DNA of 63,745 bases, filler included, from Hyphochytrium catenoides (Eukaryota > Protista > Hyphochytriomycota), in assembly GCA_900088475.1 (NCBI GenBank). It is 11 parts of 11 records of this genome, joined end to end, with 100 filler letters (N's around TTAATTAATTAA, not from the genome) between each part and the next. Parts side by side here need not be neighbours in the genome. Positions count along the whole stretch, not along the records: positions 57,722 to 61,799 come from FLMG01002989.1; 10 more parts are not named here. One strand, given 5' to 3'. A model generated the notes under the pieces. It saw nothing but the letters and a program-made list of their open reading frames with translations, was not told the origin of the DNA and made no database searches. Of the stretch, positions 1 through 63,745 are shown piece after piece (position 1 is the stretch's first letter; the number at the start of each line of letters is the position of its first letter). The position numbers were made by a program, and so were the translations under genes.

Positions 1-1634
1 CTTGGGGAAGGTTCTCCTGATGTCCCGTAGAATCACTTCTTCACAAGGATACTTGGGGGCACACAGAAGCTCCTTATACCGCCCTTAAGAACATGAAGAG
101 AGAGAGAGAGAATCAAAAGGTGAGAGAGTCAAGACGAAAGAGTGAAGTTTATCATAATTTGGATAAGGTAAATGTAGAGCAGGTCAGACAGGAATAAGGG
201 AAGTTGCGAAAGGAGCGAGAGGAACGGGAGAAGCAAAGAGAGAAGGCGGGAAACAGAGTAAGAGAGAGAGAGAGAGAAGAGAAGGGAGCAGAAAAGCGAA
301 TACCTGGGTTGTTAAGCTTCATGGCCTCACTGCCTGCCAGTTTGACCCAGATCTTCCCTCTCACTGCCGTGGGAATGCCCTTCCGAACACGGGACTTGAC
401 CTTGTCAGGATATCCTTTGACAAAGCTTTAGGAGAGAGAAAGGGAAGAGATAAGCGCCAGAAGAGAACGAGATGACGCCGAGAGAGAGAGGTCAGGTTAC
501 GAGGAAGCATGAAGGAGAATGAGAGGAGAGAGGGACAAGGAGAACATTGGCGAAAGTTCACCAAAGATAAACGAGGAAGGTAGGTAGAGGGAGTAGGACA
601 TAACGAGTGATAGGAAAAGATGAGGAAGGTGGAGGCAGAGAGAATGAGAGAGAAACGGGGAGGGAGAGAGAGAGAAACGGAGGGAGCGCGAGCGAGCGAG
701 CGAGCGAGAGAGAGTGAGAGAAAGAGAGAGAGACAGCAATGAAGAGAGAGAGAGAGAAAGAGAAGCGTAGAGAGAAGAAACGGAGGAGGAGAGAGAAAGC
801 ATTGGAGAGTAAGAGAAAGCTAAGATAAGCTAGGGTAGACAGAATATGAGCGAAGTAGGAAGAAGCCTATCTCGAGAAAAAGAACTGTTTAGACCATCTC
901 TCTCTCTCTCACTCTCTCTTTCTCTCTCCCCCTCTCTCTATCATGCGATACCAAGAACAAATGAGACTGAAAATGGGGAGAGGCGAAGGGAGAATGAAGA
1001 GAGCAAATGTTCGAAAGAACGAGAAAGGACTCTAAGAAAGGAGAAAGGACGTTAGTGGGAGAGACGGCGTGCACCTGTCCCAGCTGTGATACATCTTCAG
1101 CCACTTCTGCGTCCTGTTATTCTCCAGCCAGACTTGGTCTCTCTTTCTCTTCTCGTCTGCGATACGCTGGACAAAGCGCCTATATTGAAGAGTCAAGGAA
1201 AGTGGAAGAGTCAGAGCAGGTTCAGAGCTCTATGATGAGAGAGAGTAAGGAAGAGAAAGATGAGCCGCACGTAGGGAAGGGAAGGAGAGAAAGAGGACGA
1301 TAACAGGTTGAGAAAAGTAAGAATAACCAAGAGCAAGAGAGAGCCAGATGCGCCGAGGTATAGAGAAGATGAGACAGAGAAAGGAGGGATAACGAGAGCA
1401 ACACGGCCAAATAATAGTAGCTAAAGATAAAATAGACAGAGGTGAAGGGACAAGCACACACCGAGAGAGAGAGAACCACAAGAAAGGAAAGAGACGATCA
1501 GAGAGAGAGGGCGAGAGAAAGAAAGACAGGAAAAGAGACATATAGACTGACACAGGGAGAGAATGAAAAAGAGACAGGAGGGGGAGAGCGAGCGAATCCG
1601 CGCGCGCGCGAGAGAGAGAAAAAGACAGAGCGCG

Positions 1635-1666
<32 letters not shown>

Positions 1667-2434
1667 GAGAAGAGAAAAAGAAAGAGAGAGAGAAAAGAAA
1701 GAGACAGACAGGCAGGGGAGAGAACAAGCTCATACTTATCACCCTCAAAGAAGCCAAAGCGATCAGTTCTGAGAATATTCCTCGGACTAGAGCTCATCAT
1801 CGCCCTGGGACTGCTGAGAGGAGAGACGCTTCCGAGAGAAGAAGACGAGGAAGGAACTTGAGAAGAGGAAGAGCTGTCGACATAGCTAGACGATCCGCTT
1901 GAGAGAGAAGAGATACTGATGGAAGACTGCAGAGGAGAGGCGCAGACAGGCTGAGAAGAGAGAGACTTGGGCGTGCTGCAGTCAATGAGGATTGTCCTCG
2001 GCTTATCGTCCAGTACCACGGGCTCTGAGCGAGGAAGGAGAGCAAAATGGAAGAAATGAGAGAGAAAAGGAGAACGAGGTGTCAACGTCTTCCGGAGAGC
2101 GAGTGTGCAGGTGGTCGAGGGAGCCAGCAAGACACTCTGTAAGAATAACAGGTGAGGACAAAGCAGGCGACCAAAGGAAAGAGATTTAAAGAGAGACCAT
2201 GAGAGAGACAGAGAGAGAGACAGAGGGAAATCAAGAGAGAGAGAAAGGAGAGGTAAGAGAGAGGAAGCGAGAAGAGAGAGGGAGGGAAGGGGAGAGTAGA
2301 GCAGCCACCAAGCCCTTACCTTCCGAGGCATCAATGGTGAGCTTCCTCATGGCTCCCAAGTGAGCCTCAAGCGCCACGGGCTGCACTGTCAGCTCCACCG
2401 CTCTTACGCCTTCTTCATCAATAGACGCCATCAT
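1..2434 (-). CDS. TBC-domain Rab GTPase-activating protein (multi-exon, 3' end beyond window edge)
   Basis: GT-AG exons join in frame. 2434-2320 MMASIDEEG...; ~2025-1736 ...RNILRTDRFGFFEGDK; ~1166-1074 ...WLENNRTQKWLKMYHSWD; ~426-304 FVKGYPDKVKSRVRKGIPTAVRGKIWVKLAG; ~83-1 RYKELLCAPKYPCEEVILRDIRRTFPK. RKGIP..RG..W and the IxxDxxRT arginine finger are TBC hallmarks. Confidence 0.9.
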
Positions 2435-2925
2435 CCTCTATCCCCTCCCTCTTTTCCAGCCCTCTAGCTGTCTCTCTCTCTCTCTCTCTGTCTGTGTGTC
2501 TCTCACTGTCTCTTACACCTAAGGAGCACTGCCTCTTACTATCAGACCCTCCCTCTTTCCCGGATTGATACCTCTTAATGCTCGGCTTCCGATGAACTTG
2601 GAAGACGCCAAGAAAAAGAGAGATAACAGTAACAAGAGTGAATGTGTGGCCTTGCCAAAGGGCCAAGATCTTGCCTCAAAAGCGCGAGGAGAAACTAGTT
2701 TTTGTTGTCTGGTTCGCCTTTGCAGTCTCTCTCTTCTATTTCTATCTCTGCTGTTTAGGGTTCTATCTGATCGTTCGGTCATCGGAGACCTCCAAAGAGG
2801 AAAAATACGCTCTCTTCTCTCTTTCCAGTCTCTCTTTCTCTTAACATTCCGCTCCTTCTCCTCGACCTCTTGACGATGTGTCTTTCACATTCCAACGGAG
2901 AGTTTCCAATCATCTTCGACTACTG

Positions 2926-2961
<36 letters not shown>

Positions 2962-3320
2962 TCTCTCTCTCTCTTTCTCTCTCTCCTCTCTCTTCTCTTC
3001 TCTCTTGATCCTGGCTTTCTCTCTCTCTGTTCTCTCTCCGTCTCTCCTTTTCTCCGTCTCTCCTCTCTCCTCTCCCTCTCTCCTCTCTCTCTTCTCCCTC
3101 TCTCCTTTCTCTCTCTCTCTTTCTCTTTCTCTCTCTGCCTCTCTCTCTCACACACTTTCTCTCTCTCTCCCACTCCCATCATCACTTTCTCCTCAGAATC
3201 CAGCCCTTGTAACGCTCATTCATAAACAGTACGGCTGGCCATGCCCATTTTGACTCCTCTTTGTGATTATGGACGATAAGATTCATCTTTGCACACAATA
3301 TTCTAGATCGCTTCCTTGAG

Positions 3321-3960
3321 TCACGGTACTGAGCACAGCAGCACGACGTCGTACGGCTTCCTGACAGTTCTATTTGATAGAAAGAAGAGAGGGGGCAAAG
3401 AAAGAAAGAGAGAGAGAGAGNNNNNNNNNNNNNNNNNNNNNNNNNNNNNNNGAGGGAGAGAGAGAGAGAGAGGGAGAGAGAAAGAGCGAGCGAGAGAGAG
3501 AGAAACAGCTAGAGAAACAGCAAGTGAGACACAACCCGACACAAAGAAAGAGACGGTGAGGGGGACTCGGGAAGAGAAAGAGCGAGAAAGAGCGAGACAG
3601 AGAGATTCGATGCAAAGCATCTCAAGAAGTGAGCAAGAGAAGAGAAAAAATGGCTGGAGATGTACTTTCGTCTTTCTTCAAACTGTTAGAAGGGAAAGAA
3701 GATAAAGAGAGAAGGAAAGAAGATACAGGGAGAAATTGCTGCTGAAAGGGGAGAGAGAGAGCAGATGTTATGAGAGAAAGATGATATCGTCGGAGGTACG
3801 GCGGAGAAAGAAGAGAAGTCAGGAGATGAAGAAGCGACTGGGAAGAAGAGGAAGGAGGAGAGAAATAAAGAGAGGACCAAAAGGCAGGAGAGAAGGAAAG
3901 CAGAAGGCAATAGCAGCGGAGAAGATAATCGGATGAGTTCCTCTTCAAGTCTATCAAACA
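3321..3960 (-). CDS. Possible 3' exons of an unidentified minus-strand gene
   Basis: Short non-repetitive islands (e.g. ...KPYDVVLLCSVP* ending at 3321) between minus-strand pyrimidine tracts with AG acceptors. Full structure not resolved. Confidence 0.25.
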
Positions 3961-4277
3961 AACGGTGAGAAGGAATCATAAATGCACATCTGTAAATATA
4001 GAGTAGAAAACGAAGACGCTCCCTTCTTTGCTCTCTCTCTCTCTCTCTCTTTCTGCTGTCTCTCTCTCTCTCTCTCTCTCTGTTTTCCCCCTCTCTCTCC
4101 GTTCTTTATATCTCTGTCTCTGTTACGAATTACTAACTTCATCTGTCTCCCGTTGATTGTTAGCTCTTGTCTTCTTCATCAAACTCTCTCGCTCTCGCTC
4201 TCTTTCTCTCTCTCTTTCTCTCTCTCTCCTCTCTCTCTCTCTCTCNNNNNNNNNNNNNNNNNNNNNNNNNNNNNNNN

Positions 4278-4310
<33 letters not shown>

Positions 4311-4492
4311 GTTTTCTTGCTCCCGGACAGTAAACCACCCCTTCTCCTGTTATTGACCTCTCTCTCCCCTCGCTTTTCCCGCACTTTTCACCATCATTTT
4401 TCTGAAGGAAGAACTTTGTCTCGCCTGTCCCTCCAACCTCCGCTCGTCCCGCAGTGCAAGTTCGTTCTCTCTCTCTCTCTTCTTTTGACAGA

Positions 4493-4537
<45 letters not shown>

Positions 4538-4578
4538 CTTTTGATAGATACTTCCTCTCTCCCTTCTTTTGATAGATA

Positions 4579-4625
<47 letters not shown>

Positions 4626-5564
4626 TCTTCTCTTTCTCTCTCTTTTATTCTTATTGCTGGTGTGTCTCTCTGGCCGCTGGAGGTGGAGGCGATATACAGC
4701 GCGAGCGTAACGACCATGCCGAACGGAAACTTCAACGTTCTCGAAAGATTAAACTTCCGAAGGTTTCCAGGGTTAAAGTCCGTGGTACGTTAGATCTTGA
4801 AATAAACACTGTCTAGAAGTAAACTGAAATATTTCCATCATTCCCCCATCTCGCCCTCTTGCTGGCTGCTGCGCTCTCCATGTTTCTCTCTTTTTCTCTC
4901 TCTCTCTCTCTCCCTCTTTCTCTCTTTCTCTCCTCTCTCTTTCTCTTCCTCTCCTCGCCCCCTTGGTCTTTCTCTTTTCTCTCTCCTTTCTCTACCTCAT
5001 TCTCCCGCTTTCTCTGGGCTCTCTCTTCTCTCTTGCCCTCTTTCGCGCTCGCTCTGTCGAATCTCCACCCTCTCTCGCCATCAGGGTTCTCTCTTCTTCT
5101 CTCTCACTCCTTTTTGCCCTTTCCCTACCCTTTCCTTCTTCCTCTCTATCTCAGACAGGGAGAGAAGAGCGTCTTCTGTAAGAACCAGGACATCCCGAAA
5201 CGAAAGGGGAAGACTAAAGGGAGCACGGACAGCGTCTTACCTTATTGGAGATTGGGGCGCTGTTTTTCTCTCTCTCCGCGCCTTACTCGCCCCTCTTTCG
5301 TCTCTCTTCCTCTCCACTGTACAGCTTCAGTCGTTGCTTCCTTCTCCAGGCTGTCTCTCTCTCTGTCTCCCTCCTTCGACCCGCGGCAGAGGTTGAAGAT
5401 TTCTTACATTCCGGCTAGTTGTTGGCCTCTTTCAGCCAAAATCCGTGTCTCTCTCGTTTGCTGCATAGCTTTCGGCCTCGGCCCCTGTTCCCATGCTGCG
5501 CCACGCGTCCTTGCCCTTGAGACTTTCTGAGTCAGACGCTTAGGGAAAGCGCACAGCAACAGGA

Positions 5565-5604
<40 letters not shown>

Positions 5605-5654
5605 GCGAGGGCCCACCTTGAGAGAGTGCGAGAAGGAGGAGGTCATACTGAACA

Positions 5655-6013
5655 ATGGAGGTGATATCCCGGTGCTTGGACCAGGAGGCAAGGGGAGACT
5701 GGAAGGGAGATCCAGATAACAATGAGACAAGAGAGAGAGAAGAAGACTACGAAGAAAGAGTCTCTGTCTTAGACGTGGGAGAGACTCCTGAGGAGAGAGA
5801 GAAAGGGTCGGAGAAGAAGACAGAGTATGACAAAGTGGAAGAGAATAGCATCGAGGATCCTGCTGAGGTAGAGGAAGAGGCTGCTTTCAGTTCTCAATCT
5901 CCAGTCACATGTTCTCTCCCATCGAAAGAACCGCAACAGACTGTAAGTTGACGTCGCTACTCCTTTCTTTCTATACTCTTCTCTCTCTCTCTCTCTCTCT
6001 CGCTCTCTATCCC

Positions 6014-6055
<42 letters not shown>

Positions 6056-8696
6056 TCTCTCTCTCATACACACACACACACACTCTCTCTCTCTCGTTTC
6101 CTCTCGCTGTCTCCTTCTCGTTTACCCTGGTCGACTCGAAGTCACTGCTGTGGGGACTCTATCTTCTCTTCTTCTTGCCTCCCCCTTATCTCCCTTTTCT
6201 GTTCCAATGTCTCACCCTGTGTATCACTCTTGTCCCCTTGGACGCTCCTCGGTCTCTCTCATATTATCGCCCCTTGTCGTCCTTCACTCACACACTCTCT
6301 CTCTGTCTCTCTCTCTCTTTCTCTCTACATATTTTTCTCTCTTTCCCTCTCTCCGTGCTTTCTCTCTTCAGCAAACTGACAAGGGACTGCACAGCGCTCG
6401 AACTCTCTTTCTTTGGAAAGGTAGTAGAGAACTCTTCTCTCCAATCTTCGGAATCGATTCATCTCTCTCCATGTCTCTCCATCTTCAACCTCAACTCTCT
6501 CTTTCTCTCTTCCTCTCTCTCTTTCTCCTCGTGCTCTTCGGTCATAGATCCACCTTTCTTTGCTTTCTTTCCTCTTCAAGAATCGGCTCTGGCATTCCCT
6601 TATCTCCCTTTCTCTCCTCTGCCAGAGTTGGCCTACCTCCGAGCGCTTGACCGAGCAGAGGATTTACTCTGCGCTACAGAGGAAGAAGGGGAAGCGCATG
6701 CCGGTACTGTCACCCCCGCTTTCCATTTCTCTGCTTTTCTCTCTCTCTTACGCACACACACACAATCTTTTGTCTTCTTGTCGTCTGATGCCACTTCCCC
6801 ATCTCTCTCTTGGGGTCTCTCCTTTTTTTCACCTTCAAATTTCTGTTCTTTCTCTCCTGAACTTTTCGGCAATCGTTTCTAGTTTCCTTCGTGTTTCTCT
6901 TCACTCTCACTCTCTCTCTCTCTCTCTCTCTCTTTTTCTCTCTCTCTCTTCTCTCTCTTCTCTCTCTTCTCTCTCTTCTCTTTCTCTCTTTCTCTCTCTC
7001 TCTCCCTCTCCTCTCTCTCTCTCTCTCTTTCTCACTCACGCTTTTCCTTTCTTTGTCTGCGTGATATCACCCACCATTCTTCTCTGTCTTATAAAGCGAA
7101 CCTACGGGGGCTGTTAGAAAAGTTCGTAAAACTCGCGGGGAAGATGCAGCAGGATATAGAGAAGAGAAAAGAGAAAGAGAAGAGTTTACAGGTAAGGGAC
7201 CGACGCGCGCGCGCGCGAGAGAGAGGAGAGAGAGAGAACGAGGAGAGAGAGAGGGAGGGGACAAAAAGTGAAGAGAATGACATTGAGAATGAAATCGAGG
7301 CAGACGATGTAGAGGCTCTCTTCTTCGCACACTTCTTAATCTCTTTAACCGTCCATGATATCTCTCTCTCTCGTTTGACAGCTCTCTCTCCTTTCTTTTT
7401 GTATGTGTGTGTGCTGTCTCTCTCTCCTCTTGCACGTCACGTGTTGCCTCTTGCGGCACGATCCCCGTTCTCTGTCTCTGTCTCTCTCATTCTTCCTCTC
7501 CCAGCTTGGCTCCTCTCATCTCTTTTTGTCTTTTTTTCCCATTATAAACTAACTCTCTCTCTCTCTCTTTCCTTTCTCTTTCTCTTTTTCTCTCTCTCCC
7601 TCTCTTTCTTCTCTCTTTTTCCCTGGCTGGAAGGCACAAATCATGGCACTTCAGGCACAGAACGAACTCTATGTAAAAGTTCTCAGGGCTGTGGACGCCA
7701 AGGTTTTGGAAATGAAGAAGTTGGAAGAGAGAGAGACAGATAACTCTCTCTCATTGCCTGTCTCTCCAAAGGAGAGAAAGAGACGGAGAAGTAGCATTGA
7801 AGAAGAGACGCCGTCGATGATGAAGTCTCTCAGTGATGTACTGACAGCTTGGAAGGGAGGAGAGACAAAGAACACCGCGCTTTCTCTCTCTTTTGTCTCT
7901 CCTTCTTCGTCTTCTTCTTGTCTCTCTCCTGCACCTTCTCTCCCTCCGTCCACCTCCCAGCGACCGAGCCGCTTCCATGCTGGCGGCTGGCTGTTCGCCC
8001 GGGCACATCTAGAAGAGACAGAAGAAAAGAAAACCAACCAGGCTTCCTCTTCATCCTCTCTCTCTCCCTCTACTCATTCACCTTCTCCCCTTGCTCCCTC
8101 TGTCATAGCATCTTCTTCCTCCGTGTCTCTCTCTCTCCCTGAAGGAGAGAACAAAGATATTAGCAGAAAAGTTAGGCTTGGACAGCAACTTCTGAGCTCA
8201 GGGCTCCGAGGACAGAAGCCGCGTAGCTCTCGTTTCTCTCTCTCGGACCATCCTCTTCTCTTTCCTCTCAGTACATCAGAGAGCGTAGTGGAGGACGAAG
8301 ATGAGAAGATGAGAGAGAAAGAAAGAGAGAAAGGGGAACAACTCTCTCCATTTTCTGTAGAGAAGCAAGGACACAGGAGAAGCTTGTCGTACTCTGCCAT
8401 GGAGAGAACGATGTCCGCCCCTTCTTCCTGCTCTCTCAGGATAGAGGAGAGAAAAAGAGAAAGCATTCAGCAGGTTTCTCTCCCTTCTGGTTCTCCTCTA
8501 GATTCACCGCACACGAAGAGAAGAGAGAAACGAGAAGAGAGAGACCAGCTCCGTCGCTCGATCAGTCTTTCGGAGTCCTCAAGCTATCCCGTGCGGTCGG
8601 CACAACCTCATTCGAGACAGAACTCCAGACTCATCAGACAGGAGTCGATCCGGGATGGTGAGTGTCCTTTCTAGACACACACACTCTCTTCTCACT

Positions 8697-8734
<38 letters not shown>

Positions 8735-9345
8735 CTCTTTTATTTCCCTCTCTCTCGCTCTGGGTTCTTACTCTTTAACTCTCTTTCCCTCTCTGTTTCT
8801 CTCTTTCTCTCTCTCTCTGTCTGTCTCTCAGTCTCTCAATCCTCTCTCTCTGGTATGTCAGGCAGTAGGTGTTTCTCTCCCTTCTCCACCATCGTCTTCC
8901 GGTCCTCATAGATCTCCCTTTTACTCTCCTTTCTCTCGTCCTCGCTGGTCTTCTCTCCCCCATCCGTCTCTCTCTCTCTTCTCCTATCGGACGCCCTCTT
9001 TAACGGTCAATCTCGCAGTCAATCGGCTCTTCCTCGATGACAGCAGCAGGCCACAGCCTTCCAGCACTTACAGAGGTAGAACAACGGAACTCTTTTCCTC
9101 GTTTTTACTGTCTCGTAGTGTCTTTCTCTCTCTCTCTTCGTTTCGCTCTCCTCATTCCCAACCTTCGCTCTTTTTCCTGTGTATCGCTCTCTTTGATCTC
9201 TCTCTCTCTCCCTTTGCTCTTCTTTTTTACTTTTCTCTTCTGTCTCTCTCATCCTTTCTTTACCTTGCTCTATTTCTTGTTACCCCTCTCCCTCTCCCTC
9301 TCCCTCTTTCTCTTCTCTCTTTTTGTTCTCTCTCTCCCTCTCTCT

Positions 9346-9381
<36 letters not shown>

Positions 9382-9852
9382 TCGTCGTCTCTGTCTCTGG
9401 GACTTTCTCTGTCAAGCTGATGGTGTTCGTCTTTTCTTAGAACTTGACCAAGCGACTATTGCCAGACTGAGGAGGACTCGGAAGTCTATCGAGCTCGTCT
9501 CTCCACTCTCCCTGGAGCCTTCCCATGGCTCTCTCGGTCAGGAGAGACTGGAAGAAAGAGAAGAAGAAGAGGGAAGAAGAGAGAGAGAGAGACGGTTGAC
9601 AGAAAGAGACAGGAGAGAAGAGGAGAGAGTCAACGGAGGACGAGAGTCTCTCAGCAGGGTTAGGAGAAGCACGTTGTATAATGACGTGGGTCCTGCTGTC
9701 TTCCACAGCACAGGTGGGATCATCGCTCTCATGGCCGATACGATATTACCGTCTCTCTCTGCCACCTTCTCTCTCTCTCCTTTCCCTTCGCTCTTTTCTC
9801 TCTTTCTCAATCTCCCTTCTGCAACTCTCTCGGTGTCTCTAAATTTTTTTGG

Positions 9853-9886
<34 letters not shown>

Positions 9887-10642
9887 GTTCTCTCTCCCTC
9901 TCCCCCCCCCTCTCTCTCTTTCCTTTCCTTTCTTCTCTTTCCCTTTTTCTCTTTCCCTGCTATACTAGCATACATTCACACCCAATTTTTGATTGCTCGT
10001 CTCTCTCTCTTTCGCACTCTTTCCTTCCTCTCTCCGTCGCTGTCTCCCCTGCTCTCTTCCGGTCAAAATTGACAGGTCACGCAACTGAAAAGACAGAAGA
10101 GCTATCTCTCCCGGTTTATGTGAAGGCCAAAGATCGCGGTAGAAAGTGACTGTTTTGCGTTAGCCTTTTGTTTTATGGAGTTCTCTCCCTCTTTCTCTCT
10201 CTCTCTCATCCGAATGGCGCTATCTCGTCCTTCCCTGCCTCCTTTCCCTCTCTCTTCCTCAGATCTCTTAGTCTCTGCCACGTGCGTTTTCTTCCTTCAA
10301 TTCCTGTTCTTCGCTGTTCTCTCTTTCTCCTTTTCCCTCTCTCTCTCACACTTCTTCTCTCTCTCTCTCTCTCTACTATGTTTACAGAGCTACTCGCACG
10401 CTTCCTGCAATCGAAGCATGATCAGCTCATCTTTCTCGACTACATTTTACTGGCGGACGTCGACGGACGAGAGAGAGAGAGAGAAGAAGAAGGAGAAGAG
10501 AAAGAGAGAGGGGAAGATATCCCTCTTACTTCTTACTCTCCTACCGTCGAGGACAAAGTGAGACTGTTGGCCCTCGGCGATAGCTTCTTCGTCATATCCA
10601 CGAGGAAGACAGAATCCACAAAGAGATCGGNNNNNNNNNNNN

Positions 10643-10682
<40 letters not shown>

Positions 10683-11546
10683 AAGAGGGAGAAATGAGCG
10701 TTATGCATGAAAGCGTCACGAGGCATACCGCTGGGAAGGACGAGATTGACACCAACAGGGGTCGGTTAACAAAGGAGAGAGAAAGGAGAGGGGAGAAAAA
10801 TGAGAAGAGAAAAGGTAGAAGAAGGGGAGAGAAGAGAAAGAGAATCAAACCGGGAGGTGGTTCTAGAAGGGAGAGAGAGAAGCCAGCAATGAAGTGAGAG
10901 AGCACGGCAGATAGGGGAGAGAGAGAGAACGAAGCTTGAAGATCAAAGAGAGAGCATAGCACTGGGGCGAGAATACAAGGTGATGCTCTTCTCTTCCTTT
11001 CCACTCTGACTTTCTCTTACAGATTGTGGTTGAAGAGAAGCTGCTAGATCTCACGCTGCTGGAGCTGAATGAAGGAACATTTTCAGTGACGGTAGGAACC
11101 GACAAGGGAGAAAGCTGGAGGAGACAGGGAGAGGGCAAGAACGAGGTGGACGACGGGAGAAGAAAGAGGGAGAGAGAGAAGACAGGGAGAGGGAGAGAGA
11201 TGAAGACAGAGACAAAGAGAGAGAATATGAGAGAGAGAACATAAGAGAGAGAGAGTGAGAGAGACCGCATGGGAGAGGGAGAGAGAGAACAAATGAGAGA
11301 GCGAGAGACATGGGAAAGAGAAAGAATAGACGCTGTTTACCCTCTTCGTCTCATCAACATTGATTTTCGACTCTCTCCCCCTCCCTTTCTCTCTCTTCCT
11401 CTGCCATAACACCTCTGTCACACATGCAGCTAACATTTACCAGGCGGTCTTTGGTCATCCGATCCAAGAAAGCTCAAAGGATCTACTGCACGCTGCTCAA
11501 TGCCAAACACTCAGCCAGAGGAAGAAAGGCCAGTGTAAGCAGCTAA
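5655..11546 (+). CDS. Large multi-exon hypothetical protein (coiled-coil, Ser-rich middle, C-terminal PH-like domain)
   Basis: About ten phase-compatible GT-AG exons: MEVISRCLDQ...; KLTRDCTALELSFFGK; ELAYLRALDRAEDLL; ANLRGLLEKFVKLAG; 7634-~8657; ADGVRLFLELDQ; GHATEKTEEL; ELLARFLQSKHDQLIFLDY; IVVEEKLLDL; LTFTRRSLVIRSKKAQRIYCTLLNA...* (TAA 11544-11546). The start codon is tentative. Confidence 0.65.
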
Positions 11547-12051
11547 CGAGAAGGGAAGAAAGACTGACACAGAGAGAGAAGGATAAGACCCAAAGACAAA
11601 GAGACTGAAAAGAGAGAGACAGATAGGACAGAGAGCTTTGAAACAATGGCTTAGCACTGCCCTGGCATCAGGCAGGCGTTTATTTATTCGACTCTCTTCA
11701 CTGGAAGAGAAGCATCAGCACATAGACCGCACAAGGGACAGACAGTCCTAACTCCTGACATAAAAAAAGACGGCCCTAGCTTTTATTGCCTATTTCTCTC
11801 ACTCACTATTTCTCTCTCTCCCCCTCTCTCTCTCTCTCTCTCTTGCGCTCTCTCTCTCTCTCTCTGTCTATCCTCCAGCCCATCCCACCTCTCTTCTCTC
11901 CTCCCCTCTTACCAGGCTCTTCTTTCCTCCTACTATGAATAATACTCTCACGACCTTTGTAAATAAGAGAGAGAGAGAGAGAGCTCCCGACTATATAGAC
12001 GCGAGACGGCCTTCCTATTCTCTTCTGCTTGCCTCAGACCGCGACAACGGC

Positions 12052-13552
12052 TCATGTGGACGAATTTGACGACGAAGCAAGCGACGCAGTCTCTTCTTCG
12101 AGAGTCTCTGGGAGTCCGCGCGTGACGTAGTGAATGACCACGCCTTGTAGCAAGAAGATGATCAGGATAGTCCCCAGGATCCACCAGCCTTGACCAGGTT
12201 CAGGATCTCTTCTTATTTCAGGGCGAGGAGGAGGAGGAACGGATGGCTTGTTATCTTTATCCTCCTCTGCTGAGTCTACAGACGTAGTGACAGCTGAAGC
12301 CGTAGAAGCAGCAGTCTCCCTTTCACCCTTTCTCCTCCGTAAGCCAGTGCCTCCGATGTCCTCCTCTTCAGTTTCTTTCTTCTTCCCTTCGGCTTGAGAA
12401 GCTCCAAGAATCTTGCCCCACATCTGCTTCTCTTTGTCGGCAATGTACTTCTTTCTCTCTCTCAGTCTCTGCTGCTCCTGAAGGACATCTTTGTTTCCTG
12501 GATCAACCGTTAGAGCCTTCTCCAAAGCCGCAGAAGCCTCTGGAAAGTCGTCCATCAGTCTGGAACATTTTGCAGCCCGAAGAAGCGCTTTCACGTTGTT
12601 TAGGTCAACTTCTAAGACGGAGATGCATGCTTCTCTCGCGTCTTTGTATCTCTCTTGCTTCATATACGCGGCCGCAAGGTTGTTCGCTAAGTCAATGAGA
12701 ATTTCCTTTCTCTCTGTCTTCTGCTCTTCCTCAACCGCCTCCTCCTCATCCCAGTTTTTCAGTACATCTAACCCAGCCTTATAGTGCGTGACAGCGCGAG
12801 AGAAGTCATTTCTCCCAAACCATTCATTGCCTATCTTCTTCTTGTCTCTCGCGAGACGAAGACTTTCTCCCATCGTCATCTCTGCAGGCGTCTTGCCTTC
12901 CTCTCCTAGGCTGACCAGCTCCACGGTGAACTTCAGCGGCGCGTTCTGAGGAATCCCTCGCTCGGGATCGCCAGTCTCTCCATAGGCGAAGCGGGCGTCA
13001 GTGTTGACCTCTACCACCTCTCCCACTTTCATTAGGCGGACTGCTAGCTCAAGTGCTATGAGAAAGAAGATAGAGAAAGAAAGACCATCAAAAGCCGTAC
13101 GTAGGGATTGAAAACAGAGAGAGAGAGAGAGGGGGAGAGAGAAAGAGAGAGAGAGAGAAAGAGGAGAGAGAACGTGCAGCAAGTGAGGGAGAAAGAAACC
13201 AATAAGGAACGGCAAAGGAAGTAGACATAAGTTCGAGTTAGATGGTGACACATTTCTGAGGAAAACTTGACTTCAGGAGGCAAAATTATGCTAGGGAAAG
13301 AGGTCGCAAAGAGAGAGACAGAGAGACAGAGAGAGAGAGAGAGTTTGTCTGGCTGAAAGTGTGATGTTTGTCTCCTTCCTCTCACCTGGAATCACATCTC
13401 CCATCCCTACTCTAAAGCGCTTCTCTTCTCCGGCAGCAAAGCTCTCTCCTGAGTTGAGCAGCATTCCATTGTAACGCACTAGAACCTCCTGGCCAAACTC
13501 AGGGCTTGCAGCACCTTCAGGAGGCTCTCGGATAGTCTATGTTAGAGAAGAA

Positions 13553-13598
<46 letters not shown>

Positions 13599-13815
13599 GT
13601 GTGAGAGAAAATGGGGAGAACAGAGAGAAAGAGTGAGAGAGAGAGAGACTGAGAGAGAGACTGAGGGGAGGAGGTCAAGAAAGAGAGAGAGAGAAAGAAA
13701 AAGAGCCAAACCCTAGGTCAAGCACAGGCCGCAAGATCACCTTCTTGGCCACGGCTCCAGTGCCCAACAGATCCTCAAATCCATCTTCGAGGATTTCCAG
13801 CTTTTCTTCTGCCAT
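12052..13815 (-). CDS. Tail-anchored FKBP-type PPIase with TPR repeats (FKBP38/FKBP42-like), 3 exons
   Basis: Exons 13815-13741, ~13536-13386, ~13056-12052. FKBP motifs VRYNG, GDVIPALELAVRLMKVGE, AYG, IPQNAPLKFTVEL. TPRs KKIGNEWF, NNLAAAYMK, NVKALLRAA. C-terminal TM WWILGTILIIFLLQGVVIHYV. Confidence 0.9.
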
Positions 13816-14222
13816 TTTGCCTCGGTCTTTGTCCCTTCTAAGTCGAAGCTAGAGCTCACCTATGACGCTCCGAAGGAGGAGAGACGCAGTCCCGTCAGCG
13901 AGACGAAGTCACTACAGAGGAGGGAACCGTCTGAGGCAGCGACTGAGAGATTGCGATGACAGAGAATGTTTCGCAAGGTAAGGTCGGGCTAGCTGGGAGC
14001 TCGTCGAACGAGAGATAAAGAGAGAGATGTCTTTAGGACGCTGAGATCGCGCTGATTAGAGTGCTGGCCCTCGATCCCGACATCGATCGATAGCCTGCTT
14101 GCGAAGGAGCGACGCGGCAAGAGGCAGAGCCTAGATTATAAGAGCAGGAAAACTGGGAACTGGAAGGGCACCAGTCTGATGATGATGTGAGCCTTGAGCG
14201 TGGCTAAGAAGAATGATTGTGG

Positions 14223-14227
<5 letters not shown>

Positions 14228-14266
<39 letters not shown>

Positions 14267-14298
14267 GGGGGAGAGAGAGAGAGAAAGAGAGAGAGAGA

Positions 14299-14341
<43 letters not shown>

Positions 14342-14506
14342 AAGAGGGAGAGAGAAAGAGAGAGAGAGAGAAAGAGAGAGAAAGAGAGAGAGATTGAGAG
14401 AGAGAGAAAGAGAGAGAGATTGAGAGAGAGAGAAAGAGAAAGAGAGATTGAGGAGAGAGAGAGAGAGAAAGAGAGATTGAGAGAGAGAGAAAGAGAGAGA
14501 GAGATT

Positions 14507-14532
<26 letters not shown>
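14228..14532. repeat. ~300-bp nearly pure (GA)n tract with GAGATTGAGA/GAAAGA subrepeats
   Basis: Read directly from the sequence. Confidence 0.95.
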
Positions 14533-14537
<5 letters not shown>

Positions 14538-15028
14538 GCTCGACTGTGAAGCTCCAGTGTGGATCAGAATCCTCATCAGCTACTTGCCAAAACTCTGCTT
14601 GATAATCAATAATTTGATAAAGCCGAAGTAGTCTCATTACTGATCTCGCCTGAATTGATTAATCCTGACTGGAAGAAAGATCAAAACCACCTTTTCTGAG
14701 GGTTACTGTCAGTCCAATCATAATGATTACTAACCAGCTCCAGTTTTGTTCGTTTTTGCTCCTTTACTAACTGAGACTTTCCACAAAGGTTTGTCAGAAG
14801 TCCAAATACCGCTTTCTTTTCTGGACAGATTCTTGCTCCCTTTGATGCTACAGGTTAACTGCCCACACTGGAGGTACAGTTCGGCCAGCAAGAAGATAAA
14901 CAACATATTCGGAATCAAATTGTATTATAAGAAATAAAGCTATTGATATCTATAATCCCATCCCACAGCACATCTTAGGCTCGATTCTGAAAGCCCAGGC
15001 GTCCCTTTTATAGGGGTTTACTATAGCT

Positions 15029-15128
15029 NNNNNNNNNNNNNNNNNNNNNNNNNNNNNNNNNNNNNNNNNNNNTTAATTAATTAANNNNNNNNNNNNNNNN
15101 NNNNNNNNNNNNNNNNNNNNNNNNNNNN
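15029..15128. other. Artificial scaffold linker N44-TTAATTAATTAA-N44 (first of ten)
   Basis: Identical 100-nt spacer with six-frame stops. Other copies: 16255-16354, 26004-26103, 30840-30939, 38286-38385, 39437-39536, 41693-41792, 54277-54376, 57622-57721, 61800-61899. Confidence 0.97.
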
Positions 15129-15412
15129 AGCGAAGACTTAGCTAAACCCATTGACTCACTCTTCTTACATACTACAGTTGTCCACGTATGGGACACGAAG
15201 GGGGGAGAGGGGGGCCTCAGAATGACATAACAAGACTAGCGAAGAAGAGAGAGAGAGGGAGGCCTCGGAGAGTTAGGAAAAGGAGTATTACAGGCTGATC
15301 TGGTCTAGAGTTTGTACTTTCCTTCCACCTGTGATAGTTTTGTCAATACTTTATAACTAATCAAGCGGAAACCTTNNNNNNNNNNNNNNNNNNNNNNNNN
15401 NNNNNNNNNNNN

Positions 15413-16254
15413 GTATGCTCTATCGATTCACGAAGGCACTTCGTTCTGTTTTGGCTCCTTCCAGGTGATCTCGAAAGTTTCATTTCTTGAATCTTTCAAA
15501 GCTTTCATCCTGAGAGGTTGGAATTATGAACTTTGGCAAAGTGCCCTCGTCAATCTTTCCCCCAATGAGATTTGCCACTATGCCGAGTTTCATTTCCTTA
15601 GCTGCATTTTTGGGAAAGATAGAGGTGATAAGGTCTGAATATTTCACATCTGTCATTTATTACTGTAGAGTGTTTCTAGGCATTTTGAATTGGAGCAGCA
15701 AATAGCAAATAGCAATATATTACGAATCAGTCGAATCCTCACTTGATTGTAAATGGGGACAAGCTACATCCAAGATATTAGAGAGTTGTTCTTATGGTCT
15801 GTGTGTATTGGAGCGTTCGACATAACGAAGGGTCCGTGCTGTGGACGGAATATACAGCTTTTACACCAGATCAGCCGGTAACCCTACAAGGACGAATCGC
15901 CGAAACAAATGAAAGGGGAAAAGAAAGAAAGATTAGTGCTATGCCAAATTGACAGATTGTAAAGTGTATTAACACCAAATACCTTTCCAAGGGGTTCGGG
16001 TTCCAGATTCTTACAACAGGTCTCCTGTCTGTCGTTCACTACTGGCCCTCCTCAGAGCGAGTGTGTCATTGATTTGACCACTGCTCTGGATCCCTCCTAT
16101 ACGGTCGTCCGCTGGCAAAGAGAAGCCTACGAGAGATCGTTCATTACAAGGACAAAATAGCAAGCAGCTAATAGATCCCGGCGGGACCCGTGCCATAAAG
16201 AGGGATGACAGGAGCGAGGAGCCAAGTGTTACGAGTACCCAGAGAATTGTAGGA
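15413..16254 (-). mobile_element. Possible 5' part of an LTR retrotransposon (LTR end, PBS, disrupted gag-like ORF)
   Basis: The minus strand reads ...TAACA-ct-TGGCTCCTCG (LTR-like end at 16227, then a tRNA-Asp-like PBS). A disrupted ORF MTDVKYSDLI...LPKFIIPTSQDESFERF starts at ~15657. Confidence 0.3.
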
Positions 16255-17545
16255 NNNNNNNNNNNNNNNNNNNNNNNNNNNNNNNNNNNNNNNNNNNNTT
16301 AATTAATTAANNNNNNNNNNNNNNNNNNNNNNNNNNNNNNNNNNNNNNNNNNNNTTTTAAGGATGCTAGCGGCTAGGCCGTTCCATCTGACATGAGCATC
16401 CTTCCCTTGCTGCTAGGTTGCTCATTCCCTTGAGGCTGCAGTGACTGCTGATATTATGAGTAAATTCAAAGGTATGACCGGCTGTTGCTTGAACCTTCTC
16501 GTTCTTTTCTTCCTGCCTCCCACTTACGTCTATCTCGCTGTGATTGCTTCTCTTTTTATCCCATTCTCCGACATGTAGGAGGAGAGAGTCGAGGGGAAAG
16601 GGAGCTGTGGGATACTATTAGACGAGATTGGTATAGGAAGATCCTCGGCAGCGTGCTTCGACAAGGTGATCATATCAACATTCATGACCAGGCCGTCCTT
16701 AATCGCTTCAGGTACACAATTTAGGGGTTGAGGTCCAGAGAGAGAAGAAGAGGCACCACTAAAGCGGAGGGTAGAAGTCAGAGGCACTCGAGAGAGAGAG
16801 GACAACAAGAGAAGAAGGGTTTTACGGGTTGCTCCACGTAAATAGACAAGGGACTTTAGGTCCTCCATTTGGTCATAGCCTGTTTCCTCAACCTAGGAAC
16901 GTTCATCATATCCCTGATGCCATCCATGAAGAGCTTCTGCGAGAGATGGGATGGTCCTCGCTAGAGTTTGACAAAGGAGAGAAGACCAAGCTGCAACCCA
17001 AGAGGTGATCTTTATTGTCATCACATACGTGTTTGTTACTCCTTACAGTCTTCCGTCAGGTCCTCTTTTCATCGGCCGCCACGGTCATCTTATCTATTCT
17101 AGGCATTTTTTCGCATTCTTCTCGCAGTTAGCTTGGTTCTTTGTCCTATTTATACCCTTCGCTCTAGTTGTCGTGACGCTGTGTGTCTATTAGGCGACGC
17201 CGGCTCCGCCACACCATTTCTTCCAACCGAGTAACGATTCAAAGCGCACAAGCGATGGGAATGGAAGAGGCAATGGGGGCTGGTTATGCCTATAGTTGGG
17301 ACCAACAAGAAGAGAAAGGCGGCGATGTAGAGGATGAAGAAGACGAAGAAGTGCAGAAGAAGAAGCAGAGCACTCAACACGGAACAGGGACGAAGAAGAG
17401 GCCACAGCATAAAGAGAAAGTCATTGTGCGCCGCCCAACAAGACTTGCTCCTGGGCGACAGGCATCAACGGCCACTACTCCATACGATTTCGACCTACCT
17501 CCTCCTCCCTCCGTGTATATGCGACAAAAGTTCAAGGAGGATGCG

Positions 17546-17641
17546 GAGAAGCTCAAGGCGAAGGGAGAGAAGCTCAAGGGGGAAGGAGAAAAACCGAAAG
17601 CGGAAGGAGAGAAGCTTGAAGGGGAGGGAAAGAAGCTCAAG
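17546..17641 (+). repeat. 21-nt coding tandem repeat (EKLKxEG heptads, ~4.5 copies) in ORF 17183-17656
   Basis: EKLKAKG-EKLKGEG-EKPKAEG-EKLEGEG-KKLK. Confidence 0.8.
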
Positions 17642-18493
17642 GTGATGGTAAGCTAACCGAGTGTGACCTGACATCAGATTGGAGCTTCAAAAAAGAAGGC
17701 CGGGAGAACTACCTCGTAGGGATCCGCCTTTCAGTGCACCTTGGTATCATCCTCGCTTCTGGGGGCCATCCATTCATTCTCTTCTCGCCAGCCACCCTGC
17801 GGATCGAGCACCAGAACTCCACGCATCAATTGAGAGTTTGCTTCTGTAACCTCAAAAGGGCGGGATGATAGAGCCAGTCCCGAGGAGGAGATTCGAAGAA
17901 GGGCCACGCACGTCAAGCACCGAAATTGCTGGAAGTGCATTCTCCAAGGGACACAGGCGCCAACAGCGCTTTCCTCCACACACAAAGCTCTTGGTGCAAT
18001 AGGCTAGAAGGCATTTAGACTGTGACTAGTGGGCGCGGTGCTCTCTTTCTTTCTCCAAGAGTAAACCCTGTGCTGTAGTCTAAACTGTGAGGAAGGCTCT
18101 AAAGACCCTCCCCTCCGTATGACCCTGATAGCTATGAGACGTCCCCTCAATCCTCACAAACTTAATAGAGAGAAGGAAAGGTGCTGACGAGTCTTGCAGC
18201 CCATGGCTGTTCTTCCTTCCTGAGGAGAACCGTCTCTCTAGCATCCCAGAGCTTGCATGCGCAGGTAGAGCCTACCTGGGTCTATCTTATTTTACCTCCT
18301 GCTTCCTTTGACTCCAGGGGGTGCTCTGGTCGGTATGAGTTTTGGAGCCAAATCCTTTTTTGAATACAGAGATTTCGCGGGAGTTGGTCTCGACGGAACT
18401 TCTTAGCCCCCTCTCTCCTTCCTCTCTCTCTCTCTGCCTCTTTTCTCTGTCATAAAGTCTTTGGAAGTTTTTTCTCTCCGCAATTCTTTGAAA

Positions 18494-18527
<34 letters not shown>

Positions 18528-18587
18528 CTCTCTCTCTTTCTCTCTCTCCTCTCTTCTATCTCCCTCTCGCTCTCTCTCTCTTTCTCT

Positions 18588-18625
<38 letters not shown>

Positions 18626-18996
18626 CGGTGTGTCTCAAGATGACCTTTGATTTTGCTTGATGAAGCCTTTCACTGTTCTTTCCACGTGCTCTTGCAGCCT
18701 CTCTCTTCGCGTCTCTCTCCACTCTAACTCTTGTTATTCCTAGCCCTGTCCCTCACGACCATTGCGTCTTATAACTGTTGAACGAGGCAGACGAGGCAGA
18801 GGAGGAGGATAGAAAGAACTTGACCCCAGAGCCCACGGGGTCGGAAAGAAGGAGAGTCAGCCCGAGACTAAACAAAACTGACACAAGGTAGCGCAGGAAG
18901 GCTGCAGGCGGAGAAAGAGGGAAGACAAGTAAAAGGAAAGCTCTACAAGAGTCGAGAAGAAAGTGATATACACAGAGAGATATGACAGCGGGTGCC

Positions 18997-21830
18997 ATGG
19001 AGCCTACACAGGCTAGCAAGGAAGACAGCGGCATCACCGTCTCCTCACTCGTGCCGGACAAAGCCCCGCGTTGGGTCTTCCTCCAGCACCAGGATGAGGC
19101 CGCTGGCAGGAGACAGACAGAGATTGTCTCCCTGTATCACCCACGGACAGGTGTGTTACGGGATAGCAGGAGGTGGACTGACAGCAAAAAAGGAGGTGCT
19201 GATGGTAGATGCTGATCGTAGAGGGGCAGTGACAGCAGGAAACGGAAGAGGGCGGGCAAGAGAGTATTGGAGGGAGAAGAAAGAAAGGGCTGGAAGAAAC
19301 CGGAAAAAGAGAGAGAGAATGCGAAGGAGAGAGAGAGAGTACGATTAATAGAGAAGGAGGACTACTCTATATGATCGTCCGTCATTGATCGCTACCGGTC
19401 TGCTTTTTTCTGGTGCTTCTTTTATAAAGTCCTTGCTTCTCCCTATCGTGAGAACTTAACGTCAACTTGTCATTGCCATGATCGATCTTCGTCTCCTAGG
19501 CCGTCCGGTTCGCTTTATGCTGAGCACAGAAGAGGGTGGAAGGGTGTCGCTGCAGGAGATCCAGCGAGTAGATAAGGACGAGAGGAAGCTAGGCAGCTGG
19601 ATATATGGACAGAAGCTGCTTAAAGGTGGTCATTCTCTTACCTAGCCTCTTAACCCTATCCATCATCTCTTCCTCTTGCCGCTCTTTTGAGTCAAACATT
19701 TGTCGGGAAGACATCTCACCTTTGGCTTCCTGATCGCTCTCTGTTCTCTTCTTCTTTTGGTGTAAATCTAGCTCATAGACCGTGCTCTCTTCTGCCCCTA
19801 CTTCTGATGATTATCTGGGCCATGCAGACGGCGCAATCATTTCTATTTATCTCCGCTCTCCCTGATATTGTCCATATCCTTTTTGGCACCAACTGTCGTC
19901 ATCAGCAAGGGTGCTTGGCCACCTATCTTCTATAATCTTATTTACCTGATTGAGCTCTGTCTCTTACTATTGTCCCTCCGTCTTTCAAAGTGCAGATGGC
20001 GCTCTATATGTCGCAAGCCCAGTGGACAGTCTTTTCCTCCTTCTGCCCTCTCTCAGAACTGCAGGAAGAAGCTTTTCTCCCGCGTCCCAGATAGTTTCTT
20101 CTTCGAAGGTGAGATTCACAAGCTCTTTTTCCTTTAGCTTCTGCTTCTATTCGAATATTGCTCTCTTTTCTTGGCGATGCCATACACTGGGGGGAAGAAT
20201 CAAATGTGTCCATGGCCACCTATTGTCTCATTTGTCCCTCGAGGACTTCTGTACAGATAACTGTGCAAGCTTGTGCTACGTCCATGATTTACTTAACGTG
20301 CAACTCCTTTCATCATCTAGGATTCCCTTCTTAAGAGCCTAATGAGATCGGCGGAATCCTCCTTACACCTGATCTGCGACGTGCATGGTAATACAATTCG
20401 AGGCCTACTCTGACAGTTCTTCCTTGCTTGCTCGTCCTTCTTGCTTCTCGTTCTCATTGTACGATCCTCCCACATTCCAATGCGCGTTGTCCTTATGCTC
20501 GCTTGCCACTCTTCGACTGCCCTCATCCTAAGGCTTCTTTTCCTCCATTCGAACAGATCGCCTGGGTCCAGATAACATATTTTACCGGTTGAATGAGGAG
20601 AAGGTTACGTCTTGGATGAAGGCCAAGGTGCTATTCATAGAACCTCTCATCTTCTCTCTAGTCCTTACTTGCTGGTCCGACTGAGTTCTTTCTCTTTGCT
20701 TTCCACATCTGGAGCCCAAAAATGTCATTCCCGTTTTGTTTCGCCTCAAGCTTGGCGAGTGTTCCATACTGATTGTGGGCGCCTGGGGCTCAAGCAAAGC
20801 GCATACTGATGTTTCCCTTAGGCCGAAAGAGTGTCAAAGGTGCTTATCGAGCGCAGAAAATTGTACAGTCAGAAGGCCGCTCAAGTCACTACGTTTCGCA
20901 CCCAGGCTGGTGGAGGACAGGAAAACGAGAAAGCGGAAGTAGAACTATCAAACGGTGCACGGAAAGAAGGTTTGTCCTCTCTACACCCAGGATTTACTGA
21001 GGTGTACAGTTTTTAACAACCTTCTTGTGGTCCCTGCTCAGAGCTAGTGAAAGCGTATCACATCCTGATAGACTACATTGAGCCGTACTGGGAAGACAAG
21101 CTAGCGAAAGCCTTAGGGTACGTTTGGACGCTTCATAGGCTCAGTGAATAATGACGTACTGAGGGAATATGATAGATAAGCGTCAAGAGACACGGAGATG
21201 AAAGCAACAGTAACACCACTGCCACCTGGGGCAGTAGCCAGGGAGGGTGTCGGGTTTAATTGCGTGATATCTCTAACGGAGATATAGGAAGAAGAGAGAC
21301 CAACATAGCTAGCTTTCAACGGATATGTGTGTCCGTTGACTAAGCAGAGGGCTGTCTTAGGCTGACTCCAGAAGAGCTCAACCCATCGTTAAGAGCCAGA
21401 GAAAGTGGACAAGGAGATTTTCAAGAGCCAGCCAGTCAACCCGTAATGTTGACGGAGCCGGAGGCTTCTCCGCCTCTCAAGGTCAGCTGTAGGCCCGGCG
21501 CCACCGTTAGGCACTCTAGCCCGGCTCATCCTCCTCGTCCTCGCCTCACCGTTCATGTCTTTTCTGTTGTGTCTTGGAATGGCCTAACCTATCTCTGACC
21601 AGTTGTTCCGTCCCCATTGCATTGCTACCCTCTACTCTCTCCTTGGTTTGACATTTTTACTCACCTCACATGCACGCACTCAACGTCCTAATTCAGCCGT
21701 TTGCCTTTCTTCACACTGTCATTGTCTGCAGAAAGCAAAAACAATCCCTCTCTCCGCAGCTCACAAAAAGCTTGCTAAGGTTAACACTGCCGGGATGAAG
21801 TCCATGACTTCATTTTTCAAGAAGGCTTAA
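18997..21830 (+). CDS. RNASEH2B: Ribonuclease H2 subunit B, 9 exons
   Basis: Spliced product: LYHPRTG-RPVRFML...LQEIQ...GSWIYGQKLLKDGALYVASPVDSLFLLLPSL...LHLICDV...FYRLNEEKVTSWMKAK...KKLAKVNTAGMKSMTSFFKKA*. The C-terminal PIP-box (MTSFF) is typical. All junctions are GT-AG and in phase. The start could also be 18982. Confidence 0.9.
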
Positions 21831-22379
21831 AGGCTTAACCGCCTCATTCGCGACACTTTGGCTCTCTCTGTGCCACCAAAACCACATATTCTCCTATCGA
21901 GGTCCAGCATCTCTCGTACAAGCTTTCGAGGAACTGTCAACCGCCCAAGCCTTTCTCCCGTGGTAGATTTCGCGCATGCTTCTTCCTTAGAATTATTTTT
22001 GGAATCGATCGGTCGGACATTCTTGATCGTTGCTTATGACCCTAGACAGCAGTTCACTGAGGAGGTTTGAAGCTGAGAAGAAGTTGAGCACTTAAGAGAT
22101 CATCAATATATCAGGAAATAGGAAGAAAGAGAGAGTGGTGGGAAGACAGAGAACATGGGACATCCTGACAGATGTAGAGATAGCCCGTAGTGTACATATA
22201 GCGCATCCCCTTTGTGAGGGTTAAGTATCGAGTCTCTCTTAAACCTCGAAGCCTCTCAGCTTCAGCGCTAATGTCCAGCAGAGCCAACCGTGTCAACCGT
22301 GTCTTCGGTAAATAGGGTGTCTATCCACAGATCTTATTAGGCTTTTCTCTTCTATCCCCTATCTTGGACTCTTCGGGGC

Positions 22380-25341
22380 CTACGATGGCAAATTCCTTAC
22401 AGAGTTGATCTCCTCCATCTGGGCTTTGGACGGGGTAGCCATCCGAGCGCCCACCTCTCTTGTTCCGACACCAGTGAGGGGTCGAGGTGTCGTTCTACTC
22501 CTCTCGCCCGAGATCCGCCGGGAGGAAGTGGTGGGAGGCAGCCGCTCTTGTCCTGGCCCAGTTTCTGCCCGTGAAGGCCTCAACGGGTTTGCATTTTCTC
22601 TCAGCTGAGAAGCTCCGAGCTTCCTCATTCGCTGGATATCAGCTTGAAGGCGCTTGATGGTTGCGTCCTGGTCGCAACGGGGAAATAATGGCAACGTAAG
22701 GAGAGAAGCAAACCGGTACGCAGACGAAGAGGAGCCACAGCGAAGATTACTCCCTCTGGTCACGGCTTGGTTAAAGAGTGGAGGCGTAAAAGAAAGAATA
22801 CAATGAACCGCAAAGCATCGTAGCTTGCGCAATGTAGGTGCGAAGATTAGAAGAGTGGCGGTGGAGCAAGGTCAGAGTACAAGGAAGCGGGTTCTTCTGA
22901 CCTTGTCCTCAGTGAAGTTATCTAAAAAATCTCTGCCAGCGGCAGCCGTTGTTGACATTGGCCTTGTGGCATCCGTTCCCTCCTTGCCGTTTTCTCTCTC
23001 CTTAGGTATAAAGGTGCGCGCGGGCACCCCACAGCGAGGGGAGACTGGGGAAGGCAGTTCCTCTCCCTCGAGGCCTTTGTAGGTAGGGAGCACAGGATCC
23101 ACGCGCCTTTTGGTCCTAAAGGCGTACTTTACGGTGTCAGCCTGGGCTCCGGGAATATCCGAGGTGTCATTCACAGTTCGAGGATTCGGCAGGCTCCTAA
23201 GAGATAGGAGATAGCATTCACCGCGCGTGAGTTGTGGGTATAGTTACAGAGAGAGAGACAGAGGAGGAAGGAAAGACCGCTGAAACATCTAATGAGACAA
23301 TGCAAGTTCACCAGTCTGCAGCTAGCTAAGAAATAAATTCGTTCAGGGAGCGAAGCAATAACAGGGATCTCGNNNNNNNNNNNNNNNNNNNNNNNNNNNN
23401 NNNNNNNNNNNNNNNNNNNNNNNNNNNNNNNNNNNNNNNNNNNNNNNNNNNAGCTGCGTGGTGGTCGAGACGGACGTGGACGTGACTGCGGCTCATCCTT
23501 GACAATCATCCCATTGATAAGGTGCACAGGGTTCAGCACATCGCTACAGAAAGGGGGAAAAGAGAGAGATTAAGCTGTGAGGAGCGATACGTAGGGCCGA
23601 GAGGGAAAGCAAGGAAGGAAATTCCCGGGTGGCGATGGAAGACAGGGCCTGTTGATTTGAAAAACGAGATGAGAGAAGCCATAGCCAACCGATAAGACAA
23701 GCTGACAGCAGGGGGGAAGAAGGAAAAAAATAGTCATTTCGCGGATGTGTGGAGTCAAGTCAGAGCACCAACAAGCAGATAAAGTCGGCGCATCATCAGC
23801 TAAACCCCGTCGTACGTACGTTACTCTCTTGCTCTTGAACGTGTGTCCCGTGATATCCGAAACATCTAGTGCATCCCTCGGCTGTCTCACCTCCCGCCAA
23901 TGGGAGTCAGCGTGGGAGCCAGGGATATCTTCCTGCAGGCATGCAAACCAGCCGAAAAGAAAGAGGACATTATAAAAGCTCCCAGAAGGCTTCATAGTTT
24001 TAGGAAGAGGGATGGACATACCATGGGAACGAGAGAGTAAGTAAAATGAGAACCCAGACACACACAAAGCAGCTAAACCAAGTGTGACTGGAAGAGATAG
24101 AGAAAGTGACTGCACGAGGACGACAGACAGTTCATGAACATATATTCCTATCGAGCTTGGACCTAACCTTTTGATAGTCGTCTAGGTTGATCTGCCGTTT
24201 GGGTTTGGGTTTGGCCCCTTCGATGTCGTCAACGGAGTACGAGTCGCGTATGAACCGGGGGATTGGCTGAAGAAGTATTGATAGTCGACCGTAGTTAGCG
24301 AAAGGAGATGAAGGTGTCGTTGAAGAATGAAGAAGAGAACGCTCGCCAACATTGATATGTGGGCTAAGGAACATCATATGTGGAATGACAACTGTGAAAG
24401 GATTTTCTGAAAGGAGAGGGCACCCCCGGACGAGAAAGAAAGAGAGATGGAGAGATGTAGGTGAACTCTTACTGGCTCCTCGACAACTACTGAAGGCAGT
24501 GGATAATCAGGGTTCTGAGGATCGACATGTCGTTCTCCAGGTAATGCTTTCATAGGCTTGCAAACTGCCCCTGGAAGTGAAGGCCATTGCTTAGGACAAC
24601 ATGATGGTACCAGGACGAGATGCAAGAGGCAGCTGGGGAAGCTGAAGGGAGGGACTTGAAGGACGGGAAGGCGGCAACCAAGGTAACAGCATGAGCTCTC
24701 AATTGAAGAGGTCCAATCTACTTGTCCTCCTTCCCAAGTTCCGCCATACCTGGAATATCATCGCTTCTGAGGGAGTAGTTAACCTTATTCCTGATGGGAG
24801 AGTGGAGCCGCTTGGGGCTGCTACCGTGGATGTCTTCATTTCTATAAAGGTCTGGCTTGTTGGTGAAAGGCTTTGTCTTATAGAACTGCGGCTGAGCACC
24901 ATCGATGTCTGCAGTGACATTCACAGGCCGCGGAGCTGTCTCCTACGTCGGAGCAGGGTTAGCGTAAGATGGGAGAAGGAGGAGAAGAAGAGTGAAGTGC
25001 CGGAAGCAGCTATAAAACAGCGAAGAACTAAAGCCAGACGATATAAAGGCGACCGCAGAAAGACTCAGAGCCAAGAACTATATAGAGGAATAGAGAAAAG
25101 GAGTGTAAAAGTGTAAAATAGAGATTGCTGGGGAGCAAAGTGCCCGGTTAGACAGAGCATCGAAAGATAGTGACACTTTGATCAAGTAACCAGCTGTGTG
25201 CCTGAAGTAAATCGAGGAACAAAGTGCAATAGTGATGATGAGTCTGAAGCTTACTCTCTTGGGCCTGTCTGCAGGAATTGCCTCCAAACTCATCGTCTTA
25301 TACCGGGCTGGATCGTCATAGCTGTCCGTGATGATCACCAT
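22380..25341 (-). CDS. Multi-exon 'DIxGA / DPxxPxY' repeat protein
   Basis: In-phase exons give repeated DIDGAQP, DIHGSSP, DIPGAVC, DIEGAKP, DIPGSHA, DITG and DIPGAQA. Companion motifs RHVDPQNPDY, RVTDVLNPVH, RRVDPVLPTY. Ends EEINSVRNLPS*. An internal gap at 23373-23451 hides part of it. Confidence 0.8.
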
Positions 25342-25636
25342 TCTGACGAAGGAAGGGCTAACAATGTACCCAGAGATCACAGCTTCTACGCCGTGGCGCT
25401 GATGAGAAGGGAGAGTAGGAGAAGAGACAAAGTAGAGACAAGCGGCTATCACCCTCAGGTAGCGGTTAACATCATCCTCGCTGGCGGAAAGGGACGAAGA
25501 AATTCAGAGGAAAGAGGAGCGAAGGTGCGTTGCAGTATCTCGACGGAGAAGACCCAGAACCGCCTGCTCAATGATAAATGCCACTCTTTCTCCGCTGCCC
25601 TGGACGTATGCAGAGACTCTAACCCGTTGCTGTGCG

Positions 25637-25792
25637 ATGGAGAATAGAACCAACCTTCTTTTGAAGAAAGGTTACGGGGATGAGCTGACCAAGGAGCAAC
25701 AAGTGCTACGCTACCTCCGGATCGCTCTGCTTGGGGAGTGCATGACAAGAGAGAGAATGGATAAGACAAAGGGAAAGTGGAGCACCTCTAAG
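25637..25792 (+). CDS. Possible first exon of a divergent gene cut by the scaffold end
   Basis: MENRTNLLLKKGYGDELTKEQQVLRYLRIALLGECM...STSK followed by a GTGA donor and a GA-rich intron. Confidence 0.35.
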
Positions 25793-25968
25793 GTGAAACT
25801 AGCTCTATGTCGGGCCGAGGTGGGATAAAAGGGAGGCAAGGAGTGGAGGAGAGCCAAGAAGGAAAGAAGAGAAGCGGGGAGAGAGTAAGCACAAAAGAAG
25901 GGATAAGAGAACTTACTGAGATGGACACACAGCCAAGAGAGTGAGAGAGAGAGTGAGAAAGAGAGAGT

Positions 25969-26003
<35 letters not shown>

Positions 26004-26103
26004 NNNNNNNNNNNNNNNNNNNNNNNNNNNNNNNNNNNNNNNNNNNNTTAATTAATTAANNNNNNNNNNNNNNNNNNNNNNNNNNNNNNNNNNNNNNNNN
26101 NNN

Positions 26104-27022
26104 CCATGCAAAGAAAGATTTTGGATAAGACCTCGACGTGGCCATGAATGGCGCCTATGCTGACGACGAGAGAGAGATTGGCTATGAAGCTCTCATTACT
26201 GCTCCTTTCCTCCTGACGTGCATCTGAAGAGATCAGTCCCATCACCTTGAATATGGTCTCTGAGTGCCCGTGACGGCAGAGAATCCCTAGGAGAGTCCAG
26301 AGATAGGGCAAGACCGAGCTAGTAGCGCCAAAGACTGACTCTGCATATCTATCAAGGATTGAGAACAGCACTGATGATTGCCCAGCCCTAGCCCCCTGAA
26401 AGAGCGCCACCCATATTGAGGCGTGATAATAGCCCAGTGACCTCCTTTTGCTCTTCTTCTTCTTCTGATGAGAACGACAGAGCAGTCGATTCTCGCTCGC
26501 CCAATGAACGACGTCTTCCTTACCTGCGAACGCTCCTTCCGCCATGACCCCCATTGCAACCGCTTCTCCTTCCTCTTTGAAAGAAGAAAGCCCGTGGTTG
26601 ATGTCTGTCCTCACACTTTCAAAGAAGTGAACTTCTCTACAGATGCCTTGCCACGTAATGTGGATGACATGCGTCTTCAGCTCAAGGCTTCCGCCTCTGC
26701 TAGCGACGTCAGCAACATCTTGCAAGAAGGGCTTCTTGCAGTTTGACAGATGCCCTTGACCAGCGATGGTCCTTAACACATCGTACCTACCACGATTAGA
26801 AAGGATAAGGACTAGGCCGTGGGATCGTTCTTCAAAAAGCCATGTGGCCGCTGGGAACTTCTCGACAGCAACGGCCCATGTGGCTAGCTGGCTAACGGCT
26901 CCAAGATCAAGATAGCTCTGGATCGTCAAGACTAAGTCCTCATTGTCAAGGATCCGATGGGCTGCTGGGTTGAGCATTTCGATCTTCCTTCTCCTCGACT
27001 CTTGTGGTTCTTCTCTAGTCAT
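26104..27022 (-). CDS. Intronless protein with F-box-like N-terminus and degenerate ankyrin-like repeats (truncated at linker)
   Basis: RILDNEDLVLTIQSYL followed by helical repeats with G-turns: ASRGGSLEL, AFAGKEDVVHW, ARAGQSSVL, CRHGHSETI, AIHGHVEVL. Confidence 0.6.
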
Positions 27023-29445
27023 TGCTGTTTTGCTGACGACAGCTGCCGATCCTTCAACAAGACCCAAGGTATGTTCGTCGTCGCTGAGTTTTGAAGACTT
27101 CTGCTCCTCAAAACAGAAGTAGGAGGAGGAGGGTGGCTCGACTGGAGGCAATGTAAAGGCCGCAACGGCGCTGTGGAGTGACGACACAGAGCGCTGGCTG
27201 GTGGAAGACGAAAGCTTACCGTGCAGAGAGAGAGAGCAGACGAGCAAGAAGATGAGAGGAAACAAGCTGTGGGAAGCATTCCTCAGGAGCTCCTCTCCTA
27301 CTGCCTTGGCAGCTCTGCCACTGCTTTCCCTTCTCTCATCCTCACCATCTTCTTGCTTGTACAGCCCTGATCATCCCCAAGCAGGGCGAAGCAAGCAGCA
27401 GAACAGTGTTGGTCATGGGCCAGCGAGAGGAGTGTGGGTCAGAGAAAGCTAGCTTTTCTTTCTGTATGCGGTACACAACAGAGGGAGGACGGAGGAGGAG
27501 TGATTGTCAAGGAAAGGAGCTGACACAGTTGCAAGAGATATTCTGAACTATGGTGTTTGCGGGTATTTTTGAGACAAAGATAATATGAAGAGCTCTTTCT
27601 GTTCGAAGGCTGCCTCTTCTTCTTACTTGGAGGTCAACCAGCCACATCATTGAGAGATCGTAGGAAGTGTTTGCGCTTCTCCTCACACTCATGGCGAAGA
27701 AGAGAAGCAGGTCAGCATTGGCTAGAGAGCTGTTGATGGACATCCTTCCTGTCTGCTACCAACTACTTGCGCTCTCCTCCCGGTCGTCTTCTCTCTCTGC
27801 TATGAGTAATGAACGGCAAGCACCCTTCTGCTGCTGAGTAAGAGAGGGACGAAGAAGGGAGTCCTTCGCGTCGCACGGCTTCGGGTCGGTCTCGGTACGA
27901 AGTGGCGTCCGTTATAATACTGCTGTCATTTTTCAAAGATACGCCATGCCTTGTGGCCAGAGACCATGAAGAAGCCTCCTTAGCAAGCTCCATCGATCTA
28001 TGATGAGTCAACCTATAAATATTTCTACAATCGACCGCCGGTTGCATTCATCTTCTTCATTACACTTACTACGGCGCTACAATGCTGTTGATGAGTGTTG
28101 CTCTAATGACCGTGTCAGGAACGTCTTTGCTGTGATCAGACTGCTTTTGCTGTCCTGGGATCTGTTTGATGGACGACTCTTATCAGTTTATCAGTATGAT
28201 CAGGAAAAGGATCAGATGGCTGAACCGAGGCAATATAGACTGGAAGCGTAGGACGTCTGCCATTTTCAACGGCTTAGTCGCCAAGTGTCTCTGATCCTTG
28301 TCAGTCAGTCCTCTGGTGCATGCTTGTACATGATGCGCGCTGATTCGTTAGGATTGACAACGCTCTTCACCGAAGTAAGGATGGTACTCTACTCAGCGCT
28401 TGGTTAGTTCAAGCCGAATCATCGAGTACTGCTACTATTGGCACCGACCTGGCAATCACGGTCGGCTTTCCTGTACACTAACTAGGACGCAAGACACAAG
28501 CGAAGGAACGTTGGATTGAAAGACGATGGGAGTAGCAGTCAAGGATAGAAGGACATTATCTGCAGGAGAGCTTATTCTTTGATTTTATTGATGGCTGTAT
28601 GGGTGGTGAGGCCGCCAGTGAAGTTACATTGACACCGCCTTGGGGAGCCCTGCCCCTTGTCTGCCACTGCGCCTGCTCTAAAGGGAGGCAGGGGTGCTGA
28701 GGTGGGTCATCATGCCCTAGGCTAGGCTCTCTGTGGTGCGCCAGGCTCGCTGCTGGCGTCCCGTGTCTGATCTCTCTTCCCTCCACTTATCGCTCTTCTT
28801 TCTACCTGTCGTTTGAGCCTATTACTAGGGCGTGATGCTTTCCAGGGCTCCTCCCCTTACCTTATACTCTAATGTACATCAAACGACCATCTTGGAGATC
28901 CTGCGCTGTGGCGGCCGTTGTTGTCTCCCCAGCTTGGTGCTTCAGCTGTTATAGTGGATCGGTCAGGAAGGGGACGCTCTTGTTGCTGCTCTTGCTGTGG
29001 TCGGATTCGTCTCTGAAAGAAATGCGTTATGCGGTGGTGTGTCCCGCTTGTAGGAGAGTTTATTATAAAGCACCGAAGGATGACCTGGAACCAGTGGTCT
29101 CACCTTTCTTCAGAAGACGCAATGACTAGTTTCAATGGTTGTTAGATAAATAATAGACCACTGAGCCGGGTCTTCTTAGGTAACCGCTACTGCTTAGATA
29201 GAGATGATAAGATCATCCATGTCGTCATCATCAACTCATTCTTGACATCAAACTGGGCAGCCCTTTAGCGCAGCTTTGTTCTCACTGCTGCTCACTTCTT
29301 GTTACGCGCTTTCTCGTCGTCTTCAAGCGCTTCTGATGGGCCTTGTGCAGCGTCAGGAAAAATAATGTCGGGGAAGAAGGTATAGAGGACGGCGTAGACC
29401 ATGCACGCGGACCGGAGAGTCTGTGGTGGAGGAGCACGTAGTATT

Positions 29446-30239
29446 TCATGAGCCCACCATGTACACCGCCCCATGGCAGCTGAAGTCATAGCTGGTACCT
29501 CGGCGTAATGAGAAGTAGCGACGTACCTTGCCAAGAAAGGCATCTGGCCTAGGAAACAACTTATAGCTCGCTGCCCAGCCACCGCTAACCGCTGCTAGGC
29601 TCGCCCAGAAACGAAAGAGTTCATTCCTTTCCGGTTCACTCCCGAGGTAGGCAGTCAGAGTATGCTTTGGGCCAAGTGATGGAGCTGCTGATGAGCACTC
29701 ACTTGTTCTTCTCCGGTCCAGATTGCTCCGTGAAGAGGCTAATCCTTCATCAGGACGTCTGTCTCCTTCAACATACGACGTAGGGACCGAAGAAGCTGGA
29801 AGGAGGTCGAGAGTGCTTCCAATGATACCCCCAAGGCACATCCCTTGAAGAAGTAGCTTGGGTCAAGAGGGATATTGTTCGGTGAGTATGGCAGTCAGGT
29901 AAGCAATTTCTTGAGCAAGCCATATCATAAAGCAGCTCAAGGATACAGAAGACTAGTGATACACACCTTTGGAAAATGGGCCCGAGGTCCTAGAGTTGTC
30001 ATTGGATAAAGCTTGTGAATAGCTCCGAAGGTCGCTGTAGCGCTTAGTAAACTCAGTAGACGACTTTCTCTTTGCTTTCCCTCGACAAAGATGTAGGCGG
30101 CAAGAGCATGACTTGATGCAAGTGCTGTTCCTACGACCAGTAAAGGCAGGCTCCTCCTGTTGCTGCTAAAGTAACCAACAAGGCCCGCTCCACCCAGCAT
30201 GACTGTCATCGTCACGGGGTAGCGAAGTGCGAAGGTCAT
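29446..30239 (-). CDS. TMEM14/FAX-like small membrane protein (3' exon structure uncertain)
   Basis: VMLGGAGLVGYFSSNRRSLPLLVVGTALASSHALAAY resembles the TMEM14 GGxxGY...S..L..G signature. Further hydrophobic segments follow, with an intron at ~29965-29846. Confidence 0.45.
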
Positions 30240-33007
30240 GCTTCACAATACGATGCCACTACTAGCTGTCGCACAACAAGTCTACTCTCCTGGTGGAAGA
30301 AGCGATGCTTATCGTGATCAATCAACGATAACAACGAAGCCAATGTCTCCCTGTTGGTGAGTTGAGGTCCTTCGCAGCAACGACTACTACTACCTTCCAG
30401 TGGATCAGAAAGAAGAGAAGAAGTAGTAGTAGAAGAAGTGAGAACTAGAAGTAGGGCTGATGCGTAGGAGTGGGAGATGATGGTGTCAGAAAAGCGATGC
30501 GTGCCACTGACCGTCATAAGCCAGTACAAAGCTGTGCATGCAAGTCCCTAGTAATCCGCGGCTCGCGCGCAATCTGCGGATCGTCATTCATCTTCCTCCC
30601 TGCCTCAGACGTCTCAACCTCCTCTATTGTTTATTATCTATAGAACTAAACGAACGCGTTGTGCCGACATCATCATGAAGTGCATCATCCCTGTTGTGGA
30701 TTGATTGTGGCGCATCATCAACATATTAGAGATCGATCATCAGTGACCGCTAACGCTTTTTTAATGCTAGGTGTTATCCCACAAACAGGAGCTTTGTTAC
30801 AGAGTTCAGAGGTACCAGGAACATTATCAGACGTGACCTNNNNNNNNNNNNNNNNNNNNNNNNNNNNNNNNNNNNNNNNNNNNTTAATTAATTAANNNNN
30901 NNNNNNNNNNNNNNNNNNNNNNNNNNNNNNNNNNNNNNNACCTCCTCCTCTCTCTTCAAATTCTTACGGTCTTCGCAAATCTCTTCAAAAAAAGAACCAG
31001 CATAATTACAAGTTTATTTGACCGTAAGCTTTCTTCTTGTGCACAATGATCAAAAATAATACTACTTCCCCGCCAACCAAATGTTGTAGCTGGCGCAACA
31101 GATGATGATAAAAGTGAGGAAGGGGCGTTATTGTCATTTGCCACGATAACAACAAGGAAGGCCAGCTAGAACTACAACTACACTAGTAGAATTAACTCTA
31201 ATAATTACATGTCGTGTTTTAGCTGACGAGAACTTCTTTGTCAATTTCCGAGAATTATGGCTAAAAATAATTAACTCTAATTTAATTTTAGTTTCGAATT
31301 TAGGGGAATTTACCTTGCCCAGACCACCTCAAGACCCGCCAATTTAACTACAACCGAAGCTAAGTATAACTTGCCAGAATTAACTCCAAGGGAAATTGCC
31401 ACAAACACAAAAATAATTTACCTTGGAATTAACTCACAGAAAGTTATGGAGGTGATAATCTAACCTATGGCCAATGCTGAGAGAATGGCCCTAATTGCCC
31501 ACCCCTGGACCAGAGTTACGAGCGGTCTCCTGAAGCCTTCCAGAAGCCTTTCTAACATTATTGCAACAGTACCAGAAACCAGTCTCAACCAGATGATCAC
31601 AAAACTTTCAGTAACGGACAAAATCTAACAACTCGTACGGTTTTGTCGTTTGTAAGTTGTGTGTTCGATAGCCCATGGTTTTCCTAACAAATTTCCCTCA
31701 TTATAATGAGTCAAAATTATTCATGTTCGTTACCGGCTCGATTAATCGCCAGAGCTGGCCTCAAGACAGAAGGTCAAGCTCGGCCGTCCGGCCATCTTTG
31801 TGGATGCCGTCCGGTACCAACCATCTGAGACTTCATACCAAGAGATCTGTTCAAGTCGCATGGGCTAATTCGTCCTGAGAGCAAAGTTATGACCCTCCAA
31901 ATATTTAATGAGTCAAAATTCTGCGGCTTAGGGATGGGAGGATATGACCTTTATTATTGATTGGTTGATTGGACATTTCTATTGTTTGACAATTACATGC
32001 AAAAGCGCACCTTTAGAGTGCGCCTTACCTTGACACGTCTACACCTTGACACGTCAGCTTCATGAGCTCGCTTCTCAAAAAGGTGCAAGTGAAGCGTGAA
32101 AGTCTCAGTTTGTGGCAACGAAACTCGCACGTGACACTGTACATGAAGTGCGCACACGTCATCATTTTTTCTTGTCGTAATCTGGGCCAAAGGTGTACTT
32201 TGCCGTGCGGTTTGTGGTGTGGTTTACTCTGTATAAGTAATTGTGCGCACATGTTGAAGTTGCCGTCCGTTAACTGCACCTCTTGAGGTGCCGCTTCTGG
32301 CACATGGAGAAGAGAGGGAGAGAGAAAAAAAAGAGAGAGAAGGGAAGAAGAGAGAGAGAAGACAGAGAGAGAGAGTTGAGCGTTCAGATAGACAGGGAGA
32401 AGAGAAAAGAGCATGGCCATTCTACTTTCCACTGATGGCCATCATCATCTGTCCCACTTTATCCACAATCTTGCCGTCTCTGGGTCCTTTTCAGGAGAAT
32501 AACATAGCGTTTTTCCTTCTCAGAGTTGAAGGTCCCCTTAAAAAATGTGGACGTGAGGTTGATGGCTAGCAAAACTCAAAACGCTTTGTCCCTGGGGTGA
32601 AGTAAGAACAGACATGGATCACATTTGCTTAGGTAAGGCAAGATAGTGGCACAGCGCTTTAGTGAAAGTGCTAGCCGTGTGGATCAATGAAAGAGGGCTC
32701 TATCTATATCGGTGGTTTCGTCTGCTCAAAAGCCAATCTCCGTCCATCCTCCATCGTGAACACAATCCCTAAGCTATCTCAAGCATCATGCCACAATATC
32801 GTTCCATCACACCGCTCCGGACTCCATCGTCACGCTAAATCTTGCCTTATCCTCTCTATCGTCGCGATTGATGTTTTATTTTAGCTTAACATGTAACTCT
32901 ATCACATTGCAGTAAGCTAACTAGCACCCGGCCGGCGATCAACTGCTTGGTTGATCAATCGACTGTAAACGGTCCGACTCTCATCCGTGACCATCTCACT
33001 TACCTAC

Positions 33008-34744
33008 CTAGCCACACCCCGGCAGCGCCGTCATCAAAACGCGCCAAACAGCTTGCGTGAAGCTATGTGCTGCATCCGACCTGTAGTTTGGAAGAGTGCC
33101 TGGATACTCAGTAACAAGAGTCCTTGCAGCTACAGCTTCTATACTTTGTCGGAAAGCATTTCGGATAGCCTCTTCTCCGACATAATACCCTACTGGGATA
33201 TTTACGACCGCGTATGTGGGAGAGCGAGGCCAAAACCTACCATTTTGCTGAATGGAGTACCCATTATACATCATCCCATTGATTTCCCTGTTCACATATT
33301 CCAAGTCGATCCTCAGATTCGTTGTAGTACACAATCCACTACGTTTCCCTTCGGAGTAGGCTGAATAAGCATCCTTCCATTTGCCTAGAAGTTTTTCCAA
33401 CTCCGTTTTTTTAAGACTCTTAGGCAACTTGGAAATACTGAATGCTTGTAGCATACGGGTACGGGAGGTGGCAATGCAAGAACAGGTTGCTGGTTCCGTC
33501 AGAGATGGGAATACTGGACAAGTCGTGGACGGAAGGCGGTCATAGTTGTCCACAGTGTCAAGAAGCTTCACCTCAGTGGACACCTGGCATGTCTTCAAGT
33601 TTAGAACACCTATCTTGGGTATACTGGGATTTCCACATTGGAAGGCAAAATAGTGATTTCCACAAGGCCAATACTTAGTAACAGTACCGAAATATTGAGA
33701 GTTACACCACGCAGCACCGGCTTGATCGCGATTAGCAAGTGCTGGTTTCATAGTCCTTGCATCTTCATTCCTGTAGCAAGGCGACCAACCATCCCAAGTG
33801 CCATCTCGAGGAAAGTTGTTGCACCTAAAAGAGAATCTCCATGACCCACAGTCTCTCCTGTAGTTGGGGTCTACCCCATCAAACCCCTCGGACCGACAGT
33901 AATTTGCACCAGCAGCATCTCTGTTCTCCCCCATGTTACTAGTTCGTGCTTCCTCATCGCTATAGCATGGGCTCCAATGTTCACAATAAAACTGAAAGTA
34001 ATAGTTTCCACAATCCTTGTATCCGTTTATCTGGTTAAATCCACGCTTTTGGCACCAATCCAGCCCCGCAGCGTCACGGTTAGCCAGTTTCATATACCAA
34101 GCATCTTCATTTCTGAAGCAGGGTGACAGCTGCCAAGTTAGTTGATCTCCATAACCGGCCCTCTCAATCTGTTGGGTATTTGCACATTTAAACTTATATT
34201 CAAACCACCCGCAACCGGAGTTGCTATAGCCATACGGATCCACACCACCAAACCCCAATTCACGACAATAACCGGCACCAGCTGCGTCTCGATTTGCAAA
34301 ACCTTTCTGTTTAGCCATCTCGTCACTAATGCATGGTGACCACACTTCTGCCGAATCATCAGAAGCAGCAGTACAAGCCAAATTAGGTGGTTGCAGAGAA
34401 AACGCCGTTGCATTGAACATGCTTCCCGGACCACTGGAGGTACCATTGGGACCATAGGGTGCGTACATCGGACCACTGTTTGCAGGTTTGTCTGTAGGAG
34501 AACCGTACAAAGCTGCGAATGCAACTCCACCAATCACCATTACCAGAACACCAGAGAGTGTGATGGCTTTACGACGGAACAGTGGCCTTCCGCTTGTTGT
34601 AGGGCCATATCCCTTAGTCATCTCTTCAGCAGAATGTTGCTCCTGCAAGGGGAAGAGTGGAACTTGACTCCTCCCAGTCTGAAGTACTTCATAGCTAGCG
34701 CCGCTAGGAGAAAGTTGACCTTCGACAATTGTTCTGTTGGGCAT
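33008..34744 (-). CDS. Intronless type II membrane protein with four Cys/Trp-rich 'NRDAAG' repeats
   Basis: 618-codon ORF (first ATG probably 34744; ORF open to 34864). One TM segment GVLVMVIGGVAFAALY preceded by RRK. Four WSPC..NRDAAG..C...GF...CG...F.F.C modules at 33635-34342. Confidence 0.8.
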   Translation of the reverse strand: MPNRTIVEGQLSPSGASYEVLQTGRSQVPLFPLQEQHSAEEMTKGYGPTTSGRPLFRRKAITLSGVLVMVIGGVAFAALYGSPTDKPANSGPMYAPYGPNGTSSGPGSMFNATAFSLQPPNLACTAASDDSAEVWSPCISDEMAKQKGFANRDAAGAGYCRELGFGGVDPYGYSNSGCGWFEYKFKCANTQQIERAGYGDQLTWQLSPCFRNEDAWYMKLANRDAAGLDWCQKRGFNQINGYKDCGNYYFQFYCEHWSPCYSDEEARTSNMGENRDAAGANYCRSEGFDGVDPNYRRDCGSWRFSFRCNNFPRDGTWDGWSPCYRNEDARTMKPALANRDQAGAAWCNSQYFGTVTKYWPCGNHYFAFQCGNPSIPKIGVLNLKTCQVSTEVKLLDTVDNYDRLPSTTCPVFPSLTEPATCSCIATSRTRMLQAFSISKLPKSLKKTELEKLLGKWKDAYSAYSEGKRSGLCTTTNLRIDLEYVNREINGMMYNGYSIQQNGRFWPRSPTYAVVNIPVGYYVGEEAIRNAFRQSIEAVAARTLVTEYPGTLPNYRSDAAHSFTQAVWRVLMTALPGCG

Positions 34745-36266
34745 TATTTTTGCCACGTAGTCTTGAGAGAGTTTACCGACAATGGCAAGTTCAGGGTCTA
34801 GTAAGTGCGTCGGAGCTCGGAGCCTTCGCTTCAGACTTGAAGTTGGGAAGTAACAACATTGCATTTACCCATTATTCTTCTTGCCATCCTTTAGTAGATT
34901 ATCACCACAATGAACGGTCAAAAGTCCCGTTAAAAGTACTTGAACCCGAATCGGAAGCTAGTGTTTCCCAGTCCCACGGAGAGCGGACAGTTAGAGCACC
35001 CTTTGTACAAGGATTCTATAGAACTAACGCCCAACACACCCAAGCGTGCTTGGTAAGGTGTGTCATCCCTACACTTCCAGCCTCTTCTTCCGGCGACAGT
35101 TACCCGATAACTTATGTGAAGGTTCGTGGGGGTGCCGTACTGGCCTGGCTCATCTCAGGCTCTGTGGAGCTTCCTTTCCTTTTGTCCAATGTGGACTTCG
35201 CAATCAATTTATTATTACTTAGACTTTTTATGTAAAAAAAGCAACGACGGAGCGTCCGGTCCTAATAATCTTGGGGCCAAAGGGCTGTGCAAGGAAGGTA
35301 GAAAGCTATTAGAAAGAGCTGTGACGTGTTCGTGGACGTGCTTGCTAAATCTACTACTTGAATAAACCTCGGAGGAGTTCGGGCAAACCGCGAAGGGTGG
35401 AGCGTGGAGCACCGTATAACTTAGGGATGGGTGAACGGGTTGTTGGCTGTATAGGGAACATAGGTCACCACATACTGTGAAAATGTTCTTCTCAAGTTGC
35501 TAGGTCTACTACTAGTTCTAGTAAGGAAAGAGCTGAGGTCTGAGCTGCTCAAGTGATGACCCCATAATGGGCGAGAGTGGAGAAGGTAGGTAGAATTACA
35601 AGTGAGACAGGATTCAAGGGAAGAGTCGGACGACTCAAGGTAGTTGGTTCGAAGAGTGGCAGGCGATGCGACGAACTATGGTGGTGCTGGTAGTTCTACC
35701 TAGTAGATCTCCTCCCTCGAACACTGATTTAGGTAGCCAACCACTTTATAAAAATTAACGGCGAAGGGCTAATCCATGTCTGAGTAAAACACCTGGTGGC
35801 AAGTTTATCACACTCAGGGTACACCCATACATTACTACTAGAACTTCCCACTGCTCATCCATCATACTCCAGTAACTGGCGATTTGAAGCTAAAAGGTGA
35901 GAATTCTTAGCCCGTTCAGAGCGATAGGACTTTCGGCGGTGTGGAAATAGGTATGCTGCTAATTGCAACCACTCCATCCGATCAGAGTGGAGTCATTATA
36001 TGCATGATCTTCAATCTCTGGCATGGCTGTTGTTGCGTTGGCACTCTCACTCGGTCAGGCGGGAGTCAACATAAGCATACTCACCAATATCGTCGAGGCC
36101 CGCTGGCTGATTGATGAAATTTTAGATGTGCTTGTGTACTAACAACCTCTGCAGAGAGGAGCAAGTCCATCCTGTGTCAAGGGCATTGGTTTCCTTACTT
36201 CCTAGTTGTTGCAGAATAAGAAGAACTCCAATAGCGACAGCTTGCGACAGCTTCAGACTCTTTTGG

Positions 36267-36663
36267 CAGTGTTGGCAACTTTTTTTTTAAGCTTATTAAG
36301 TCTAGACTTATTAAGCTTAATAAGTCACCTTAAAAATTGGGCCCCCTTAATTAGTAATCTGTACGCTTAAAATTGATTCCAGAATAATGGCTCTTTTGTA
36401 CGATATATTCGGAATAAAGCATACAGGTAATGGATATGGGTACCCTTGGGTACCCATATGATTCCAAGCCGACCCATGGGTCATACCCATACTGACACAC
36501 ATTGAGTTGGAAGGCATCTCAGAGCCCTTTTACCCTAGGTTTACTGGAGTCACCTACTAAGAATTTTTAAGCTTATTAAGTCCTTAAGTAAGCTTAGAAA
36601 TTCGGCGACTTAATAACTTAAAAAAGATTTGCCTTAATTAATAAGCTTAAATTGCCAACACTG
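36267..36663. mobile_element. hAT-superfamily MITE (397 bp)
   Basis: 12-bp TIR CAGTGTTGGCAA / TTGCCAACACTG. Perfect 8-bp TSD TCTTTTGG at 36259-36266 and 36664-36671. Subterminal (AAG)CTTATTAA repeats at both ends. No ORF. Confidence 0.92.
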
Positions 36664-39600
36664 TCTTTTGGCCCATCCCCACAGTCCACAATCGTCCTTC
36701 TCAGTCACCTTATGGATCGCCTGTCTCTTTATCCCATCATGTTCAGACGGAAACCTTAGACGACTCTAGGTGGAGTATAGTACTAGGGGACTGAATAAAC
36801 TGCCTGGCTATTGGGGTTGGGTTTTCTCTCCTCATTTTTACTGATTTGCTGGATACGCAAGACCATATCAAGCATGTCCTAGTTCTTTTATCTTTGGACC
36901 TACTACGAGAGGCACCCAAACCATAGCTCGGAGGGTCAATCAGACCAGAAGACAAATGATTCAAAAACTGAAGCGCATTTAGTTGGAGCCCGCCGGCCTA
37001 GCTTGCATGATTGAGGGCGATGATGATGATGGTCTCGGCGCCACGTCCCTTTATTCTTCTCCTCCCTCCGTCTCCTATCAGTTTAGCGATGATTCTTCTT
37101 CCTCTTCACACATATTGATAATGAGGTTGGCGGAGGAAAACCTGTTGTAGAGTCCAGGGCTTTGTAGCTCTCGTCTCCTCTTCATTTCTCTTCTTCTCCT
37201 TCTTCTTCTCCTTCTCCTTCTCCTTCGTCTTCTTCTTCTTCTTCTCCCCCTCCTCTTTGTCTCCTTCGTCTTCTCCTCCTCCTTTCCTCCTTCTTGTTCT
37301 TTTTCTTCTTCTTAGTTATTAGTAGCAGTACAGTAGCTTCTTTTTTATACGTTCATAGTTTATTATAAATAAAAAAGCTTCATCTTTTACTTCTTCAAGC
37401 GAGAGAGTGAGAGATAGAAGAAGGTGCTCTGATGAGATTTCACATCCCATACACCGGTCGACCCTCCTGTCCAACAATCAGGTGGTTCGCAGCCGTCAGA
37501 AGAGGAGGTATACAAATACAGTAACACCTTTCCCAAGATAATGTTCGTAGTAAGTTAACTGCTGGGTCAACTTTCATTATTGGCAGGAAGACACAACCAA
37601 CGATCTTCTGCTGCATCTTCTGCATGCTGCTATAATATATTATTATCAAGCTTCGGATAGCTCGCGCTAATGTTGAGGCAGTTGCTGCTGCTGCTGCTTT
37701 TCCTGCTGCTGTTGTTCCTGCCCTAAACCTTCGTGGCAAGAAGAACGGTTACTACCATATCACCATCCCCCTGTCTCTTTCCTCTTACTGATGATATGTG
37801 GCGTCGTCCTTACGAAGCCTTCTACTTCTAAGGCATCGTAACGCCACATATCAGTCATAGTTGTTCTCGCTTGCCCAGGTTTCGAAATATTGCTTCTTCA
37901 CTGGCTGGTCCTTAATGGGCACTGTCAATATTGTACTCCTGACTACTAAGCTGGGCTTCAGTCATTGTAAGGGAAGACATCACACCAGAAGGGCCTTCTT
38001 CATCTACCAATAAAGCTTCTTCAGTATATCCATTGATGACCAGTCCATAATTTGTGCTTGGCAAACCGTCCGGAGTCAATATCTTGACCTTCCACTGGCA
38101 AAGAAGATTCCGCCATATCCCGTTCACCACGGGCAACCGTCTTCTTCCTCTTTCTTGCTGCGTTCTTCTTCTAAATAGTTAACTTCTTTCGCGTTATTTA
38201 ATAAATGATGTGGAGTCCTAACAGATCGGCATCAACCTGAAGACATCATCTGGTTGTTGCTCTGCTGTTCCAATTACCGAATGTTNNNNNNNNNNNNNNN
38301 NNNNNNNNNNNNNNNNNNNNNNNNNNNNNTTAATTAATTAANNNNNNNNNNNNNNNNNNNNNNNNNNNNNNNNNNNNNNNNNNNNCATCCCAGACTCCAC
38401 AATCTGCTGCTTTCCTTCTTCCTTACTGCTGGGGGCCACTAAGATGAGCCACAATGATGGAAAGAAGAAGCTTTTCCCCTCTTTTGAGGAGGCAGTACTC
38501 CTACGGGCTTTGTCTGTTGTGCGGGGGGCGGACAGCGGCCGAGCAGTAGGCAGCAGTAAAACACCAAGCACCCGCTTGCTGGATATTAAGATAATGCCTG
38601 CCGACTGACGGAAAAGAGGTTGTTGTGATAACCTCTTCACCACGATCCTGGTATGGTGGATCATAATATGGATACGACACACGAGTAAGTAGGAGGCGGA
38701 GTATTATAAAGATGTGATGATGAATCCCTGGACGGAAAGGTTCGGAATGTGCGGAGGATCAGTCTATTTTTCAGCCTTATTCCTTGTCTCCCGGCGGTAT
38801 TAGTAGTATCCGTAGCTTACTATTCTTAGAGAATTTCATAAGTATCTAGCTGTGAGGGGAGGGGTTCTCAAAGGGGAGGTGGTTGATGTATTCCTCAGCC
38901 CAAGGATCCTTAATATAAAGGTTGTGATCTGCCAGTACTACCTATTTCCTTCTTCTTTCTGGTTCGGTAGGAGGTGGCAATCATTCTTCTCCGGTGCTAA
39001 CGACAACTAAAAAATAAACTCTCAGGTTATCTGCTTTCACCTTCATCGGCGCTTTTTTCATTAGAAGGAAGAGAATGTTCGTACTTTTCGAGTGAATCTG
39101 CATTCCCCTTCACCGCCGCTCTTTCCATGGAAAAGAAGAGAGTGTTCTTATGTTCCACTGATGCTGATGCTGCTTTTGTCGTATTGTTTTACGGTTGCTG
39201 TTTATTGGGTGCTGATATTATCAGTCCGCACTAGTATTATGTGGTGGCGGACATGTAGGGAGGAGAGAGATCTGTTTGCGCCTTCTGCCTCGACGTGGAT
39301 TGGTACTTAATCTATAAAAAAGGATAGTCCATCAAGAGATGAGGAGGAGAATGACGAGACCGGCAACACCACAGATCTTACTGCAAGCCCAAAGGAATGG
39401 ATCAAATAACCCCAGTCGCAGTAGACGCTGATTGTTNNNNNNNNNNNNNNNNNNNNNNNNNNNNNNNNNNNNNNNNNNNNTTAATTAATTAANNNNNNNN
39501 NNNNNNNNNNNNNNNNNNNNNNNNNNNNNNNNNNNNCGTCCTCAAAGACTTGTCTCTCCGACAGCAATCTGACATCTGGCGACTGTGTCCGAGGTGGAGA

Positions 39601-40061
39601 AGGTTTCAGCAGATGGATACAGCCATCCGGCAGCTTTGATCCTGACCCATCGTATAGACAGCAGCAGCTTCTACAGCTAAGCCATATTGCTTCTTCCGCC
39701 CTCACAACATCCCCGCTCGTAGAGTCTCGTCTGACTGCACCTTTCCTCCTGGGACTGCTGGCAATTATTGTTGGGGCGGCGGCGGGCCCTTATTATCGAT
39801 CGCTCTGTTATCGCCTTTGCGAGGTCGTTCTGCAGCTCCCTCGCCTTTACCACATAAAGGCTGATCGTCATCCTCATTGTACAGTTACGAACAACCCAGC
39901 ACTCCCCCTTGGAAGGAGTCAGCCGTTACCAGTCCCCGCTGCAGACAAGTAGACGAGAAATCAACACTTGCAGATTCATCACAGCTTCCTCCTACTTTGG
40001 GAGAGGGGTACCATCGGGGCTCTGACATCTCTGTCTGCTGGTCAGGCGCCTGGCCCGTCTA

Positions 40062-40727
40062 CTAAAATTGCGCATCCAAGAGGTACTGCACTCGCACGAA
40101 GCACACATCCAGCGCTGGAGACAAGACCCGCAATCCCGCATCACCTGATATAGGCAACGCTGAAGGAAGTAACCCGTGAATCAGAGCGGACAGTGAAGGC
40201 TGCGTTAAGAACCTGCGGTCGACTTCATCGTGCATCGCTTGAAGAGCCGCGGGCGAAAGAGTACGCACGGCCACTTGGTTTGCCACGTTGGTCGCGAACA
40301 CCGCATATGAAATGACGTGCAAGTCCTTCTCCACCTCGTGGGGCCGGAAATCTACTTCGATAGGTGAATCCTCCAATCCTAAAGATGGCGTAATGATGAG
40401 CTTGCCTGCCCTGCGGCGAGCGAACCATTCGTACTCCCGCACCATGTCGTATGTCCAAACCCCGTTGCAAGCAAATGCTACTAACCATCGAAGCCAGGCC
40501 CCAATACCTGATGCAGCCTCGGATGCTGACACCGACCGGTCGGTCAATAATTGCACTGGAATTGTAACTGGTACGTCGCCTCCGTCAGGACCGTTGGCAA
40601 TGCCCTCAACTGACTCGTCACCGGCTGCTGGCTGAGACTTGACCGTAATATAGCCAAAACCAGACAAATCGTCAAGGTCGCCCGGACGAAGGAGGCAATA
40701 GGCATGGGGCCGGATTGAGGGAGCCAT
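40062..40727 (-). CDS. Orphan intronless ORF, possibly element-derived; downstream continuation contains stops
   Basis: Complex, non-repetitive ORF MAPSIRPHAYCLLRPGDL... (open to 40892). No recognised motif. Confidence 0.4.
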   Translation of the reverse strand: MAPSIRPHAYCLLRPGDLDDLSGFGYITVKSQPAAGDESVEGIANGPDGGDVPVTIPVQLLTDRSVSASEAASGIGAWLRWLVAFACNGVWTYDMVREYEWFARRRAGKLIITPSLGLEDSPIEVDFRPHEVEKDLHVISYAVFATNVANQVAVRTLSPAALQAMHDEVDRRFLTQPSLSALIHGLLPSALPISGDAGLRVLSPALDVCFVRVQYLLDAQF

Positions 40728-41166
40728 AGTCCTAGCCGATCTCTCTGCTAGAGAATTGATGAAGCGGTAGTCACGAAGAGTAGCCGACGATGGAAATGTA
40801 ATCGCGAACGGAAGCTCTGGAAAACGAGACTGAGGAAGCCGGCAAGAGAGAAATGGTGCTACGGAACTCCTGATGGAAAGACGGTGACGCAATAATGAAG
40901 GAGACGTCTGGCCGCCATTCCTCGTATTTGCTGTCTCTGCCTAGCCTCCACCCTCCTTGCGAGACCACTAACGCCTACAGCCGTGCGTAGTATTTATTAT
41001 CCATCGCCTTTGGCTGGAAGCCGGTTCCCTTTTACCTCGGATGGGGCGGTCCCGGTCTGAATAAACATGACTTCACCACTGCGAATTGTTGGCCAATCTT
41101 AGACGAACTTTGGCCTAGCGCCAACGCGGCCCATGTCTTAGCCCGTCTCAGGCTGCCGATCCTGTG

Positions 41167-41630
41167 CCTGTACAAGCGACAAGTGTACTCACGCCTGTAG
41201 GAAGGACCCTGTGCAAGCGATAAGTGTACTCACGCCGGTATCAAGCGAGACGTGTCATAACCTCCCTCAAAGTGCCGGTTCTACGCCTGTACAAGCGACG
41301 AGTGTACTCATGCCTTTAGGAAAGACCCTGTGCGGCGGCGAGTGTACTCACGCTTTTAGGACACCCCTGTACAAGCGACATTATACTCGCGCTTTTAGGA
41401 CACCCCTGTACAAGCGGCAGTGTACTCATGCCAGCGTTAAGCGAGCCATGTCACGCCTGTAGGAAGGACCCTGTACAAGCGACAAGTGTACTCACGCCAA
41501 TATCAAGCTGGCCGTGTCATGACCTGCCTCAAAGTTGCCGTTCTAAGCCTGTACAAGCGACGAGTGTACTCATGCCTTTAGGAAAGACCCTGTGCGGCGA
41601 CGAGTCTACTCACGCTTTTAGGACACCTGT
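41167..41630. repeat. ~40-bp tandem array with 262-bp higher-order duplication
   Basis: Unit approximately CCTGTACAAGCGACRAGTGTACTCACGCYTKTAGGAMRRAC, about nine cores. Block 41189-41365 recurs at 41451-41627. Confidence 0.9.
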
Positions 41631-41792
41631 TATATGTGTGCTACCTCCTAGTAGTTCTCCACCCTTACTACTGACGACTTGAGCATAGGATANNNNNNNN
41701 NNNNNNNNNNNNNNNNNNNNNNNNNNNNNNNNNNNNTTAATTAATTAANNNNNNNNNNNNNNNNNNNNNNNNNNNNNNNNNNNNNNNNNNNN

Positions 41793-41925
41793 CCGCTCTG
41801 CCCCGGAACTGTGCAAGCTCCTCCTTCAGCAGCAGCAGCAGAGGAACGGGAGCCTGTCCTCGGGCCTGCTTGCGACCTCTGAAGATGGAATCAACCTTGT
41901 AAGAGCTCAAGGACTGTGCCTCCAT
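41793..41925 (-). CDS. N-terminal fragment of an unidentified gene cut by the linker
   Basis: ATG at 41925, MEAQSLSSYKVDSIFRGRKQARG..., open to the scaffold edge. Confidence 0.3.
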
Positions 41926-42129
41926 GGAACGTGGAGAGAAGAAGAGAGAGCGAGAAAAAGAGGAACAGAGAGAAAGGGCGTAAGAGTGAGAGAGAGACAG
42001 AGAGAGAAATTGTGAGAGAGAGGAGACAATGAGAGAGAGATGGACAGAGAGATAGATAGATAGAGAGAGAGAGGGAGAAAGAGGAGATAGGTAGAGAGGT
42101 TTTAGGGGAGGGAGAGGGGGCTAGATAGA

Positions 42130-42769
42130 TTGAAGAAAGAAGAGAGAGAGAGTGCCAAGAGAGAAAATACTCTCAGAGAGGAAGGCCATCTTCTCGGTAC
42201 CTTTTGTCTCTCTCTATATCATTCTCTCTCCTGCCCTGAGCTGACTAACACTTGGCTGACTTCGCAGCTGGACCAGTTGACCTCACAGCCAGAGCTCTTC
42301 TCCTCTCTCCTCAGCTTGTTGGGCCAGGAGGGAGAGAGTGGTACCGCTTCTCTTGAAGGTATTGTGGCCCATGTTTCTCTCTAGGACTCTCTCCCTCTCT
42401 TCCTCTCTCTTTCTTTGCTCCTCTCCCTTGCTCTCCCGACTCTTTCTTTCTCCACCTTTTGTGTTGTTTTTCCTTTCCTTCCCCACTTCGTTCTCTCTCT
42501 CTCTTGCTTTTGTACCTTTCTCTCCCTATCCCTCTCTCTCTTCCTTTCTAATTCTCCCCCTGTGTCTCGCTGTCTCATTCCTTCGGTCTCTTTTTTCTCT
42601 CTTTTTTGTCTTCTTTCAATGTTTCTCCTGCACTCTCTCTCCTCCCCTCAAGTGCAAATCTTCCTTTCTTTCCTGCCCTTCTCTTTCTCCCTTTCTCTCT
42701 TTCTCTGTCTCTCTGTGTCTCTTTCTCTCTCTCTCTCTCTGCCTCTCTGCCTCCCTGTCTTTTTTTCTT

Positions 42770-42802
<33 letters not shown>

Positions 42803-43305
42803 TTCTCCCCTTTTCTCTCTCTCTTTCTGTCCGTCCCTAAATGTCCGGTCTCCACAGCCTTCCCCTACTTTCATCCCTTAAATATCTGACCCCGTTCTCT
42901 TCCAGAGCTGCTGTGCGCGCTGCTGTCATCTGGGAAAGAAGAGGAAGCTTTGAAGATATTAGAAGAGAAGAGAGAACAGCCAAAAGTATCAGAAAAAGAG
43001 AGAGAGCAGCCAGAGAAAGGGAGAGAAAGAAGCTTGGATCCCAATCACCGTCAGAGCTCTGCAGGTGCTACACCGCTAATGGTAGCAGCCAAACACGGGC
43101 TGTCAAGGGCCGTCGTCGCGCTACTTCGAGCAGGGGCGTCGGTCCATGTGCAGGTCTCTCTCTCTCCTCTCTCTCTCTCTTCCTTTCTTTCTTCCTCTCT
43201 CTGTCTATGTGTGGCTTCTCTCTCTCGTATCATACATCTCTCCATTGTAGGTGGTCTCACCTTCATAATTTGTCTGTCATATCTCTCTCTTTCCCCGCCC
43301 GTCCC

Positions 43306-43346
<41 letters not shown>

Positions 43347-44686
43347 TTCTCTCTCCCTTTCCCCATCTCTCTACGCGTTCTCCCCTACTAATCTTCCTCT
43401 CTGTCTGGATATGCAGGACAGTTTCGGGATGACCGCTGCTCACTGGGCGTACAGCAGGGACCAGGAAGATATTGCACAGATGCTGCTGGCAGTCGACCAC
43501 ACCGTCTCCACTACTAAAGATGATATGGTCCGCCCTCTCTCTCTCTCTCTTTTTCCCGTTGCTCTTCCCTGCGGTCTCTCCGTTGCTTTCTCTCTCTCTT
43601 TCTCTCTCCTCTTGTGCGTGGCCCTCTCTCTCCTCTCCTTCTGTGTATTCGCTCAATCTTTCTTTGTTCTTTCCCTTTGTCTCTCTATCTCTTTCTTTCT
43701 CTCACTCTCTCTCTGTCTCTCTTTCTCGGTACCCTTGCCCTTGTCCTGGATCGCTTTTTTTTCTCTCTCTTCCCTCACCCGTATGGGACTTCCTTTAACC
43801 TTCCATTGTAAAAGTGTGCATTAAGCGTGACTTAACCTTCTCTCTTTCCCTCAATCTTTCATACTTGCTCTCTCTCTCTCTCTCTCTCTCTCTCTGCTCT
43901 CTCTCTCTCTGTCTCTCTCTCTCTCTCTCCCCTCTCTCTCTCTCTCTCCTCGAGCAGGGACGTATGCCAATCGACTGCTGCTTCTCATTTAAAGAGGAAG
44001 AGAGTTCGTCTCTTATCTCTTCTCCCTCTTCCGCCAGGCCGCCTCTTCTCTCTGCTACGGACATCTCCTCCTACTTTCAAGAGCTGCAGAAGGATCTTGA
44101 GCCTCAGAAAGAGATGGACGAAGATGTAGAGAAAGAGAGAGAGAAAGTTAGAGAGAGAAGGGACAGCCGCGAGCTTGATACAAGGAGAGAAACAGAGAGA
44201 CCTGCTCTCTCTTCGGGAAGAGAAAATCAGCTCCTCTCTTCTACATCAAGAGAGAAAAGAGAGGCTGAAGAGGAAGAGGATGCGCAGCACTGGGATATTG
44301 CGACGCGCCTAAGGAGAGAGGAATGCGACCTTCTAGGTCTGATTGCCGTGGCTGATGGGAGAGACAGGGGCGAAGAGAGAGAGAAAGTGGGAGAGAATGT
44401 GTCTTTCTTCCCTCCAGACATGGAGGAGTCCATCCTGGAAGAGACTTTCCGGCTGCAAGACTGCCTACAAAGAGCGATTGACTGCCTTCCTTCTGGTTCT
44501 GAAGAGAGACATGAGCTAGAGGATTTCTTGGATCTCTCTCTTCAGCAGACGGAGAGATGGGAGAGTGAAGAGAGTGATTATAGTACAGACGAGAGAGAGG
44601 AGGACCATTCGGAAGAGAGAGAGATGGACTTAGAGAGGAGAGAGAGACACTCTGAGGAGTTGGCAGAAGGTCGTCTCTCTGTTTAG
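42130..44686 (+). CDS. Ankyrin-repeat protein with acidic C-terminus (multi-exon, start uncertain)
   Basis: Spliced GATPLMVAAKHGLSRAVVALLRAGASVHVQ|DSFGMTAAHWAYSRDQEDIAQMLL...KDDM|GRMPIDC gives two canonical ankyrin repeats. Last exon ~43958-44686. Confidence 0.8.
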
Positions 44687-44856
44687 GGATAAATAATCTT
44701 GCTAATGATACAGCCTAACCACTGAGATCCCCCTCCGCCCTCTTCTTTTCAGCATCTTTCCTCCTCCCATTTTGCTCTTTCTCTCTCTCTTTTCCTCTCA
44801 CCTTTCTCTCTTTCTCTCTCTCGACCGTCTCTGTCTGTCTGCCAGTGTCCATCAAG

Positions 44857-46649
44857 TTACTCTTCAGCAATAAGTAGTAAGATCGCGTCCACCAGGTCTC
44901 CTCTTTTCTCTTCCAGAGCCTCTCGTGCCTTCGCTGAGGTCACTCCTGTCTATAATTAGAGGAAGAGGAGTATCAGTGGCTGTGGAGCTATCAGAGAGAG
45001 AGAGAGTGAGAGAAGAAGAGAGAGAGGGACAGAGAGAGGGACAGAGAGAGAGAGAAAGAAAGGGAGAGAGAGAGAGAATGGAGTGAGAAAGAAGAGAGTG
45101 AGAGAGAAGAGAGAGAGAGAGAGGGACAGAGAAGAGAGAGAANNNNNNNNNNNNNNNNNNNNNNNNNNNNNNNNNNNNNNNNNNNNNNNNNNNNNNNNAG
45201 AAAGAGGAAGAGAGACAGGGAGAGAGAAAGAGGAAGAGAGACAGGGAGAGAGAAAGAGGGAGAGAGAGAGAGAGAAAGAGAGCAAACTGCAGAATGAGAG
45301 AAGAAAAAATAGAAACTGAGATGGGGCAGGAAGGAAGAAGGGTCACCTTTTGTACGAGCAGCTGCACATCCTCTTCCATCCCCTCTTCCCACCCGGCGGC
45401 GTCTTCTTTCTCCTCCAACTCCCCTTCTTCGTCTTCTATCTCTCGGTGAGGACAGTGAGAGTAAGTGAGCTGCTTGGAGGCTTGCTCTCTCTCTCTTTGC
45501 TCGGTGATCCTTCTCTCTTCTTCTTCTTCGTAAGTTGGACTGGCCAGCGTCTTGTCGTAGATATCTAGTCATTTTATTCAGAGAAGGCAAATGAGAGAGG
45601 GAGACGAAAGGAGCAGCTCTGACGGTTAGAGACCCAGGGAGAACGCGCGGGAGAGAAAGAGAAACAGAGCACAAAGAGAGAGAGAGAGAGAAGTTAAAAG
45701 AGTACGCAGGTTTCCGCGGCGCAATATGAGAGCAGAACCCTCCGGCCAAAGCGAGAGAGAGAGAGAGAGAGAGAGATGTAGATGACCAGCAACGGGAGCT
45801 CAGGGTCGCTAGCTTCTTCGCTTAGGTCTCAGACAGGAGAGAGAGAGAAAGACAGACACAGAGAGAGTGAGAGAGAGATAGCCATACTGAAGGGAAAGAG
45901 AGAGTATTGGTACCTAGGAGCCTGCTTAGAAGGAGAGCAACATCTCCCCGGCGGATGTACTGCCTGACAGCGGAGAGCAAGGGCTCATACCCGTCAAAGA
46001 CCAGCTCCTTTAGATGCTGAAATTCCCAAAGAGAGAGAGAGAAAGAGAGAAAGAAATTAGATTGGCATAGAAGAAAGGTGAAAGAATGAGAGACTCTATA
46101 GATAGGTATAGGGAGAGAAAGAGAGAAAGGCTAAAGTGGGGAAAGAGAGAGAGAGAGAGACAGAGAGATCACATGTGAAGGAGAGGAACAGCAGGAGAGA
46201 GAAGGCGGAAGAGCATCTGCTTATTTTACTGCGGGACACTAGACAAATAGAGAGCGAAAGACAGAGAGAGAGATGAGCTTAGAGACAAGCTGAGAGAGAA
46301 TGAGCGAGAGAAGTGAAGACAGAGGGAGAGAGCGAAAAGAGAGAGAGAACAGAAAGACAAAGAGAGGAGAGGATTGCAAGAAAGGAAAAGGAGATAGAAA
46401 GACACAGAGAGAGAGAGAGAGAGATAAAAGGAAGGAAAGGGCACAGTGCCCCTAGGCAGAACATGAAAGTGCCAAGGGAGAGACGGCAGGGCAGACGCGA
46501 CAAGAAGACGAGGGAAACGCTGAGAGAGAGGAAAGAAGAAGGGTACTCACCCCTGCCGCCTCGGCACTAAGGCCTCGCGTCTTCAAGTGAGAAATACAGA
46601 GCAGAGCGGCGGTGATAACCTCCACCTCCCTCACTGCATTCGGCGCCAT
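44857..46649 (-). CDS. ~200-aa protein with C-terminal NAC-alpha/HYPK-type UBA domain, 6 exons
   Basis: In-phase exons: MAPNAVREVE...AEAAG|HLKELVFDGYEPLLSAVRQY...|...|IYDKTL...EEDVQLLVQK|TGVTSAKAREALEEKRGDLVDAILLLIAEE*. Confidence 0.7.
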
Positions 46650-46929
46650 CACTCACCAACAGCTATGCCTTGGAGTTAGAGAGAAACTGCACATGTGGCG
46701 GCATCTCCTCTCTCTCTTCTCTCTCTCTCTCTCTCTGTGTGTCTCTCCCTCTCCCTCCCTGTGCGCCTTCCTTTGGGAGCTTTTATTCTTCCTTCCGCTT
46801 GCTGGTGAGAGAGAGAAAGCGACCTAGTCTTTCTTCTGCCCTTCGCTTGGTGCTTTGCTTCAGATTTCGCGCTAGGAGACCATGCGAAGCCCGAAGAAGA
46901 AGATAGGTCGCTCGCTCTCTTCTTCTATT

Positions 46930-46965
<36 letters not shown>

Positions 46966-47836
46966 NNNNNNNNNNNNNNNNNNNNNNCTCACTCCGCCTA
47001 TCGTTCTCTCTCTCTTGGTCTATTGCTCTCTCCGTCTATTGCTTTTCTCTCTCTCTTAAGTTCCCTCCTTTCCTCTCCCTCTTTTTTCCCTCAGCTCCGT
47101 CGTCAGTCTCCTTCTCTCTCTCTTGTATCGTACTTATGTGGAAGGGCGAGGAGCTGTGATTGAAGAAGAGCAGTGATGGGAGAAGAGAGACGCGATCCCG
47201 CAGCGAGCGAGAGAGACAGGGAGAGTTGGAAAGAGAGAGGAGAAGAGAGAGAGTGAGACAGAGAAGTGAAAGACAGTGAAATAAAGGAGAGAGAGAGGGA
47301 GGAAGAAAGAGGACAAGAAGAGGAAGAGGTTCTTTAGGAGCGACGAAGAACAGCGGCAGGGAAGAGACAGAGCACGAGACTGCGGGTGCTATCGTCGGCC
47401 ATCCCGAGAGAGAGAGAACTAAAGAGAGAGAAAAGGAAGAGAGAGACAAGAGAGAGGACAGAGACCCAAAGAGAGAGAGAAGAAGAGAGAGAGAGAGAGA
47501 GAGCNNNNNNNNNNNNNNNNNNNNNNNNNNNNNNNNNNNNNAGAGAGAGAGAGAGAGAGAGAGAGAGACTTGGCATCCTTTCGCTCCCACTTTCCTTTCC
47601 CCTTTGTTGTGCTTCTTCAGTTGTTGCAATCCAGCAGATCCTATATTGATAACCAATATAAACCTTGCTTTGGTTATCAGTGGCGACTACTACTGTTTAC
47701 AACTACTCGTACTTGTACTACCAATGAGCCAATGAGAAATCAAGCAGGAAGGAAAGCTTATTGCAACAGTAGTAGGAACAACAACTGAGCAAGCACACAA
47801 GTGGGGGGGCTCTCTCTCTCTCTTTCTTTCTCTGTA

Positions 47837-47882
<46 letters not shown>

Positions 47883-48056
47883 TCTCTCTCTCCTCTCTCT
47901 CTTCCTCTCTCTCTCCTCTCTCTCTTTCTTTCTTTCTCTCTCTCTCTCTCCCTCTCCCCCCCTCTCGTTCTCGCTGTCTCTCTCTCTCTCTTTCTCTCTC
48001 TCTCCCTCTTTCTGTAGCGAGTGCCTTAGAGGAAGCGCATCATCACTTCCCCAACA

Positions 48057-49216
48057 TGACAGAGGAAACGGAAATTTATGACTTTTCTAGAGGACTCCGG
48101 CACAGGACAAGAGCAGAGCAGAGATTGATTATATCGCAGAATGCCAGGAGCTCAGAATGAAGCATGTTGTCATTATATCGTGACGCTAAGCTATGATGAG
48201 AGCTCTTCTGTCAGCGAAGAGATCCCGCTTCACGGAAGGTTAATACTTCTTATTATGATGAACAAATTGGACACCAGGGATATAACGGTAGAGATGAGAA
48301 AGATCACCCAGGGCCGATGGAAATGGACCGACGACTATCCCAGCCAGAACGTAAAGATAAAGAGACCAGTAGTAACGGATGCTTTGCTTGTGGATCTTTA
48401 GACCTGTGGAACCGTAATTGCCCTCCTCCTCGTCTAAAGAAGAAACATCGAGGCCCCGGAGGTAACAACAAGCAGGATTTTCTGCTGGGAGCCCCCTGAC
48501 GTCAGGTAGAGCCGATGATGGTGGGCTTGAAAAGGAAGGAAGGATATCTACCCTAGGAGAAGTAAATAAAGAGCAAGAGACGAGTAGACCAAGAGTAGAA
48601 GAAGTTAATCTTAGACACGGTAGTAGAAGTACCCATACTCATTGATTCTGGAGCGTCTTCAAACTATAGTCACCCCGACCCGTTAGCACGAGTCCGAGTC
48701 GGAATTGGTCCAAGTGTTATGATGGAACCTATTACTATTCGCTTAGGAGATGGCAGTAGTACACGTCAATCATACCAGACGATGGAGAACAACTTACCTG
48801 AGCTGTCACTTTAGCTAACATCTACAGAGCCAATTTCTTTCCGTGCAGTGATGAAGATAGAACCAGAAGTAATTCTGGGAATGTCGTGGTTGAAAGATGC
48901 CAATCCGCAAAGATGGACAAAGGGAAGTATCAACATACCTGGCTGGAAAGCATGATCTATTGACATGATCATCCAGTCCAGCAACAACAGCCTACAGATG
49001 GATGGCGGTACTCACACTATGGAGTCTGAAGCTGATTACCAAAAGAGTTACACCGGACTTAAGGAAGGAAGAAGGGGACAGGACAGCCCACATATTCCTC
49101 CTAGCACTTCCTAAGACTGTGTTTCCTAAAGAAAAGAGAAGCAGAACTTACCTGGTGGAACTTACCCGTCCGAGGACTCGAAGAGTTTGCTGATGAAGTT
49201 TTTCCAGATGATCTAC
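48057..49216 (+). mobile_element. Decayed Ty3/gypsy retrotransposon: gag end, zinc knuckle, aspartic protease, truncated before RT
   Basis: YDFSRGL (gag), CFACGSLDLWNRNCP (CCHC with H lost), LIDSGASSNY, IRLGDGS, VILGMSWLKDANP, EEFADEVFPDDL. Several stops and frameshifts. Confidence 0.85.
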
Positions 49217-50940
49217 AGTACGCATGTATTAGCTGCGACCTAAGTCATCTCACATAAGCATTTGATTATTGGCATTTCATTACCCTCGAACTACCCCATA
49301 CAGACAGTAATCTCTTTCTTCCCATCCTACTACTCCTCGCTCCTCAATCATCGTCGCTGCTCTTCTTCTTCGTCCCTTGGTCACTTCGTCCTACTATATG
49401 CTCAGAAGGCGAGTACCAGCAGGCAACTATGAGGTTATCCTTCTTCTGAGACCAGCAGGTGGCCAGGGGCCATATCAATCATCATCCTTCTTCTTGCTAT
49501 GTTAAAACGTCTATCCATCATTGTTTCATCTTGGGGCTGGCTGTGGGACGAGGCGCGCGGAGCCACACTTAGTACCTGGTAGCACCTGGAGGAGGAAGAA
49601 GAACGACGGCGGTCGGATGGAGGTGGTTAGCTAATCATGATGAGGTGATGATAACGATGTATAATAAGGGGTTTCGAGCAGTAGTGCAGAAGAAGATTGA
49701 AGGGAGGACCCGTTGGCAGAGGGTTGGAGAGGGAAGAGGACACAACAAGCTTTGGTTAAAGCCTTAATGAGTCCAAGAGTTTGGAAGAGTGCACAGCAGG
49801 TTAGTTAGAAGACCAGAAAAAGAACCGACATCATCATCACACAAAACACGAAGTACTAATAGTGAGCAATAGAGTTGTCCAACATATTGTTTGCCAAAAG
49901 AACGCAAGAGCCAATGCTCACGAGATAGAGAGATAGAAGAAAATCAGACAAAGGGAACATGGGCAGCCAAGGAGAATGAGATAGACTTAGGAAGCTCAAT
50001 AGCGAGACCAGTTCACAACTGAAAGAACACGAATGATGCTGCGTCTGGGACTAGTAGAGATAGCGGCGCATCCTATATAGGGAAAAAGCTTTACTCACCT
50101 ATCTAAACTCTCTCAGTCAGACAGACTTCAGGACCTCTCTTTTATCCTTCTTCTGACGTAGCCATAGTAGAGAGAGTGGTGTTGATTGAATCCACGGTCT
50201 TCTGGAGAAGAGATGAGGAGCAGGAGAGAACATATAAGTCTCGTTTGAAAGAAGTAAAATGAGGCCAATGGTGCAGAGAGCAATCAGCAGTACATGGACA
50301 GAAAAAGAAAGGCTCTATGCGAAAACCAGCTAAAGAGAATGAAGCAAAGGATGGAGTGGAAAAGCTGGTGAAGATAGCATAGCCTTGGGCGGTCAGTAGT
50401 CCCACTGTCTCTGATAGACAGCGCTATGTAGATATGTCTCTTTCTAGAGCTCAAGAGAAATCCAATGATCTCTGTATTAAAATATTAGCACTGGTAGAAG
50501 ACAACAGTCTTACGTCCTGTCTGCGTGGAGAGGTGAGAAGATATTCCTGTCGTCTCACCACTCATCTGCTGTGACCATTATGCTTCCATTGTTCCTCTTC
50601 TGTCCCGTCTAGGTCTTGTCCACAACGAAGTATTACTGCTAGTGTGCTCCTACTACTAGACTTACCTCTGCACCCATAAAGGGCTCAGGAGTCTTCGTCA
50701 GTCCTCTGCCATCCAGCCAGGGTAGCCAGAGCTGGGTTGTGCGCAGGACAACAATAACTACTGAAGGCAAACCAACATTCTCCTCCTTTGTCCTGTGCAG
50801 CCTTGTCCAGCACTGTTCTCTGCAGAACATGCCATCTTGGAGATTGAGGCGTTGCCAGCTGCATCATCTGAAGATGAGAATGAGCCCAAGAAGAATAGAG
50901 AAACGACCAGAAGTCTGCTGACTAAGACGACCGGGAGTGA

Positions 50941-51287
50941 CCACAAGAGCGAAAGTTAGGGTCGAACCATGTCAAACTAAGCTCAGTTTTTGTCTCCATC
51001 AGTGTCACAAGAGCGAAAGTTAGGGTCGAACCGTGTCAAACTAAGCTCAGTTTGTGCCTCCATCAGTGTCACAAGAGCGAAAGTTANNNNNNNNNNNNNN
51101 NNNNNNNNNNNNNNNNNNNNNNNNNNNNNNNNNNNNNNNNNNNNNNNNNNNNNNNNGTCACAAGAGCAAAAGTTAGGGTCGAACCATGTCAAACTAAGCT
51201 CAGTTTGTGCTTCCATCAGTGTCACAAGAGCGAAAGTTAGGGTCGAACCATGTCAAACTAAGCTCAATTTGTGCCTCCATCAGTGTC
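50941..51287. repeat. 64-bp tandem satellite containing TTAGGG
   Basis: Unit GTCACAAGAGCGAAAGTTAGGGTCGAACCATGTCAAACTAAGCTCAGTTTGTGCCTCCATCAGT. At least four copies, with an assembly gap inside the array. Confidence 0.93.
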
Positions 51288-51807
51288 ATTGTTCTCTTCA
51301 CCCTCCTTTTCTCTCATAAATCTGAAGAGCCCAACTTTCCTTCATCTCGTTCCTTGACCCTTTGTCCCAATAGTCAAAGGTCAAACAGCCCCTTTGTCAT
51401 TGACACTAATCCCCAGGTACCCCTCTCGAATCTTCAACCTATGTGAGTGCCCAGTCATGGGCGGCTGCTCTAGCAGCGGTGGGGGACTTTGTGCGAAGCG
51501 GTGGCTTCAATATTGGAAGAGAGGTGCAGAACTGCACTAGCAATAGTTCGACGGCCCGGTAAGAGTGATATAGGAACCTGGGGGATCTTATGATTACTAA
51601 GATTTCCGTTCTTACTCCCAAAGCGCCAACAAACACCAATGACCAGTCCGTCGTACATCTTAGAAGCTTTGGTCGGAGACTGCTTCTTCTGCTCTCGCAG
51701 CTACTTACAGAGCTATTTCCTAATGCTAATAACTAAGGAAAGATCGTCAGATGCTCTGCTCAGTGAATCCAGAGTTTAGCTGAGGAGCAGAGCTGCAGCG
51801 TTGCATT

Positions 51808-53930
51808 CTACTCATAGCTTTCCCACTCGATGAGAAGGGCCTGCAACTCCCTCCGCAGCTGCTGCGACATCGTGCCGTGGACATTCGCCCTCAGACTCAT
51901 CTCCTGCGCGTCCGCGAAGCCCCGCTGAGTGTGCCATCCAACTCTTGCGCTCCCATAGCGAGTGCCATCATCGGTGCCCGCAGCTTCGGCTATGAGTGCA
52001 CCGCCTCTGACCACACTCGCGCACTCCCATAAAGATTGCTGCTCCATCAGTGCATCTTCATATAAATTCTGTATGAGAGCTGCTTGCGCTGTAAACTTCT
52101 CCTCTAGTTGGGCGCGTTCGGCGGCCAAACTCACAAACGAGTCCCAGTCATCCTTAGCACAGGCAAGCTCATAGATCCTACGCATGCGTGGAGAGTAGAA
52201 CATGCATGACTGCAACGTCTGGTCATCTTGGTCCAGCATCTTCTTGAACTTTATTGCGAACTTTGTACCTCTTAGTGCTTCTTGATAGCACGTCTCGCAG
52301 GCTGCCCACCCACTGATGCCTTCACTCCGATACCATTCTCTGTGGCCCAGCTTGGTGCCCTGAGAGCACTTCTGCTGCTGTCGCTGCGTTTCCTTGACCT
52401 TTGTCTTGAACTGTAGCGCGAGCTCCTCAGCAGCAGACGCTCCGTCTTGATCTTTTCCCTGTTCATCAAGACCGATGGCCTCCATCCTGCTGTCCAGGGC
52501 CATCATTTCTTCTATGTAGATACGCTGCTTCTCCTCTTCATTGGAGAAGGCGCACTTCTGCGGGATAGAAGGCGGTACCCTGCTCTGCCCCAGGAACCGC
52601 GGTAGCGCTGAGGAGAAGGTACAGATGAGCCTATAGCAGGCGTCGCAGATGTCCCAGTTAGAGATAGGGCCGTCTCTGAAGTTCCACTTCTGTCCAGGCG
52701 TCTCGCTTGGTCCAGGACAGCGAGGATAGTTCTCCATAAAGGTCTTATTCCCTCTCACAAAGAAGTCAAAGTCTCCGTGCCTTTGAGAGACCTGCCAAGC
52801 GCAACGAAGCCATGGGACACTGAGGCTACACCGAACTCCAACATCAGGTGGTAGATCTGGTAGCTGGACAGGCAGGAGGACGAACGTTGTTGATGAGAAG
52901 GCTTGGGAACTAGAAGTAATAGCATCAGCACATTCCTGGCAAATGATAAAATCCGAGGGTGCTCCGGCTATCGTGTGCCACCCCACATAGTCGCGTACGA
53001 AGCGTGCTTGCTTACACGGAGGGGGAAGCGGTATAGCTGCCCACTCTAGAAGGCCAATCCCATCGGTTGTTGCAGGAGGAGGAGGAGTAGAAGAAGCTGC
53101 AATCGTTGTTGCTAAGCTAAGCGAGTGGACGCTTTCAATCACTGCGGCGATGTCAGTCTTTGCCGCTGGTCGGTCATTGCTAGTAGCAACGGGCCCTCTG
53201 GCAGGATGACCAGGTGACTCTGTCTTTTCCTTAGCCTTTTGGCGTGTCACTGTCACTTCAGTAGAAGCAGGAGCGGCAGGCTCTGGCTTTTCCTCCTCTC
53301 TCCACCCTGCTTGGGCCCAGGGATCAAGTAAGGAAGAATCGAGTCTACAGGACGTCACGATTTCTGCAGGTCCTGATTGCTGGAGGAGCGCTTGCCCACT
53401 GCCACGATGAGGTAGTGCACTACTAGCTGTTAGAGTTGTTCCAAGATCGTGATTATGATGCTCCACTGCTGCTGGGTGTACCTGCTCTTGGGGTTGTCTA
53501 TAGGTTGTCCGTAGTGTCCAGCGTAGGAGGCTCCTTGTTGTTGACGAAGACCGATGTCGGTCTGCTGCGGATAGTAAGAGTGTGGAGGAGTAGGCCAAGC
53601 GATCTGCGGGGGAGGAGGATAGGGTGCTGACTGCAGGTGGTGCACGGTTTGCTGATGTTGTCGTTGCTGGTGGTGGGAGGAGGCTGGCTGCGGCGGTAAG
53701 AAGAGTGGCGCATACGAAGGCTGCTGGGAGGAATGACCATCAAAATAATAGGACGAGGGTTCATAAAGGCCCGACGCCGGGAACGCAGGAGCTGCAGCGA
53801 TTGGAGGAGGAAGAGGAGGAGGCGGTGCACTAGGAAGAGGGACTGAGGTGTGAGACCTCCTCCCATCATCTGTCTCATAATAGTAATAGTAACCAGGAGG
53901 CGGAGGAGGAGGAGACGAGAAGTTGCTCAT
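51808..53930 (-). CDS. Pro-rich N-terminus plus three Cys/Trp-rich CxxC(Y) repeats; one 59-nt intron (53481-53423)
   Basis: ORFs 53430-53930 and 51808-53598 join in frame through a GTACAC...CTAAC...TAG intron. Repeats W..FIICQEC..CSLSVPW, CPG..W..WDICDACY..CAF, WY..WAACETCY..CMFYSPRMR. Confidence 0.8.
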
Positions 53931-55908
53931 CTTTCAATCAATAGAAAGAATAGAAGAAGAAGGCCCAAAGCTTCGTTCTCTGCGGGGTTTAGATGGGGCT
54001 ATGGCCGCGACTCATAAGGATAAGAGGATGAGCGAGGCGGCAAAAAGAAAACTGATGCACTGCTGGCGCCTATGCTATCTTCTGGTTTGCCGGCATCGAC
54101 AACCTCGTAGTACCAATAAGAAACCTTGCTTTGACCCCTTATCTGCTTGTATCTTCAGTAGCAAGGATCGATCATCATCTGGTGGGAAAGAGAGAAGATG
54201 ATGCCTCCGCCGCCTGGTGTTCTACCTGTGGTTTGTACTGGTACATTTATTATAGAGAAGTCCATTCTTAGACATGNNNNNNNNNNNNNNNNNNNNNNNN
54301 NNNNNNNNNNNNNNNNNNNNTTAATTAATTAANNNNNNNNNNNNNNNNNNNNNNNNNNNNNNNNNNNNNNNNNNNNTCTGTCTCTCTCTGTCTCTCTCTT
54401 TGTCACTCTCTCTCTCTCCCTCTCTCTTTCTTCCCATATACGTACCATATATACATGACGTAGCGTCTTCTTTCTTCATTGAAATTTATTATTCACTTCT
54501 TGCTGCAAGCATTCCCTCTCTTCCTTCCGTCTCTCTCATGCTCTCACTCTGTCCTTTGTCCTTCTAGACAATGTCTCCATATATCTTAATCTTATACTCT
54601 CCAAGAACGAATATGCAATTTATGTACCTCCTCTCTCTCTGTGGTTCTGTCGCCCGATTTTGAGTCGCAGCCTTCTTCTTTATTCTAGCCTACTTTTCCA
54701 CCCTTTCCCAGCTAAACTCTCAAGCGTACCTAACTTCATATTCGCCTCTAACCTCATCATTTCTCTCTGCAGCGGCTTCCGATATAGCACTCTTTTTGCC
54801 TGCTCTTTAATCATGTACAATTTCTTAGTACTACTATCATTTCTTAGTCTCCTTCATCTCTGAAAGAGCACAACTCTCAGCCTCATCTGCAATCTACATC
54901 GTCGTTAGTAAAGTTTATCTCTGACTAGCGTTACTCAGGTGATCAAGAGTTGCGTGAAAGAATTTCATAGACAGACTCAGAGACTGAAGAACGAGATCAG
55001 CAAACAGAAAGCTCTGCAACTAGGAACCTGTTGCAAGCTGAAAAGCTGAGGGGGAAAGAAAGCGGTAGCGACAGGAAGGCAAAGGATCAGGGGGTAATAG
55101 GTTTACGTAGCCAAGGGGCACGGAGGGAGCAGCTCTTCCAGCGTTATGGGCTGATACCATGCTGACGATGTCTGATAGGCATATTAAGTATTTCGTCGTA
55201 CCTACCGTTGGTCCCAACGTATTACTTCCCGCAGCGTTTCCGAGTCTTTTTCTTTACACTGCTTTCGAAGCAACGAGGTGATGTTTTTCCGAGAACCTCT
55301 TCCTCCTTGAACTGATGATTACTTTATACTCCAGCTCGTATAGCTATAGTGCCCTGCATTTCATGCTATCCCTCAAATCTGCGTCCTCTCTTTTTTCATC
55401 AAAAAATCTGCCTGGAGCTTATTAGCCTCTTCGGTCAATGCCCTTGCACCCAAGAAGAAGGAGGGGGATGAAAGGAGGGAGGAAAGCTTCGCAGAGATAT
55501 CTTCGGCAAGACTCCTGCAAGCAGGTAATGAGACGGCAGAAGGAGGTCTGTCTCTCCAGCTCGCGTCGGACAAAGGAGAGCGAATAGAAACAAACGCAAC
55601 CTACCTTCTGTATGTTGCCTTTGCCATGAACCCCACCTTCTCTCTGATGGAGAAATTCCAATCATACCCTAATCACTGCAATAACCAGAAAGAGCGAGAG
55701 AGATAGATAGAAAGAGAGGAGAGATTGAAGACAGAAGCGAGTGAAGTGGATGAAGAAGCCAGAGGAAGAAGCAAATGAAAAGAGAAGAATGGAAAGAGTT
55801 ATGTATGGAATGCAAGGCAGTCAAAGAGAAGACCCACAGGGCGATGAGGGTGGAAGGGAAAAAACAGAGGGAAACGAGGGAACACAGAAGCTCCTCTCGC
55901 TTACGAAG

Positions 55909-56300
55909 AGGGAGTAGGGTAGTGTTTCTCTCCGCTCTCGTCAACGGCCTTAAGATAAGAGGACAACTTCTCCACATTGAGGCACTTCTTGCTCTTTTAA
56001 CGATACCACTCAGGAGATACAGTGGCCATCTATTCTCTGCTCTCTCTGTCCCTCTATCGTTCTCGCTCCTAGTTTCTGATGCGCTCCTTGCTTAGAAAGA
56101 GGGAGTGCGGTAGTGTTGTTCTCTGCTCGTCAGCTGTTTTAAGACAAGAGAATAACAAGTTCTCATTTCATGTCTTACTGAGGCACTTCTTGCATCTCTA
56201 GCGATAAGGGTCAGGGAGACACAGGGGATGTCCTCTGCTTCCGTTTCTCTATCTCTCTGTTCTTCTCTGGTCCTCTATTCTTCTCGCTCCTTCTGATGCT
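55909..56300. repeat. Diverged ~190-bp tandem duplication
   Basis: GAGGGAGT..GGTAGTGTT...TTAAGA.AAGAG...TGAGGCACTTCTTGC...TTCTCGCTCCT..TTCTGATGC occurs twice (~55909 and ~56099). Confidence 0.7.
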
Positions 56301-56893
56301 CCTTGGTGCCTTTCTCTTCTTGTTCCTATCGTCTATTAAATAAGGGAGAATACGGAAGGTTGTGTGAGTTTTTTAATTCGAAGAAAGAAATCGAAATAAG
56401 AATAGAATAGAAGGACAATTGATGATGGGGCCCTCTCTTCCATCCCTCCTTTCTCTCTCTTCACGGTTCTCCTTTCTTTTCCTCACCATTTTCTACTTGT
56501 TTGAAACACTATGTTCTATTCTTGAGTACGGCTACGCTCGATCTGTCTCCTCTTTATTCTCTAGTCACTGATAGCCTTGTCCAGCACTTGCTTTCCTGCT
56601 AGACTATAACCTGGAACAACAGTAAGGCGCAAGTCTCCAGGTGGAACGCACGGCAAACGTTCGACGGTGTAGCCCTGAAGGAAGGTGTAGAGATCTGAGA
56701 TCTGCTTGTCATTCAAAAGACGCACCTTTCCTGCAAGTTGGTTTGAGGGCATGCACTCAATGCAGTACAAGACTGTTTCCGGCTGCTTTGGATCTTTTTA
56801 ACCTAACATGGCCGCGCACACATTGTAACCGGAACAGATAAATCCTTGCAGCTCCACACTAGTCTTCAAAGCATTGGGCAATCTCTGCAAGTC

Positions 56894-57003
56894 TATCTGC
56901 TGAATGTTGCTAAGGAAGGGAGCTTTTATCAAGGTTTTGAAAGCTAGGGTTATCTGCTGAATGTTGCTAAGGAAGAGAGCTTTTATCAAGGTTTTGAAAG
57001 CTA
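56894..57003. repeat. 57-bp tandem duplication
   Basis: TATCTGCTGAATGTTGCTAAGGAAGRGAGCTTTTATCAAGGTTTTGAAAGCTA at 56894 and 56951. Confidence 0.95.
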
Positions 57004-57227
57004 ATGAGGACGGGAGTTGTTGCCAGGAGGGAAAGAGCACCAACAATATTTGTCCGGAGGATGGATATTGCGAAAAGGGGTAGAGAAGTAAAAAGGGTGA
57101 GATAGGGGAGTGGGGGTAGAAGGTAGGTAGGGAAGAGGTCAGTAGGGGCGATAAGCATTAGGGCACCAGCGAAAATACCAAGCAGGCCGGAATATAATAG
57201 GCACCATCAGGGCTGGGCAGCTGGCAA

Positions 57228-57569
57228 GGGCAGTTGGTTAGAGCTGCGGAACTAAACACAGGGCAGCTACTTAGCAAAATGGCAGCGGATAAGAGAAAGG
57301 CCATCAGTAAAAGGGAGAGAGTAGCGCGTTAAAAAACAGCGCGATAGGGAGTTGGTTGGCGAGCGAGTTAAAGAGAGGGTAGTTAGCGTGTTGGAGCGGG
57401 CTTGGGCAGTTGGTTAGGGCTGCGGAATCAAACACCAGTTACTTAGCAAAATGGCAGCGGATAAGAGAAAGGCCATCAGTAAAAGGGAGAGAGTAGCGCG
57501 TTAAAAAACAGCGCGATACGGAGTTGGTTGGCGAGCGAGTTAAAGAGAGGGTAGGTAGCGTGTTGGAGC
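57228..57569. repeat. ~170-176-bp tandem duplication
   Basis: Near-identical copies start at 57228 and 57404. Confidence 0.93.
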
Positions 57570-57806
57570 TGTTACTAAATCTAGGCAGATCAGGAGTTGC
57601 TCACGAGGAGTCACTCTCTGCNNNNNNNNNNNNNNNNNNNNNNNNNNNNNNNNNNNNNNNNNNNNTTAATTAATTAANNNNNNNNNNNNNNNNNNNNNNN
57701 NNNNNNNNNNNNNNNNNNNNNAGGAAAGAATATGTCCAATTTCCTTAGGTAACAAGAGCTAAGATCGTTCAGGCGCTCCTGACCCAAGCAGAGGTCAACA
57801 ATACTG

Positions 57807-60800
57807 TTAGAAGTCCCACCATAAGGCAGAGCATAATTGATACTCCGCCAAGTCCTCCGTAGAAAGCGTCCTCAAGTCCCTGGCGCTTATCCCATACGCC
57901 TCCGTCTCGGTCGCCTTTGAGTGGCCTGCTTGATTTGCGAACGGGAGCCGCCTCAACTTGGGAACCCTTGGATAGATATGGGCCTTGAGAAGTGCCGCAG
58001 TAAGGTGGCGGTAGTCGGCTAATCCCAGAGCAGTTTTAGACGAAATCTCGAACTCCCGTTTGAAGACTGCAGCTACATTCTCAGGGGAATCTAACGCTTG
58101 GCCATTGAGAAGCAGGTACGTATAATACTGCTTAGTGACGTTGGCTCTATGCTTAGGCCACAGAATGCCCGCAAAGACCACCTCCGCAGGTCGTACCAGA
58201 GCTAAATATGTTACAACCAATTTCGCGAGTCGTGGAGGAACAAACCGTGCGATCGAAATATCTTTAAATGTCATGGAGCTAACCTTGCTATGCTCCAACA
58301 GCATCAGCATCTGCCGGCCATCTAGGAGATAGAGTCCTCTGTGTCCTCCTACCAAATTCTCTGAGACACGAAGCGTTGCCAACTCTGAAGCTCTTGCTGG
58401 TTGGCCCGATAAAATGTGCAAGAGCGCAATCAAAACATCTCGAAAGCGCCGGGCACCAGCCATATACACCTTCACTTTCTCCACATTCCACAGTATTGAA
58501 TCCACTCGACCTTCACTCGTGAGAGCACCACCACCTGGTGGAACTTGTAGGAGAAATTCCTGCTGGAACTTTGAACGGGTTAGCAATCCTTTGCGAAGGC
58601 CTGTCTTGTTTGGATCAGTCAGGAAGGAGTACCCATTTTTTCGACATCGAAGATCATCTCGCCACGGTGAGCTAAGGTCAGATTTGGGATCCAGTTCAGA
58701 CAGCGGGATGCCTCTCAACATCTCTTTTTCAAGCATTGTTGCTGCCTTGCTCCACAAGTTCTGTACGGCAGACCGAAGTTGAGCAATCGAGATACTCTTT
58801 CCATTGACAGAGAGACTCAGCAACCTGTCTGCCTCACACCATACCACCTGTGGTAGCTTATGCTGTCGATTACAGAGCACGGATGCCAGTAACATGACAT
58901 TCCGGAGTGCCTGGAATGGGGTGTTGAGACCGTCCTTGGCCCATCGTAGAATATCACTGTACGGTGGTTTAAAGTTCTCACGAGGACCACTTGGAGGACC
59001 ACTTCTCCGATCAACGCCGCCACTGCGGCTGTTCTCAGACGCGCTACGTGCATGGGACGACGAGGACTGCGAAGGAGCTGAGGGTCCTTCTTGATCGTTA
59101 CCTGGGGTGGAGGAGGATGTCTGCGTGGAGGTTGCATGGGCCGTTGTCAACTCAAATATGACTGAGCTACGAATGACGTAGAGAAGAGCCGCACACTTCT
59201 CAGTGATATCAGCAACCTTGCCGTATTTCAAACTGCTGTCCATATTGGAGTACATTATATACTGGATCATCGTGAACTGGTTCACTCGTTTGAGCGTCGC
59301 CATATTGGCCTCTACAAAAAAGAGCGACCGACACACTTCGTGGAAACTTAAAAGGAGTGGTCCCTCAAATGCATCATGTTGGCCTCGATTGGAGTTGCGC
59401 TGCCTTTCATTCTCCGCGCTGTACGACGGAAGATCAGCCAAGAACATTGCGCACGCATCGCCAACGTGATCCCCCAGTTCCATTCCTTTTACGATAGTCT
59501 GGTCTCTAAGGCATCTCAACGCAAAAGCCACCACTCGGGCCAAGTGACGGGAATAGCGCTGCAGCGTGGACGGTTGCACCCCCTTGAAAAAAATCGGACT
59601 GTGCAGCGTCAAGCTTGGATTGGCGGCGTGCTGACGCATGAGAAGAGGAATGTCGGGTATCGTCTTTTGTACTGCCTCCATATACCTCAAGCTGATGAGC
59701 TCAATACTTGCATATCGTCCCTGCTCCTCTTCGGCACTGGGCAAACGGCAAGCTTCAACAAGCGGCCCAAGTTCTACTCCTTTCAAGTTCTTCAGCCACC
59801 CAAGCGTACTCAATAGGTTCGACATGAGACGAGTATCCTCGGTCTCCACTTCGTGCGGACCCGCGGACTCCATCTTCTCCAAAATGATTAACCACTGACT
59901 CACTAAAGGGTTGGCACCATCTTCAGAAACGTCACTATTCGGTGCCATGGATGGGAGGTGATGAGGCTCGCAATTGCAGACAACGCGGAAGTATGTTGCG
60001 CGTCGACCCGACGTCCCTAGTTGCTGGATTCTAGATGCAAAGTAGAGTCCAGCTCTTTGGGTTTCGTAGCCGTCGGACTCTTCAGCAACCGCTGCATGGT
60101 TGACAAAGCGCGGCAGGAGTACGCGGTCTCCAGAGGACATAGGCCGCACGTAAAGCCTTCATACACGGGCAAGCCCGTTAGGCATTTATGCAGGCCCATA
60201 TTCTCATCATTGTCAGCATCGTCGGCAATACGAGTCCTTGCAAGGGTCTTGGCAACAAATCCACCCACGGTGCTTTGAGGAAGGAGATCATCGTGCCATT
60301 GAGATTCCGTGGTAGCACCACTATCATCTAAGCATCGACCCAAGCCATCGTCGTCGTCGTCTCTCACTTGAAACCGAGACTGTTCTGCGATTACGTTAAT
60401 CTTGATCCCATGCTTCTTGAGCAAATGGGTACGATAAGCATTGCGATCGAAGAGCGCGACTCCACAAGAGGTGCAACACATTGCAATTAAGCGGGGATTG
60501 AAGATGATGACGAGGTTGTCCACAACAATCGTCCGTGGATGTTCTCCCATGCTCATTGTCCCACGTTCGCTAGCATCAGCTGTCGTTCCCTCCACATTGA
60601 GTTGCACGTTGTTTTCTCCTTGCGTTGTAGTGCTTCCGGCCGTCGCGCCAACTGTAGCATCGGAAGTAGCAGCAATAGAACCATCGGCGTGCCCCGCCCA
60701 CGAGCATATTGCAGCTCTTCATTTCCCTCAGCAGAACTAAGAGTGTGGGTAAGGCAATTCTTCGCATGCCGTTGGAGGCTGCTGCCCATGGAATAAGCAG

Positions 60801-61248
60801 CAGGGCAGCGAAGGCACTGGAATAACCCCGTAAATGAGTCTCGTGCTAATAAGGTACCTTTGTTGTGGTCATCATTCCCTCCTGCTGCTACCCCTGCCAT
60901 ACTACGAGGGTACTTGACATAGGTGGTTGGCTGATGCACATGCTTATGATGTGTCTTCTTTGCAGCCCTCGATAAAAATGTGGCCGAACAGTATCCGCAC
61001 TGGTAGGGCCTACCAATATCATCGCCATCATGATCACCAGCCAACGTTGTCCCACTCCCACCGTTAGATACGGTGTTTGTGGACATGATTATTGGGGGAG
61101 TGGTAGCAGCAGCGCTCGTAATGCCGCGGGCAGCAGGAAGCTCAACATTCGTAACAGCTGTAGGGGCAGCAGACGGAAGTTGAAACCTTGACGGTGCAGA
61201 CGTGACAATCGAAGGGCCAGTGAGAGGAGTTCGCAGTGGTTGGTCCAT
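57807..61248 (-). pseudogene. C2H2 zinc finger + DUF3505/OrsD-like + tyrosine-recombinase-like protein, split by two frameshifts
   Basis: Three overlapping collinear ORFs (61248-60553, 60607-60017, 60149-57807). Fingers CGYC..H...H and CLRC..H...C. DUF3505-like motifs CTSCGVAL..THLLKKH, GLPVYEGFTC and Q....YFRV. Then GQPARASEL, HSK, IARFVP..YLALVRP, DYRH, QAGH, AYG. Confidence 0.75.
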
Positions 61249-61416
61249 GCTTCCTTCAGATGGACTGGTGAAGGTTGGATTACCAAATGATGAAACACAG
61301 GATATGCCTCTTACAGCCTAAGAAGAGCAATAATAATTAACTCGCGTCGAACCCGATCCTATCCTTTCAATTTGGAGAATGGCTCCTACGATCGGTTACT
61401 TGTGAGAGGGAGTGTG

Positions 61417-61560
61417 CAGCCAGCTACAGCCGGATGCAGTACAGCAAAGGGAGGAGGCAGCCTACACCATAAAGCAGTCTCGCGGGAACAGGCAACCCAC
61501 TGACTGCAGCTTCCTCACTTCCCATTGATTATGTATGTCTGTGTGTGTGTGTGTGTGTTG

Positions 61561-61623
<63 letters not shown>

Positions 61624-61799
61624 ACAGCCAGCTATAGTCAGATGCGGTACAGTGGTACACCATAGGACGCAGTCATCATGTACTATCATGCCTCGCGGAA
61701 GAAGGGTTGTAAGACAGACAGACTTCCGGTAGGCTACCCATCGAGAAACAGAGAGACAGAGCGAGAGAGTACACAGCCAGCTACAGCCCAGATGCGGTA
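61417..61799. repeat. Three copies of a ~28-bp motif CAGCCAGCTAYAGYCRGATGCRGTACAG
   Basis: Copies at 61417, 61625 and 61774 (the last is cut by the linker). Confidence 0.85.
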
Positions 61800-61899
61800 N
61801 NNNNNNNNNNNNNNNNNNNNNNNNNNNNNNNNNNNNNNNNNNNTTAATTAATTAANNNNNNNNNNNNNNNNNNNNNNNNNNNNNNNNNNNNNNNNNNNN

Positions 61900-63745
61900 G
61901 AAGAATCATGTCAGCCGCTTCCTTGGATACCTAAGGACAGCGAGAGGGTGGGAAAAAGAAGAGAGAGTGTGAGTGTGAGAGGGAGAGAGAACGATAAAGA
62001 GGGATTAAGAGGGAAGAGAGAGAGGAGAGAGAGAGAAGAGCGCGAGCCGGGATGGGGCGAGGAGTTTGAAGGCGGGGAGAGAGCGAGGAGCAGTCGCATT
62101 GTGATTGCGGGGGTTTTCGCAGACAAACTACAGAGTATTGCAGCACACACGACGGTCCGTTAGTCTCTCTCACCTCGGAACCCTGGATACCCATTGCAAT
62201 GCCAATGTCAGCCTTCTTAAGAGCAGGAGAGTCATTCACACCGTCTCCCGTAACGCCCACGATCTCTCCTCTTCTCTGACAGTTTTCCACGATCATAAGC
62301 TTCTGCTGAGGAGAGGTACGGGCGAAAACGACTTGTGGATGGTCCAGGATCGTATCCCAATCTTCGTCCACCATATCAGCAGTCAAGTCCCAACCCGGAA
62401 CCACGATCGCGCTGGCGGCTTCTGGATCTTGCCAACCGGGCAGACCCTTTTCCAAGTTGTTGGCGGCATTCTCTTCTTCAATGTCTTCCTTTGTCGGACC
62501 CCAGAGGATTCCGACTTGGTGAGCAATGGCCTTTGCAGTGACTGGATGGTCTCCAGTGACCATAATGACTCTAATACCGGCGGACTTGCATTTCTCAACA
62601 GCTCCAGGGACCTGAGGACGAGGAGGATCGATAAGGGCACCCAAGCCAATGAAACATAGGCCTTCCTGGATCTTAGGATCCTGCGGAGGTTTGGCCTCAG
62701 GGTCAAGCTTCTTCTCTCCTAGAGGGAAGTTAGGGTTGTCGGTGTTGAACACATAGTCTGGGCCATACACGGTAGGATTCAAAGGCTTCTCTGCGAAGCC
62801 AAGCACTCTCATTCCTCTCTTAGAGAGATCCAATTGAAGCTTTTCTACCTCTGCGCGTATTTCATCGGTCAGAGGGACAACTTCACCCTTGACGAAGATC
62901 TAACAAGATGGGAAGAAGAAAGTGAGATGAGGAGCTGGGAGGTAAAGCAGGCGCATCCAACCTGATTCAGAGTAAGGCGAAGGCTGATGAAGAGAACCAT
63001 AAGGAGTAGGCGTACATTGCCATATTCCCAAGAGAGGAGAGCAGCAAGAAGAGCAAGTAACATGAAGGCGGAGAGAAGACGCAGCGAAAGGAGGGAAGGT
63101 CTCTTCTCGTTACCTCAGTGCAGCGATCAATAATCCTTTCGGGGGCTCCTTTCATGAGCAAAACGTACTCGTTAGGGTTCTCTTCCTGCTTGTGGATGGA
63201 CACCTGGTACTTGTTCTTAGAGTTGAATGGGATCTCCTTGATTTTCTCACAGGCCCGTCGGTACTCAATGATGTCCCTCTTATCCTGAATGAACTTGATA
63301 AGAGCACTCTCGCTAGCATCTCCAATGGTGCTCCAAAGGATTTTCTCTGTCTCAAGACCCTCTCCTAGTGGGACGCGGCGCTTGAAGGGAAGAGGGTTGC
63401 CTCTCTTCTTCTCTCCGTTCTGGGTAAGGACCTCGTACTTGCTTTCCTCATCAAAGACTGCGTTGTTGCAGAGTGTGAAGCAACGCTGGAGCTTCTTGAA
63501 GCCCACGGAAGCCCTGAAGAAGACAGATTATAGGAGATGCACTTTGAGTATCTGAAGACCAATCCAAGAGACAAAAATCGAGCGTATGAGCCAAATAAAA
63601 GCAGTTAGGGTCAAGAGAACACGAGAGAGAGAGAGAGAGAGAAGGAGAAATATGAGAAGGAGAGGGTAATACGAACAGGAAGCTGTCCAGTCCTTACTTC
63701 TCGTAGGTCGCTTTCGGGTTCATGGTCGACTCGCAGTCGAAGGTC
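61900..63745 (-). CDS. Na+/K+-ATPase alpha subunit (P-type IIC), internal fragment, 4 exons
   Basis: Exons 63745-63698, 63513-63114, 62899-62174, 61930-61900. Motifs LCN, GDASESAL, EIPFNSKNKYQ, MKGAPERI, RVLGF, IDPPR, MVTGDHPVTAKAIA, VFARTSPQQKL, TGDGVNDSPALKKADIGIAMG, VSKEAADMIL. Confidence 0.93.

What the first reader, a model, noticed from the sequence alone, without database searches (positions are those of the whole stretch)
57807..61248. Zinc-finger/DUF3505-like protein with an ordered tyrosine-recombinase-like active site: candidate mobile element in an apparently non-fungal host
Seen: one ~1,100-aa intronless reading path with several Zn-finger motifs, then HILSGQPARASEL (R, ~58390), HSK (K, ~58285), LADYRH (HxxR position, ~58010), NQAGH (H, ~57925) and AYG (Y, ~57895). 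These follow the order and spacing of the tyrosine-recombinase R-K-HxxR-H-Y set. Established: DUF3505/OrsD-like regions precede RecQ domains in fungal telomere-linked helicases; eukaryotic tyrosine-recombinase elements include Cryptons, DIRS and Starships (DUF3435). Inference: this is the integrase of a DNA element distinct from those classes, possibly with a helicase beyond the scaffold end, in a protist/alga-like genome.
Basis: partly seen in the sequence, partly recalled or inferred. Interest (0 to 1): 0.85.

Follow-up and report, generated by a model that had tools for sequence, protein, structure and literature searches.

The report
Telomere-linked-helicase gene remnant with recombinase-like domain
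The piece holds a broken, helicase-less copy of a known gene family, the telomere-linked helicases of fungi and a choanoflagellate, and its unexplained "TLH domain" has the fold and active-site residues of a DNA-cutting-and-rejoining tyrosine recombinase, which gives a testable idea of what these genes do.

Summary
They are not a chance pattern. In about 160 homologues, R, E(+3), K, R, H and Y are almost invariant: 128 of 130 domains that cover the five sites read R-K-R-H-Y.

An AlphaFold model of the last 232 residues (pLDDT 89) matches mainly tyrosine recombinases in PDB and in a viral structure library (probability 1.0, E about 2e-3, TM 0.45-0.52). A profile comparison puts the family's R, E and K on Cre R173, E176 and K201 (E 4.4e-4; shuffles score at most 20 against 34).

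The gene is not a new kind of element. It is collinear with telomere-linked helicase (TLH) proteins: C2H2 fingers, OrsD/DUF3505, middle region, "TLH domain". In relatives a RecQ-like helicase follows.

Here the reading path has two frame breaks, at least one of them a true indel. It stops right after the TLH domain, 85 nt from the piece's edge, so no helicase is visible.

No paper in the library searched links the TLH domain to recombinases, and its function is called unknown.

Mobility, the host's identity and catalytic activity are all untested.

The parts
60553..61248 (-). First reading-frame segment (231 codons from an ATG). It is the N-terminal part, with two C2H2-type zinc fingers at 61005-60934 and 60822-60754.
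   Evidence: ORF. (zf-C2H2_4, E 4e-4, and weaker finger models). (weak similarity to the N-termini of TLH-type proteins P0073 and P0005).
60643..60718 (-). Frame break A. The coding path must change frame somewhere in this unconserved linker, by a 1-nt loss or a 3n+2 gap. A GT..AG stretch of 50 nt (60701-60652) would fit arithmetically, but its splice sites are poor.
   Evidence: frames and stops. (limits of homology on either side).
60017..60607 (-). Second reading-frame segment. It is the OrsD/DUF3505 region, with a C-x2-C-x12-H-x4-H finger at 60475-60410 and the Cys pair of a second finger at 60193-60089.
   Evidence: PF12013, E 1e-7, above Pfam's cut-off. (alignment with the OrsD regions of P0001, P0004-P0007 and P0012).
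60030..60091 (-). Frame break B, inside the OrsD domain. Homology to relatives runs on across it with no room for an intron, so it is an indel (a mutation or an assembly error). The His ligands of the second finger are missing in either reading.
   Evidence: alignment. (frames).
58953..60149 (-). Middle region of the third segment (codons 1-399 of the 780-codon ORF). Its head is the tail of the OrsD domain, and it includes a Ser-rich low-complexity stretch. It is weakly but collinearly similar to the region between OrsD and the TLH domain in relatives.
   Evidence: phmmer hits to P0035, P0069, P0004, P0075 and P0010, E 1e-7 to 2e-5, in collinear positions.
58506..58952 (-). N-terminal subdomain of the conserved 381-residue block. 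It may correspond to a recombinase DNA-binding domain, but this is not established.
   Evidence: all hits cover query residues ~400-780. (model pLDDT 86.8). (whole-block matches to Cre and lambda Int, but with large rmsd).
57810..58505 (-). Tyrosine-recombinase-like catalytic domain, which is the published 'TLH domain'. Arg I is at 58394-58392, Glu I at 58385-58383, Lys at 58286-58284, Arg II at 58010-58008, His III at 57923-57921 and Tyr at 57896-57894.
   Evidence: invariance. (model pLDDT 89.3). (Foldseek hits led by recombinases and integrases, prob 1.0). (hhalign to the Cre family).
57807..57809 (-). In-frame stop (TAA) directly after the TLH domain's closing S..W motif, 85 nt from the piece's edge. 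Relatives continue here with a linker and then a RecQ-like helicase.
61406..61799 (.). Upstream repeat region. A 26-28 nt motif recurs three times (61406-61444, 61625-61652, 61763-61788) with CT/CA microsatellites (61532-61617). It may be the edge of a tandem array like those that flank related genes.
   Evidence: For comparison, (satellite arrays next to TLH genes in L003 and L004).

Best explanation
[quoted passage not shown] Its order is two C2H2 fingers, an OrsD/DUF3505 finger domain, a poorly conserved middle region and the 'TLH domain'.

This copy is damaged or mis-assembled. It has two frame breaks, lost zinc ligands, and a stop where relatives run on into a RecQ-like helicase.

The TLH domain is a divergent member of the tyrosine recombinase / type IB topoisomerase fold. 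It has six of the seven canonical recombinase active-site positions: Arg I, Glu I, Lys, Arg II, His III and Tyr. Only His II is missing.

Inferred mechanism for intact family members:
- The fingers place the protein on DNA.
- The Tyr attacks a phosphodiester to form a covalent 3'-phosphotyrosyl intermediate, and the strand is then rejoined.
- The fused helicase supplies unwinding or branch migration.

The most likely biological use is cutting and rejoining DNA during recombination between chromosome ends, which would also explain how these multi-copy subtelomeric gene units spread.

Shown here: family membership, the fold and the residue conservation. Inferred: catalysis, the substrate and the link to spreading.
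For: Family:
- phmmer against 1.84 billion representatives gave 1593 hits. All of the 150 listed match query residues ~385-780.
- The top hits have OrsD + this domain + DEAD/Helicase_C.
- Named members include 'ATP-dependent DNA helicase tlh1' of Cyphellophora, and proteins of Metarhizium, Cladochytrium and Ceratobasidium.
- The literature defines TLH proteins by C2H2 motifs, a ~250-residue TLH domain just upstream of the helicase, and RecQ motifs.
- The window's N-terminal segments are collinear with relatives.

Fold:
- The models have pLDDT 86.8 and 89.3.
- In PDB, ranks 1-32 are all XerA, Cre, XerH, lambda Int or IntI, at prob 0.72-1.00, best E 2e-3, TMq 0.38-0.52.
- Every named hit in the viral library is an integrase, a Tyr-recombinase-domain protein or a DNA_BRE_C-domain protein.

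Sequence:
- hhalign of the family against 38 Cre-like recombinases gave E 4.4e-4. It pairs the family's R/E/K with Cre R173/E176/K201.
- The real score is 34.0, against at most 20.3 in 40 column shuffles and 16.5 reversed.

Residues:
- R-K-R-H-Y is present in 128 of 130 domains, and Glu at +3 from Arg I in 163 of 165.
- R-x-x-E/D and the 9-residue His-Tyr spacing match Cre, lambda Int, Xer and TopIB as tabulated in PMC2943603.
Against: - No HMMER-level match to any recombinase in Pfam or PDB.
- Foldseek E-values never reach 1e-3, and TM-scores sit near 0.5.
- hhalign probability is only 34%. Its confident part stops before Arg II, and the relaxed alignment mis-pairs the family's GHS with Cre's H289 box.
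- For that reason, Arg II, His and Tyr are assigned from order, spacing and invariance only.
- The Tyr region had pLDDT about 40 in the longer model.
- His II is not conserved.
- The window copy itself is broken and shows no helicase, so it may do nothing.
- No activity has ever been shown for a TLH domain.
Confidence: 0.8

Rival explanations
1. One reading: this is the integrase of an autonomous DNA transposon of a new class, a Crypton- or Starship-like cut-and-paste or integrate-and-excise element that inserts at many sites, not only at chromosome ends.
For: - Recombinase-like fold and active site.
- The family is large and patchy, with 1593 representatives at 50% clustering.
- Relatives lie among Tc1/mariner and Ty3 elements or between satellite arrays.
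- The copy here is decayed, as old transposon copies are.
Against: - No terminal repeats, target-site duplications or second copies could be examined in a 4-kb piece.
- Described family members sit next to telomeres rather than dispersed.
- There is no sequence membership in Phage_integrase or DUF3435, with no Pfam hit even at E<=10 in 66 members.
- A 2026 paper on Crypton elements that reviews recombinase-encoding elements never mentions helicases or telomeres.
Confidence: 0.25
2. This is a host telomere-maintenance enzyme rather than a selfish element. The recombinase-like domain would act as a topoisomerase or Holliday-junction-processing partner of the fused RecQ-like helicase, by analogy with RecQ-Top3 pairs and reverse gyrase, during recombination-based telomere repair.
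For: - The active site lacks His II, as TopIB does.
- It is fused to a helicase in most full-length relatives.
- Published accounts link yeast subtelomeric helicases to telomerase-deficient cells (introduction of 10.1101/2024.02.27.582403).
Against: - Glu I, a recombinase-specific residue that TopIB lacks, is invariant.
- PDB recombinases outrank TopIB structures in the fold search.
- The genes are present or absent between strains of one species, which is unusual for a core maintenance factor.
Confidence: 0.3
3. The domain keeps the fold but is catalytically dead, and serves only as a DNA-binding module for the helicase.
For: - Integrase-like folds reused as DNA binders exist. One appears among the hits, the SroF phage repressor 9rgl.
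- No activity has been reported for any TLH protein.
Against: Dead relatives normally lose the catalytic residues. Here Arg I, Lys, Arg II and Tyr are unchanged in every domain instance that covers them, and His III in all but three, at about 27% overall identity.
Confidence: 0.1
4. The reading-frame breaks and the stop are assembly errors, and the source genome holds an intact full-length TLH gene with the helicase just beyond the piece's edge.
For: - Both breaks need the same one-base correction.
- A 780-codon frame stays open after them.
- One frame is open from the stop to the edge.
Against: - The frame that is open after the stop needs a shift in the opposite direction.
- The His ligands of the second OrsD finger are absent in either frame.
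- The 28 residues after the stop show no clear likeness to the relatives' linker.
Confidence: 0.3

Closest known systems
Telomere-linked helicase (TLH) gene family: Magnaporthe TLH1, Schizosaccharomyces pombe tlh1/tlh2, Ustilago UTASa, Metarhizium TAH1, Monosiga brevicollis TLH
   Same: The order of N-terminal C2H2/OrsD fingers, middle region and TLH domain is the same. The domain matches proteins named tlh1 and Metarhizium TLH-type proteins. Repeats lie next to the gene, as in relatives.
   Different: At most about 35% identical to any of 1.84 billion representatives. No helicase is visible. There are two frame breaks. Telomere linkage and copy number are unknown.
Tyrosine site-specific recombinases (Cre, XerA/XerH, lambda Int; Pfam PF00589)
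   Same: The catalytic-domain fold matches. Arg I-x-x-Glu, Lys on the beta hairpin, Arg II, and His nine residues before Tyr are all present.
   Different: There is no HMM-level sequence match. His II is not conserved. It is fused to zinc fingers and, in relatives, to a RecQ-like helicase. No recombination sites are known.
Type IB topoisomerases (poxvirus and bacterial TopIB)
   Same: It has the R-K-R-H-Y pentad without His II. Deinococcus TopIB appears among the fold matches.
   Different: TopIB has no Glu I equivalent, and it is invariant here. TopIB structures rank below the recombinases.
Eukaryotic recombinase-encoding elements: Crypton, DIRS/Ngaro, Starship 'Captain' (DUF3435)
   Same: They are eukaryotic, have a recombinase-type active site, and are associated with repeats and other transposons.
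   Different: No Pfam match to DUF3435 or Phage_integrase. The domain partners differ (OrsD fingers, helicase). No terminal structures are defined. It was not compared directly with Crypton sequences.
Hairpin telomere resolvases (protelomerases TelK, ResT)
   Same: They are recombinase-related enzymes that act at chromosome ends (background: abstract of PMC12270096, listed).
   Different: None appeared among the 50 listed fold matches of either PDB search. Eukaryotic telomeres here are not hairpins. This is an analogy only.

Membership tests
Telomere-linked helicase (TLH) family | N-terminal C2H2 zinc-binding motifs | tested here: met
   C2H2 fingers lie at 61005-60934 and 60822-60754, and PF12013 OrsD matches at E 1e-7. 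They align with the relatives' fingers. The second OrsD finger lacks its His ligands.
Telomere-linked helicase (TLH) family | TLH domain (~250 conserved residues just upstream of the helicase) | tested here: met
   ORF residues 400-780 match the region before DEAD/Helicase_C in P0001-P0010. They also match a protein named tlh1.
Telomere-linked helicase (TLH) family | RecQ-like superfamily II helicase domain | tested here: not met
   There is an in-frame stop at 57809-57807 right after the TLH domain, and only 85 nt follow with no helicase motif. A helicase could lie beyond the edge, so absence from the gene is not proven.
Telomere-linked helicase (TLH) family | Multi-copy and adjacent to telomere repeats | not testable with these tools
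   The piece is 4 kb from an unknown genome. It holds no telomere-type tandem repeat.
Tyrosine recombinase superfamily | Catalytic-domain fold (DNA breaking-rejoining enzyme core) | tested here: met
   The model has pLDDT 89.3. PDB ranks 1-32 are all recombinases, at prob 0.72-1.00 and TMq 0.38-0.52. The viral library gives integrases. E-values are only 2e-3 to 1e-2.
Tyrosine recombinase superfamily | [quoted passage not shown] | tested here: met
   Six of the seven are present and nearly invariant. R, E and K are in register with Cre by hhalign. His II is variable (S/N/R/Q/A). That position is only 87% conserved among recombinases and is dispensable in Cre.
Tyrosine recombinase superfamily | The residues cluster in space around the scissile phosphate | not testable with these tools
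   Model coordinates are not exposed to scripts, and Foldseek residue alignments are not shown.
Tyrosine recombinase superfamily | Sequence-profile membership (Pfam PF00589 Phage_integrase) | tested here: not met
   No hit at E<=1 for the window protein. None at E<=10 in the 66 family members. The PDB profile search was empty.
Starship Captain (DUF3435) | Match to Pfam DUF3435 | tested here: not met
   No DUF3435 hit.
Crypton | Crypton-type recombinase sequence and element termini | not tested
   No Crypton sequence was obtained from a tool, and no termini are visible in the piece.

The most novel reading that the evidence does not exclude
The TLH domain may be an active recombinase, and zinc fingers + recombinase + RecQ-like helicase may form the machinery of a so far unrecognised class of self-propagating eukaryotic DNA elements. 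Such elements would colonise chromosome ends and satellite arrays by site-specific strand exchange. They would be found across fungi, in a choanoflagellate and in unidentified eukaryotes in metagenomes. The window would hold a decayed copy from a deep, unsampled lineage.
Probability: 0.3. Interest if true: 0.85.

Novelty: new variant of a known kind. Interest (0 to 1): 0.6.

Why it matters
TLH genes have been catalogued at chromosome ends since 1998. [quoted passage not shown]

A complete recombinase-type active site in front of the helicase turns that open question into simple experiments. These include Tyr-to-Phe alleles, trapping of a covalent DNA adduct, and relaxation and junction assays.

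The same finding offers a mechanism for two observations: how these gene units move between chromosome ends, and why they differ between strains. It would also add a helicase-fused branch to the eukaryotic tyrosine recombinases.

The window itself adds only a divergent, broken copy.

Tried and rejected
- Word-index homology search of residues 400-780 found nothing.
- phmmer and a profile search against PDB sequences found nothing relevant.
- A Pfam scan of the window protein and of all 66 aligned domains at E<=10 gave no recombinase family.
- hhalign of the family against single Cre or lambda Int sequences was not significant, although the Cre alignment already paired the Arg I boxes.
- Relaxing hhalign to extend the Cre-family alignment gave a zero-confidence tail that pairs QAGHS with Cre's H289 box. 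I do not use it.
- An intron as the cause of frame break B is rejected, because homology continues across it with no spare length.
- For break A, a 50-nt GT..AG stretch fits arithmetically but has poor splice signals, so that break is left open.
- Programmed -1 frameshifting: no slippery heptamer in the right frame was seen on reading the sequence. No formal scan was run.
- No telomere repeats occur in the piece.
- A maximum-likelihood tree meant to place the host left the window as a long unplaced branch with no supported sister. The careful tree search did not finish.
- The assembly accession of a relative (GCA_025450795.1) was not found in the paper library.
- Literature searches pairing TLH terms with recombinase terms returned nothing.
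- I did not look up the source contig. No protein above about 35% identity exists in the 15-billion-protein collection, so an exact look-up could not succeed.
Full report
**What is in the piece**

On the minus strand, three ORFs in three different frames follow one another: 61248-60553 (231 codons), 60607-60017 (196 codons) and 60149-57807 (780 codons). Nothing on the plus strand stands out. G+C is an even 48-54%.

- The first ORF has two C2H2-type fingers.
- The second matches Pfam OrsD/DUF3505 (PF12013) at E 1e-7, above the curated cut-off.
- The third has no Pfam match at all.

**The motifs**

| Residue | Motif | Window coordinates |
|---|---|---|
| Arg | GQPARASEL | 58394-58392 |
| Lys | HSK | 58286-58284 |
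| Arg | DYRH | 58010-58008 |
| His | QAGHS | 57923-57921 |
| Tyr | AYG | 57896-57894 |

**Relatives**

A word-index search of this region found nothing. An exhaustive phmmer search of 1.84 billion representative proteins found 1593 proteins at E<=1e-3.

- All of the 150 listed hits match residues about 385-780 of the ORF.
- The best hit reaches only E 2e-42 at 29% identity.
- Many hits are 1500-1800 residues long, with the matched block at about 500-900.

The six long hits that were scanned carry OrsD at the N-terminus and DEAD plus Helicase_C after the block. A second search from the best hit brought in named proteins:

- "ATP-dependent DNA helicase tlh1" of Cyphellophora
- a Metarhizium protein
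- a protein of the chytrid Cladochytrium
- a protein of Ceratobasidium

The window's first two ORFs and the first 400 codons of the third are weakly but collinearly similar to the matching parts of these proteins.

This is the architecture that the literature gives for telomere-linked helicases: two N-terminal C2H2 motifs, a ~250-residue "TLH domain" directly upstream of the helicase, and RecQ motifs. [quoted passage not shown] 2009 and Robertson 2009).

**Is the TLH domain a tyrosine recombinase?**

Four lines of evidence agree.

1. *Residue conservation.* An alignment of 66 domains has 27% mean column identity.
The Lys and the His are at least 90% conserved.
   - Across 170 domain instances, 128 of the 130 that cover all five sites read R-K-R-H-Y. 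The Glu is present in 163 of 165. The proteins named tlh1 and the Metarhizium protein have the full set.
2. *Predicted structure.*
   - AlphaFold models built on these alignments are confident: pLDDT 86.8 for 381 residues and 89.3 for the last 232.
   - With the 232-residue model, the first 32 PDB matches are all XerA, Cre, XerH, lambda integrase or integron integrase. Their probabilities are 0.72-1.00, the best E is 2e-3, and TM-scores are 0.38-0.52 normalised to the query.
   - The whole-block model gives the same families more weakly, and Deinococcus TopIB lower down.
   - In the viral library, every named match is an integrase, a Tyr-recombinase-domain protein or a DNA_BRE_C-domain protein.
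3. *Profile-profile comparison.*
   - The family was compared with 38 natural Cre-like recombinases collected here. The result is E 4.4e-4 over 108 columns.
   - It pairs the family's Arg, Glu and Lys with Cre R173, E176 and K201.
   - The score of 34.0 exceeds all 40 column-shuffled controls (maximum 20.3) and the reversed control (16.5).
4. *Fit to the published active site* (PMC2943603 Table 1).
   - Arg I-x-x-Glu/Asp is found in recombinases and is absent from TopIB. The family has it.
   - The spacing between His III and Tyr is nine residues, as in Cre, lambda Int, Xer and poxvirus TopIB.
   - The one missing position is His II. The residue three before Arg II is S, N, R, Q or A. That position is absent in TopIB, only 87% conserved in recombinases, and largely dispensable in Cre.

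**Limits of that evidence**

- No HMMER-level match to any recombinase exists in Pfam or PDB.
- Foldseek E-values stay above 1e-3.
- hhalign probability is 34%, and its reliable part ends before Arg II. The relaxed extension mis-pairs the His box.
- Arg II, His and Tyr are therefore assigned from order, spacing, secondary-structure context and invariance.

**State of this copy**

- *Break B* lies inside the OrsD domain (60091-60030). Homology to relatives continues straight across it with no spare length, so it is an indel and not an intron. The His ligands of that finger are missing in either frame.
- *Break A* (60718-60643) lies in an unconserved linker and cannot be resolved.
- *The stop.* The third ORF ends at a TAA at 57809-57807, right after the domain's closing S..W motif. 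Relatives continue there with a linker of roughly 75-200 residues and then the helicase. Only 85 nt remain. One other frame is open to the edge, but it needs a shift in the opposite direction and shows no clear likeness to the linkers.

The simplest reading is a decayed or truncated copy. Assembly errors are the alternative.

**Context**

- The piece has no telomere repeat.
- Upstream of the start codon, a 26-28 nt motif recurs three times with CT/CA microsatellites.
- In one metagenomic relative, the gene is bracketed on both sides by arrays of the same 357-bp satellite.
- In another, a 224-bp satellite lies 4 kb downstream.
- In a third, the gene is split and lies among Tc1/mariner and Ty3 elements.

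These settings are repeat-rich, as published for TLH genes, but they define no element ends.

**Host**

A tree of the domain leaves the window sequence as a long branch with no supported sister. It sits in a poorly resolved group that also holds the chytrid sequence and many unlabelled metagenomic ones, apart from the ascomycete tlh1 and basidiomycete clades. This was the quick tree, because the careful search did not finish.

A fungal or a non-fungal origin cannot be decided.

**How it most likely works**

Shown: the family, the fold and the catalytic residues.

Inferred for intact members:
- The fingers bind DNA.
- The Tyr forms a 3'-phosphotyrosyl link and the strand is rejoined.
- The fused helicase drives unwinding or branch migration.
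- Together they would promote exchange between chromosome ends, and with it the spread of the TLH unit.

Rival readings:
- a host topoisomerase-like partner of the helicase in telomere repair
- a dead DNA-binding fold, which is unlikely given the invariance

**Novelty**

None of eight full-text searches found a paper that links TLH genes or the TLH domain with recombinases or TopIB (the pairing searches are). [quoted passage not shown] A 2026 paper on Crypton elements that reviews recombinase-encoding elements never mentions helicases or telomeres.

The library lacks most subscription papers and all protein-database annotations, so prior notice elsewhere cannot be excluded.

I rate the object a new variant of a known kind: a known gene family whose signature domain turns out to be a recombinase-type catalytic domain in an unusual fusion. 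The window's own copy is a divergent, broken member.

Noticed in passing
window 61406-61444, 61625-61652, 61763-61788 and 61532-61617: A 26-28 nt motif recurs three times at 140-210 nt spacing upstream of the gene, each near a CT/CA microsatellite. It looks like the edge of a short tandem array cut by the piece's end.
   Followed up: partly
L004 1-1690 and 7310-9139: A related TLH gene from a metagenome is bracketed on both sides by arrays of the same 357-bp satellite. In L003, a 224-bp satellite array lies at 11428-15623, 4 kb downstream of the gene. Whether such arrays are recombination sites is unknown.
   Followed up: partly
L005 2643-5969: A relative is split into a TLH-domain ORF and a separate Helicase_C ORF. 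It lies among Tc1/mariner (DDE_3) and Ty3-type retroelement genes.
   Followed up: no
P0004 and P0153 (NCBI MGH7974641.1, MGH7955087.1): TLH-type proteins with OrsD and helicase domains are labelled as coming from bacterial or cyanobacterial metagenome-assembled genomes. They are probably eukaryotic contigs binned by mistake.
   Followed up: no
P0159 residues 750-986 and 1733-1982: A 2674-residue Metarhizium protein holds two complete TLH domains. It is probably two tandem TLH genes merged into one gene model.
   Followed up: no
window 58960-59150 (minus strand, ORF codons ~335-397): A Ser/Pro/Gly-rich low-complexity stretch lies just before the conserved block, probably a flexible linker. It caused the only, spurious, PDB sequence hits (antibody chains).
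   Followed up: no
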